Shown in pieces: positions 1 through 64,000 of a stretch of DNA of 64,000 nucleotides. The notes beneath the pieces are model-generated. The model saw only the letters and a list, made by a program, of their open reading frames with translations. It was not told the DNA's origin and searched no databases. Within the stretch, counting starts at the first letter, position 1. Every line of letters begins with the position of its first letter. The stretch covers positions 25,355,081 through 25,419,080 of the forward strand of contig NC_089722.1 of the NCBI RefSeq assembly GCF_035083965.1, written 5' to 3'. Source of the stretch: Branchiostoma lanceolatum. Its lineage: Eukaryota. The translations under genes were made by a program, and so were the position numbers.

Positions 1-44
1 ATGGATGTGCAGAGTACGTTATAATTTTAAGGTAACTTTTTCAG

Positions 45-180
45 GCTTGAGCCACCGGAAGTGGATGTGGACCCCATGATGACGCGCGGCACGGCAGTGC
101 ATGCTGGGGAGACTCTTCACCTCAAAGCGGGAGTCGGCGGCAGACCTGCACCGGAGGTCACGTGGTCCATCCCGCAAGAG
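45..180 (+). CDS. Ig/FN3-repeat muscle-type protein (titin/twitchin/MyBP-like), exon (Ig domain N-terminal part)
   Basis: Acceptor ttttcag|, donor |gtacga. Translation ..VDVDPMMTRGTAVHAGETLHLKAGVGGRPAPEVTWSIPQE is the Ig I-set motif (GExxxLxAxVxGxPxPxVTW). Confidence 0.6.
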
Positions 181-439
181 GTACGAATGATTTCATTATA
201 AGACGAACACATTCGTTTCGTCGTCAGGAGAATAAGTAGAGACGTTGTTACAACCTTCCTGAAAATTGACTATTGCTGACGTCAGGTATTCATAAGGTCA
301 CGTGTCTTTAGTGGTTGGTCATTCAAACCTGAGAAGGGCCGTAGAGACGGCCGAAAATTTTGAGTTGCTCTTTGTGTTGGATCACAATCCGTATGTTGAC
401 AGTTCCGAATAACCATGTGTGTTGGTCCGTCTCCTTCAG

Positions 440-525
440 GAGCGTGAGGGTCGCATTGCTGTGGACACAACGACAAAGGACACACAGCTGTTGGTGATGA
501 ACTGTGACAGAACTGACGCTGGCAG
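440..525 (+). CDS. Ig/FN3-repeat protein exon (Ig domain middle)
   Basis: cag|GAGCGT..ggcag|gtctgc. Translation EREGRIAVDTTTKDTQLLVMNCDRTDAG; phase-consistent with neighbouring exons. Confidence 0.6.
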
Positions 526-848
526 GTCTGCATTCTTTAGTTACTCATTCGTGTTAGGTGGTAAACTCGGTGGGCATCAACATAGTGCAATAAGCAACAC
601 GTCCCAATCTGCGCGATCATTCTGAGGTGCTGCGATTTCGGTTCAGTCGATATCTTGTTTCTCTTTCAATGGTTGATTGTGAAACTCGATCGGTTAGCAT
701 TTACTAAACTTTGACAGACGAGCATATTTCATAGATCCTCATATCAAACGATAGCAACTACCTTTTTTTAATCTTGAAAAACTATCTTTGTCTGTGTGAT
801 CTATGGCTCGCGACAAGACTTGAATTGTACATCTCTTTCTTGTTTCAG

Positions 849-996
849 ATATGTACTTACCCTTAAGAACAGCGTCGGTGCCAAGACGGTGACGTTCAAC
901 GTCAAGGTGTTGGACAGTCCCTCTGCACCCGTCAACCTGCGAGTCAAGGACGCCAACAAAAACCAGGCCGTGCTCAACTGGGATCCTCCAGAGAAG
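849..996 (+). CDS. Ig/FN3-repeat protein exon (Ig C-terminal half + FN3 start)
   Basis: tttcag|..aag|gtaccg. Translation (R)YVLTLKNSVGAKTVTFNVKVLDSPSAPVNLRVKDANKNQAVLNWDPPEK (NWDPPE FN3 hallmark). Confidence 0.7.
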
Positions 997-1236
997 GTAC
1001 CGTCTTATTTCTTATCCCTCAAATAACACAACAGGCTTATAAGTACAGTGTATGGTAATAACGGTGCCTTAGGCCGAGGCCCGAACAGAAGTAAAGTGTT
1101 ACGTGTGGATGTCATTTGCTCACTTAAGGGTGTGTGCTTTGCCTTCTTTGCCACTGTGAATGTAACTGTCCCTTTTAATATAAGACCTAGTACACTTATC
1201 TAAAGTGCTCAAATGCGAATGTATTATGTGTTAAAG

Positions 1237-1479
1237 GATGGCGGTAGCTTGGTCACACACTACATCGTTGAGAAGAGAGAACAGTCTCGACGCACGTGGG
1301 GCCCAGTGGACAGAGAGGTGCAGAGGAACTCTTACCGGGTCAACATGGTCGAGGGCAACCACTACTACTTCCGGGTCACGGCCGTGAACGACTATGGAGA
1401 GGGCGTACCGGCTGAAACCACTACACCGACTTTGGCGGCCGATCCAGTTGAGGTGCCTGATCCACCAAGATTCCTTGAG
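1237..1479 (+). CDS. Ig/FN3-repeat protein exon (FN3 domain)
   Basis: Translation DGGSLVTHYIVEKREQSRRTWGPV...YYFRVTAVNDYGEGVP...PDPPRFLE, donor |gtaatt. Classic titin-type FN3 (DGGS..Y.VE....W, YxFRV.A.N..G). Confidence 0.75.
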
Positions 1480-1804
1480 GTAATTTCTCCAGACCCTGTT
1501 TCTACAGAATTAGAAGTACATGAGGTCATCATGCCTTGTACACCAGATATAAACTGGGTTGCCCAATCCCTTCGTTCTACTTCAGTTCCAAAAGAAACCG
1601 ATAGGGTATCCAAAATGCAACCGCTTCTTTATTAGTTCAATACGAATCTACATACCAAAGGTCATGGCGATTCTTTCTTATCTTACCGAGTTATCAAGCT
1701 AGCAAGCCACCGTAAACAAACAGAACCAAGAATATGATCTACTAACTTTAGGCATGGTAGTTAGCACTATTTCTCAACCACTGACTGTTGATGGGATGTT
1801 TCAG

Positions 1805-1902
1805 GTGACCCAGGTGACGGAGACAAGCATAGGTCTGTCATGGGAGAAACCTGACTGGGATGGAGGCGCCAGAGTGGAGACTTATGTTATCGGTAAGTGC
1901 GA
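1805..1902 (+). CDS. Ig/FN3-repeat protein exon (second FN3, N-terminal half)
   Basis: cag|GTGACC..atcg|gtaagt. Translation VTQVTETSIGLSWEKPDWDGGARVETYVI. Confidence 0.7.
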
Positions 1903-2064
1903 CACTTCGGGGGACCGAATTTTATTCGCGATTTCAGATTAAGAAATTATCAGAGATTATCATAACGACCACTTCTAACATTTCAATCATTTTGTAGTTT
2001 TATATTTGATAGATCCAACGCACCAGATCAGTAACATTGCTTGTCTGTCTTGTTGTTCTTGTAG

Positions 2065-2276
2065 AGGGATTATGGGAAGGCAGCAACTCCTGGACGTTCA
2101 TGAAGAACACGTGTCAGACCCACGTGACCCTGATGGGACTGGACGAGGGGATGACGTACAGCATCCGGGTCCGTGCGCAGAACGGGGCGGGAATCGGGCA
2201 CCCGGCGGAGGTGGAGGAAGATATCGTCTGCAGACACCAGGGGAGCCTGCCCATGGTGGACCTGGGAATGCTGTAG
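2065..2276 (+). CDS. Ig/FN3-repeat protein terminal exon (FN3 C-terminal half + short tail, stop TAG 2274-2276)
   Basis: tag|AGGGAT. Translation (E)GLWEGSNSWTFMKNTCQTHVTLMGLDEGMTYSIRVRAQNGAGIGHPAEVEEDIVCRHQGSLPMVDLGML*. AATAAA at ~2511. Confidence 0.7.
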
Positions 2277-4039
2277 AACCGCAAACTTGCCAAACGATGT
2301 GACGAATTGAGCTGTACTGTGGCGATAAGCAAGTTCACGGCCCCAAGTGCGCATGTGCAGTCGTGATGCATTGTGGTTTAAGGTCACATTCTAAGGTCCC
2401 TGCTGGTCAGTCTACTTGCCAGGGGCCTGAATTCTGATCTTAGACTACAATACACATGCGCACTTGGCACTATGAACTGACTTATAGGGTTGCTTATGAA
2501 TTAGTAATCGAAATAAACAGTTGAGTCAACGAGACAGTCATTACACGTGACTACAGTTGGGGGCCTCCGCCATTTTTTCAGGGAAACAAAATACCCAGAG
2601 ATTTGAATCATGTTAATAGAGTCAACTTGCCACAGTACTATTTAGCTCAGTTCGCTTGTAAATATTGCAATGTGCAAATGTACAAAAAAGCAAAACCACC
2701 TTATCTATACAATGTAAAAGAAACTGAAAGGAGTGGATCATTTGTAAGATCAAGACATAGAGCATTTCCAGTGGATACACCTTTGTTTGAAGGGATATGA
2801 CTTTATTTTAGTGGTGCGGTGGTTCCATGGTCATATGACACACCGTGTTGTGTAAAGATACGGCAACCAGCCCAGGAGAAGGCAACCATGCGCTTATATA
2901 TGACAAAAGAGCCAAAGTTTGTGCTATTGCCGGACGTGACAAAACTGGTAAATTTTGCCAGGTTATATCAAGGCTTTCGGTAACCAGACCACGACAGTGA
3001 TTTCTTAGCATGCGCGAATGATTATAAAAGTCTGATTTTAGTCTATAGCTAGATGGGTGTTGTTTTCAAAATAGTTGCCATGCACGCCAATTAGCAAAGT
3101 GGAGCAAAGTGGTCTAATTAAATGGTCCATTTATTCTTCATGACGCAAACGAAGTAAAAAAATGCATGCCGAATATCTCATTAAAACCATTCACATTTAC
3201 TTGTGTACATCAATTTTGTTAGTTTACCATACGTGATGCGAACAATAACCATTCATTGAAAACCTTCTAAAACAGTTGTCTATCGTGATCATGAAATAAA
3301 AAGTGCTAACATCTACGCTGCATTGCCTTAGCTTGTATTGTGAATCTTACCTTTCAGTTACAGTAATAGTACACTCTAGTGATAGGTGTTTATTTCGTAA
3401 CAAACTGCATTTAATATCATGAATACCAATAGTGCACCCTATCAAAAAATCATACCTATGTAAATCTATTAGTTTGCAAAAAGACAGTTTTAAAATCAAA
3501 AAGCAATATACGTTTATCATTATCAGACGTATCAGTGGACGCAGCCGAACGGTACTTGTAGTTTGTATAGTGCTTTTTCGGTTAGTTTTAAATTATCAAG
3601 CAAACAGACTTATATTCTTACAGTACACATAGGAGTGAACAACTGATACTACCCACTCGTCATTTATTCATAATGTATAAATGTATATATTCAGGGTTAC
3701 ATCCGATACACATTTTGCTGAGATGGAATCGGACAACGTATTTTCAATACCGACCTCTGCAATTAATATTTTCTCAGACGAAGCAATATAAATTGCAGTG
3801 GCGTCCATGACTTATAAAGTCTGAGCACGCAATATGTTACCCTTTGTCGTAACTTATAGATGCTGAGCTTGCAATATCAAGAGGTTGAAAATTTCGAATA
3901 TTCTACTTTGTGTACCTGCTTGAAATTCGGAGTGCTCCTTGTCTGAACGGCTTTTTTCGTTCGTTTCAAGGCATCCGGACGAAGCATGATGCTTTTTCAA
4001 GAAGCTAGTGGTAGTGCCATGCGGCTTCGCTACTGCTCG

Positions 4040-4300
4040 CGTTTTGGGCCAGGCACACCGGGTCACCCCTACACGGTAAATGTGTTGGGTTCTTTTACGT
4101 GCAGAAGTTTGACGAGGCTAATGCCTGAAGCTCCCTCATACACGAGGCCGCCGGCTTTACGTCACCATCCGAAATGACGAATGCAATCCTTTGCAACATG
4201 TCCGAGCTGAAGTCGACCCCTGGGATCGAACTCGGGCCCTAGGATCCACGGAATTCGATCCAGATGGCGAATCAGCGGGGTTGCATTACCGCTTGCGCCA
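4040..4300 (-). mobile_element. tRNA-derived SINE copy, family A (- orientation)
   Basis: Aligns along its length with 63190-63350 (ggttcttt(t/a)acgtgcag(a/g)(a/g)gtttgacg.. ..catccga..tgcaa..c..gtccgagc.. ..acggaatt(c/t)gatcca). The reverse complement matches the 56881-57095 copy. Confidence 0.5.
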
Positions 4301-5339
4301 CAGGGATTGAAAGCAAATTTGATATTAAAATCATGTTGAAGTGGATAATTTTAACGTTCCGACTAGCCGGCTTTTCTCACACAGTCCTCTATTATCGTAA
4401 AAGCTGGTTATGGAACGTTACAACTGTCATTTTGCTACGAAGACTGGCATAAGAGCCAGCCGGTCAGAAAATTCAAAAATTGATAACCCAACATCTGCTT
4501 GGAGACACGTTTTGTCTGACCCAGGAAGTAAATGCCAACTGGGTCACCAGAGGTCATCGGGCTTCTATGACAACAAACACGCATCGCCCATGACCATATT
4601 GATTTGTTGGTTTTTCAGGTATTAATCCTGCGGAAATAAGAAACTACATCTTACTTTTACAATATCTAGCTTTGATGATTAAGCTAGGCTGGTAAAATAT
4701 CGCCTGATTTGGTGAGAAAACCTCTGCGAAGCATGTTGTTGTCGGAAGATCCATGGTTACGACCGGTTTGACAGGTAAGCCCTCCCACCTTTTCCACATA
4801 CCATTATACCTTCACTTTCGTATGGTCTGTAAAGTATATTTTCCTTTGATCGGCTTTAGTTAAAGGAACACATTTCCGAGATGAGCTTGTGTACTTTTGA
4901 CTGAGTAAAATCTGGTTTAAAAAAATTAATATAATGTTGCAAATTATAAAATGAGAAACCAAATTAGACTCGACGTATTAGTAATACAACTAACTGCCTA
5001 ACATCAAAGTGATTTAAAAGAAAATGAGTCAGTTATAACTGGGAAAAATGATGACATTAAGACAACACAACATAAACTGACACTGATGTAAATACAGCAA
5101 TTCTTAAAGTCATGAGAAAATAACATAATTAACGTTACTGGTACTAATTGTTACAGCTAGGGTAGTCATTTATTTTAGACAACAATATGATCATGAAGGA
5201 CTATAGAAGTATGAAAGTGAAATATTACTGCCATCAATTCTAATTCAAATACAGTTTTAATGTAGTCGTATATGACCTAGTAAACAATGACTATTGCTGC
5301 ATAATATGTTAATTGACCTCGTTTTCTTCATACACAATG

Positions 5340-5420
5340 TAGAGGCTTTCGATTGACGTCATGGTAATTATGATTTGAATCCCCTGGCGGCCATGTCGGC
5401 GGGTCATTGGATAACAGCAG
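5340..5420 (+). promoter_or_regulatory. candidate promoter of NPHP3-like gene (CRE TGACGTCA at ~5353, inverted CCAAT 'cattgg' at ~5405)
   Basis: Motifs lie 120-200 bp upstream of the MGCGAS start codon at 5546. Confidence 0.3.
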
Positions 5421-5545
5421 CAGCATGTTTGCCTGTTTAAACATAAGTAATCCACAGGGCACAAATGAGGTCATATGAAAAGCCTGAGTATATTGTTAAC
5501 AATGATGTTTTCTTACACAGTTCCAGTGTGTGAATCAGAGTGAAG

Positions 5546-5731
5546 ATGGGTTGTGGGGCGTCGACAAACTATCAGTATGAGGTGAACCTCACCTGGGAAC
5601 AGGTGAGCCGCACGGTGGACACGCCCAGACCCAAGGACGACAAGCTGGTCCTCAGGCACTCCAACTGGAAAACTGTCCGCATCTTCGTCTCGTCGACCTT
5701 CAAGGACTTTCACTCGGAGCGAGACGCTCTT
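5546..5731 (+). CDS. NPHP3: NPHP3-like NACHT-TPR protein exon 1 (N-myristoylation motif MGCGAS; DUF4062-like start ..WKTVRIFVSSTFKDFHSERDALV)
   Basis: ATG 5546 (the listed ORF at 5540 begins on GTG). Donor ctt|gtgaac. Motif V(R/F)ISSTF(R/K)D..ERD as in the NPHP3/NWD N-terminus. NPHP3 is likewise Gly2-myristoylated. Confidence 0.65.
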
Positions 5732-6282
5732 GTGAACTCGCAGACTTGAGACATTGGTGTGAGAAAAGGAGGTTACATCTTGTGGAGTGTGATCTGAGAT
5801 GGGTGAGAAAAGTTGGATTTTTCTTTTTGGAGAAGGCGGCATTATGGCCGTGTAAAGAATCTTATGAGTTATCTATGATAACTTGTCTATGATAACTTGT
5901 CTATGATAATCTGTTGTTAAGCTTTTATACACTATTTCCAAACAAAAAGTAAAGCTTTTACCAACAAGCTTTTGATCAGTCCTCTGATCCTTCTCAAGTT
6001 GAAATGACCCTAAGCCTGTGTCAGATGACCTGAACGGAAGTGTGAGGTCAACAGAGGTCAAACTTTCAAAGGTGCCCAGCAGTTGGTACCGGCCCCTGTC
6101 TCAGCCTCTGATGTATATGGCCTCTTTCACTTCTCTTAGTTAGTAATCCTGTTGGGTGTCTAATATTCTAACTTTATTCAGTGTGATTTGTGTTTGGAGT
6201 TACAAGCATACACAACGTATATCATAAGAAAGTAGACATTCAAGGCTGTAATGTACATGTCTTGCCTGTTACCAAATTTCAG

Positions 6283-6389
6283 GGTATTCCCAAGGATACA
6301 ACAACAGAGTTTACACTGAGGACATGCTTGGAGGAGATTGACAGATGCTATGAAGACAACATCATGCCTTTCTTTCTCAACATGACCAG
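6283..6389 (+). CDS. NPHP3: NPHP3-like exon 2
   Basis: tttcag|GGTATT..accag|gtatta. Translation GIPKDTTTEFTLRTCLEEIDRCYEDNIMPFFLNMT(R). Phase 0 in, phase 2 out. Confidence 0.6.
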
Positions 6390-6595
6390 GTATTATTCAA
6401 ACTCAGTAATTGTTAATACCAGTATTTGTTTATTGCACATTTGACAAAGCTATCCAGTTTAGAAATTGACATTTGTCTATTACTTAAACTTCACCCCAAG
6501 TTGGCTTGTCTGTGTGTCTGTCTGTGTTTCTGCATTGCAGTTTCTGTGTGTTCTGCTAGAGGGCACTTACTAACTCTTACTGTGTTTGTCCTCAG

Positions 6596-6729
6596 TGAGA
6601 GATGTGGGTGGATCCCAGGTGTACAGGAGGTTCCTCCGCAGTTCGCTGCAGAATACCGCTGGATCCACGGCTTGTCTGTCACAGAGATGGAAATCATGCA
6701 CGGAGCCTACAGGAAAGGCAACCCAAACT
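6596..6729 (+). CDS. NPHP3: NPHP3-like exon 3
   Basis: ctcag|T..aact|gtaagt. Translation (S)ERCGWIPGVQEVPPQFAAEYRWIHGLSVTEMEIMHGAYRKGNPN. Confidence 0.65.
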
Positions 6730-6761
6730 GTAAGTTGATGTAATGAAGTTGTCTTCAAGTA

Positions 6762-6860
6762 GCCTGGTATCCAAACCTACCATAGGTCGCAAGTCTCTTC
6801 TGTCTATTTGCGGAAAGGACAGATGAGACTCGGGAGCGATAGTAGGTTTGGATACCAGGC
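6762..6860. mobile_element. palindromic MITE (AGCCTGGTATCCAAACC... arms) with 9-bp TSD GTCTTCAAG, in NPHP3-like intron 3
   Basis: 18-bp perfect plus extended imperfect inverted arms. Flanking direct repeat gtcttcaag on both sides. Same terminal sequence family as the element at 21583-21666. Confidence 0.6.
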
Positions 6861-7109
6861 TAGTCTTCAAGCTCTATTTCAGGCTCACTAGGCCTGTAAA
6901 ACAATACAATTAAGTAGAGAAAGTCTGCGTAAAAAGACTGACTTTAATCAAAAGAATACATCCTAGAATACATTCTCTTGTAGTCTTTTAACTTTTGGAT
7001 AATATACTCACTTATGAATCATTCATGGACAAAAATAGAGCACCGTACATGTAGCTAATTAGTATAATTTGAAAAAGCAGTAACATTTTGCTCCACTGCA
7101 TCCTTCCAG

Positions 7110-7243
7110 CTCTGTTCATGATCAGAGATGGGACTTTCCTGGAGTCTGTACCTGAGAAGCATCATAAGGACTTTATCGACATCACACCTGAGGCTCCCTT
7201 CAAGCTCAAGATGCTCAAGAAGATGCTTCAAGACAGATTTGAC
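7110..7243 (+). CDS. NPHP3: NPHP3-like exon 4
   Basis: ttccag|CT..gac|gtatgt. Translation (S)LFMIRDGTFLESVPEKHHKDFIDITPEAPFKLKMLKKMLQDRFD. Confidence 0.7.
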
Positions 7244-7699
7244 GTATGTCACCCATTTGGTGTTTGCAATTGGTGCATGTCAGGTCTTTCTTTTCTTCAA
7301 TGAAAACAAAATCTTGGTCTTTTAAACTACTATAAATGCATTTAAATTCACGGTAGGGAGAAAATGGAGTGTTTGCAATGGTTTGAAATTCGCGTTTGAA
7401 ACAATAGCAGACAAGGGGTTAAGAGGGAAAAAGAATTTGTGGTGGTTTTAAGCTCGCGGCGAAGAGCTCACCGCCAAAACTGCGAACATAAAACCACCAC
7501 AAACATGTTTGCATTTACAGTATTACAATGCTTCTGTATACAGAAGAAAGCCATCAACCTAATTAGAAGTGCCAGTAGGGCCAATCAAGTCAAACACTGA
7601 ACTTCTATTAAAGGTTACAAAAGGTCTTTTGCTAGCAGTACAGTGAAAGAAATTACCTGAAGCTACCAGTGATGCTCACCTGTTCTCACTTCTCCCCAG

Positions 7700-7792
7700 C
7701 CCGACCAGGTGTGCCAGTACCAGTGTGAGGTCGCAGGGGTCAACTCAGAGGGCAGAGTTCAACTCAAGGGGCTGGAGAACTTCAGTCAGAAG
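7700..7792 (+). CDS. NPHP3: NPHP3-like exon 5
   Basis: ccccag|CCC..aag|gtacct. Translation PDQVCQYQCEVAGVNSEGRVQLKGLENFSQK. Confidence 0.65.
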
Positions 7793-8114
7793 GTACCTTA
7801 AAAAGGAAGTTGTACATGTAGTTGAAATGATGATTTGTACATTGCACTCTTTGGAGACAGGAACTTAAGAAGGGGTTATGGTGGGGGGAAGAAAAACAGA
7901 GGCTTGCTTCAGAAATAATAGCAAGACATTTCATTGTAAGAATCTGTACTATTTAGAGTTTTACGAGACTGACAAATGCCTACTATATCTGCATTATGTA
8001 TTGTATTGTACATTTCATACCTGTATCATATTTCATGCTGTAGAATTCATTGGAAGGTACATTTTCTTTACTGAATTTCTATATGTTTATGATTCACCTG
8101 CCTGTGTTTTTCAG

Positions 8115-8207
8115 GTGTTTGAGTTCTTCACCCAGAGAATAGGGGAGCAATACCCACTGGAGGAGGTACAAACAGACCCATATAGACAACAGGAGGAGGC
8201 TCATGAG
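8115..8207 (+). CDS. NPHP3: NPHP3-like exon 6
   Basis: ttttcag|GTG..gag|gtaatg. Translation VFEFFTQRIGEQYPLEEVQTDPYRQQEEAHE. Confidence 0.65.
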
Positions 8208-8560
8208 GTAATGATGGGGGAAATACTACATGTACATCTTTCAGGATGCTTCTTAAGGGAAAGTTAGGGAGGAAGTTTTGCCACAGCTCTTAATGTTTGT
8301 ATGAAAATGTTGGTCATTCTTTTCATGTTCAAATGCTGGGACATGTATTTGCCCTAGCTGACGAAAGAAGACTAAGGCATTTAACAGTTGTACCATTCTA
8401 GATGTGTTCTTCAAGGCTTTTCCTTCACCCTTTACATGTACATAGTACATATATATGTAAGCCATTGGAATTTTCAATAGACTAGCAAATCACACAAAAT
8501 TAATGAATGATTTTTTTTTTAAATTGATTCATTAATCTTTAGGGTGGTCCCTTCAATTAA

Positions 8561-9030
8561 CTACCGTAAAATCCCTATTTACGTACGCACTTTTTAAACT
8601 TTTCAAGTTGCAAGCAGGTGTTCAAGGCTGACGCCAAAGTTGGGAGCATACGTTAGGAGGGGTTCTTCCTCGGAAAAATCGCATATCAGCGTGAGAGTAT
8701 GGTACATCTTAATGCAAATGAAGTGTGGAATGCTACCACACAATCAATCAGTAGTAAAGAATAAATAATACATATACACACTGTATTTAAATTGTTTGAT
8801 ATTTTCCACCCAGAAACATTTTGTCAGTAGGCTTTTAAGTCGGTAAACATCATCGAAAGGATGATCATGTCAACCTCTAACTATCCACAGAAATGCTGGA
8901 GAGGGGGTGCTTACGTTAAGAGGGTTTTTCCCCTGAACGTTTCAGCTCACTGAGTCAGGCCCGTAATCGTCCCCAAATCGGGGGTGCGTACGTTAGGAGG
9001 GCTGCGTACGTAAATAGGAATTTTACGGTA
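8561..9030. mobile_element. MITE (~470 bp) with ~27-bp TIRs taccgtaaaatccctatttacgtacgca, in NPHP3-like intron 6
   Basis: Left TIR 8562-8589, right TIR 9003-9029 (reverse complement matches with 1 mismatch). Internal subrepeats g(c/t)(a/g)tacgttaggagg occur three times. Confidence 0.6.
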
Positions 9031-9187
9031 TGTAAGGGAGCCATTGTAAGGATTGTTTATTTGCAAACACGGGCAATTTTGTGTGGGTGGTACAAATTAA
9101 GATTCCACAATAAGTTCCAAGTCTACACCATGATTTTTACGTTGGAATCAACTATTTTTTACAATATTGTTCACAAATTCTTACCAG

Positions 9188-9381
9188 GCCTACATGAAGA
9201 ATAAAGGAGACCTTGTGTTGGGGAGGGACTCCATCCTACAGGAGATCCAACAGTACATTACAGAGCTGGGAGTGGACTATCCCATGCTGCTGGTGGGGGA
9301 GGCAGGGTCCGGCAAGTCAGCCATCATGGCCAGGGTGGCCGATGTGGCCACGGCAAAGGCTCTGAACAAGGAGATACCGGG
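9188..9381 (+). CDS. NPHP3: NPHP3-like exon 7 (NACHT Walker A / P-loop GEAGSGKS)
   Basis: Translation AYMKNKGDLVLGRDSILQEIQQYITELGVDYPMLLVGEAGSGKSAIMARVADVATAKALNKEIPG, donor |gtagga. Compare NPHP3 LLVSGGPGSGKSLLLSKW. Confidence 0.8.
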
Positions 9382-9787
9382 GTAGGAATACTGGAGGGAC
9401 ATATAGTGTATCATATACATATGTATTGTAAGAAATTTTTCGTCCATGAATACTGCTGGTTGCCTTTGTGGCACAGAATGGGATGCTGTAGACTATTAAA
9501 CTGAAGCATAAGGCCACACCAATATACATGTACATTTTTCTTGGTTTTCAGTCTTTTCAAAGTAAAGATAAAGCAGGAGGCCAAGGTTAAAACAGCAGGG
9601 TGGATGAAAACTTAAAACTGCGTGCGCAAAGGCATATGGCTGGCACTTAAAGCTTTTGTTTTCATGTTGTTCTTTCAGCTGAGCCTTAAATTGGGCTATG
9701 TGGTCAAAATTTATCCGTAAATTTATTACAGTGTATGAAGATTAATCCCAAACTAATAGAAATGTGATGTTTTTTATATCTCTTCAG

Positions 9788-9899
9788 TGGAGGGGACACA
9801 GGCTGGCATGTGTTCTACCACTTTGTTGGAGCGATCCCGGGGTCCACCGATCTGGAGACCATTCTGAAGAGGCTGCTGAGGGAGCTCGACATCGTCAAT
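9788..9899 (+). CDS. NPHP3: NPHP3-like exon 8 (NACHT)
   Basis: Translation (G)GDTGWHVFYHFVGAIPGSTDLETILKRLLRELDIVN. Compare NPHP3 [27 protein letters not shown]. Confidence 0.8.
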
Positions 9900-10286
9900 G
9901 TAAGTCTGGCTGATCACCATTTAACCCTAAAAATGCCGGGTAAATTTTAGATGTATTGGAAGGTCAACAAAACTATATCGGTACAGATTCTGAATATCAT
10001 TGGCCCTCACAACACAGTGTAAGCCTTGAAATATTTGCAGTGGTTTTATGTTCACAGTTTTTGTGGCGACTTTTCCATTGCAAAATAACTACACAGGGAA
10101 CAATATCAATACAGATTTTCTGACAGTAATGCTTTCTTTTAGCCCACTGTGAACTTAAAGCAACACTTTGAACACCTCCCCCCCCCCCCAAGTAAAATTA
10201 AGTGCCCTCAAATTTAAAAAAATTACACACAAACAAAAACATAAAACATAAAATACACAAACTCTTTTTTCGCTATCACATTCCAG

Positions 10287-10394
10287 GATACCACCATGCC
10301 CAAAGACATGGAGTCTACTGTACAGCTGACGTGTGGGGTTCTATCCAGCCGAACCACCAGGCCCACCATCATCATCATCGATGCTGTCAATCAG
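10287..10394 (+). CDS. NPHP3: NPHP3-like exon 9 (NACHT Walker B IIIIDAVNQ)
   Basis: Translation DTTMPKDMESTVQLTCGVLSSRTTRPTIIIIDAVNQ. Compare NPHP3 SIIIVIDSIDQ. Confidence 0.8.
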
Positions 10395-10614
10395 GTGAGG
10401 CATTCTGGGATATCTAATGGTTCCCTGTTTGATGATGTTGAGGTAGCCTGATTAAATTATGCTTCAGGGGCACAACAGCACCAATCTCCAAAATAAAAGC
10501 CTCGGACTGCAGGAGTATGCATTATACAGAATACAGATCTTGAGGAGGTTTACCAGTTCTGCAAAACAAAACAAAAGATTGTGATCAGACTTTGATGCCT
10601 TCTCCCTTAACCAG

Positions 10615-10788
10615 ATGGATGAGGACCCCCACGCTCAGAGTGTCAGCTGGTTGCCAAGGAAACTGGCCCCTCAGGTGCGAGTGGTGTTGTCCATGATTGA
10701 CAGCACCCCACAGCACCGCGCACTCACCGAGCGGCAGAGGAAACCTCGCGAGGTCAGGGTGACTGCACTCAGCAAGGAGGACAGACAG
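10615..10788 (+). CDS. NPHP3: NPHP3-like exon 10
   Basis: Translation MDEDPHAQSVSWLPRKLAPQVRVVLSMIDSTPQHRALTERQRKPREVRVTALSKEDRQ, donor |gttagt. Confidence 0.75.
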
Positions 10789-10805
10789 GTTAGTAAGGGT
10801 GATTC

Positions 10806-10973
10806 TATACCCTGGGAGCCAGACTTGCAGATCAGGCCCAAGGCATTACGCCTGCCGATCTAAATTACTCTTGTGGGTAAGGGCTGGTCAACTCTCTTGG
10901 GCTATAACTCCCCCCTAACGCTTATTTAGATCGGCGGGAGTACTGCCTTGGGCCGTCTGGCTCCCAGGGTAGG
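10806..10973. mobile_element. inverted-repeat (hairpin) MITE with TA flanks, directly after exon 10 donor
   Basis: Arms taccctgggagccagac...gcccaaggca..cgcctgccgatctaaat (10808-10865) and its reverse complement (10924-10971). TA on both flanks suggests a Tc1/mariner-type element. Confidence 0.5.
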
Positions 10974-11185
10974 AGGTCTTAAAATACTCAACCTCCTATC
11001 TGATGAAGTCTGCCTCAACAAGTCTGTTGCATGCTGCTGCACCACCTAGCAGTGGAAAGTAGAACTACATGTAGCCAGTATTGTCCTGGGCAGAAGGACT
11101 CCCAAACATTGACAGGTAACTGTTATTGGTTTGTACAAATAACCTTATTACCCATTGATCTGAAATGTTTCACATCATTTCATAG

Positions 11186-11373
11186 GAAATTGTGCGAGCC
11201 ATGTTAGACAAGTACAACAAGCGGCTGGACCAGCACCAGATGAATAGTTTGCTGTCCAAAGAATCATCAGACAACCCTCTCTGGCTGTCCGTGGCCTGTG
11301 AAGAGCTCCGCGTTTACGGCGTCTTTGAGAAAGTGTCGGACAAGATAAACAGTTTAGCTGATGGTTTACTAAA
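11186..11373 (+). CDS. NPHP3: NPHP3-like exon 11
   Basis: Translation EIVRAMLDKYNKRLDQHQMNSLLSKESSDNPLWLSVACEELRVYGVFEKVSDKINSLADGLL, donor |gtaaga. Confidence 0.75.
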
Positions 11374-11706
11374 GTAAGAGAAATTTCCTTATTGTTGGAG
11401 ATTAGGACAATCTTTTTTTGACCACAATAGTGTGATTTCTCTTGTTCATATGTATGGTATTGTTTTATAGATTATGTTGTATCAAGCTATTTCTAGATGT
11501 CAGGGACACACATGATGCCTTGTGAAAACTTGGTTGGTGCTATTGGTTCTCTTTTTTTCCTGCCAATGATCTAACAAACTTACTAGTATGTTTTTGAATG
11601 AATTGTTTTCAGGAAAAATTTCATGTAATAACAAAAAAGGATGTTTTGTACTTGACTGTGTAGAATTGTACATGTCCTTAATTTTGATTGCTTTGTCTGT
11701 ACCTAG

Positions 11707-11876
11707 TTTGCTGGCTCAGGTACTGGAGAGGTTTGAGAGAGAGTACGGGGGGACGTTACTCGTGGCTACCCTGTGTCTCCTAGAGACATCAGCGAAGGGT
11801 ATGCTGGAAGTGGAGCTGCTGAGGCTGCTGGGAAATGAAGCAAACCTCCTTCCTCCTGAAGATAGAAGCCAAATAG
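11707..11876 (+). CDS. NPHP3: NPHP3-like exon 12
   Basis: Translation (N)LLAQVLERFEREYGGTLLVATLCLLETSAKGMLEVELLRLLGNEANLLPPEDRSQI, donor |gtttgt. Confidence 0.7.
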
Positions 11877-12033
11877 GTTTGTTGATTTCTTTACTTGTTT
11901 ATTTGTTTTTGTTTATTTTTTACTCAGCTGTCGGACTTAGTGTGTGAGTGTTTTGTTTGTACATTCAGGGCTTAGATTGGCATTCATGTTTCTTCAACAT
12001 ATATAGATTTTGAAGCTAGAGAGGAGCCCCCAG

Positions 12034-22506: not shown

Positions 22507-22647
22507 GTACAAAGGTTCCAACAGGCCATGGTAGACGGAGGAATGATGCTGTCAGAGCCACGGAGAATCTACGAACACAAACATCTGTTCAAGTCAACAG
22601 ATTACGACGCAGAAGATTATAACACAAAGGAGGAAGAGATTAACTGA
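22507..22647 (+). CDS. MRPL18: MRPL18 terminal exon (stop TGA 22645-22647)
   Basis: Translation VQRFQQAMVDGGMMLSEPRRIYEHKHLFKSTDYDAEDYNTKEEEIN*. Compare human [21 protein letters not shown]. Confidence 0.8.
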   Translation, partial: VQRFQQAMVDGGMMLSEPRRIYEHKHLFKSTDYDAEDYNTKEEEIN

Positions 22648-22681
22648 TGGACAAGTCCATAGATGTTGTATTGAAGACAGC

Positions 22682-22930
22682 ACACTTCTAACCCTTAAGC
22701 TGCCAGGTTTTTTAGCCAAGTAAAAATCAAAAATGTTTGACCCCTGACCTCCCTCACGAAACCCGCGAAACACCCGGCGGCGCTAACTCCCCTAACTTGC
22801 CGGCTTCGCGCGCTACACGCACGCAAAGCTGTTTTGTTCTAGGGAATACCCTATCCCGGTTATAACCGGGTCCAGCACACAAGGCATATTTCTGTATCCC
22901 TAGTTAAGTCGGGACTGGCAGCTTAAGGGC
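22682..22930. mobile_element. MITE (~250 bp) with perfect 15-bp TIRs cccttaagctgccag, CpG-rich interior, in the MRPL18 3' UTR/flank
   Basis: Left TIR 22682-22696; right TIR ctggcagcttaaggg at 22915-22929. Confidence 0.55.
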
Positions 22931-23289
22931 TAATTAGACAACCACATTTTTGATAAAAAGGTACAAAGATGTGTATAGAAAACAGCAACAAACTTGGAGC
23001 CTGGATGGCAAAGGATTATGATTATAGTAAATCTGAAACTGTTTCCAAGAATATGTGTGAAGTACCAGGAATAAAACTGGACGTGGTACAGTACTTTGTT
23101 TCCTTTGATCATTCATCTAAGCAAGGTATTTCACTTCTCCGTCATTCAAGATACTAGTAACCTTTTTCTAGAACATTTTAGATGTATGAGGCTTTGTAGG
23201 AAAATTTTGGGTTTACAGCTTTAAGGCCCTTCACTTCATATGTGATCTTTCAAGGACAGGACAGGGAACACAGCTTTCTTTAGGGAGAG

Positions 23290-23575
23290 GCCTCTTTGCA
23301 GGATACTTGTAGGGTGCAGTGGTCTAGTGTTTAACAATTCCACTTATAGACCAAAAGGTTGTGATTTCAAATCCCAGCCTAGCCATCAGAGTTTAGAACC
23401 CTGATATGAAAACTTCATCATGGGACACCATCATCATCAACCATCCCTGAACACAGAGAGCGGGCAGTCACGCTATAGTCTGGCAGGTCACCTGTCCAAG
23501 GTCTTTGTTGGCACTCCAAAGTCTGGAAAGCACTGGTGTAAGTCAGCCATAACTTGGTGAGTGTACATTTTGTGT
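23290..23575 (+). mobile_element. tRNA-derived SINE copy (family B; T-arm-like ggttgtgatttcaaatccc)
   Basis: tRNA-like head gcagtggtctagtg..ggttgtgatttcaaatcccagcc followed by a non-tRNA body. The body resembles the 63440-63690 copy (ttggcact..). Confidence 0.45.
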
Positions 23576-24189
23576 TAGACCAAATTCTCTCTTTCTCTCA
23601 CTCAAATACATAGTTACATATTTATATCGAGTTAATCTCCAAGCAGATGTTGGAAGGCAACATCGATTATTCATGTACATTTGAATACATGTACATGCAA
23701 GAACAAAAACTGGCCCGCTTTATTTTTTTGAGGGGGGGACCCAAAATGAGGTCCCATTGTAACACAGATGTACATTGTACCTGATGCACATGATAATTAA
23801 GCAACTGTTGCAACCCATACCATGCCACTGAGTACATAACTTATATTTTGTACATTTACTCGAAATGATTATATATTATATATTTAAGTGTCTGTCTTAG
23901 AATTTCGGACTCCTGAAATTACTTTGCAACGTTTGCTAGATTTGTGTAACCGACTTAGTATCCTGGATGCACGGACACTACATCAAATCTGTAGATAGCC
24001 CCTTAGCAACCACACCTGACTATTTGTTTACACCTATCAGCCTATGCATGAATGCTATCATTGTGCATATAAAACGGACTCCGATCACAGCACATGAGTA
24101 GGTTTCCTTTTCTTTTTGATGACAACACGTAATTGTTTTTGTCGAGGTGTTTAAATCGGCCACGCTTGCAAGAGTTGCACAACAAGTTG

Positions 24190-24430
24190 TAAGTTCTATT
24201 CAGACCGATGACTCAAGCCCAAACCACTTGCGCAGCAGTGCTGGGGATTTAACCTAATTAGCAATTTGACCAATGACATCGCGATCTTGTAACCATGTGG
24301 TCAAAATTGGAAACTCCTATTGGTCAGTGTCAGATAGGTCACCTGCCACGCCCCCATACTTGTCCCTATATCACTTCCTTGTTGGGCGTGTAGGGCTGAG
24401 CTGAGCTGCTGAAACGCTGCAGGTTTGAAC
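24190..24430 (+). promoter_or_regulatory. promoter-like block (paired inverted CCAAT boxes gaccaatga / attggtcag, GC box ccacgccccc), target unknown, possibly an upstream non-coding MVP exon
   Basis: Motif cluster 2.3 kb upstream of the MVP ATG. No convincing coding exon follows. Confidence 0.25.
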
Positions 24431-26723
24431 AACTTTTGCTACCTTCCTTGCCATATTTCTGCTGTAGATGTTACAGTAGCATTGTCACAAGGTACCAGAG
24501 GTCCTTACTCAGGATAGGTCTTGGATCTAGCCTGCAGTGTTTTGCGGCAAATTTCCTTCGATACGAAAATCCTACCCGCGCCTTGCTTGACCATTTTGTA
24601 GCTACGCAAAAAGAGGAACAGACTGGTAGACATTAGACCTTAGGACGTAGTGCATTCCTCTCTAGTTTTGTGCGTGCGAATGGTTCCTGTTTCATGTCAG
24701 TCTGTAACACTAACTTCTGCTGATGCCCGTGAATGCTATGTTATACGTGCAGTCACCCTTCTTAGGATGTCTATTTCGTTGTAAACTAAGGATGGCCTCA
24801 GGGGACCTGTTAGTGCTGAGTTTTTAAGTTCAGGAAGAAAATTTACAGCACAACTTATTTCTTGACCGACATCATTCATTTCTATCAGCAGCTGTAAGAA
24901 AGCAAGTCATGCATAACGTCAACAAAGCGGCAGATTTTCAACGATCCATCCATTCTTGCTGAACAATCACCTTGCAGATTATCTCGGCTTAGTAATCTTA
25001 TCTTAAAGCTGGATGACGTCAGACGATGTGACGTCAAATGCTTTTCATGATCATACCATGCCAGACTATTTGTTTTGAGAAAGTGGCATGTGTTGATGCA
25101 ATAGCCGTTACATTTTGGAAACCTTTTGAAATTAACCAGAAAACTGTTGTCAAATGTTGAAGAGAGAATGTGCCTCACCCCATGGCATAATAAAAGAAAT
25201 GAGATTATCGATAGGGGGATTATGAAATTATAAGGTTGATAAAGCATTGATTAGTGATATTCAAAATTCGATCCGCATGATTATTTATTGGCAAGGCAAC
25301 TTGGTACACAATGTTGAGAAAATCATCAAAGATTTACTGTCACCATAGAGATGTACCTAAACCTTCTTAAACTAAGATGTCACAATCCAGCTCAGCTCAT
25401 GACATCAGAGACTAACCTTAATAACGGGCATTGACATGCTGCAGTATTCATATGCATTCCAAGGTATCATTTCTCTTGTCCTACACATACCTGACATCTA
25501 TTGCAAGGGCAATGTTTCTGAAGCTTAGTGGTCAAATAAATGTACAGTTGTGGGCTGTACTTAACTGTCTTCACAATCAACAATTTAGCCCAATAGATTT
25601 CTTCTTTAAGATGGGAAATTTTCTCCCATGCATGGCCTGGTGAGTGAAGGAGCAAGGAAGGATTGACAGATATAGACTAGAATGAACAGGTTTTATGATA
25701 GTCCTAAGTGTATGCGTTTATTAACCCCAAGTCAATTATTCATAGCTTTATGCGTTTTGGGCATTTGGTACAAATTTTCAAGGACAGGTAATAATACACT
25801 CCTAATCAGTCTACAATGGTAAATACTGAATTTTCGTAATGTTGATATAACCATCAGATAGAAATAGGAGCTATAAACATGCTGGTGAAAAACGGACAAC
25901 GAAAGGTAAAAAAGACAAGTCATGTTTGCCCTATCTGTACAATGTAGGACAAACAGGTGATATTTGTTATTTGCGAGGGCTAGCCCCGCCCACGCACACC
26001 TTTGTGCAAAGGACGCTGGTCACAGGTCCTGATTGTATTCAGACACAAAGGTACGGCTTTGTGTACATGCCATTCCAGGCCTCTTTACAGTGCAGTAACA
26101 GGGGAAGAATTAGGTTGGTCAAGCATCGCTGGATAGATTCAGGTCAGTTTGTACAAGACTGTCTCAATGGGATAGGGTTACATGTGCTGTCTAAGATTCT
26201 AGCTTATCCGCTGCCCAACTGGGCCCTACGATGCCAGTTGGTCAGAGTAGCTTTACGCTAAAATGGCTGGATTTTAGGTTGCAAGGTCTGCCTTTTTAGG
26301 TACCAAGTAAGATGTTATTTGTTTGCAGCCTACTTTTTCTTCTAAAATAGGTGATTCAGTACTGAGCTAAACCCATGGATACAGCTGTATCATGTGGTGT
26401 CATGTCCTGCCACATCTTTCCTTGATAAACCCTTTCATTTTACCGGGTAATTATAACAAATGTGTGTGATCATGACAGGACATCTTAATGGTCTGACCGA
26501 ATCAGATATTATGTACATTGGTACATATCTATAAGTACATTGATACACACTTTTGATCATAATATCACTCTATGCTACAAATATTGTTTTGCTGTTGTTG
26601 TTTTCTTTATGATATTCACATTTTTTAGATTACATGATTCAATATAATCACATCATACATACACAATGAATTAAGAGTTTCTCTTTGTTTACAGTATCAT
26701 AGTCTCGACAACGATCAGTAACA

Positions 26724-26881
26724 ATGACGGACAGAAAGCAGGGTCGGTTTTCGGGAGGGAATGCGGAGGAGTCCATCTTCCGCATCCCGCCATTCTACTA
26801 CATGCACGTGCTGGACCAGAACCTCAACGTCACCAGGACCGAGGTTGGGCCAAAAACCTACATCCGACAGGACAATGAGAA
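26724..26881 (+). CDS. MVP: major vault protein exon 1
   Basis: Translation [52 protein letters not shown]. Compare human [39 protein letters not shown]. Donor gagaa|gtatgt. Confidence 0.9.
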
Positions 26882-28058
26882 GTATGTTCTGTTCATTTTC
26901 ACCTGTAGAAATTCTGTATCTGTATAGCCTGTACATTGTATAACCACCCTTCGACATAACACACCAGCTTTGCAGGCACGCAGCGTAACAGCAGCTGGTT
27001 ACATTACACCGAACGACCGCCACAGTACACATTTATAGTACAACCAACATTAACCCTAGAAGCATCAGGCAAGCATACACACGCCCACTCATTGAAGGAG
27101 TCGTCAGTACAATAAAAACTTCACTATACAAGTGTACGCAAGGTGTAAAGCAGGATGAAATTTACTGTATGTACATGTTTATTACCCAGAAAAATGATAA
27201 AAGATATCATTGATTGAAAGCTAGTTTTCAACATGATATTCAAAGTAGCAAAGGTCCATGTTTTTGAAGAATTGTATGACTTTGCATTCTGAATAATTTA
27301 TCATGAAATAACATTACATTGTTCTGCAGTCAATACCAATTTGGTAATGGGATTTGATGAATGACAATTTTGGAACTGATTCTTCACAGACCTTGAGCAA
27401 ACCTTGTTAATAATGGTTTTTCTACATGATGCTCCCGATATTGTAATGTTGGTATGGTAGGGTAGGGTCCATGCAATTCTTTGGGACTTTGCCAAATTGT
27501 CTTTTAAAACCTTGTCACTCATATGCAGGAAACTCATGTCACTGGTCACTGGTACAATGAAGAAAATGCTAAACGTTACATAATATGTAAAAATTACGAT
27601 GTACAGGACTTTCAAAAAATTAATCACAAAGTGAATCTATTACTCATTTACAAGTGCTCATCACAATGATTGATGATAGAGAGATCTAGAATTTACCTTG
27701 GCTGACAAGAGAACTGGACCTGTTGAGTACTTGACACTACAACATTTTAAAAGATATGGAAGTCTTTAGTCTGCATATTATGCAAACTCCAGCTGTCCGG
27801 GGCTGTGATTACATACTTATGGGCTGCTTGTTTACGGGAAGCTGCTATCAAGCATGATTAAATCAGGCTAGGAAGTCTTGTCATAGTAAAATATGCTCAT
27901 ATGGCTTTGTTGTCTCCAGAGTTGTGCTGCCTCCAGAGGTGATCTTGCCGCCAGTCCATAATGTAGTGTCTGTTTTACTTAACCTACTGATGTGTATTTG
28001 GGACTTTGCCATTGAAATGAGATAATCATATTAATTTTTTTTATTTTTGTTGTGTCCA

Positions 28059-28255
28059 GGGTTGTGTTGCCTCCAGAGAAGATGATCACGGTGCCGCCGC
28101 GCCACTACTGCGTCGTGGAGAACCCTGTGGTGCGCGGTGAGGATGGGGCCACCGTGTACGACACCAGCGGACAGGTGAAGCTGGTCCACGCCGACCTGGA
28201 GATCCGCCTGGCGCAGGACCCCTTCCCACTCTTCCCTGGAGAAACACTCAAACAG
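28059..28255 (+). CDS. MVP: MVP exon 2
   Basis: Translation (K)[65 protein letters not shown]. Compare human [12 protein letters not shown]...[23 protein letters not shown]. Confidence 0.9.
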
Positions 28256-29009
28256 GTGGGCTGAAAGGTTTCTAGGACTTAGAGAAGGAGATATGATACT
28301 CTATGAGCACCTATACAGAACGTAAGCATTGAAGGTCATGTTCGCGTATTTGAGGTTAATATCTGGTATATATAGGTTCATACAGTTGTGTCGAGAGACA
28401 TATCTTATACAACGACTGTAACTCTTATACAATGTTGACCAAAGAGGATGAAAAAGCTATGATAGGATAGCAGGATAGCTCATTACATTCTAGATACATA
28501 GCGTACTCCATGTGTGTTATCTTTTACCATTTGAATGTAATATGAAAACTATTGATGATGTAGGTGTAAGCACGCAGGATTTCAACCAGCCACGATAGAT
28601 TTATTCTAGGTAACCTTTTAGTGATAGATATAACATGATTTTTTATCTAAACAATTTAGTAGACATATTAGATTGTAATGCTATAACTATTGGTATAGGG
28701 AAGTGTATCATCGATCAGCCACTATTAGATAACTGTTGAAAGGGTAAAGAATCAAAGTACATTAAGTGTAATAAAATCAATGGTGATATGATGCAGAATC
28801 ACCCTTTGTCCCCATCCCAAAGGTTGTTTTACACAAGATCAGAGATGGTCATGTGAAATCAACTTAAGGTTAAAGGTTAGCAGACAGAGATAACAGAATA
28901 ACAAATACTCAAGACATTCAGTAACAGAATTTTGGTCATTATCAGATCAGCTAAATATTTACAGAGGTCTAATGTCATGTATGGAATGCTTTCATCTCTG
29001 AAATATGGT

Positions 29010-30108
29010 ATAACGTTGGGTAACCTAAATTCGGGATTTTTCCGATAATGGTTGACTGAAATCAATCTAGCAGAACAATAAACCATCCTTTTTTTCTATT
29101 ATTCTGTCAGTATCATGTACTATCTTTGCACTAATCATATATATGGTAGATTTTGTCTCTAGTCGTGCTGACACCATAATATTTCAACTTGAAACTACCG
29201 TGCGCCGCACGCACAATTGTGGTGCTGTCGGACAGGGGGGCACATTAATTCGGGAGAGAAGATTCGTCTTGAATATCTTACCGCTAATCACATTTTATAC
29301 AGCAGCTATTCGTTCTATCCTTGGCTTGAGGAGAGTGCTATGGATATAGACGTGTCCAAGTAAAAAAAATACACGAAGAAACGGCCGTACCGCACACATC
29401 AGGCCAGTTCGGGAACAACCCGTGTGTTGAGTCGGTAGAACTTCACTCAAAGTCGGCCCATCGTCATCATCGGGCAACGTGTAACGTTACATTATTCATG
29501 GGAAGTTAGCTGGATGCCGTAGCAATGGTAATACTACTATGTCCATGTGTTCCTTGTTGTGTTAGGAGCAAACTTTGAGGAAAATATCTTCCTCAGTCCA
29601 CTATCACACGCAGCATTTAGACAAAAAAGTGTTCCTCACAAACCTTTGTCGTCTGCTTGACAACAGGATTCTGGTTAACAATATGGCGGCGGGAAAATAC
29701 ACGTGCCGTAGGTTGTAGCAACAGAGAGGAGTTTTGATGATTGATCACACTTAGAATATAGTTGCAGGTTAGCAAAAGAGATTGTAATAAGTTGTCTTAT
29801 AAATAATTGTGTTTAGCAGGCAGGAGATGTGACATTTGTCTTATAAACCAGCGAACAACCGTGCTGGGTGATTCTCCCACGAAGCCCCCAGACTCTGTCA
29901 ATAAGGGACGGAGAGGTTTTGACGTCGCCAACTTCTAATGCATGGTTATCGAAGCTTTTCAGCCAGTGTTCTGAATACGTTAGTCTATCTGCTTTGCATT
30001 GCTGGCGTTATAACTGATTTTGCATGTAGCACATATCCCTAAATACCCCGTTTTCGAAAAATCCCGACTTTAAGTACCCCACGAATTTAGGTTACCCAAC
30101 GTTACATG
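29010..30108. mobile_element. DNA-transposon-like insertion (~1.1 kb) with ~35-bp TIRs taacgttgggtaacctaaattcgggatttttcc, in MVP intron 2
   Basis: Left TIR 29010-29044. Right TIR 30056-30106, the reverse complement with a 16-nt internal insertion. Confidence 0.5.
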
Positions 30109-30276
30109 ATATCATGGTTTACAGGTTTGTTAGCCAGAAAAAGCTTTTATACAGTTTTGGAGGCAGATATAGCCATCTCCCTGCTGCCTAACACTAAGTA
30201 ACCTTGTACAAATGGACTGAAATATCCTCAGCATGGAAAGGGTTAAAACGTTATCTAATCTATTACCCCCTTCCAG

Positions 30277-30399
30277 AATGTGACGCCCCTGAAAGTGGTC
30301 TCTGCGGACACTGCCCTGAGGCTGCGGGCAGTCCTGGACTTTGAAGACCAGACAGGACAGAAGAGAGTGGCCGGAGATGAATGGCTCTTTGAAGGACCA
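30277..30399 (+). CDS. MVP: MVP exon 3
   Basis: Translation [41 protein letters not shown](G). Compare human [41 protein letters not shown]. Confidence 0.9.
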
Positions 30400-30633
30400 G
30401 GTTAGATACTCAATATGCAATTATTTCATAGACTAGCTAGATGTTTTTATAATCATCCAAATCAAGGACTGGGATGAAGTTCTGAATAGTTGGCAGCCAT
30501 ACTTTCCAAACTGTATGTCGCTGATTCCTGCATGCAATTCAAAGATTAAGAATGCTTTGTTTTGATTTGTTTCTTACAGCAGATTTCTCCGGTTGCCACT
30601 ATGTCTTATGCTGCATTTCTTTCCTTTAAATAG

Positions 30634-30765
30634 GCACTTACATTCCAAGGAAGGAGGTTGTAGTTGACGAGACAGTCCGTGCGACCGTGATCTTGCCGAA
30701 CCAGGCCATCAAGCTGAGGGCGCGCAAGGAGACAGAAGACCGCGATGGCAACCACAGGGTCACAG
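30634..30765 (+). CDS. MVP: MVP exon 4
   Basis: Translation (G)[43 protein letters not shown](G). Compare human [44 protein letters not shown]. Confidence 0.9.
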
Positions 30766-30802
30766 GTGACATTGCAAACTCTGATTCTGATTTTTTGGTT
30801 AA

Positions 30803-30965
30803 GCATCTCAAGATTTATCTAAAACATCTCAAGATTTATTCAAAATGTCTCAAGATTTTTCTAAAACATCTCAAGATTTTTTTTAAACATCTCAACATAT
30901 TTCTAAAACATCTCAAGATTTATTCAAAACATCTTACAATTTTGCACAAAATCTCAAGATGTTTT
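30803..30965. repeat. minisatellite, ~21-22-bp unit catctcaagatttatctaaaa x ~7.5, in MVP intron 4
   Basis: Tandem imperfect copies are visible in sequence. Translated it gives the [19 protein letters not shown] repeat ORF artefact at 30687-30968. Confidence 0.85.
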
Positions 30966-31084
30966 TAATGAAGATTACTACTGGCAGTCATTCTCTATCA
31001 TTTCACAATATAAGCCATAACTCTGTTTATTCTGATTCTACTAAATAATGGTGCATGACACAATTTTGTTTTTTGTCCATTCAG

Positions 31085-31179
31085 GTGAAGAGTGGGTTGT
31101 GAAGAAGGTGGGAGCCTATCTGCCCGGTGCATATGAGGAGGTTGTGGACGTGGTGAACGCCTATGTCCTGACAGAAAAG
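31085..31179 (+). CDS. MVP: MVP exon 5
   Basis: Translation (G)[31 protein letters not shown]. Compare human [31 protein letters not shown]. Confidence 0.9.
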
Positions 31180-31469
31180 GTATCTTGAACAAACATTTTC
31201 TTCAAATTCTATTGTTGCATATAGACCAATCCCATGTACCTGCCTACATTATTCAAAATTTAGACTGCAATAGAAAATAAAAACAGAAGTATGCAAAAAA
31301 TGTGACATATGTGCAGCCACTTTCTTCTTGGTTAAACTTCAATTTTGATTGACAACTAGGATAAGTCCATTGCAATCTTATGGCAGATTTTTGTCAGTGC
31401 CTTCTTTCACTTAACTATAGCATTTTTAGAGCACTGCTGACCATGGGTGTATTCAAATGTGTGTTACAG

Positions 31470-31595
31470 AAAGCTCTGCACATGCGAGCGCTGCGGACCT
31501 TCAAGGACTTCAAGAACCAGACGAGGAAGAGCGGTGAGGAGTGGCTCATCACAATGGAGGACACCGAGACTCACATTCCGGATGTTTATGAGGAG
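31470..31595 (+). CDS. MVP: MVP exon 6
   Basis: Translation [42 protein letters not shown]. Compare human [42 protein letters not shown]. Confidence 0.9.
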
Positions 31596-31841
31596 GTATG
31601 AGAGCCGAAACACACCCTGTTATAACTGTAGTTGTAATGCATGATTGACAGCACAGGCCATATAAATATTAACACCTAAAGCTGCCTAAATCCAATACAA
31701 CTACCATAAGGCTAGTTTGGCAGAGAAAATGTTAAAAAGGCATTAGGAATTAGTAAAATGTAAAGATTTAGAGAATATGAGAATCAAGCTGATACACATG
31801 CACAGTACATCTAAATTTGAGTTTCCATGTTTACTTTCCAG

Positions 31842-31952
31842 GTTGTTGGAGTGATCAACATCACGACCCTGAGCAACCGCGAGTACGCCGTGATCGTGGA
31901 CCCTGTAGGGGAGGATGGGAAACCCCAGTTGGGCCAGCGGAAGCTCGTTAAG
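31842..31952 (+). CDS. MVP: MVP exon 7
   Basis: Translation [37 protein letters not shown]. Compare human [37 protein letters not shown]. Confidence 0.9.
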
Positions 31953-32272
31953 GTCAGTACTTTAAAAGTTTTATATCTTTGCCAGAAATGTGGATGTGTG
32001 TGATGAAAAGTTAGTGGCGTTGTCCAGTCCACATAGACAATATCTCACGTCAACCTCATATATCATTGAACCAGAATGCTAATTTTTTTTTGTCTTTCCA
32101 ACCAACATATTATTTCTGTGGTTTTTCACTAATATTGAACTCCTATCACTTGTATTGAACTGCTGTCAAAATAAAGATATTAATTCAAGGAAAACCAGAC
32201 AGTCTTGAATTGCGTCTTGAGGCCTTGCTATCAACTTGAAGGAAGTAAGAGAGATGTTGTGGTTTGTTTCAG

Positions 32273-32398
32273 GGGGAGAAGTCCTTCTTCCTGCAGCCAG
32301 GGGAGACCCTGGAGGACGGGATCCAGCCCATGTACATCTTGGAAGAGGACGAGGGACTCATCCTTAAGGCTAACGAAGCCTTTAAGGACATGGATGCT
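32273..32398 (+). CDS. MVP: MVP exon 8
   Basis: Translation [42 protein letters not shown]. Compare human [37 protein letters not shown]. Confidence 0.9.
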
Positions 32399-32593
32399 GT
32401 AAGAACATCACTTTTTTCTTTATTATATAGATAAAGAAATTATAGTCATTTCAATTTTTAGAGAACCAGAGTGCCCAAGGAGGTTTAGATAGGATTTAAA
32501 CCCCTTTGGAGTACATAAGGGCAAAGTCAGGCTTTCAGGTCAGCAATAGATGTTTTTCTGTGAGGTATTTCATAGCAGGTCTGTTTTGCTTAG

Positions 32594-32647
32594 ACTGACG
32601 ATGAGGAAGCTGATGAGGAAGTGTCGTCCAAACCAGCCGGCGCCCAG
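32594..32647 (+). CDS. MVP: MVP exon 9 (acidic micro-exon)
   Basis: tag|ACTGAC..cccag|gtaaca. Translation TDDEEADEEVSSKPAGAQ. Compare human EEGEDEEKVSHQAGD. Confidence 0.75.
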
Positions 32648-33323
32648 GTAACACCGGTGACTACAGCATCTGGATCTCTGTAGCTTTGCTTGAGTTTGTG
32701 GTGTTAGGGCATGAAAAAAGAAAAACTCATCATACTTGATTGGATTAGTGATGGCAAATGCAACTAATTCTGTTTGATTGCATACAGTGTGATTTCGGTT
32801 TGCCAAATGGTGCATGAACTACAAGGTAATTTTGTGGGTTTTGATTGCGTGGTATCGTATCTCTATTTATTTTGTTTTTGTTACGTCTTGTAAGCAAACT
32901 TTGTATGCTTCATTGATTTTCCCATGTTCTGCCATGAATAGATAACACTTATTAGTGAATTCTTTGGATTCAATCAGACCAATGCTGTTTTAAGGTCATC
33001 TATGATGAGAATGTACAATCTCCAAGTCTTATAGTCTATCAAAAGCTCAGAACTTGTAGATGTGTGTAGATTGCTGTGGGCTTAACTGTTAAAGTTTGTC
33101 CATGAATATTTGCTGTGACTGATAATCACTAACAGTGCAAATTGTTTTTACCCAAGCCATTCCATTAGTGCAGTTGCATGCCAGTCACTGCTTGTGATTC
33201 TTGTGCAATATCTATTAGCCTCCAACCCTGCACTTCTACTCTACTATCTATACTACTTTTGACATGCCGTCATCTATAATATATAAATCTATCATTGATC
33301 ACAAAATTAAATTTTCTTTGCAG

Positions 33324-33482
33324 CAGAAGGACGGAGTAGAGCGCAAACCTGGAGACCGCTGGATGATCCGCGGCCCTAAGGAGTATGTTCCGCCCGTGGA
33401 GGTTACCGTGGTGATGAAGAGGAAGGCCATTCCATTGGACGAGAACGAGGGTATCTACATCCGGAATATCAAAACTGGCAAG
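33324..33482 (+). CDS. MVP: MVP exon 10
   Basis: Translation [53 protein letters not shown]. Compare human [43 protein letters not shown]. Confidence 0.9.
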
Positions 33483-33774
33483 GTGAACAATTTGGTTCCA
33501 CATTTGCTTATTTGCTATCAACTGACCATTGACCCTTTTCCATTAACAAGGACTGAAACCAGTTCTTTTGGTAGGGATCTTTTAGTTCACATTCTTTGCA
33601 TTTGAACATTTTCAAGTTTTGTGGTCACACTGTGCAGTATAAGCAAAACTTTCCCCCCAAGAACTAAAAAGCTGAGTGTAAAATACACAAACAAATCTGC
33701 TATTCTGCATAGCAACTCTGTTGATTGTTTTGCATGTCTGAAGCACAGATAATGTATGACCTTTGACCTTGCAG

Positions 33775-33876
33775 GTCCGTGCGGTCTGCGGACAGACCTA
33801 CATGTTGGACCAGGATGAGGAGAGTTGGGCCAAACAGCTGCCGCCAGCCGTGGAGGCTCTCCTCACACAAAACTTG
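33775..33876 (+). CDS. MVP: MVP exon 11
   Basis: Translation [34 protein letters not shown]. Compare human [34 protein letters not shown]. Confidence 0.9.
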
Positions 33877-34910
33877 GTAGGTACATCTGCTGACTGGAAA
33901 ACCAGTCAAACTTGAGCAAAATGTTGGCAAAGAAACTGTATGACCAAAATATCAGGAACCCAAGTGTGGCAGGTCCTAAAATGTCTTGCGCAGAGAAAGC
34001 CAGATTTACCTGTAGTCAAGCATGTATTAGTACAGTGCTCATTCTTTGAGACAGGTAATAGATGGGGAAACAAAGGAATAAATGTTAGATTTACCTCAAT
34101 GCATCAGATCGCTCCACATAAGCTTAATCAAGATGATCAAAGATGCTAAAAAAATTTTCCAACACGGATAATGTACACTTCCGGCATCTGAAATTTTAAG
34201 TGATACTTATACTTAACTTGCATTAAAAAAGACGGTTTTTACTGTCATTAATCATATTACCTACCAACACAGGTGAGCTTATTCATTCTAATATCGGTCA
34301 AATTTATTCCTTTGTTTTGTAACCCCACTGTATAGGTACTAGACACAGGCAGACCTGCATTTGGGTCTATGATGAACATATGTCCTGATCTAGGGGAAAT
34401 TCAACAGGAAGTTCAACAACAGGTTCAAGTTCAAAAACAGCAGAGATCTCAGCCTCGCTACAGAGCTGCTGAAGTTGGCATGGCTGTGCAGGCCTACAGT
34501 AATGTTGGGAGTGTAAGTTAAGGCAAAGTAGAGAGCAACTTGCATGGGTGCAACTGAGAAATTACTGTAGCTTTCACTATGCATTTCTGGTTGTGTGATG
34601 TGTATGTGCTTAAACCTGGCATAGATGTGAATGCAAAAAAAGGCACAAATGCTTTTTTTCTTGCTTTAAACATATGCAATCTAAGCTTCAATGTTGCAAT
34701 TAAGCTATAGAGTTGTAGCTGTAGCTTAAGCTGAAGCTGCACAGCACTACTGTAACAGTTTTTGAAACTAGATACCAGGACTTTGGGGTATGCCAGACAT
34801 CTATTAGGCAATCTCCCATTTAGGGAATGAAAGCTACAGAATTCCTTTATTTAGTTGCCTTAGGAAAAGCTCTCTGAACTGTTCTGAATTTCACCTGTTT
34901 GCTTGTTTAG

Positions 34911-35047
34911 GATCCTCTTGCAGACCGAAGCGACCGTGGTACCCGCCCGCGTCCCGATCAGCCACGTGACAAAACCAAGGTCGTGACCTTCCGTGTGCCT
35001 CACAACGCTGCTGTCCAGATCTACGACTACAAGGAGAAGAAAGCAAG
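34911..35047 (+). CDS. MVP: MVP exon 12
   Basis: Translation [45 protein letters not shown](R). Compare human [48 protein letters not shown]. Confidence 0.9.
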
Positions 35048-35379
35048 GTATCTATGATATTGATATATGGTATCTTTATGTCTATAATATTATGATCTTG
35101 ATTTTTACTGTGGAATTTCTCAAGAAGTAAAACCAAACTAGCAAATTACTAGTGGAAGACAGTGACACAAACTTTCATGTAGTATCGACGTGTGCATGAT
35201 GTCTAAGATATCTGTTGGGCAGATTTAAATTCCTGATTCTGAGTCATACAGAATTTTTCTTTTGCAGTTGCAGTTCATATCTCCATGTTTGATATTCCTT
35301 GATAGGTCAATAAGTTGAATAGAATCTCTGGGTTACAATCAGTGACCAATACTGACCATGGATTGCTGACTATATTTCA

Positions 35380-35578
35380 GGGTTGTGTTTGGTCCGGAAC
35401 TGGTGCTGCTCGGTCCTGATGAACAGTTCACCCAGCTCAGTCTGTCTGGGGGGAAGCCCAAACGACCCAACGTCATCAAGTCCCTGTGCCTGCTCCTCGG
35501 GCCTGACTTCTGCACCGACATCATCGTCATAGAGACGGCTGATCATGCCCGTCTGCAGCTGCAGATGAGCTACAACTG
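35380..35578 (+). CDS. MVP: MVP exon 13
   Basis: Translation [65 protein letters not shown](W). Compare human [66 protein letters not shown]. Donor aactg|gtaggt. Confidence 0.9.
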
Positions 35579-35767
35579 GTAGGTGATTTGTGACCTGTTC
35601 CTCCCTTATATCAAATGGAACCTTCTAAATCCCACTATCTACCTGCTCCAACTAACTAGCAAATATATCATTGGTCTCATACCAGTGTTACCATATTTTC
35701 CTGCCTACAGCCTAGCTTACTATAACTTATTGGTCTCACATCAGTGTTCTTTTCTTGTGACCTCCAG

Positions 35768-35906
35768 GCACTTTGATGTCAAGGACAAGGAGAAAGATGG
35801 CAAGAAAATTTTCAGCGTCCCAGACTTTGTCGGCGATGCCTGCAAGGCTGTTGCCTCCCGTGTCCGTGGCGCTGTTGCTGGCGTTCAGTTTGATGATTTC
35901 CACAAG
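35768..35906 (+). CDS. MVP: MVP exon 14
   Basis: Translation [46 protein letters not shown]. Compare human [48 protein letters not shown]. Confidence 0.9.
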
Positions 35907-36176
35907 GTGAGGTCATTTTCGTGTTAGTGGAAAAGGAAACATGGTGAAAGTTTGTGGTGAAACAAATACATGTAATACTTAATATATGAGTTTGTGATGA
36001 GATTTCAAAATACTGCAGTCTTAAAACCACTGTGACTGTTTCACGATTTACAGTACCCGGTAGTGTTCTGAAGGTTCTAACATTATGGAGCATATTATTC
36101 ACTCTTGTAATCTCCTCAAGTACAACTTTCATAACAATCAGGATTGTAACCTCAGTGAATCAAATTGTAATTCCAG

Positions 36177-36241
36177 AACTCGGCTCGAATCATCAGGGCA
36201 TCAGTATTTGGTCTGGATGAGAGCAACAAGGTTCGCAATGT
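36177..36241 (+). CDS. MVP: MVP exon 15
   Basis: Translation NSARIIRASVFGLDESNKVRN(V). Compare human NSARIIRTAVFGFETSE. Donor aatgt|gtgagt. Confidence 0.85.
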
Positions 36242-36269
36242 GTGAGTACCCTTTTCTTTCACTTTTCTA

Positions 36270-36380
36270 ATTTGTGTACTTTTGGATGGGACATAAAGTC
36301 GGGTCCTGTGTTTGAGGATGTGCCTCGAGTATGGTAAAGGGGGAGGGCTAGCAACCCGTCTCTATAGAAATATACCCTGG
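36270..36380 (+). mobile_element. tRNA-derived SINE fragment (family A body, motif gtgcctcgagta), in MVP intron 15
   Basis: gaggatgtgcctcgagtatggtaaaggggg matches gaggaggtgcctcgagtacgttaaaaaagg at 57058-57090. Confidence 0.4.
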
Positions 36381-36579
36381 CTCTGAAACAGCAAGGAAAC
36401 TTGCTACTAGGCACTGCAAGCTCTGAATCAGCAAACCGATCAGCGATATATGTATCAAGGGTACAACAAAAGCTATGGGGTAATTTTGGATAGTCAATGC
36501 ATAAAGGAGTGTTACAGTTCCAAATTCCCCTTTGAATATCCTGCTGATAATCACTGAACATTGCCCTCTGTCTGTACAG

Positions 36580-36843
36580 TTTCACGTTCCCCCAGAACAA
36601 CCTTGTGATCACCAGCGTGGACATCCAGTCCGTGGAGCCCGTGGACCAGCGCACACGAGACTCCCTGCAGAAGTCCGTCACGCTCGCCATCGAGATCACC
36701 ACCAACTCACAGGAGGCGGCGGCCAGGCACGAGGCGGAGCGCGTGGAGCAGGAGGCCAAAGGTCGCCTGGAGCGGCAGAAGATTCAGGACGAGGCAGAGG
36801 CGGAGAATTCACGTCGAGACCTGCTGGAACTGCAGGCTAAGAG
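36580..36843 (+). CDS. MVP: MVP exon 16 (shoulder / coiled-coil start)
   Basis: Translation (V)[87 protein letters not shown]. Compare human [86 protein letters not shown]. Confidence 0.9.
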
Positions 36844-37405
36844 GTGTGCACTCTTCTGACTGAAATTGTGGAGTTAAACCATCTTCCACCCGTCATGATC
36901 AATTCAAGTGACCCATAGTAGAACTATTCCTGTTGTCTGCATGCTCGTCAATGACATTTGCTTTCTTGATATATTCTGACTGCCAAGAGATGTGCACTCT
37001 TCCTGTAGCATGAAAGCTCTTCAGTGTTCATGATTGAAAATGTGGAATAAAAACTGCCATGCATTTAACATTTCGACTTATGTTCCTAAATGGGCTACAG
37101 AAGACTTTTTTGTCCAGTGAAATAAAAGCTTCTTATTGAAATGAGCAACGGTGATCAAAGATCTCAAGAAATGCAAACCAAATTATATACATCTACCAAG
37201 TTGTTACTGATTTGTAGGATTTGTATTTCCATGCACATTTTTCCTGACTTTAGACTGTTCTGGATCAAATTATGGTAGAAGGCATCCTTCCATCTCGAGA
37301 TGATGGTAGCACTCTGGTGTCATGGCCATGGGCAGTGTCTTGTGTTGCTGGTCAGTCCTATCCTAGTTCTAACAGCGATGATATTGTGTTTCCTTCCTTC
37401 TTTAG

Positions 37406-37532
37406 TGCTGCGGTGGAGAGCACCGGACAAGCCAAAGCAGAGGCCCAGTCTCGCGCCGAGGCAGCCAGGATCGAAGGCGAGGCGGCGGTTGAGCAGGCAA
37501 AACTCAAGGCACAGGCCTCCAAGATTGAAGCT
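37406..37532 (+). CDS. MVP: MVP exon 17 (coiled coil)
   Basis: Translation (S)[42 protein letters not shown]. Compare human [42 protein letters not shown]. Confidence 0.9.
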
Positions 37533-37959
37533 GTAGGTTTTCATTACTTAGGTCACTTAAAATTGATTGTGTGGATGACATCTGTTGTGTCTGTGAAAAT
37601 ATCATGTTTCAGTGGTCATTTGATATGGACTAATTTTCTGAGAACTAAATATCAACAATGACTCAGTGTTTGTGTCTTTATAACTCTACAAATGCCTGAC
37701 TCATCATAAGTAGATGCTCATCATTGTCAATTACTTAATCTGTATATCCATGAAAAAAAGTTTTTTCTTCCAAACATGTTGAATGACTGGAAAATAGAAA
37801 TGTTAAGAGTCACAAAGGTAACATACATACAAAGGTAGCAAACATGTATTGTACCTATATCATTTTATACCATTTGATGATACTGTGTCCAAAAATAAGT
37901 ATTAAAAAAAGTATCAGCCTAGTGGGTGTACTAAACTTGACCACATCTTGATTTTGTAG

Positions 37960-38148
37960 GAATCTGAGCTTGAGCGCCTGTCGACAGCGCGCGAGGCCGA
38001 GTTGAAGTACTTGCGGGAACAGAACGACATGGAAGTGGCGAAGCTAAGGGAAATGGCCGAAATTGAGACGACGAAGTTCAAGAACCAGGTGGACGCCATC
38101 GGCGCCCAGACTATCCAGTCTATCGCCCTGGCCGGTCCTGAGCTACAG
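37960..38148 (+). CDS. MVP: MVP exon 18 (coiled coil)
   Basis: Translation ESELERLSTAREAELKYLREQNDMEVAKLREMAEIETTKFKNQVDAIGAQTIQSIALAGPELQ. Compare human ..[30 protein letters not shown]. Confidence 0.9.
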
Positions 38149-38501
38149 GTCAGGGTTTTTCATGTGCTTCTTTGTTTTGTTATGTTTTTCTTTGTTTCAC
38201 AAGAAACACCTAATGCCCTATCAAAATCTATGACCATCTACACAGCACGTCACCAGAATGTAAGCATTTAAGGTCGTGTTTGCGTATTCAAGGTTAACAT
38301 CTCGCATATAGGTTCATTTAGTTGTGTCCAAAGACATATCTTATGCAACGGCTGTTACTCCGATGCAACGTTGACCAAAGAGAACAAAAGAAATTTAGCA
38401 GTTATGATAGGTTTAAATAGCAGACTAATTGCCATATATGCATTACGTTCTGAATACATGCTCATGTACTGTCTTTAAACATGTTCTTTACCCATCCACA
38501 G

Positions 38502-38666
38502 GTCAAACTACTGAAGGGCCTGGGCCTGACCTCTACCCTGATCACAGATGGTACTTCTCCCATCAACCTCTTCAACACTGCAGGGGGTCTGATCGGGGCC
38601 ATGGGCGGGGCAGCCAGTGGCCATCCTGCTCGTTCCCGCCGCCACTCCGATTCCTCGGAAGACTAG
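38502..38666 (+). CDS. MVP: MVP terminal exon (stop TAG 38664-38666)
   Basis: Translation [54 protein letters not shown]. Compare human [32 protein letters not shown]. Confidence 0.9.
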
Positions 38667-40165
38667 AAAGCTCAATGCAACCCCTCTTAAAGTAGTTTTA
38701 TAAGACCAGTGCGTGTAGTGCTGCAGACCCCAGAAATGACAACTGGATAGAATAGACTTGAGAGTAAATATTACTTTCATAAAGAATTTCTAAAAATCGG
38801 TCTACTTCAAGTGGTGATAATGGAAAGCAAACATTAAACATCCTGACCAATATGGCTGCAATCCCTACCTGTGGGGTAAGGGAGGAGATAAAACTATGTT
38901 TGAAGTGCTACTTACACAACTCAACATATACAATGCAAATGCTGGGCTCGGGAGTTGCCAAAGAGAGGGAAAGGGGCTAAAAGAAAAACTTACTAAAACC
39001 ACAAGAGAGACCTTTGCCATGTTTTTTTCACTCCCTGTTACAAGTCCCTAATAGACTTTGGGTTTGTACCTTTCACATGAATACGACAGCTTTATTTTGA
39101 CCACCAAAGAGACTTAATGCATGCAAGAAAACGTCTATGTTCAGATGATGAAAATTACTGAAGATACTGTTCTTTGTTGATGGTGAAAATTTGTGAAAAC
39201 AAAAACTATGAAAAGCAAAAATATGCACTATTCTGGCTGACATTGTGTTGTTGATATTCTATTACGATTAGGTGGATTATGGTTCTCTAGAATTAGGAAA
39301 TGTAAAGATGAAGGTTTGATGAAAAGACAAGTTTACTATTGCTGGCTACTGCTCTATAAATGTTTATCTCTTGTATGATAAAAACACTACAAATGATATG
39401 ATAGTTTTGAAGAAGCAGATTCTATAAGAAACAGCTTATGACATGGTGTCCAAGTCTTGAGATTAGAATTATAGGACATTTATGGTATCACTGCTACAGA
39501 TATAGTTTTGGAAGCTACTATGCCTTACTTCTTTGTGTAATTATAATATTCCTCCGTGGTGTTAGCTGTTAGCTGTAGAGACTACATTTTGTACTTTTTG
39601 GTGGGACTGATTTTCGTCACTTTTGCCAGTCATACTTTTTGTGCTGTTGGATCATTATGATTACAATTCTGTTTTCTGTATATCTTGAAAATATAACTTC
39701 ACAAAAGTGTAGCAACTTGTCTTGGTGACAATAATCCTTATAAACATTGACCGAATAAAACCTTGGTTTAGTTGGATCGATAAACATATAGTTATGTAGA
39801 AAAATATGAATAATTGCACACAACAAAATATGACCCACTAGATAAAGACGTTACTTACAGAAGGCATTTTATGTTGTGACAAAACAAAATGGCCTCAAAT
39901 GCTGTGTTTTGACATAGCTGAAGATTTTGGAACTCTTCATGAATTTTAGGATATGTTCTCAGAAATTGTTTATCATATTAGATATGCATCGTAACGTCAT
40001 AATGCTATAATTCTGTCATGACAATTTATCACAGTCAGTGGCAACCACAGCCTTGATATTTCACCAGCTCTCGTCTTGGTCAAGTGAGTCTTCTGAGAGT
40101 TTTGGGAGTTCAACAGCCCCTTTCAGTCTCAGCAGCTCCGGAGTCGTGGGTCCTAGTAGCAGAGG

Positions 40166-40338
40166 TGTGTTCGGGTCTAACGAGATGGAGCTTCGCGGTG
40201 AAGCGAACGGGCCAGCGACAAGGCCCTTCCCGCCAAAGGCATGGCCACTTGGTGTGTTCGGATCTAAGGAGATGGAGCCTCGCGGTGAAGCGAACGGGGC
40301 AGCAACAAGGCCCTTCCCGCCAAAAGCATGGTCACTTG
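40166..40338. repeat. tandem duplication, 86-87-bp unit x2 (~90% identical)
   Basis: Unit gtgttcgg(g/a)tcta(a/c)(c/g)gagatggag(c)ctcgcggtgaagcgaacggg..caaggcccttcccgccaaa(g/a)gcatgg(c/t)cacttg. Open on both strands (the + ORFs at 40038-40355 and 40084-40371, and a Met-less - frame). Confidence 0.85.
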
Positions 40339-40531
40339 CTGATCTGCATGCATAGGAAAGATGTAACGTAGTTGGGACCTTTGAATGGTTTATTATTTAA
40401 CTATTCAACAGAACAAAATGTATACATAGTGCATACATTCAAGATGGTGCAGAAACGGAAATTTGTTATGTGGATTCGACTTCTTCCCGTTCCTTTTTTA
40501 ATGATGGAAATATAGGTTCAGATATCTAGTT

Positions 40532-40855
40532 TTATGGCAAGATGATAATGATATCATATCTACACGCATAAGAAGCATAAACTTTGCGTTTGAAACAAGA
40601 CAGCGTTTGTACGTACCCTTCATCTTGTTCTTCGACGATTGCGGCCACCCCTGGAGCGATGGAAGACCGTCTGCGAGACCTCCTTCGCGCCCTGTTCATT
40701 CTCTGTATCTCTTCTATGGCAGAGATAGGGAGATCCTCGTCGTCGTCTTCCATCACTGTGATCGTAGGAGTGGTATGATGTGAAATTATTTCCGCCCGTT
40801 TTAATAGATGGATAGAGGAGGTTCGTTTTGAAATCGTGCATCCCATTTTGATCAC
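40532..40855 (-). CDS. small N-myristoylation-motif protein X1 (candidate first exon; conserved GTACGT donor would end it at 40617)
   Basis: ORF MIKMGCTISKRTSS...RARRRSRRRSSIAPGVAAIVEEQDEGYVQTL..; MGCTISK fits the MGxxxS/T N-myristoylation consensus. Paralogous to the 44325-44531 ORF (RRxS..PG....(D/E)4-6Y motif). Donor-like gaagg|gtacgt sits at the same codon position in both. Confidence 0.4.
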   Translation of the reverse strand: MIKMGCTISKRTSSIHLLKRAEIISHHTTPTITVMEDDDEDLPISAIEEIQRMNRARRRSRRRSSIAPGVAAIVEEQDEGYVQTLSCFKRKVYASYACRYDIIIILP

Positions 40856-43800
40856 GTGTCGGCGAGAGCTTTGTGGACAAGTCTGTCCATGTTAAATCTT
40901 GAAGACAAGAGTCCGTTTTCTTCCGGGAACGTTGTGCCCTCAGTGCTTGTTTTGAGATGTTCGTTATGCTTTGACCAAGGGTACCAAGCGACGATCTACA
41001 CTATGTCGTCATATCCATTTGTGACGTTGAGATGTTCGGAAAAAATCTCCAAGCAGATGTTGGAAGGACGTTTGTATAACAAACACAGAACCGAAAAACT
41101 TTACGATTTTGCCTTCCAGCATGCTTGAAAAAACGTGGGCCGTTGATTGAAAATCAGTGTCTGACAAATATTTGTTGGAAACTTCTTTTCGATAAATGTT
41201 TCCTTATCTTTTATCGCAATAGATAGATTGAAATGTCACTTTCCTATATGTCCTTAGCAGGTAGCGGTTCATTAATGTGTTGATTTTTACACAGACGACA
41301 TTGAAAGTACAATGTAAAAGAATTGGGAAAATCTTTCAGATATCAATGGCTGATGACTCAACCACTTTGCTCATTCTACTACTGCTAGAGACCATGTCGT
41401 CTTGCTGAAAAATTCCTCGATTATTTGGTCTCAAAACTGAAATGATAAACCATGGATTTTCGCAGTATATGCAGTGCGCCTGTTATGAGCTATCAAAGGG
41501 CCCCACTGTAGAGCAATAGTCACAACACTGGGTTGGGCTACCCCAGATAAAAGCTTATACAGTAACTTGAAAGGCACGCATAAAACCAAATAAACAAGTT
41601 GTTACGTCAATGTACCAATTTAAATCCGTAGTTGCCGTTGCAGTTTTGCAGTGCGGGAGATGTCTATATGGTTGTGCTTGGCAAAGCCTGTGAAAATAAA
41701 AGGTATGGGCATGGTGCACTATTTACATAAGCAATTGGCCAATTGTTTGCATCACGCTTTACAATGTTGTAGAGAATATAGCGTTCTACGGTAACCCACG
41801 GGGCAGTTGTTCTTGGGGTCAGTTGAGGACACTGGGGTCACCTCCGGTCAACGGAGGGCCACCGGAGTGACTGAGCATATATCTTATGACGTTTCCATTT
41901 TCAGTTCTATGACGTTCAGAGTTACCAGTCTGAGAACACAAATAAGCGTGCACAAACTTAGCCAGGTCCTCTCCACACCCCGATTGAACGACGATGTTAT
42001 TCCGGTAAGAACTGAATTTGTTTGTCTTCTGTTACGTTACATGTAACGTTAACATTTATAAACCGTTGTTAGGAATAGAATTACATGAGAACTTTGATAT
42101 AGTGTTGACTCCACAGCCGGCTGATTCTTCCTCGAAACTTTCTGACTCTGACATGTGAAATTCAAATTCATGAGATTCAACTGATATTCATTCAACCTAT
42201 ATAGTTATAGGTTATATGGGGTAGAAACTGAAGAAATCTTATGTACATAATAGACAGCATCCAGAACAGGTACATTTGTAACGCAAATTAAATTTTCCGA
42301 AGTAGCAATGGCCCTGATGCAAGAACATGTATTAGATATTATGTCATTGACAGGAATTCACATTTCTGATCAAAAAGCTAGGCACAAGCCAAAACAGAGG
42401 ATTTCGTGCGTTTTATTGATTTCATCAAACAGAAAATATGTCACCCCACACCAAACACATTGACTACCATCAGGGCCGATGAACGATGGCGGGTGCCTTT
42501 TGAAAGCTTCTAACCACAGCTTCTATTTGTCGTGCGTAGCCAGTTCGAATGTTCATATTGAAACAGGAAGCAAGCGATCTCTTTGTGTTTAGTTGAAGGC
42601 TAGAAAGTATGTACCAGTACTGTCGCTGTGGTCTGGGAAAGTCCATGACAATGTCCCACCTTAATGAGAAATAAAGTGTTCTCCAACTCAAAAAGCTTCA
42701 CTCGCCGGAATTTTCGACCGAATCTTCATCAGCTATCTGGCCCAAGTGCTGTAGACACGGTGAAACTTTTTGAGTTCGAGAACGGTTTATTTCTCATTAT
42801 GTAGTTACCAACTCAGATCAACTTTCATGCGAATGTCCCACCTGTGAATAATGTGAAATTCTGAGAATTTCGCTTCCGACATTACTACCCTCTCTATTTA
42901 ACGATTTCCGAAATCCCTTCATAAACGGGCAAATAATATATGGGGGGATTCCTTCAAGGAGTCGTCGTTGATTTGATGCTGATATTTTCATTCGAATTTT
43001 GTATACGTAACCAGCCAACCTGTGGATGGATCGTGTTTGGGGCAATAAAAATATTATGATTTCCAGGTTTTTAGTCGGACGCATTCCTTGAATGAAGCCA
43101 GGACACTATATAAGTAAAGAATGAACAGAAGATGTGGATGTGAGTCGAAGATTAATGACATTTACTGGTGTTCAAGTAATCCACATGCCAACAAGATGCC
43201 AACACAAACAAGGTGTTCAAAATTCAATCAAATTACTGGGATTGACTTCATTTTTCGGGTTTTCCTTTTTAACTGTTCTTACTACTTTATAATTACATGC
43301 ACTGATCTATTGACTTCTTGATATTGTACTGTATGTACAAAGTAGGATGCAACTATTCAAGACGACTAATTCCGCTGAAAAGTGTCAGTTTGCCTCTAGA
43401 TCTCGTTCGGTATAACACATAGATATCCAACAGTACAACTGTTCGACGTTGTATCATTCTCAGCTTATCGATATCAATATTGAATATTGAGTGGACAGTG
43501 GCGGTGTCATTGTAGCGCTTAAAAATATCTGATATTCACTGATGAATATTACGTAGTGTAAATCATAACTTTGGGACTTTGTGTATCAAGGGCACTGAGA
43601 AAATTCCATGATGAGAGCATTACAGAACACAGACAGTGTCTATCCAGTTGCAGTGGAACGGTACAGTTTTCCTCCCTATGTCTTTTCTGATGATCTAGAT
43701 CGTGGGCTGCCTAGTTTGTTGCTGTGATCAGATGATCTGCTCTGGGCGGAGGCATCCACATCTTCCCTGTCAGCGATGTTCGCACTCTCCGTTGAGCCAA

Positions 43801-43999
43801 AGACCCAGTTGCCTGCTTCTCTGTGAGACAAAAGGCGACACGTTCGGTTACGATGGTACCTCTATTCAACATGATATGAGGTGGGTCCTTGATGCGTGTT
43901 TCCCTTCATCTTTTTAACAAGATATCTCCAGCTTAACCTCCCCTCTGAAGGACACTAAGTCTACCCACTACCGTACCAACGGATTGCAAATTGGGGTTC

Positions 44000-44135
44000 G
44001 GAACAATAACGGTAGGTTAGGATTTGAACCCGCAACCCCATGGTCCAGAAGTGGGGCTACTGAACACCAGACCGCTAGAGGATACTATTGTACATAACAG
44101 ATGTATGAAACACTGCCTAGTGCTTTGGCCAGTAC
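44000..44135 (-). mobile_element. tRNA-derived SINE fragment (T-arm-like ggggttgcgggttcaaatcc on the - strand)
   Basis: The reverse complement of ggatttgaacccgcaacccc gives a tRNA T-arm-like motif. No complete cloverleaf can be drawn. Confidence 0.35.
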
Positions 44136-44324
44136 AGACGACGGAAGAGCCTGAATGGTATTTCTTTGCCTTTCCTATTGTGGTGAACATAATTCCATCA
44201 TACGAGTAACGGGCTCCCTGTTACTACCAAGTCCAGAGCGGTCCACATGCCTCCCATGCCAGCCCAGACCTTTGTGTATTTGAGGCAGGAGTAGAAGTAG
44301 GAACGCCAAGTAGCCCCATACATG

Positions 44325-44531
44325 TTATACATGACATGGCAAAACTACGTACTCTTCATCAGGATCGTCTCGAATTGTATCCAGTCCCGGCACCATCGAC
44401 GCTCTCCGGGCCGTCCGTCTGGGCAGGCTGCGCCGAACCTCTTCTGGTGTACTAGAGGGACTGATTTTGTGGGGTTGCTTCTTTCCTTGCTTCTTCTCTT
44501 TCTTTTTACTCTTTGACGGGAAAGAACCCAT
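44325..44531 (-). CDS. small N-myristoylation-motif basic protein X2 (candidate first exon; conserved GTACGT donor would end it at 44353)
   Basis: ORF MGSFPSKSKKKEKKQGKKQPHKISPSSTPEEVRRSLPRRTARRASMVPGLDTIRDDPDEEYVVL.. has Gly2, Ser6 and a polybasic stretch (Src-SH4-like myristoyl switch). Paralogous to X1. Confidence 0.4.
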   Translation of the reverse strand: MGSFPSKSKKKEKKQGKKQPHKISPSSTPEEVRRSLPRRTARRASMVPGLDTIRDDPDEEYVVLPCHV

Positions 44532-45843
44532 GTTTTAAACACTATTGGTGCAGTTAAGTGTTTGTCCTTTGTTTTGTTTGATTGTGACGTCATAAACGCT
44601 TTTCCACAGTCACAGAAACGTCATAACTGTTTCCGAGCAACATGCAACGAACATGGAGAAGCCGCAACATTTTAGTCATCTCTTTATGTCCGATTGTCAG
44701 AAACTTTTTAATGCTCTTACAAAGTGCTCAGGGGCTCGTGTACCATACGTCATACGTCTCATGCTCGGCAGTTCGTGTTGACATTCAAAATTTCTTTTTA
44801 CTTCTGTCAATACGGCCTCCGTGATGTTTTCGTATTCCAACTAAAGCCATGCTGATTTCATTATATGGATGACATCCGCACGGCCATCAATTTTTGTCCG
44901 TTTCAAAAAAAAATTGGGCCATACTATAAATCATACAAAGCAGTTGGAAAATTAGCAAGTTTATACCGTAAATTGCACACAAAGTATTTCCAAGAATGGG
45001 TACATTTGTACTATAATAATGCCGTAGAATGCCAAGGCCAATTCCAAAATCAAAGAAGATGTGAAAGAACAAAAATGAAAAATGTATTATTTGATATACC
45101 ATACTCTGTGTGTTTAGTCGCTTGTTCAACCTTGATCATGACCACGTAGATTTTATAATGATGACAACTTTTTTTGCCATACTTTTTTTATACGCACGCT
45201 CGCATCAGTTTTAGAGTTCCCACTGGGTGTCATCCATGTAATCAAATCAACATGGCCTAAGTTATGCCAATCTTAATTTCATGCAAATTTATTCTGGAAC
45301 AACTAGACAACCTCACAACAGCTAAGTATCATTATCTTGACATGTTCTAGAACAACGTTTTTCGTCGACTTTGCCGTCGACGAATAAGAGGAATGAGCGC
45401 CCACAACATCATTGCAATCATGATTATCTATAATTACCCAAAAGCAAACATACACAGACGCTTGTGTAACGAAGAAAAAGTTAGTCAAGGACTTCAATGT
45501 CCCATTCCTGTTATAATGCTCGTTCGTTTGCTGTCTAGACCTACTAAGATAGATGACCAGCTTTGGTCAGAAGCTCCTGGCGACTTGTACCTGCACTGCA
45601 CGTATATCAAATGCAGTCACCTTTACGAATTCCAATGGTAACTCTGATCACTCATCAGGTGATGACACCAGGTGCTCAGTCTCCGCATCACAAGGATTGG
45701 TTTTCACGTCTTGTGGGCAGTGCATGGTGCAGCCGACATAGCCGTAGATTTCCTCAACAGTTTACCTATCCGCCCCCACCTCACGACAAGAACTTCTCGC
45801 TACGGTATACCGTTCAACCGTCGTGCCATTTCCTCACCCAGCT

Positions 45844-45961
45844 ATGGCTAATTGCCTGGATTCTGTAGTCTTTTTGGTACTTCTCTCTGCTCTCATGCCC
45901 GCCATTTTGTCATCGCCTCGACCTTTTAACAGCGTGGATCGTACTGAAGATGCCCCAAGAG
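45844..45961 (+). CDS. mosaic serine protease exon 1 (signal peptide)
   Basis: Translation MANCLDSVVFLVLLSALMPAILSSPRPFNSVDRTEDAPR has a hydrophobic core followed by a small-residue cleavage region. An upstream in-frame ATG at 45823 is also possible. Donor agag|gtattt, phase 1. Confidence 0.65.
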
Positions 45962-46539
45962 GTATTTTCACACAAAATACTTCTGTTAACATTGTTTTGG
46001 TTTGTTGCAGAAATAGTTCTTACATTGGCATTGATGTTGTTGCACTGTATTTATCTAATATGGCCGGAAAGCAACCATTTTCCAAACTTTCTTCCGTGAT
46101 GGTAAATTGTCTTGATTTAGTTTGATTTTATGCTGCGAATAATCGAGGATTGCAAACGACGAAACTTTTGTCAGTACATTGTCACGATTATTTTCCCTTA
46201 CTAGTGGATGTCACTGAAACTGTAGTTTAGATGAAAGTCATGCGAATGTAGGGCATTGGGATTCTATAGACAATGAATGGGGAGGGGGGATATTCTTCTA
46301 CTTCAAGTTGACAAGTTAACACCAAGATAACCCCATCAGGGGCAAAGTGGGGAGGGAGGAGGTCCCGGAAAGTCTCAGATTCTGTACATTGCTTTGCAAA
46401 AGACATGTGAATAGACCGGTTTTCCATGAAACCTAGCAGTTTGGACATGCAGGTGTTTGTGACGATAATTGCAATTTCGATAAAAGTTGCCGTCGAACCC
46501 CTTTGGAGCGGCTTCAAAATGGTATTTCCGTCTTTTTAG

Positions 46540-46716
46540 TTAACGGCAGTATGGAGTCCTCACACCGCCCATCCAGCCGTCCCGGTGTTAAGTCTGCCGG
46601 CGGCTGTGGGTACAACGAGTGGGCCTGTGCGTCCGGGGACGAGTGCATCCCCTGGAGATGGCAGTGTGACACCTTCAACGACTGCGCGGACGCCAGCGAT
46701 GAAAACATGTGCTTTG
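46540..46716 (+). CDS. serine protease exon 2 (LDL-receptor class A module 1)
   Basis: Translation ..SAGGCGYNEWACASGDECIPWRWQCDTFNDCADASDENMCF: 6 Cys plus the DCxDxSDE calcium cage. Phase 1-1 exon. Confidence 0.8.
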
Positions 46717-47141
46717 GTGAGTCAGCTCTCTGCGTATGCGCAGGTCAAAGGTAAAGGCCTCTGACTTGCAAACAGTTACTGTCTCGACCATACTTAACCA
46801 CGTGACTTTACTCATGTCTAGATATATATGGCCTCCATCGGTCGGTTCGCATAATATTGTCTAGAAGTGTTTTAGAACCTTCACGTCATGTCTTAATTTA
46901 CGCCAAATGAATACTCGCCGTCGCCATGTTGGTGGAGTGGATGTACCCAAGATGGCAACTTTGGTAACTAAGAAAGGAGTTATCCATAGTCTGAGGCTCC
47001 CTATATATGCAAATGCAAAAGACAGACATGTTGAAATTTAGGGAAACAACGTTCAGGGTTTCCAGAAATTTTTAGTTAGGGGTTTTCAAGAATCTTAATA
47101 TGACCAAAAAAAACGCAATTTCCCTGTTATTTTGTTGGCAG

Positions 47142-47285
47142 AATGTGACACGGGTTCTCGCAAGAAGAGACAGTCTAAAAACAGTCAGCGCCGACCGCCC
47201 GGGACAAAGAAGAACCTCGTTCCCTGGAATTGGATTTGTGACGGCATTCGTGACTGTGTTGATGGAAGGGACGAGCTGAATTGTG
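47142..47285 (+). CDS. serine protease exon 3 (degenerate LDLa-like module with RKKR basic site)
   Basis: Translation ECDTGSRKKRQSKNSQRRPPGTKKNLVPWNWICDGIRDCVDGRDELNC: only 4 Cys; the C-terminal half is LDLa-like. Phase 1-1. Confidence 0.65.
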
Positions 47286-47304
47286 GTTGGTCACTTGGTT
47301 GATT

Positions 47305-47345
47305 GACTGAAGAATTGATTGATTGATTGATTGATTGATTTTTTA
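47305..47345. repeat. (GATT)n microsatellite
   Basis: gattgattgattgattgattgatt is visible in the intron. Confidence 0.9.
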
Positions 47346-47435
47346 TATTGATTAAGTTGCATTCCGAGGACAGTTTAATTCATTTCAAGTATAAGACTTG
47401 TTCTGTAAGATTCTTAACTGCTATGTTGTCACCAG

Positions 47436-47564
47436 ACTGCGGACAAGGACTGTTCAGCTGCTTGGGAGCCAACGGCGTCATTTGTGTGGCCAACAGCTGG
47501 AAATGCGACCACATACTGGACTGCAAGGACTATAAGGATGAGTCTATTGCAGAGTGCGGCTCAA
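47436..47564 (+). CDS. serine protease exon 4 (LDLa module)
   Basis: Translation DCGQGLFSCLGANGVICVANSWKCDHILDCKDYKDESIAECGS: 6 Cys. Phase 1-1. Confidence 0.8.
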
Positions 47565-48412
47565 GTAAGTTCTAAAAAAAGCAGGAGAAAAAGAATGACA
47601 AGGACCCCGTCGGTCGATAAACTTGCCCCATATTTTAAGAGGGTGTCTAACAGGCAAGAAGAAGCCTTCTACACCGAGATGTCCTTAAGCCGGCGTCACA
47701 ATTCATGCGAGCGTCGGCCGACTTTGTAGATCGCCCGAAGCTCGGCGAATTTCAAAATCGCGCGAGCGTCGACCGTATTTTCCAATGAAAATCTCGGGTA
47801 ACGTCCGTCGAACACTAAAAACTAAAGATCCCCCATGAGATGGTACCATCACTTGGACATGGAAGAGGTCAGTATCGACTAACCTGGTAAAAGGCCAATA
47901 TTTGGATCAACTATGATTTCTAAAGATCGCCCGAAGCCCGCGTAATCGACAGGACGTCGGCCGTACTTCGGCCGAAAATGCAAATTTGAAGCTCGCCAAC
48001 ACGTCGGCCGAGGTGAATTTCTTATTTGTGACGGGGGCTTAAGGTATCCTAAGGTATATTTTGCCGTCGTGTAGGAAATAAAATCATTTGACGTATTGAA
48101 TTCGCAAGAACACAAACACGTAGTTTCATTCAAGCATGTATTCGGCATGCGAATGGTACCGCATATGAAACGCCGATATAAGTACAAAGAATATGCTCAG
48201 AGAATATGCCAGCTGTTCTCACTTGGACTAGAAAGGAGGATTGCAACAGACCTTGCGTGTGTCCAGGATCGGACTTTTCCACCATATCTTAGCTTAGCAG
48301 ACTTAGTCAAGAAAACGGCAGTTTAGGTCTGCCATGTATTTTCGCTTTCATTTCCCTTGACCCTTCCTCTTTTCAATGAATACCGATTAAGTGTCGTTCT
48401 TTGATCCTGCAG

Positions 48413-48544
48413 TTGAGTCTCGCTGCTGGGAGGGGGCGCTGGTGTGCGCGCATGGGCAGTTCTGCGTGTGGCAGGAGTGGCACTGTGACGGCTCAAATGA
48501 CTGCGGGGACGGTTCGGATGAGATCAACTGTGCAAAATCAGAAA
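48413..48544 (+). CDS. serine protease exon 5 (LDLa module)
   Basis: Translation (I)ESRCWEGALVCAHGQFCVWQEWHCDGSNDCGDGSDEINCAKSE: 6 Cys, DCGDGSDE. Donor |gtaggg (weak). Phase 1-1. Confidence 0.75.
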
Positions 48545-48710
48545 GTAGGGGTGAACAGCTTCGTGTTCTTGTGCTTTTTTCTATCTTTTGCTAGTCTGAG
48601 TAGATTTAGTCCGGTCGGTAAGATTGCGGCCATATGTATATTACCTGCGCAATCGGCGTCCTCGTCAAAATGGATTCATTTTTGTTGTGAACCCTTTCTT
48701 GTACACTCAG

Positions 48711-48971
48711 ACCAGAATTCCAACATCGTTATGGCGGCTTGGAACCCGACGTCTCCTGCCCCCACGACCACCACCACTGCTGCCACTACCACTACCACTA
48801 CCCCGGTCCCTGTTGGCGTCTGGGGCAGCTGGACAGACTGGTCGGCGTGCTCGGAGTTCTGCGACGGAGAAAAGACTCGTACAAGGATTTGTCTGACCGT
48901 TCAGCTGTGTGAGGGGCCGACTTCCGAGACTACCAACTGTGGAGACCCGCCACCGTGTTACACTGAGCCTA
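48711..48971 (+). CDS. serine protease exon 6 (Thr-rich mucin-like linker + thrombospondin type-1 repeat)
   Basis: Translation ..PTSPAPTTTTTAATTTTTTPVPVGVWGSWTDWSACSEFCDGEKTRTRICLTVQLCEGPTSETTNCGDPPPCYTEP (TSP1 core WxxWxxWSxCSxxCxxGxxxRxRxC). Phase 1-1. Confidence 0.75.
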
Positions 48972-49338
48972 GTGAGTGGAAACTTTACTCAGAGAACTCC
49001 ACGCCTGCATTATCGATACAGCTGCTTGCCTGTATGTGGATAGTATTCAGCACCAAGGACAGATGTGTTTGCCTGTGTGTTGATGGTGTTCAGCACCAAG
49101 GACAAATACATGTTACCCGTGTGTGAATGGTGTTCAGCACCGACGACAAGTCTGTTTGCCTGGGTACGGATGGTATATGAACATGTCTGTCTGAAAATTT
49201 TTTGAAAACTTTACACCCGCGTTATTGATGAAGTTGTTACGATTAAAGTTACATCACAGGTCTTCAACAGATACCTTCCTTTGAACAATTCCTAGTTATC
49301 GTCTGTCGATGCCATTCGTGTTGCCTTTCGTCCCGCAG

Positions 49339-49540
49339 TGACTGGTTGCGGTGCCCGGCAGGTGAACGCGTACGTCGGTTCGCATCGTATTATCGGGGGC
49401 AGCCCTGCCGTGACGGGTGCCTGGCCGTGGCTGGTGCAGCTGAAGAAGGAGAACACCAACACGCCGTACTGCGGGGCAGTGCTGATCGACAATCTGTGGG
49501 TCGCCACGGCCGCGCACTGTATCGTCGGCATGGGATTTCA
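49339..49540 (+). CDS. serine protease exon 7 (activation site HR|IIGG and catalytic His)
   Basis: Translation (M)TGCGARQVNAYVGSHRIIGGSPAVTGAWPWLVQLKKENTNTPYCGAVLIDNLWVATAAHCIVGMGF. Confidence 0.85.
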
Positions 49541-50154
49541 GTGAGTTCTGGCCCTGATGTCTTCTAACCCTTCGCTATTATTATTCTCCAAGCAAAGGTT
49601 TCAATCGGAGGGCTAGGAGTGTGGAGTTTTTTTAACGCTGACCTCCCTTGAAGGGCAGCGTTAAAAGTCCCGGACACTCCCAGCCCCCCGATAGAACCGC
49701 TGCTTGGAGAATACGCTTTTATGTTCCCAAGCAATTAACGTTATTAACGAGACTAAACTTTTCTTCCAACTCTATGAGAAGAAATTGGGACTTACCCCAA
49801 TTTTCGGTTGACTCCATCAACCCTGTTCACGGAATGCTAAGCAATTAACGTGTTTTTTCTAGCTGTGGTGAAGCCGTCACTGTCTCCATTTTTGGCCGCA
49901 AATTTGGTGCTCTCATATATTCCATCGGCCGACATTCACGATAAATGCGACTTGAAGCGCTAGGCCAATCGTGGTCGATATATTACTGCAACGGCCACGT
50001 GGAAACCAGTAAATCATCTCTGATTGGCTACTTCCTCCAAGCAATTCGTCTTTGATACTTTGGATGCCAATAACACATGACAACGCACATGATCAAACAT
50101 ACGCATCCATGAACTCGCACAAAGAGTTACATCTCATGTCCTCCTCCTCCCCAG

Positions 50155-50275
50155 TTTGTACCCGGACATGTTGAAACTGATGGTGGGGAAGCACTACCTC
50201 ACCGAGAACTCGTACGACCCTCACGAACAGGCGCGAAAAGCCTCCAGTATCATCATCCACTCCGGCTACAACCAG
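50155..50275 (+). CDS. serine protease exon 8
   Basis: Translation (H)LYPDMLKLMVGKHYLTENSYDPHEQARKASSIIIHSGYNQ, donor |gtgaag. Confidence 0.8.
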
Positions 50276-51046
50276 GTGAAGACGGACCGTTCTAATTTCT
50301 ACCTGTCTATACCGAGTCTAGTATTACCGACAGCAAATAAAGCGCCTCCATTCCAGATCTCCAGGACTATCATATTCAATCCGACTAGTTAAAAAGTTTA
50401 GTTAAAATCCTCCCACATCATTATTGATGTATAGGGCGGTGTCCATCTCCGTTTCATAGTCCTGGGCCACATTGTGGTGCAATCACTTTAGCAGGGGGCT
50501 GGTCCACTGGCAGTGAAGTGTGTTTAACTTCTATACTGTTTCAGAAGTATGTACCATTTTTATAAAGTCTTTGGTATGACTCAATGCGCCTCTTGTCCAG
50601 AGGTGTCCTACCTGGGCCTTGAACCTCAGTCCTTCTGGTCCAAGTAATTTGAACCACATGTGGTGAGAGACAGAAGCGTAGACCAGTACACCACAGGGAC
50701 CCCCCCCCCCCATTCCGACTAGACTGCTAACAAATTGTAGGCAAAGCGAAGGCATTAAGGTACGGCACGTCTGTCGAGTTAAGGATGACAATCGATGATC
50801 ATGACTCTTTGCTGATTCTTCAGCGCAGGCATTGAGTTGTAAAACTTGCTTCTCGTCATACAGTTCGATAATTTAAAAAAAAATCTCCAAGTAGATGTTG
50901 AAAAGGAAGAGAAATGGTACCCTCCTCCGAGAAAAACGTTACGATCTTTCCTCCTGATATCTGCTTGAAAATGACAACCCTACACATGTCCTTATAGCAC
51001 AGCAAATCTATATTCGTCCTCATGACCTTGCCGTATATCCCGACAG

Positions 51047-51197
51047 TACACTGTGAACAATGACATCGCCTTGGTGAAGATGGACCAACCCGTGGAGTAC
51101 GCCGAGGGCGGCATCAACTTGATCTGCCTTCCGGAGTCTGGCGAGGAGTTCAGCGAGCATTCTATCTGCTATACCGCCGGCTGGGGGCTGACCGAGG
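51047..51197 (+). CDS. serine protease exon 9 (catalytic Asp, DIALVKM)
   Basis: Translation YTVNNDIALVKMDQPVEYAEGGINLICLPESGEEFSEHSICYTAGWGLTE. Confidence 0.85.
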
Positions 51198-52370
51198 GTG
51201 AGACGATATCAAGCGTACTTTAAAGCTTAAGCATACGTAAAGATAGCGTTTATTCATGCTGTATGTATAAACGCTATATTTACGTATGCTTAAGGTATGC
51301 TTAAAGGTTGGATTTCTTGCAGTGATGTTTTCTATGTTTTCTTAGACAGAGAAATTGTCAATTTATCGTTCACTTTTGAAACAAGATTGGCAATATAAAA
51401 AGATGTTGCCATGGGGACGGTGGTCTCTGTTAACATTTTCGTTTTTAACCCACATGCAAATAAGGACCTCGCATAATTCGCATAAATCACATCAGTCGAT
51501 CACCTTCTCTACCAAAATAACACAGGTTGTCCAATGTATGAAAATCTTGTTTTCACAAAAAAAGATATCGTACCATTTCCTCATAAATTATGTTAATGAG
51601 GCCCTCTATCCAAGATTTGTGTCTAATAGTGGCTACATTTACTTAACTTCCAAATAGTGCAAAAACTGAATCCCCATCATTTACCACTATGGATTTATAG
51701 TATTTTGTCATTAATTATGCAAATTAAGTATCAATTTGCATAATTGATATCTATAGATATTTATCTCTTTCTCAGTTACATATGTCATGTGTTTGGGAGT
51801 CCTATAATAGAATGCAGCTGATTTATTGACTGTCCTCATTAATTATGCAAATCAGATATTGATTTGCATAATTGGCACATGATTATGTAAATCATCACTT
51901 AAGCTATCTACACACCAAAAATTATGATGATCCGTCATCCCCTTCTTGCGTTATTCTCTTTCAAAGTTTGAGTCAAAATCAGCTCCTGCAGTTCCAAAAA
52001 AAGCCGCTAGGGGGTCCAAATCTACAAGACATATTTTCCTAACAAAGAGCTATCCACCACTAAAAATCATGACTATAGCATGTTCAGAAGACGAGATTTG
52101 AAAAGGGAAAGTTCCCCTGCAGTACCATAGAAAGTTGATAGAGGGTCCAAAATCCAATCATTACAAGGTCTCCCATAGACCTACCCACCTACAAAATATG
52201 AAGACAATACATCCAGGCATTCTTGAGTTATCGTCCCATAGACTTTCACATTCCTGTACAATTCCTAAAATTCTTGCAATCTGCACACAATATAGTAACA
52301 ATTTGGCTCGCCCCTGAGGCGTCGCCAAAAAACATGCGTTAACTAAAGAAGCACGTGTTTTCCCCCACAG

Positions 52371-52516
52371 AGAAGGTACAGTCCCATGTGGTTCAGGAGG
52401 TCAAACTTCCCCTCGTGCCTCACGACACGTGTAACCAACCACAGTCGTACAACTCTTACGTCACCGACAAGATGCTTTGCGCGGGAAAAATGGCTGGAGG
52501 GGTGGACACATGCCAG
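52371..52516 (+). CDS. serine protease exon 10
   Basis: Translation (E)KVQSHVVQEVKLPLVPHDTCNQPQSYNSYVTDKMLCAGKMAGGVDTCQ. Confidence 0.85.
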
Positions 52517-53724
52517 GTAAGCAGTTTACTACAGATATCCGTCATTAAGGAAGTCTAAGAATACACGTAAATATGTCATCTGAAACTTTTTAAGGGTTGA
52601 CCGAAGCGTACTGTCAACTTTTCTATCAATCTTTTCGCCGTTTGTAGCGTTAGTAGCGCCACCATATCCTGTAAATGTGTATGTACTGGTGGTAACCCCA
52701 CATATTTTACAATGAAGCTAGCCTGAGTGTATCCTAGTTATTACCAGGACTCCCATATTCTCCCTTCACCAACCAAGGGAGACTACGGGAGTCTTGGAAC
52801 TAACTAGGATGACACTCCGACTACAATGAGGCGACCGTACCACCCTCAAAACACGTATGCCCCCGACCTTTAGGCGTCGCCAAAAGCCGCGTAAGGAAAA
52901 TTTGTTCCAATCAGATCGTCAACCATAAACACCACCTACCGGACAGCAGCATATCTGCACCACTCGCGCGCGGAAGAACTGAGGTTAGACAAACGTCTGC
53001 AGACCAGAACCACAGTAGTCAAAACATTCTGGCACGTGGTTAAGGAACTACCGAACCGAACCACTACATCAAAGCGTCCACATAATCCCCCGGCTTCGAC
53101 AGGGGACAAGTTTGTTTAATATTAGACAAGCACCGACCTGTATATCAAGCTAAAGTTTACGCAGTTTTGATGTCTCGATTTTCCGCAGCGGCGAAGAAAA
53201 TGAGTGTAGAGACGATGACAGAGTCTAAGTAGGGATCTGGTTAAATCACTTCCGCTCGGAAAACTGAGTTCAAACAGCGCGGACTTTAGACAGCTGTAAC
53301 CCAATGCAGGGTTGTATACTTAAAACTTAAACCTCGTGCCCTTCTCTATCTGAGTCTCGTACCCAGAGTTTGGCTTTCGGGTTTCTCGAACTGGAACCGA
53401 AGCCAGACGGATTTACACGAGACTAAACGATCGTTATTGGACGAATTAGGTACTCAGTGGGAGAAACAGCTAATGGGGGATTTTCGCAGGAACTGAGCGG
53501 CCGTGTCAAAACGATGTCAGGAAAGACAAGTCTTTTCTGTTTGTGTTATTTTAGATATCTTTCAACATGTTTAGGCTGTGCGGAAGTTGTTTTCAGTCGC
53601 ACTATTATTTTCATTGATTAACGACAACGCCAGAACAATTAGATGTTGATAAAACCAAGGAGCTTGTAACTTTGATAAAACGACTATAACCATTATTTCA
53701 ACTTTTTAAACGTCAACAGTGCTT

Positions 53725-53830
53725 AACTCCTCTCTTTCCCTCTCTCCCTCTCTCCAACCCCACCCCCCCCCCCCCTCCATCCGTTGCCACTGCCTTTCCT
53801 CTATCCCTCCCCTATTTCTCCGTTGTGTGT
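53725..53830. repeat. polypyrimidine (CT-rich, C-run) low-complexity tract
   Basis: ctctctttccctctctccctctctccaaccccacccccccccccctccatcc...; a mirror-repeat-like tract with H-DNA-forming potential. Confidence 0.8.
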
Positions 53831-55419
53831 TAACGATCTTGTACAGGGCATGATCATATCATAGGGCATTCTTAAATATCGCGCTGAATCCTGACGACGT
53901 TTTGGGTATGACCACGGCACTTTCTGTGTTGCAAGATGGGGATCCAAGTGTTGTTCCACTGGTCCAACTTTGGTCCACCTTTCCGGCATAGTTCCAGACA
54001 TTCCGCCGTCGTCAAACCAAATACTCATGTCTGGAAATTTTCCTTGTTGTTTCAGATTTGTAGAACGTAGAAAGTCTCATAGCCAACAAAAACTCGGCTC
54101 GGAAGTATGACAAGTTCAGACCATTTAGGGTGTAGCTTTTAATTTGATATTGAAGGAAAAAATACGGTAGGTACCCCCATCATTTCTATCTACCATCGCC
54201 AAACCTTCGATGTCTCTATGCTTAGCGCGGCTGCACATGTGCCCTTGTCTTGTTATGAGATGTCTACACGTCGTCCCTGCAGTTTAATATGCTTTGGACA
54301 TCTGCGGCTAAGAAAACAGAAACTTAAAACTCTTTCATGTCGCGGCTCCGTCCTTTTGGTGTTGCCGGACTGTTTGGACTGGAGACCGCGCACGAGATAA
54401 CCTTTGGCGTACAAAATCACCTGATAAGACTTACAAGTTACTGCATAGCTTACGTTGCTAGAACAACACACCTGCAGTTTTGTCACGTGGATTAACACAC
54501 AGCGGTATCGCATCGCCTGTGAAATGTGGCTGCCATTGTTTGCTACACAGATTATGAGAAACAACTAACGTCGGGTTGATAAAGAAATTTGACAGTTCCC
54601 AACACGCTGCTCTGTAAAATCATATCTCTCCCTCTCCCACGCTCCACCCAAGTTCAAAGTCAACCGCTTAACCCTGAGAAACATGAGTTTGCGCGGAATG
54701 AGATATGGGTGAAATAGCGGGAGGAGGCATGGCTTTGAACGTGGCATCTATGACCTGATGTAGGGGTGTTTTCATTAAAGCTGGTTATGTCGCGTGGCGG
54801 GAGTAAACCAGCCGTGACCCACACCACTCGTAACAATCAAGGAGTGGGCTGTCAGGGGTTGGTGTTTCTTGTCGACATTTTCTTTGTTCTGGAAACGTTT
54901 AAGGCGTATTTGAGCAATTTTGTGCCGTTGCCAAAAAGATAGTGATCTAAAGCCTATAAAGTTGCATTTAATACAGCAAGGACATCATAGATGTTATGTC
55001 CTTGCTGAACAGAATACAGGCAGAGACCCTTTGTTGCATGTGTTACTAAGTATACTTTGCCAAATAGAGAGAAAGTCATATTTATCTAATATTACCTGCA
55101 GGTGTATTTCTTTTATGCTTATATTTCCCGCGAACTTGATGGAAGAGATTAGACTTGACGTTTTAATTCTAAAAAGGTTCGTTAGAACGTGTCGTTTTGC
55201 ATTCCTTCTACAACGTTTGCAGGTGATGCTGTACAGAAGTTTGATTTCACGTTGCCCCAAAGTAGGCTGTATAACCCGAGGGTGCTTAGCATGCAGTCTC
55301 AGTGGCCTGTATAAAGAGGTCGGCCAGCCTGCTGACAGCAGCGGTCAAGTTCACGTTTGAGATTTGACAGAGTCGCGTTCAACAGTACATAGTCATAGCC
55401 GCGTGTTCAGCTGCAGTCG

Positions 55420-55520
55420 CTGTTATGCACGAACGACTAGATCAAGGTTATCCCATTGTAACAGTGATAGCGCCACCAATGGCGCAGGTTCGATTCCCGG
55501 GACCGACAGACTGTGTTGCT
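55420..55520 (+). mobile_element. tRNA-like SINE fragment (gcgcaggttcgattcccgggacc) in the 6.1-kb last intron of the protease gene
   Basis: T-arm-like GGTTCGATTCC motif with an acceptor-stem-like context. No complete tRNA can be folded. Confidence 0.35.
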
Positions 55521-56880
55521 CGCCTCTTTGTTACACCATTTTACACCATACCAAAGTTGTCGGTGGAGAGACGTTGACGATTGTTTTCCAAAGAAAAGTG
55601 AGGAAAATTCAAAAGGTTTGTACAAATGGCAAATAAAATCATATGGAGGGAAGGAAAGGAAAGTTTCCTGACTGACCCTGCTCCAGTTTTGGGAGATGGA
55701 ATAACCCGTAGCTTTTACAACATTCTTGTAATCCCCGTCCAACTGTAACAAATACGAGTGTTGTCTTAGTTCGCCCCTTTGCTTTTAATGAGATTACTGC
55801 CAGCTGACGACCTTGGCCGTGGTGTACAGTGGAGCATTTAGGTTGGCCACTGCGTGCCCGCGCTGCTGGAACCGTGTACAGTATTAGAAACAGTGGCGGT
55901 TTGGACATCACCGGTGTCAGAATTCGGGGAGAATCCATTCACTCTTTCGGATAGAAATGCGCAATATTTCCTGACAGGGAGAGAGGGTAGTGCGTTACGA
56001 TGGGCATGGACGAAGACTGACATCAAATTTGCAGATCAAAACATAGCCTACGCGATCCTAGCTACCTAAAGGGCATCAAGTATTGGCGAGAAATCGTGGG
56101 AAATACTTCCAATATTAGTAACAAAGTCCCGTTACTTCCTACACCTTCTAGACCTTTCCTGACCGGAAAGAGCTACAAAGTCAGCCGGAAAATGAGAACT
56201 AGTGCACGGAAACTTTGCTTTGAAGTCCTGTCGACCCACTACGTGATCTCTTGCTTCCTTGTTACCTTTCCTAAGCTGTCCATGACACGGGAGCAACAGA
56301 GGTGAAGCACCTGTTGACTTAATGGGAAGTAAGGGAGAGGTTAGACACATCACAAACTCAGACTCAAAGCTAGAACAGCCATTCTCTCATTTGTGATCTT
56401 TTCAATGAACAACTGCCAGAACTGAGTAATCATGAGACTTTCGCCTTGTCAAAGAAGATGGCTGTATTGAATATCACACTCTGGCAAACACAGGTGCGCT
56501 GCGACTTTGTATCTTGTCTAGTCCGCGAAATTGCAGAAGATCTGTTATGGACCGGCCAGGATAAGCAGGTGTCCATATCAAAGACACCCGGGCCGGGCCT
56601 AACAATTAACAGGAAATGGGCAAAGAGGTAACTTCAAAGAGAAAAGAAGTGACAGGTGTACAAGAAAAGACGCAGCAGAATTCTGCAAGTGTTTTAAGAC
56701 TTTATGCTAGTATAGCCTTGCCCTGGAAACATTTAAGTTACATCAAGTCTAACCATGTGCTAATCCACTAAGTCAATCCTATTTCGTCCTTATCTGTCTT
56801 GATTTGCGACGTTTTAGAGACGAACTGTCCAATGTCACATCCTGCCTCTTCACTGACTCTTCATCTGCTTAAGTCTGTGG

Positions 56881-57095
56881 ATTTCTGTCATTGATGTTGC
56901 ATAATTGTAGCTCAATTGGGAGCGGCTGCACATTTGAGCTCCTGGTTCCAAATACATGTAGTTGGTAACTGGGAGACCTCGGTTCGAATCCGGGGAAGGG
57001 CATCCAGTTGGAGCTGCATTCGTCTTTCGGAAGGGACGTAAAATTGGGTGTCTGTTATCGAGGAGGTGCCTCGAGTACGTTAAAAAAAGGCCTCA
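56881..57095 (+). mobile_element. tRNA-derived SINE copy, family A (+ orientation), in the protease last intron
   Basis: tRNA-like head gtagctcaattgg..ggttcgaatccgggg followed by the body ..ttggagctgcattcgtctttcggaagggacgtaaaa..gaggaggtgcctcgagtacg. Same family as 4040-4300 and 63190-63350 (reverse orientation) and 36270-36380. Confidence 0.5.
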
Positions 57096-58605
57096 TTACT
57101 CAGAAGGGTACGTTTTGCCTGTGAATATATAACGACCGCCGTCGTTCCTCGGACCCGCCGGGGATTATGGGATCTGTAGAGGTCAGCCGGGGTCATCCTG
57201 CGGGAAAAGGTGGGGGCGGCAGACCACGGTGGTTTTGTCTCGCCACAAGTCGCCGCACAAACAGTCTAGTTTTAGGGACAAGCTGTTATCACAAAACCCC
57301 ACTTCGCTTGTAAGCCTGTGTAAGGACGGCAGAAACAAAAATGTAATTTTCAGGCCAAGTGTTCAAAATAATAAATACAATCGGTGGGAGCTTATACTAT
57401 GTATGCCTGTCATCAACAATCGCAACAAAATCTTTTTTTTTAATTCACAAAACACAAGTCGAGAATCATCGTCTTATCAAGTTACTATTCTTCTTCTTCT
57501 ATTATATAGAGTTTCCAAACGTATGCCAAAGTCTCAGAGGATAAAGAAAAGTTTGTCTTCACGCATTGCGAGATCTTTTACCATCTACTCTCTCTTTCTC
57601 TCTCTCTTACTCCTATGTATGCTTACAAAACGTATTCGCACAGTGCCCACATCTAGCACTCAAAGACTTAAAGTAGACGTAAGTCGCTGATCTACAGTAG
57701 TAGTAATATGTTCTGTCTGAAGACCAACCGCGGCAGAGTTTGGATTCACAGTAATGTCCCCATCATGCATGAGCCGTTACACTTTGTTCGATGGTTTTTA
57801 CCATTCATTAACGTTCATCCCTCTCGATCAAGGTGCTTATCTTCAAAACAGGGTGGTCCTCTCGGGAGGGTATGGGAGGAGTTTTGGCGAAAGTCGAATC
57901 GGATGCTGATCAACCCGTTTTGATCTCCATGTATTTTTTAACTTTTTCGAACACTTCTTGATGTTGATAGGGCCAACGGTAACGCAATCGTGTCAAGTTC
58001 ACGGCGCCTGGTTGACTAGTTAAACTAGTAAACCTCTCGTTGTTTGCAATAGCAGGGATACCGCATGAGCCTCCTTCCTTGTCAGTTCCCGTAGGATTAC
58101 TGCTTACTCTGAGGAGTGCCCAGCCGACCGAAAAACAAGTTGCTTTGCAATCACTGATATTGGTTTTGGGAATCTTAGCCATTGTAAGAAGCAGCTTTAC
58201 TTGAAATAGACATACATATGTATATTCCATTGATACAGGTTATGATACAGTTATTAGACGAGTGCTATCACAAGTTTGCTATGAAGGACCCCCACATGGC
58301 TCCCCTGTTTTGAAGAGAAGACTTGACCCTTCAAAGTGGGGTCACAGAAAGTACAATGACCACGTTCACAGCGCTACAGAGGTGTTTATGGGAGATTGAG
58401 TCCATCTCAGATAATATTAGGATTGGACGTCTAAATCTTCTTCTAAAAATGTTTACACTCTGACTTTGGTTAACACTTTGAGTAGACTTCACAATTACAA
58501 TATACCGTTGTTAACATGACCTTTCAATGAGTTAACTATATATAACTATATGTCAATCATTTTATTGATAAATGTCATATCCCGGGTGATTTTTGCCAAG
58601 GGTAA

Positions 58606-58824
<219 letters not shown>

Positions 58825-61800
58825 CGTGTACTAGACTTAAACCATTGAAAGCAGTTTAAAGGGGGGCGGGAAAATTTCCGTTCATAATTCCAGGGAAATA
58901 AATCACGCCTGACAAAAGGAAATTCACATTCAGTTATGATTCAGTCCGAGCAAAATGTTACCTGTGAATTACGATTTAGATAGAATACATGTATTTTGAA
59001 AGCAATGTAGAGATTGTCAAATATTTTCCACTACCTTACAACGTTAAAATTATGACAGAAAGAACATGATTTCAGCAAAAGTGGATGTGTTCACAACTAC
59101 ACTTGTGTATGTTGAAATAAAGAAAGCCTAATGTGAACAGCAAATATGTGCACAACGAATTGTGAAAAAGATGTACCAAGATTTATGAGATGGACCAAGA
59201 TATATGTGTATCTACAGTACTGTGAATTTTGATGCGTATCCGAATCAGGGGCAATCTTTTTCTGTGACAGCGTCCATTTATGTGTGATCATCCTTTTTAT
59301 TTTATTTCATTTTACATTGTTTTATTTGATTTAATTTTCTCTTCTTTCTTTGTCCTCTCAAGTGTCTTTATGCTGACTGGCAACAATAACACATAGCTAC
59401 CCAAATCAACCTGTTTATTTGCTAAATGTATATCGTTTAAAGGAATTACACAGATGTTTGTGAACATAAAATGTATTTCACCTGTGGTCTGATTTCGAGG
59501 CTAGCCTAACAAAAATTACCGGATGTCCTGATTTCAAGGCTAACTACCCATCCTACATGACCTGTCAAAGAGAGGAAGCGTGTTCACAAAAGAAATGATT
59601 GATTACCTTTAGGACAATCCTCCTTTTTAATTTTTGGGTACGAGTTATTAGTTTTAAGACTCGCGGCGGAGAACCCCGGGGGCAGGTAGGAGGGGGAGGG
59701 GCCCAGGTGCCACAGTGGGTACATTGATGGTGGACAGGTGTGCAGATGTTCCTTACACACCTGTGACTCCAAGGTGGAAGGTCGCTGTGGATGAAAGAAC
59801 GAGCGTCAGTCAGTCGGTATGTAAGGTGACAGGTTAAGTGAAAAGTACCGGTTTGTCAGCTAATTTGCACACAGTCAAAAACAACGTGTACGTTATTGTC
59901 AAAATTATTAGGCAAGGCGTAACAGTCCTTTGTGTATTAAGACACAAAATTACAATCGAAAAATCAAAATCTGTGGTATATGTTTTCGTGGTTAATAGTT
60001 GTAAGCAAAATTTTGGAAAATTTGGATTTGTCAAATATTGATGACAACTCGTAAAATGTACGTCATGGTATTTGCTCTATGATCGTTTTACTTCTGGTGA
60101 TGTTGTCTTTATAGTAGAATTAGAATAAAAGACAAAATAGAGTTTGGGACATTTAAAGTCATCAGCAATTGTGTTGTACCGTCTACGCATCATGAGAACT
60201 GCTGACCTAGAATCTCAAGCGTGTTCAAGCCCGTCAACCTTGAAATCACCTTGTAGGGTTTAAAAGATGGCGGATGTCAAATGTTACTTGAGTTATAAGA
60301 TCAAGGCCGTAACAGAAAACTTCGACCTTCAAGCACAATGACGAATCTCACGGCAGGGGTTCAGTCCGAGGTCCAGGTTTACGTCAGCGATCTCCGGACG
60401 ACAATGCGGGATGACTAGTGGATAATATTCAGGCTTTTGGGGGTGATTTCAGCGTCACGAAAGAAAGGCAGAACGGTTCGAAATCCCATAATTGTGTGGC
60501 ACTGCGGGGAGACCATAGTTTAAGGCTTCTGGCGGGATGTAAACTTATAACGTAGCGGACATAATGATGGTGACTTAAAGTTTGGGACCCCGTGCTTGTA
60601 GGTTTAATAAAGCACTGCTCCCCAACCTCTATCATAAACTAACTTCAAGCCAAAGTACAGAGATGTTTGGTCCTCTGTCGATGCTCCAGACAAATCCACA
60701 GACTCATGATCAAGTACATACATTGTCGACGTTGCCGACAAAAGATGACTAGAAACAGTTATGACAGCTGTGTAAACTTGTCCACCGATAAACTCACTGA
60801 TAACGAAATTCAACAATGTTTTGTGAAAAACCATATATGCGTCGCTTATTGAGATAAGGATTATAGCTCTTACAGTGTGATTTAAGTGTCCAGACTCCGG
60901 CTGTGTAAGAATCGAGCAGTTTTTAATTATTTTGGATTATCAATTTTACGGTCGATGTGTTCTGACACAGGGTCTGTGCCGCTCCTATCCCAGGACGACC
61001 CCATTCTGCCTTCAGACGACGTTTTTCTAAGCCCCTAGGACAAACTCCAGACCCAGTGGTCTCATTCTGTAATAAGCACCGTCCAGCTCCTAACACAGCC
61101 TTCAAAGGAACTACATCAAGCCAGAAGTCATACACCTACACATCGGGATATTTATAATAGGGCAAGCTTTTAACACACTCTTAAAGGAAAGCTGACGAAA
61201 ACCTCCTGCTAAGAGTAGATTCATTAAGCCTGAAATGAAATCACTTCCTCTCAGCGTTTCTGACAGGAAAGTTAATCCACATGATTAAAGATTTGACATG
61301 TTCGATGACATGAATAATTAGAGGGCAGCGCTCAGCCCAATTATGTTCAGATGAGGGAACGAGGACGCGCTTTTCTTTCTGTGGCTTTGTGGGAGGGGAG
61401 GGGTCGCTTGTGTGCACCTGTTGAAAAGATGAGGTAATGCTTGTGGTTAATTTGGTGATGTACCGCCTGTCTGTGGTTTGAAGAGAGCTGGTCGAGCATA
61501 ACTGTTTTATTAGACTAAAAATGTGGGAAGTGGGCCAAAAGGGAAGTCATACACAATGAATATGAAAGAAGGTATGACGTCTTCAACAGTCACGAAAACT
61601 GCCATTTCAACTTCGCGCTTGAACAATTTGAACGATCCTTAGAAACGACAAAAGAGCAATCGATGATGTGCAGATGTAGTATTTTAGCAATTTTGTCTTT
61701 GATCTCAAGTTGGAAGGAAAGAGAGCTGGAGACTAGATGCACCCCAATAGACTTGAAGGACAGATCTATCTTAAGATTACGATTTGTTGCAGTTGTTGAC

Positions 61801-63189
61801 GTCAACGGACTTGATAAATACACGTTGGCTACTTGACTTATTCTAAAGTCTATCGGGACGCCTTTCGGTCGCATTCTACTTCTAGTCATTAGATTACAAT
61901 ATGATGCGAAATTCTGAATGAAAAAAGCTTATTATTATCAAAAGTCTGAAAGCCCAACTTCCTTTACGTGTGGTCTGATCGTACGGCGCCAGTTTAGGAA
62001 ATGAACATTAGTGCAAGACACGTAAGGTAGTGATCAGAAGATGTGTTGTGCATTGTTTATTCGCAACGGAAGGAAAACTGAAGAGTCGCCGGGCTGCGTA
62101 CCTGAAACGCGAGCCTTGAATTCAAAACGCCTTCGTCACTGCTGCCCCGTATACGCACCAGAACTGGCTATATCCCGTATCAGACAGGAACTGCGGATTA
62201 CAGATCCTCTGAAAGTGGTGTCAGCCTCAGTTAACCAAACACGTTCCCCTCACAGTAAGTGCTATATGTTTACCGACATATAATGTATCAAAGTCGGCGT
62301 TAGGCATTTACCGATTTTGAACAACCTATCCCAACGGAAATTATTACAAAACCCATTCATCATCTTGTTCCTAACACAAAGATTTATTGATTTTCTTAAG
62401 AAGGACGTATGATATACGAAACTCTTGCGGAAGCACCTCGGAATATCTGTCTTTGGCATTGCTGATGAGAACACTGGTCCGGAGATCGTCTGCTGGTGAC
62501 GTCATGCTCGGTAAATGTCGTCAACCTCCGCCGTAATAACGGCGGCTCCCGACTGATTAGAAGGTTTGCGACAAAGAGGCAATGATAGAGGACGCACGGA
62601 TAAAAGAAAAAGCCAAAAAGGTGACTTCCTTTCTAACTAGATGCCACGTCTTTTCCATTCCCTTCCTAATTATAACTTTGTAAAAAAAGGAAGGAACTTG
62701 CGGATGATGACCGGTGCATTTTGTATACAAGGCCATTTCCGACTTTGCGTTCCGATGCGGTTTGTTCATCATAGTAATTAGCAGTAGTGATTAGTAACTA
62801 ACCACAGGTTAGGTGTAGACGGACCTTTCATGTTGAGCCACGTATGTGAGGAATGCTCCTTTCAAGCCGCAAAAAAAGAAAGTGACTATTAGTGCTCTAG
62901 TTCAAACCTCTAAAAGTATAGACTTGTCTGAAACATACATCAGAATGGCGGTCGGGAAGTATTGAAGGCAGTGTATGCTTATGCGTAAGCTACCACGTGG
63001 TGGTACGTCGCACATGTTGTTAAACCAAGCATAAGCAGTGCTTTCATGATGTTAGATGACTATTAACCAGTGTCTGCTACCCACTGATCGTTGGTCATCA
63101 CCATTGGTCATCGAGTGACGGGAGAGAAGGTATGGGCCGTGTAATATAAATAATAGAACACACAGGACCTCCCTCCCCTTCTTTTGGGG

Positions 63190-63350
63190 GTGCTGGGTTC
63201 TTTAACGTGCAGGGGTTTGACGTCAGAGGCTGTCGCATACACGTGACAGAAGGCTTAACCATCCGATCACTGATGCAACTCCAACACCGCGTGTCCGAGC
63301 GCGGTTCGAACCCCCGCCCTCTGTATCTACGGAATTTGATCCATATTCCT
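63190..63350 (-). mobile_element. tRNA-derived SINE copy, family A (- orientation)
   Basis: See the 4040-4300 copy; contains ggttcgaaccc. Confidence 0.5.
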
Positions 63351-63439
63351 GTGAGCTACTTTTAAAAGCAACACCAGTTGATGATAAAGTAGACAATATG
63401 AAACCCTTCTCCATCACCGCATTTACCTTAACGGAACTT

Positions 63440-63690
63440 CCATTCTCTGACCTCAAGTATGCGTGTTGAGGTCATCTGGAGTATCAACAAGCAAACCAGA
63501 TCTAGAGATCCTGGGTTCGAATCCCCTGACATGTCACCGATGTTGTGCCCTTGGCACTTTGCACGACTTTCCTCGCTCCCCCCAGGTGTAAAAATGGGCA
63601 CCTGACTTCGGTTGGGGAGGTAAATGGCGGTAGAAGGAGAGGGATGCATTCCAATACTGAGCCCTAGACACCGTGGATAACAACCCACTG
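63440..63690 (+). mobile_element. tRNA-derived SINE copy, family B
   Basis: tRNA-like head ..cctgggttcgaatcccctg.. then a body with ccttggcactttgcacgac resembling ttggcactccaaagtctgg in the 23290-23575 copy. Confidence 0.4.
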
Positions 63691-64000
63691 CCCCTACGGC
63701 CTCGAAAAGGCTATGGGACTACCTTTACCTTTACCGACAAACAATCTCCCTGAATGTAACTGTTACAGTGATAAGAATCCTGTATATTTGTAACCTTTAT
63801 ACCACTAGTTATAAATCCAGGCCATTTCAGACAATAATCAAAGTTTATGTGTTAATCCTGGATGTGTTGACTTCATGTTGTTTTTCCGATGATTATCGTT
63901 TTTCTACCGGACAAAAACAGAAAACAAAAGAAGATAAAGATTGAACTGCGTCAATCAAAATGTTATCAACGTGGGTGGGAGGACTTAAAAGCAGGTAGAT

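Follow-up and report, generated by a model that had tools for sequence, protein, structure and literature searches.

An in-frame 87-bp duplication in the predicted terminal exon of a small gene convergent with the major vault protein gene in Branchiostoma lanceolatum

A repeat open in several frames beside the MVP gene

An open frame that contains no methionine and lies directly after a candidate first exon raises the question of whether it is itself an exon and, when it runs through a tandem repeat that is open on both strands, of which strand would be read. We studied such a locus in a window of the Branchiostoma lanceolatum genome ("the window" being the whole stretch of 64,000 nucleotides that was analyzed). 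The window has ca. 41% G+C and is intron-rich, and its sole Rfam match is mir-2060. Tandem Repeats Finder and a second repeat search agreed on a unit of 87 bp, present 2.0 times head to tail (positions 40164 to 40250 and 40251 to 40337), with 80 of 87 bases identical between the copies (92%) and no indel. The original prediction was right about a tandem duplication, and its figures (86 bp, positions 40166 to 40338, ca. 90% identity) were off by one or two bases. Homology between the copies stops at the repeat edges and includes neither flank; the copies meet precisely and in frame, and no Ns are present there. Two probes of 22 to 25 nt, with three mismatches allowed, matched nothing but these two copies within the 64 kb (0 matches expected from shuffled sequences). 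The repeat lies in a G+C island (positions 40062 to 40360) of 57%, against 32% in each flank.

Across the repeat, four of the six frames were open or nearly open, so that openness alone says little and cannot decide the coding strand. The minus-strand frame is free of stops from position 40396 to a TGA at positions 40061 to 40063 and has no Met, exactly as in the translation that first drew attention to it, and both plus-strand ORFs listed alongside it (40038 to 40355 and 40084 to 40371) are present.

The plus strand from ca. 26.7 to 38.7 kb holds the major vault protein (MVP) gene, the exons of which were mapped with MVP homologues. Its last coding exon, including the stop, spans positions 38499 to 38666 (TAG at 38664 to 38666) and converges on the small gene described below, with ca. 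1.4 kb between the two stop codons. What we took to be a faint likeness of the plus frame 40084 to 40371 to the C terminus of human MVP prompted the idea that this frame is the C-terminal tail of MVP. The MVP homologues put the last exon at positions 38499 to 38663, with the stop at 38664; since the repeat lies 1.4 kb past that stop codon, it is not an MVP tail.

Gene model on the minus strand

Every minus-strand AG from position 40560 to 40062 was listed as a possible acceptor. The candidate first exon (X1) leaves 2 nt of a codon at its donor at position 40617, which makes the intron phase 2. Among all acceptors listed, only that with an exon start at position 40343 (tttcctatgcatgcag/A, the slash marking the splice site here and below) yielded a long in-phase frame. 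This acceptor, tacatctttcctatgcatgcag/ATCAGCAAG, also had the best pyrimidine tract of those listed, and the frame runs for 94 codons to the stop. A phase 2 join to the 40617 donor had been expected from an acceptor between positions 40380 and 40530; the phase was correct, and the AG is found at 40345 to 40344, outside that interval. The initial residues of the open frame (..SYACR), which had been read as part of the exon, are translated intron.

The predicted gene has two coding exons, both on the minus strand. The coding part of exon 1 (230 nt, positions 40617 to 40846) starts with an ATG at 40846 to 40844, in the context AAAATGG, and encodes MGCTISKRTSSIHLLKRAEIISHHTTPTITVMEDDDEDLPISAIEEIQRMNRARRRSRRRSSIAPGVAAIVEEQDE and the first 2 nt of a Gly codon. 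It is followed by an intron of 273 nt (positions 40344 to 40616), with the donor GAAGG/GTACGT (GT at 40616 to 40615) and the acceptor tttcctatgcatgcAG/. The terminal coding exon, exon 2, spans positions 40061 to 40343 (283 nt with the stop codon), encodes (G)SASDHAFGGKGLVAAPFASPRGSISLDPNTPSGHAFGGKGLVAGPFASPRSSISLDPNTPLLLGPTTPELLRLKGAVELPKLSEDSLDQDESW, and ends with the TGA at 40063 to 40061. The spliced product is 170 aa long. Exon 1 has a second in-frame Met at position 40753 (MEDDDEDL...), but the upstream ATG at 40846 (MGCTISK...) is most likely the start codon. In an exact look-up in the protein collection, neither the 170-aa nor a 139-aa model was present.

As the 87 bp amount to 29 codons, the predicted terminal exon carries an in-frame duplication of a 29-residue module, S[D/G]HAFGGKGLVA[A/G]PFASPR[G/S]SISLDPNTP (alternatives in brackets), and the Ser/Pro-rich peptide that had been proposed to occur twice does so in the spliced frame. 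The 5' copy in gene orientation (positions 40251 to 40337, minus strand) begins 6 nt past the acceptor and encodes SDHAFGGKGLVAAPFASPRGSISLDPNTP, and the 3' copy (positions 40164 to 40250, minus strand) encodes SGHAFGGKGLVAGPFASPRSSISLDPNTP.

Comparison with Branchiostoma floridae

An exhaustive phmmer search of 1.84 billion representative proteins with the 170-aa model returned a single strong match (P0121, 140 aa, E = 3e-69, 84% identity). This protein is XP_035690272.1 of B. floridae, "uncharacterized protein LOC118425507," which is the same as XP_002605779.1 (BRAFLDRAFT_121890) and UniProt C3YDH8; a near-identical entry, XP_078599460.1, belongs to the assembly of a hybrid (B. floridae x B. 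japonicum). These B. floridae models were predicted computationally, and the same protein emerged from two or three annotation efforts. The alignment extended over the full length, from residue 1 to the C-terminal Trp, and included identical runs of 17 and 14 residues shared with the exon 1 and repeat-frame translations. By this comparison, the small gene is the orthologue of LOC118425507/C3YDH8, already annotated and uncharacterized, and of the two roles first suggested for the Met-less frame, internal or terminal exon, it is the latter that fits. No homologue outside Branchiostoma was accepted among the 1.84 billion representatives, so that, within the reach of single-sequence HMMER, the protein has orphan status.

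The genomic context is shared as well. At one B. floridae locus (L001), exon 1 lies at positions 10001 to 10224 and exon 2 at 10896 to 11094 of the plus strand, with MVP at 12531 to 21094 of the minus strand, and a second locus (L002), 97% identical to it, represents the second haplotype. The gene is convergent with MVP in both B. floridae haplotypes as it is in the window, each time with ca. 1.4 kb between the stops, and the flanks are collinear between the species at 68 to 80% identity. LOC118425507 and the gene in the window have the same MGCTISK start, the same exon junction (EEQDEG/SASDHAFGG), the same stop, and the same terminal Trp. The B. floridae intron interrupts the same codon in the same phase 2 with closely similar splice sites (GTACGC...TATGCAG/ATCAGCAA), although it is 671 nt long, compared with 273 nt in the window. 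Relative to the B. floridae proteins, the product of the window has two residues inserted in exon 1 and lacks one residue after the module. The number of modules also differs, being one in the 140-aa B. floridae proteins and two in the 170-aa product.

Exons 1 and 2 (the latter with one copy removed) were 87.5 and 87.2% identical to those of B. floridae, compared with 70% in the 5' flank, 74% in the 3' flank, and 52.7% in the essentially unalignable intron. In exon 1, we found one 6-nt indel and 13 silent and 11 replacing codon changes, with no stop, while exon 2 had one 3-nt indel and the same stop position. The differences in coding length (6, 3, and 87 nt) are thus all multiples of three, and neither species has an internal stop. 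Differences at codon positions 1, 2, and 3 numbered 15, 13, and 29, third positions that one antisense frame shares, and the dN/dS ratio was 0.27 to 0.29 by Nei-Gojobori counts. As judged from these substitutions, the gene as a whole was shown to be under purifying selection. Between the two copies, the duplicated codons had 5 silent and 3 replacing changes (dN/dS ratio of ca. 0.19); over these 7 to 8 substitutions, our own binomial estimate gave a one-sided p of ca. 0.04, or ca. 0.09 with the strict 87 bp only, which is suggestive of constraint on both copies.

We weighed these data against the reading that the plus strand codes, through ORF 40038 to 40355 or 40084 to 40371, the minus frame being open by accident. 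Both ORFs are open in the window, and the frame of the former runs through the B. floridae exon without a stop as well. Within the repeat, this frame had the top codon-usage score (+1.4 bits, versus -26.7 for the gene frame) in a crude and weak test based on a small MVP-trained table of ca. 900 codons, in which the gene frame was the best for exon 1 and for positions 40064 to 40163. The third-position excess fits it equally well, because by our own frame arithmetic its third positions coincide with those of the gene frame. However, ORF 40038 to 40355 has no ATG start, its only Mets being inside the repeat and its listed start a bacterial-code GTG, and the frame of 40084 to 40371 carries stops in B. 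floridae, as does the antisense frame over exon 1. Among the exon 2 changes, 5 were silent and 15 replacing in the plus frame, versus 8 and 12 in the gene frame, and G+C-rich coding sequence commonly yields an open antisense frame in this register as a by-product. The plus strand also has no splice partner, whereas the minus strand has a conserved ATG, stop, GT/AG pair, and phase, and we regard plus-strand coding as highly unlikely. The strand, initially left undecided, is thereby settled as minus, and with it the gene-model question, the Met-less open frame very probably being a real terminal exon.

The same evidence bears on the reading that the region is noncoding, a noncoding transcript or a long 3' untranslated region between convergent genes, and that the B. 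floridae protein is an annotation artifact. The restriction of matches to Branchiostoma among the 1.84 billion representatives, the lack of a Pfam or PDB relative, and a low-confidence structure model that is mostly coil would all agree with this, as would the fair conservation (70 to 74%) of the 3' region around it. Against it stand a dN/dS ratio of 0.28, the third-position excess, three indels that all preserve the frame, the conserved start, stop, splice sites, and phase, the contrast between exons (87%) and intron (53%), and a frame that stayed open through an 87-bp duplication and 7 later substitutions; we regard it as highly improbable. As for the second copy being an assembly artifact (for example, two alleles placed in tandem) of a gene with one unit, heterozygosity is very high in amphioxus genomes, with ca. 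3% divergence between the two B. floridae haplotypes here, and the window's species was represented by the one assembly examined. Divergence between the copies is 8%, with 3 to 4 private changes each relative to the outgroup, which is above the allelic divergence seen here and argues against an artifact, and by our reasoning 87 bp is far below the scale of the read or contig-end effects that produce false haplotypic duplications, so that we give this explanation very little chance. The reading that we prefer, an orthologous two-exon gene beside MVP with an in-frame 87-bp duplication in the window's lineage, very probably accounts for the locus as a whole.

Other identities for the repeat were also considered. 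A structured RNA was rejected, since there was no Rfam match over it at E values up to 10 and its RNA fold was no more stable than those of shuffled sequences (z-scores of -0.34, +0.15, 0.00, and +1.32); a tRNA scan found nothing on the feature. A dispersed repeat (SINE or MITE) or a minisatellite was rejected, there being only two adjacent copies in 64 kb and one per B. floridae locus. DNA pattern scans with the conserved unit sequence found no match in viral, metagenome, and prokaryote genome collections. The only further matches of the exhaustive protein search were bacterial Ser/Thr kinases with TPR (P0122 to P0125, E values of 4e-6 to 9e-4), in which KGLVAAPFASPRGSISLDPN of the module aligned with KGDVEGAIASYR.AI.LDPN of the TPR units at ca. 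35% identity, in 5 to 9 matched stretches per protein. The TPR period is 34 residues and that of the module is 29, so that a 5-residue gap is needed per unit. A TPR identity was rejected given the prolines within the would-be helices, the lack of a Pfam TPR match at an E value of 10, and a coil model with a pLDDT of <50, and the score itself came from one motif summed against many near-identical units. We treat the resemblance as chance or convergence.

History of the duplication and the predicted product

Both B. floridae haplotypes have the unit once, and both copies of the window align onto that single unit by BLASTN, so the duplication arose in the window's lineage, once this had separated from B. 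floridae. This comparison of copy number and frame between haplotypes and species, which had been suggested at the outset, turned up no frame-disrupting indel. Over the 87 positions, the B. floridae unit differs from the 5' copy at 10 and from the 3' copy at 10, and the copies differ from each other at 7. Relative to B. floridae, 6 changes are common to both copies and 3 to 4 are private to each, which indicates that the duplication is not recent. As a rough clock based on small counts, 3.5 private changes of 5 per lineage would place it in the older part of the interval since the split. At the protein level, the two modules are identical to that of B. floridae at 25 and 26 of 29 residues.

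In-frame internal tandem duplication in coding exons is a general, well-known route to protein repeats. Here, a piece of 29 codons starting 6 nt past the acceptor was doubled head to tail in frame, presumably by replication slippage or unequal exchange, and the protein grew from ca. 141 to 170 residues, now with two modules. The present breakpoints (ATCAGC/AAGTG... and ...ACACACC/TCTGC, slashes marking the breakpoints) show no microhomology from which a mechanism could be read. Like other in-frame tandem duplications of short disordered segments, this one is head to tail, a multiple of three in length, and predicted to be disordered, with both copies open; it differs in consisting of only two copies rather than an array, and since these are already 8% diverged, it is not an unstable minisatellite. 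This lineage-specific duplication of 29 codons, intact long enough for 8% divergence, is a clean but ordinary example of the growth of disordered regions in young, taxon-restricted proteins and opens no long-standing question.

AlphaFold2, run with an alignment of three sequences, gave a mean pLDDT of 52, with one helix at residues 43 to 59 (AIEEIQRMNRARRRSRR) and otherwise coil; the repeat module, with a pLDDT of <50, is predicted to be disordered. Pfam gave no match for the protein at E values up to 10, and a profile search of the PDB gave no relative, only chance matches with E values of at least 0.5. No paper mentioning the gene was found by accession numbers or peptide strings, and a general literature search gave nothing relevant. 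The MGCTISK start, the RRRSRRRSSIAPGVAAI stretch, the cluster RRRSRRRSS, and most of the module are invariant in the window and both B. floridae sequences. The PROSITE pattern for N-myristoylation, PS00008, is G-{EDRKHPFYW}-x(2)-[STAGCN]-{P}, and MGCTISK fits it, with Gly2, a small residue at position 6, and Cys3. A Cys3 after Met-Gly can be palmitoylated, as in G-alpha i/o, and RRxS is a basophilic-kinase site. G-alpha i/o (MGCTLS...) and Src-family kinases have the same type of Met-Gly-Cys start and are dually acylated, but there is no sequence relationship to them past the first six residues.

Along these lines, the product may be a peptide that is mostly disordered and that N-myristoylation and palmitoylation anchor to membranes, in which RRRSRRRSS would be a cluster of basophilic-kinase sites. 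The module carries an S-P site; the TP of PNTP, stressed at the outset, is not conserved (PNAP in B. floridae). Both copies would be translated and either tolerated or useful, given their 5 silent versus 3 replacing changes, and the duplication would double a short linear region containing the Ser-Pro motif, raising its valency. The full scenario, a cephalochordate-restricted orphan that is an acyl-tethered disordered phosphoprotein and whose best-conserved C-terminal module is a functional linear motif, doubled and kept in both copies under selection, is tentative, and we hold it to be rather less probable than not. If it were true, nature would here have run a small experiment on the valency of a motif in a young gene. 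For annotation, the value lies in a small gene beside MVP that is conserved between amphioxus species and that automated pipelines could miss or whose repeat they could mishandle, and the duplication offers a minor marker for comparing amphioxus lineages.

Conservation between the convergent small gene and MVP

The small two-exon gene on the minus strand (40846-40061) and its plus-strand neighbour, the gene for the major vault protein (MVP), form a convergent pair in the window. The MVP gene appears to be complete, with at least 16 exon blocks spanning 26763-38666 (+), and its TAG stop codon begins at 38664 on the plus strand. The two stop codons are separated by 1.4 kb (38667-40060 in the window; 11095-12530 in L001, the B. 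floridae locus that carries both genes). This segment is 69 to 74% identical between the window and B. floridae, including long near-identical patches, in contrast to the intron of the small gene, which could not be aligned to its B. floridae counterpart. Together, the sequence identity between the stop codons and the unalignable intron suggest long conserved 3' untranslated regions, which may overlap.

Similarity and search sensitivity at the protein level

In bacterial TPR units, the helix-B/loop consensus reads ..G.V..A.AS.R.AI.LDPN. The tandem 29-residue module in exon 2 of the small gene (40164-40337 on the minus strand, protein residues 81 to 137) resembled this pattern, and the library E-values were as low as 4e-6; we judged the module and these units to be non-homologous. 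The B. floridae orthologue of the small gene escaped the word-indexed protein search despite runs of 17 and 14 residues identical to the queries, and all MVP matches from this search were of 403 aa or less. A negative result in this search does not amount to absence for eukaryotic proteins.

Other repeats in the window

Two other short tandem arrays were found, one at 19644-19751 (20 nt, 5.4 copies, 96% matches) and one within an MVP intron at 30804-30960 (21/42 nt, 7.5/3.8 copies). The segment at 21584-21664 is an almost perfect hairpin, in which a loop of 5 nt separates two 38-nt arms that are 95% complementary. Given this complementarity, one peptide (AWMPDPQSLKYL...) is encoded twice, by an ORF on each strand. 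The hairpin may represent a small element of the inverted-repeat type or the precursor of a hairpin RNA. An Rfam match to the mir-2060 precursor at 49024-49174 (+) (73 bits, E=3e-15) sits within a tandem array of about 3.4 copies with a period of 43 to 44 nt. A long ORF on the plus strand (48401-49126), which contains a thrombospondin-type-1-like motif (WGSWTDWSACS...), shares its terminal part with this array.

Follow-up and report, generated by a model that had tools for sequence, protein, structure and literature searches.

Genes A and B lie in tandem on the minus strand

We analyzed a 64-kb stretch of DNA (the window) from one Branchiostoma lanceolatum (amphioxus) haplotype and found two small genes in the same orientation, here called A and B (Table 1). 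An earlier note on this DNA had described minus-strand ORFs at 40532-40855 and 44325-44531, both starting with a Gly2 N-myristoylation consensus, and had taken them to be homologous first exons spliced to downstream exons. We found both ORFs in the sequence, each encoding Gly2, Ser6, and Lys7. The first ORF begins in the ORF list at an upstream GTG, its MGCTISK start being the ATG at 40846; the MGSFPSK of the second starts at 44531. As the note had proposed, each donor can be spliced to a downstream exon: a good acceptor is present for both, and the second exon continues in frame.

Table 1. Features of the gene A and gene B loci (positions in the window)
Feature	Position	Strand	Details
Gene A CDS	40846-40617 + 40343-40061	-	170 aa, two exons
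Gene A coding exon 1	40617..40846	-	MGCTISK...RRRSRRRSSIAPGVAAIVEEQDE + 2 nt of Gly codon; ATG 40846, last exon base 40617
Gene A intron	40344..40616	-	273 nt, phase 2, GTACGT...TGCAG
Gene A coding exon 2, including TGA stop	40061..40343	-	SASDHAFGGKGLVA.PFASPR.SISLDPNTP ... LSEDSLDQDESW, then stop
In-frame tandem duplication in gene A exon 2	40164..40338	-	87 bp, 2.0 copies, 92% match
Gene A uORF	40852..40890	-	12 codons (MDRLVHKALADT, then stop), in putative gene A leader
Gene A upstream element, conserved	41006..41028	-	AACGTCACAAA-N3-ATATGACGA, CRE/ATF-half-site-like (4-sequence alignment)
LDLa/trypsin gene exon, conserved, between A and B	41781..42004	+	Donor CCG|GTAAGA, intron GT at 42005-42006
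Gene B CDS	44531-44353 + 43820-43676	-	107 aa, two exons
Gene B coding exon 2, including TAG stop	43676..43820	-	EAGNWVFGSTESANIAD...SPRSRSSEKT, then stop
Gene B intron	43821..44352	-	532 nt, phase 2, GTACGT...CACAG
Gene B coding exon 1	44353..44531	-	MGSFPSKSKKKEKKQGKKQ...RRTARRASMVPGLDTIRDDPDE + 2 nt of Glu codon; ATG 44531, last exon base 44353
Palindromic site, full CRE consensus	44585..44592	-	TGACGTCA, ~55 nt upstream of gene B ATG, inside block TTTATGACGTCACAAT

Exon 1 of gene A matches the first exon of Hypp450 (B. lanceolatum), LOC118425507 (B. floridae), and Bbelb_146150 (B. belcheri), and spliced gene A corresponds to annotated uncharacterized two-exon proteins of these species. The BraLan3 annotation, which includes gene A, was derived from RNA-seq assemblies (PMC9673378). 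The tandem duplication in exon 2 adds 29 aa to gene A; neither the B. lanceolatum reference nor B. floridae or B. belcheri has it. The spliced gene B model yields the B. belcheri protein KAI8507234.1/XP_019621159.1. We found that gene B is intact at the locus in all three species; a protein record was found for B. belcheri only. The gene calls that we examined for B. lanceolatum and B. floridae lack gene B, so its recognition is a small annotation gain.

The gene order is conserved in the three Branchiostoma species: the LDLa/trypsin gene, B, A, and then a convergent major vault protein (MVP) gene. The splice positions and reading frames of the pair are likewise kept in all three. Between A and B we found a conserved exon, the 5' limit of which is only the edge of the cross-species alignment. 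Because this exon is part of the opposite-strand LDLa/trypsin-domain gene, gene B lies antisense within that gene's first intron. Apart from the internal 87-bp tandem duplication, we found no further copies of the motif or of the A and B loci elsewhere in the 64-kb window. A tRNA-like T-arm (GGGTTCAAATCC) in the gene B intron was discounted, since it occurs once in the window and tRNA and Rfam scans of 39-46 kb found nothing.

Upstream of both genes we found candidate regulatory elements. The core of the conserved gene A element, ACGTCACAA, also occurs in the gene B promoter region. The CRE-consensus site of gene B is partly conserved: it is identical in the B. lanceolatum reference and reads TTACGTCA in B. 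floridae and TGAGATCA in B. belcheri. The gene A uORF, whose position within the transcript is assumed, keeps its ATG, frame, and stop in 4/4 sequences; the stop, 5 nt ahead of the main ATG, lies over an invariant CACGTG.

A and B are paralogs under purifying selection

The similarity between the two ORFs reported in the note held up. The common block of A and B is 39 to 42% identical over 40 to 46 aa, and tblastn within the window gave E values of 3e-5 to 6e-5. The Smith-Waterman score of the block was 75, while shuffled sequences scored 30 +/- 5.5 with a maximum of 68, and none of 20,000 shuffles reached the observed score. When the spliced proteins were compared, the pairwise E value was 2e-7 and the alignment ran through the splice junction, where the mature sequences read ...QDEG|SASDHAFGG in A and ...PDEE|EAGNWVFG in B. 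Both genes carry a single intron, which is of phase 2 and interrupts the homologous codon. In their C-terminal halves, the two proteins are unrelated.

The note had also pointed to a conserved GTACGT donor. In this haplotype, GTACGT is indeed at the homologous position of both genes, as GG|GTACGT in A (last exon base 40617) and GA|GTACGT in B (44353). However, we found that the A donor is GTACGC in the B. lanceolatum reference and B. floridae and GTGCGA in B. belcheri, and that the B donor is GTAGGT in the reference, B. floridae, and B. belcheri. The shared hexamer is thus a coincidence of this haplotype, and only the GT, the intron position, and the phase are conserved. GT...AG, the intron position, and phase 2 were found for both genes in 4/4 haplotypes/species, including gene B's intron and gene A's, whose length ranges from 136 to 671 nt. 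The "acidic-cluster tyrosine (EEY/YxxL)" described in the note has to be dropped, because given the note's own donor its TAC codon is intronic and arises from read-through into the intron.

We found that A and B are under purifying selection. Between species, dN/dS was 0.22 to 0.56, below 1, with constraint only moderate overall, and all coding indels of A and B are in frame. The exons align to B. belcheri, unlike the gene A intron and much of the flank. Conservation of both ORFs in sister species, which the note had proposed as a check, was borne out in B. floridae and B. belcheri.

These results bear on whether the ORFs are translated at all. They could be chance ORFs, non-coding transcripts, annotation artefacts spread between species, or repeat fragments, and the lack of a Pfam domain, the lack of a homolog beyond one genus, and the missing gene B calls would fit such a view. 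We consider it very unlikely. The ORFs, splice sites, phase, and in-frame indels are kept in three species at the dN/dS values given above, and the exons align with B. belcheri where the gene A intron and much of the flank do not. A many-copy repeat, against which the note had advised checking, was not found either: the sequence is single-copy within the window, and an HMM search of 1.84 billion representatives returned just two A/B protein clusters, which argues against a dispersed repeat. Taken together, the comparisons indicate that A and B are a real, tandemly duplicated pair of two-exon protein-coding genes.

The A/B family is restricted to amphioxus

Two exhaustive protein searches gave no credible relative outside Branchiostoma. 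A core-only profile run against 5.8 billion proteins (E<=10) returned four Branchiostoma proteins and nothing else. We found no Pfam family for either spliced protein at E<=10, MARCKS, BASP1, and smAKAP included, and a PDB sequence profile search at E<=10 gave only chance matches (SnoL, riboflavin synthase, LHC). The pair, its neighbors, and its intron are kept in three species, which agrees with the note's suggestion of a lineage-specific tandem duplicate. By these searches, the A/B family is restricted to amphioxus (Branchiostoma) and is a genuine but fairly ordinary lineage-specific family.

Several candidate relatives were set aside. Among the HMM search matches, P0005 and P0006 are Gly-rich repeat proteins of bacterial type. 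In P0007, a repeat protein from a metagenome, ERRGSVTPDVLEQIRRLS occurs ~10 times at 5 to 8 bits per copy, and the E value sums these repeats. The CREB KID (RRPSY...APGVPRIEEEKSEEE) scored 12 bits against the family profile, or an E of about 0.2 to 0.8 at proteome scale.

A and B share an N-myristoylation consensus and a PKA-type site

We compared eight A and B sequences, each gene being taken from two B. lanceolatum haplotypes, B. floridae, and B. belcheri. NMT substrates have Gly2 with permissive residues at positions 3 to 7, and Ser6 and Lys7 are favored. We found the N-myristoylation consensus MGxxxSK in 8/8 sequences, with M1, G2, S6, and K7 invariant across paralogs and species, and the PROSITE PS00008 pattern (G-{EDRKHPFYW}-x(2)-[STAGCN]-{P}) matched at Gly2 in all of them. 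Membrane binding follows a "myristate plus second signal" rule. Cys3 is present in all A sequences (MGCTISK) and B has Ser3, so the MGC dual-acylation signature belongs to A alone. The net charge of residues 2-21 is +7 (B. lanceolatum), +6 (B. floridae), and +4 (B. belcheri) in B and +2 to +3 in A; B has the Lys/Arg cluster within about 20 residues of Gly2 that marks a polybasic anchor. The note had called both products basic proteins. This is correct for B in B. lanceolatum (pI 9.75) and B. floridae (pI 9.1) but not for A, which is acidic (pI 5.0 to 5.7), or for B of B. belcheri (pI 5.4).

The PKA consensus is R-R-x-S/T-hydrophobic, and Arg at P-6 is favorable. An extended PKA-type site, R-x-x-R-R-x-S, was found in 8/8 sequences, followed by I, M, V, or A; it reads RSRRRSSI in all A sequences and RTARRAS[M/V/A] in all B sequences, with Ala at P+1 in B. 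belcheri. The phosphoacceptor would be Ser62 of A or Ser45 of B; Arg occupies P-7/P-6 and P-3/P-2, and P+1 is mostly hydrophobic. R-R-x-S also serves PKG, Aurora, PAK, and other basophilic kinases. PG-xxx-I-x-[DE][DE]-x-[DE]-E was likewise found in 8/8, and the conserved motif next to the predicted phosphosite is PG-[VL]-x-x-I-x-[DE][DE]-x-[DE]-E...A...FG. The AlphaFold2 model is mostly disordered (mean pLDDT, 52.6; pTM, 0.14) and has only two short helices (11-22 and 43-57).

A and B as candidate membrane-tethered adaptors

We lean toward the reading that A and B are membrane-tethered, disordered, phosphorylation-switched (kinase-regulated) adaptor proteins. The idea of a myristoylated, phosphoregulated adaptor, put forward in the note, fits every conserved feature; we infer lipid attachment, the kinase involved, and the binding partner. 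In this model, the initiator Met would be removed and Gly2 N-myristoylated. In A, the invariant Cys3 would then be palmitoylated and stabilize membrane binding, as in MGC-type proteins (Lck, Fyn, G-alpha-i); in B, the Lys-rich cluster at residues 7-19 may act as the second membrane signal (Src/MARCKS type). At the membrane, a basophilic AGC kinase, most likely PKA, would phosphorylate the invariant Ser, and the phosphate could flip the charge of the basic patch and so alter partner binding to the adjacent motif, electrostatic membrane contact, or both.

Some observations speak against an adaptor role. The lipidation and phosphorylation are consensus-based predictions, the PKA-type site can serve the other kinases named above, and P+1 is Ala in B. 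belcheri B. Constraint is moderate (dN/dS up to 0.56), the C-terminal halves of A and B differ entirely, and our searches gave no homolog of known function to anchor the assignment.

The proteins might instead be membrane-anchored PP2A-B56 recruiters, in which the basic patch and a Phi-x-x-I-x-[ED] motif dock B56 and the embedded Ser tunes binding. In the published bipartite mode, a basic patch lies within about 15 residues N-terminal of LxxIxE and acidic residues follow (PMC7108865). The A/B layout fits this mode: the basic patch (RRRSRRR/RRTARR) is 4 to 5 residues upstream of Phi-x-x-I-x-[ED], and acidic residues come after. Position 4 Ile and a downstream Glu are invariant (VAAI[VA]E in A, LDTI[RQ]D in B). 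However, judged by the consensus [LMFI]-x-x-[ILV]-x-E plus acidic residues with an optional upstream basic patch (PMC7108865), the motif is non-canonical in both, A having Val at position 1 and B having Asp at position 6 in place of the defining Glu. Short acidic-hydrophobic motifs are also common in disordered proteins, and KIF4A scored 1.8 bits against the family profile, which we rejected as evidence of homology and which gives the B56 assignment no statistical support. We regard B56 recruitment as unlikely. The proteins resemble KIF4A, RepoMan, and AIM1 (LxxIxE) in having a basic patch upstream of Phi-x-x-I-x-acidic and an acidic run in a disordered region, but neither A nor B matches the strict consensus.

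Another alternative is that A and B are decoy substrates that keep the PKA catalytic subunit at the membrane. They would then be lipid-anchored counterparts of PKI, ARHGAP36, the RII inhibitor site, and the SMO PKI motif. The extended PKA pattern (R at P-6, P-3, and P-2; Phi at P+1) is invariant between the paralogs, and RTARRASM of B resembles RTGRRNAI of PKI. CRE-like elements upstream of both genes would suit a cAMP feedback loop. In addition, the predicted helix 43-57 of A ends just N-terminal of the PKA-type site, and a helix at this place is one hallmark of PKI and SMO (10.1101/2021.07.05.451193), but its confidence is low (pLDDT 50 to 67). In contrast to the non-phosphorylatable P-site of PKI-type inhibitors (10.1101/2021.07.05.451193), the P-site is Ser in 8/8, and SMO loses its function when Ala is replaced by Ser at this position (10.1101/2021.07.05.451193). 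PKI-type inhibitors have an aromatic or hydrophobic determinant at P-11/P-13 on an N-terminal helix, and no conserved aromatic residue was found at these positions: A has Asn51 (P-11) and Arg49 (P-13), and B has Arg (P-11) and Val (P-13). We found no sequence similarity to PKI or PKA-R; PKA-RII linkers scored <=4 bits against the family profile, PKI was not reported in that scoring, and both were rejected as evidence of homology. A decoy role thus seems improbable to us. The likeness to PKI, the PKA-RII linker, the SMO PKI motif, and ARHGAP36 lies in the Arg residues at P-6, P-3, and P-2, the hydrophobic P+1, and the predicted helix of A, and that to SMO also in the predicted membrane location, but a Ser at the P-site makes A and B substrates, not pseudosubstrates.

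The two ideas can be combined. It is conceivable, though we doubt it about as strongly, that A and B are cephalochordate-specific lipid-anchored decoy substrates or docking proteins that capture PP2A-B56, the PKA catalytic subunit, or both at the membrane and are themselves transcribed from CRE-containing promoters. If so, they would make up a cAMP feedback module restricted to this lineage, comparable to PKI, the SMO PKI motif, and ARHGAP36 but independent of them. Should either the PKA or the PP2A-B56 reading be true, a membrane-tethered regulator of a core signaling enzyme would have evolved independently in A and B.

Likeness to known proteins and significance

Returning to the adaptor reading, A and B recall several known proteins in part. 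The Met-Gly-Cys, Ser6, and Lys7 of gene A in three species form a myristoylation plus Cys3 palmitoylation signature like the N termini of Lck/Fyn and G-alpha-i/o. In contrast to those proteins, A resembles them over the first 7 residues only and has no kinase, SH, or GTPase domain or homology. Gene B is like MARCKS, MARCKSL1, BASP1/NAP-22, and the Src N terminus in that it has Gly2, a Lys-rich stretch (residues 7-19), predicted disorder, and, within a basic patch, a Ser of the basophilic-kinase type, which could give electrostatic, phosphorylation-switched membrane contact. Unlike in MARCKS/BASP1, however, ~25 residues separate the predicted phosphosite of B from the Lys cluster; the site is of the PKA and not the PKC type, and B is far smaller than MARCKS. 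Finally, smAKAP/C2orf88 and AKAP18-alpha are small (~100 aa), N-terminally acylated, and tied to plasma membrane PKA signaling, as is predicted for A and B; they bind PKA regulatory subunits by an amphipathic helix, whereas A and B carry a substrate-type site instead.

Amphioxus is rich in tandem duplicates (PMC9673378). Given this abundance, and with the function of A and B a prediction, the immediate significance is modest. The pair is a clean case of an orphan (taxonomically restricted) amphioxus family, in which two paralogs, their intron, and short linear motifs have been kept since before the split of the three species. With the same myristoylation signal and different second signals (Cys3 in A, the Lys cluster in B), the paralogs also let the "myristate plus second signal" rule be studied in a natural experiment.

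Gene A and gene B are spliced tandem paralogs

By reading the minus strand of 40300 to 44800 and listing ORFs, we found both of the minus-strand ORFs that the earlier note had described. The window has a GC content of ~41% and lacks long ORFs, which marks it as eukaryotic. When the two peptides were compared with the whole window by tblastn, they matched each other (E=3e-5 to 6e-5; 42.5% identity over 40 aa), and neither had a third copy of note. A blastn self-match of 39900 to 44700 against the window returned only an internal tandem duplication. The Smith-Waterman score of the pair was 75, compared with 30 ± 5.5 (maximum, 68) for shuffled sequences, and none of 20,000 shuffles reached 75, whether shuffling was global or block-wise. 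These results show that the similarity of A and B is real, single-copy, and not compositional.

Positions of the two genes and of the elements around them in the window
Feature	Position	Strand	Details
Gene A ORF	40532-40855	-	listed from upstream GTG; MGCTISK ATG at 40846
Gene A CDS	40846-40617, 40343-40061	-	
Gene B ORF	44325-44531	-	begins MGSFPSK
Gene B CDS	44531-44353, 43820-43676	-	
Gene A exon 2 duplication	40164-40338	-	in-frame 87-bp tandem, 2.0 copies, 92% identical
Gene A uORF	40852-40890	-	12 codons, MDRLVHKALADT, then stop
Gene A promoter	41006-41028	-	AACGTCACAAA-N3-ATATGACGA
Gene B promoter	44575-44600	-	TTTATGACGTCACAAT
Conserved exon between A and B	41781-42004	+	donor CCG/GTAAGA; intron GT at 42005
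tRNA-like T-arm	~44010-44090	-	GGGTTCAAATCC; in gene B intron
Major vault protein gene	~29000-38670	+	convergent with gene A; last coding exon ends near 38665

In the window, GTACGT lies directly 3' of both first exons at the homologous position. Each donor is followed by a good acceptor that keeps the frame. After the gene A acceptor (...ctttcctatgcatgcag/A at 40344/40343), the frame stays open over 94 codons and closes at a TGA ending at 40061; after that of gene B (...ttttgtctcacag/A at 43821/43820), it stays open until a TAG ending at 43676. Splicing yields proteins of 170 aa for A and 107 aa for B. The protein alignment crosses the splice junction (DEG/SASDHAFG versus DEE/EAGNWVFG; pairwise E=2e-7), which is evidence for splicing that does not depend on the donor sequence. 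By the same alignment, the tyrosine previously assigned to an EEY or YxxL motif is intronic read-through and is present in neither protein. For both genes, the GT donor, AG acceptor, intron position, and phase 2 are kept in all four haplotypes/species, with introns of 136 to 671 nt (A) and 501 to 696 nt (B). The hexamer itself is not conserved: the gene A donor is GTACGC in the B. lanceolatum reference and B. floridae and GTGCGA in B. belcheri, and the gene B donor is GTAGGT in all three. Thus, the shared GTACGT is a coincidence of the window haplotype. The central proposal, homologous first exons spliced to downstream exons in a lineage-specific tandem pair, is supported.

Both genes are conserved at a syntenic locus in three Branchiostoma species

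Spliced gene A matches three full-length uncharacterized proteins, B. lanceolatum Hypp450 (E=1.7e-87; 96% identical, a 29-aa insertion aside), B. floridae LOC118425507, and B. belcheri Bbelb_146150, and so is already in the databases. The gene B protein matches only B. belcheri Bbelb_146140 (XP_019621159.1), whose locus tag adjoins that of Bbelb_146150, and an identical record from a B. floridae × B. belcheri hybrid. By tblastn, its exons are intact in the reference B. lanceolatum locus (L002, 6278-6457 and 7013-7153) and in the B. floridae locus (L003, 4105-4284 and 4981-5097), and neither locus annotation calls a gene at them. Gene B is therefore an annotation gain for both species.

The order of an LDLa/trypsin-domain gene (opposite strand), B, A, and a convergent major vault protein gene is the same in all three species. 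Exons of the vault gene, which by annotation of the orthologous loci encodes Vault repeats and MVP shoulder domains, align at 83 to 92% with B. belcheri and B. floridae. The window is 93 to 99% identical to BraLan3 chromosome OV696686.1 and so represents another B. lanceolatum haplotype. The BraLan3 annotation, gene A included, was made from RNA-seq assemblies (PMC9673378), which is indirect transcript support for gene A. Amphioxus is reported to be especially rich in tandem duplicates (PMC9673378).

Every CDS length difference in A and B among the four haplotypes/species is in frame. Between-species dN/dS is 0.22 to 0.37 for A and 0.27 to 0.56 for B; purifying selection is real but moderate and falls mainly on the N-terminus and shared core. 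Synonymous divergence of B. belcheri from the other two species is ~0.33 to 0.6 for both genes. The 87-bp duplication in gene A lengthens the protein by 29 aa through a second AFGGKGLVA.PFASPR.SISLDPNTP unit. Neither the B. lanceolatum reference nor B. floridae or B. belcheri has it, and it thus appears to be a coding-length polymorphism specific to this haplotype. Its copies differ by 8%, which suggests that it is not very recent.

We found no Pfam match at E≤10 for spliced A or B, and a PDB sequence search gave only chance matches. A profile of the A and B orthologs run against 1.84 billion representative proteins returned the A and B clusters and three repeat-inflated artefacts, and a core-only profile run against 5.8 billion proteins (E≤10) returned four Branchiostoma proteins only. 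As far as sequence methods reach, the family appears confined to Branchiostoma, with the caveat that short disordered proteins lose detectable similarity fast. P0007, a metagenomic repeat protein (ENA metagenome contig, 2154 aa), was ruled out as a homolog at 5 to 8 bits per copy. This eukaryote-like protein carries ~10 copies of ...SERRGSVTPDVLEQIRRLS..., whose spacing, R-R-x-S-Phi-x-P-x-Phi-x-x-I, equals that of the A/B core, a curious recurrence. Likeness of the family to CREB KID, PKA-RII, and KIF4A fell short of statistical significance, and the same comparison yielded no reportable match to PKI.

A and B are predicted to be membrane-tethered phosphoproteins

AlphaFold2 with the family alignment gave a mean pLDDT of 52.6 and a pTM of 0.14, with two short helices only in A (residues 11-22 and 43-57). 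Both proteins are predicted to be essentially disordered and bear short linear motifs. In A numbering, M1, G2, S6, K7, S42, E45, E46, R49, R56, R59, R60, S62, P65, G66, I70, E76, A79, F84, and G85 are invariant across paralogs and species, as is R55 except for a Lys in B. floridae B. A and B have unrelated C-terminal halves; that of A holds the AFGGKGLVA unit, with LSEDSLD.DE.W at its end. Overall, A is acidic (pI 5.0 to 5.7), and the pI of B is 9.75 (basic) in B. lanceolatum versus 5.4 in B. belcheri.

MGxxxSK fits the N-myristoylation consensus in 8 of 8 sequences. The putative second membrane signal is Cys3 in all A sequences (MGC dual-acylation type) and a Lys cluster in B (net charge of +4 to +7 over residues 2-21). 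Both paralogs also carry an extended candidate basophilic-kinase site, R-x-x-R-R-x-S with I, M, V, or A at P+1 (RSRRRSSI for A; RTARRAS[MVA] for B). Judged by established specificity rules, it fits PKA best (Arg at P-6, P-3, and P-2; hydrophobic P+1); Akt, RSK, and S6K need Arg at P-5, and the site therefore does not fit them. The core motif is PG-[VL]-x-x-I-x-[DE][DE]-x-[DE]-E, followed by A-x-x-x-x-FG spanning the exon junction.

The best-supported reading is that of membrane-tethered, phosphorylation-switched adaptors, in which we infer everything beyond tethering. Co-translational myristoylation, with palmitate (A) or electrostatics (B), would tether the proteins, which at the membrane would act as switched adaptors. 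Because the conserved Ser lies in a basic patch just upstream of the hydrophobic-acidic motif, its phosphorylation would alter the charge there and, through it, binding to a partner or to the membrane. A pseudosubstrate of the PKI/SMO type, by its published definition (10.1101/2021.07.05.451193), is an improbable rival reading: the Arg pattern is present and an upstream helix is predicted at low confidence, but both the defining non-phosphorylatable P-site and the aromatic P-11/P-13 determinant are missing. A second improbable rival is that A and B are bipartite PP2A-B56 ligands, in which a basic patch lies within ~15 residues of LxxIxE (PMC7108865); the layout fits well in both, but each paralog is off at one key position, position 1 being Val in A and position 6 Asp in B. 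A and B would be alike in kind to MARCKS, BASP1, the Src N-terminal region, and smAKAP, all small lipid-anchored disordered phosphoproteins (the anchor of A and B being predicted), but by Pfam and profile search they belong to none of these families. They are a genuine lineage-restricted gene pair of modest interest; their motif architecture is tidy, and the signaling hypothesis can be tested but is unproven.

Noncoding elements near the two genes

The ATG, frame, and stop of the gene A uORF are kept in each of the three species. The uORF terminates 5 nt upstream of the main ATG, with an invariant E-box, CACGTG, overlapping its stop. It may exert translational control, provided that the transcription start lies upstream of it. 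The two promoters have a ACGTCACAA core in common. The gene A element tabulated above is invariant in four sequences, and that of gene B contains a perfect CRE palindrome, TGACGTCA, which is kept in B. lanceolatum and degenerate in the other two species. The conserved block between the genes holds two further ACGTCA half-sites, at 41880-41920. All of these are candidate ATF/CREB-type regulatory sites.

The exon in this block has counterparts at ~8840-8960 in the reference B. lanceolatum locus and 12261-12508 in the B. belcheri locus (L001), and the annotated CDS of the LDLa/trypsin gene begins in it (ATG at 8856 of the former). It is thus an exon of that gene, and gene B lies antisense within intron 1. 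Where the reference has this annotated ATG, the window reads TTG (41984-41986) and B. belcheri reads CTG. This casts doubt on the reference start codon and makes the exon a probable 5'UTR. The T-arm in the gene B intron (~10440-10530 in the B. belcheri locus) received no call from ARAGORN or Rfam and has no repeat within the window. The segment around it can be aligned between B. lanceolatum and B. belcheri (~68%). The T-arm may be what is left of an old tRNA-derived SINE or a conserved element of the intron.
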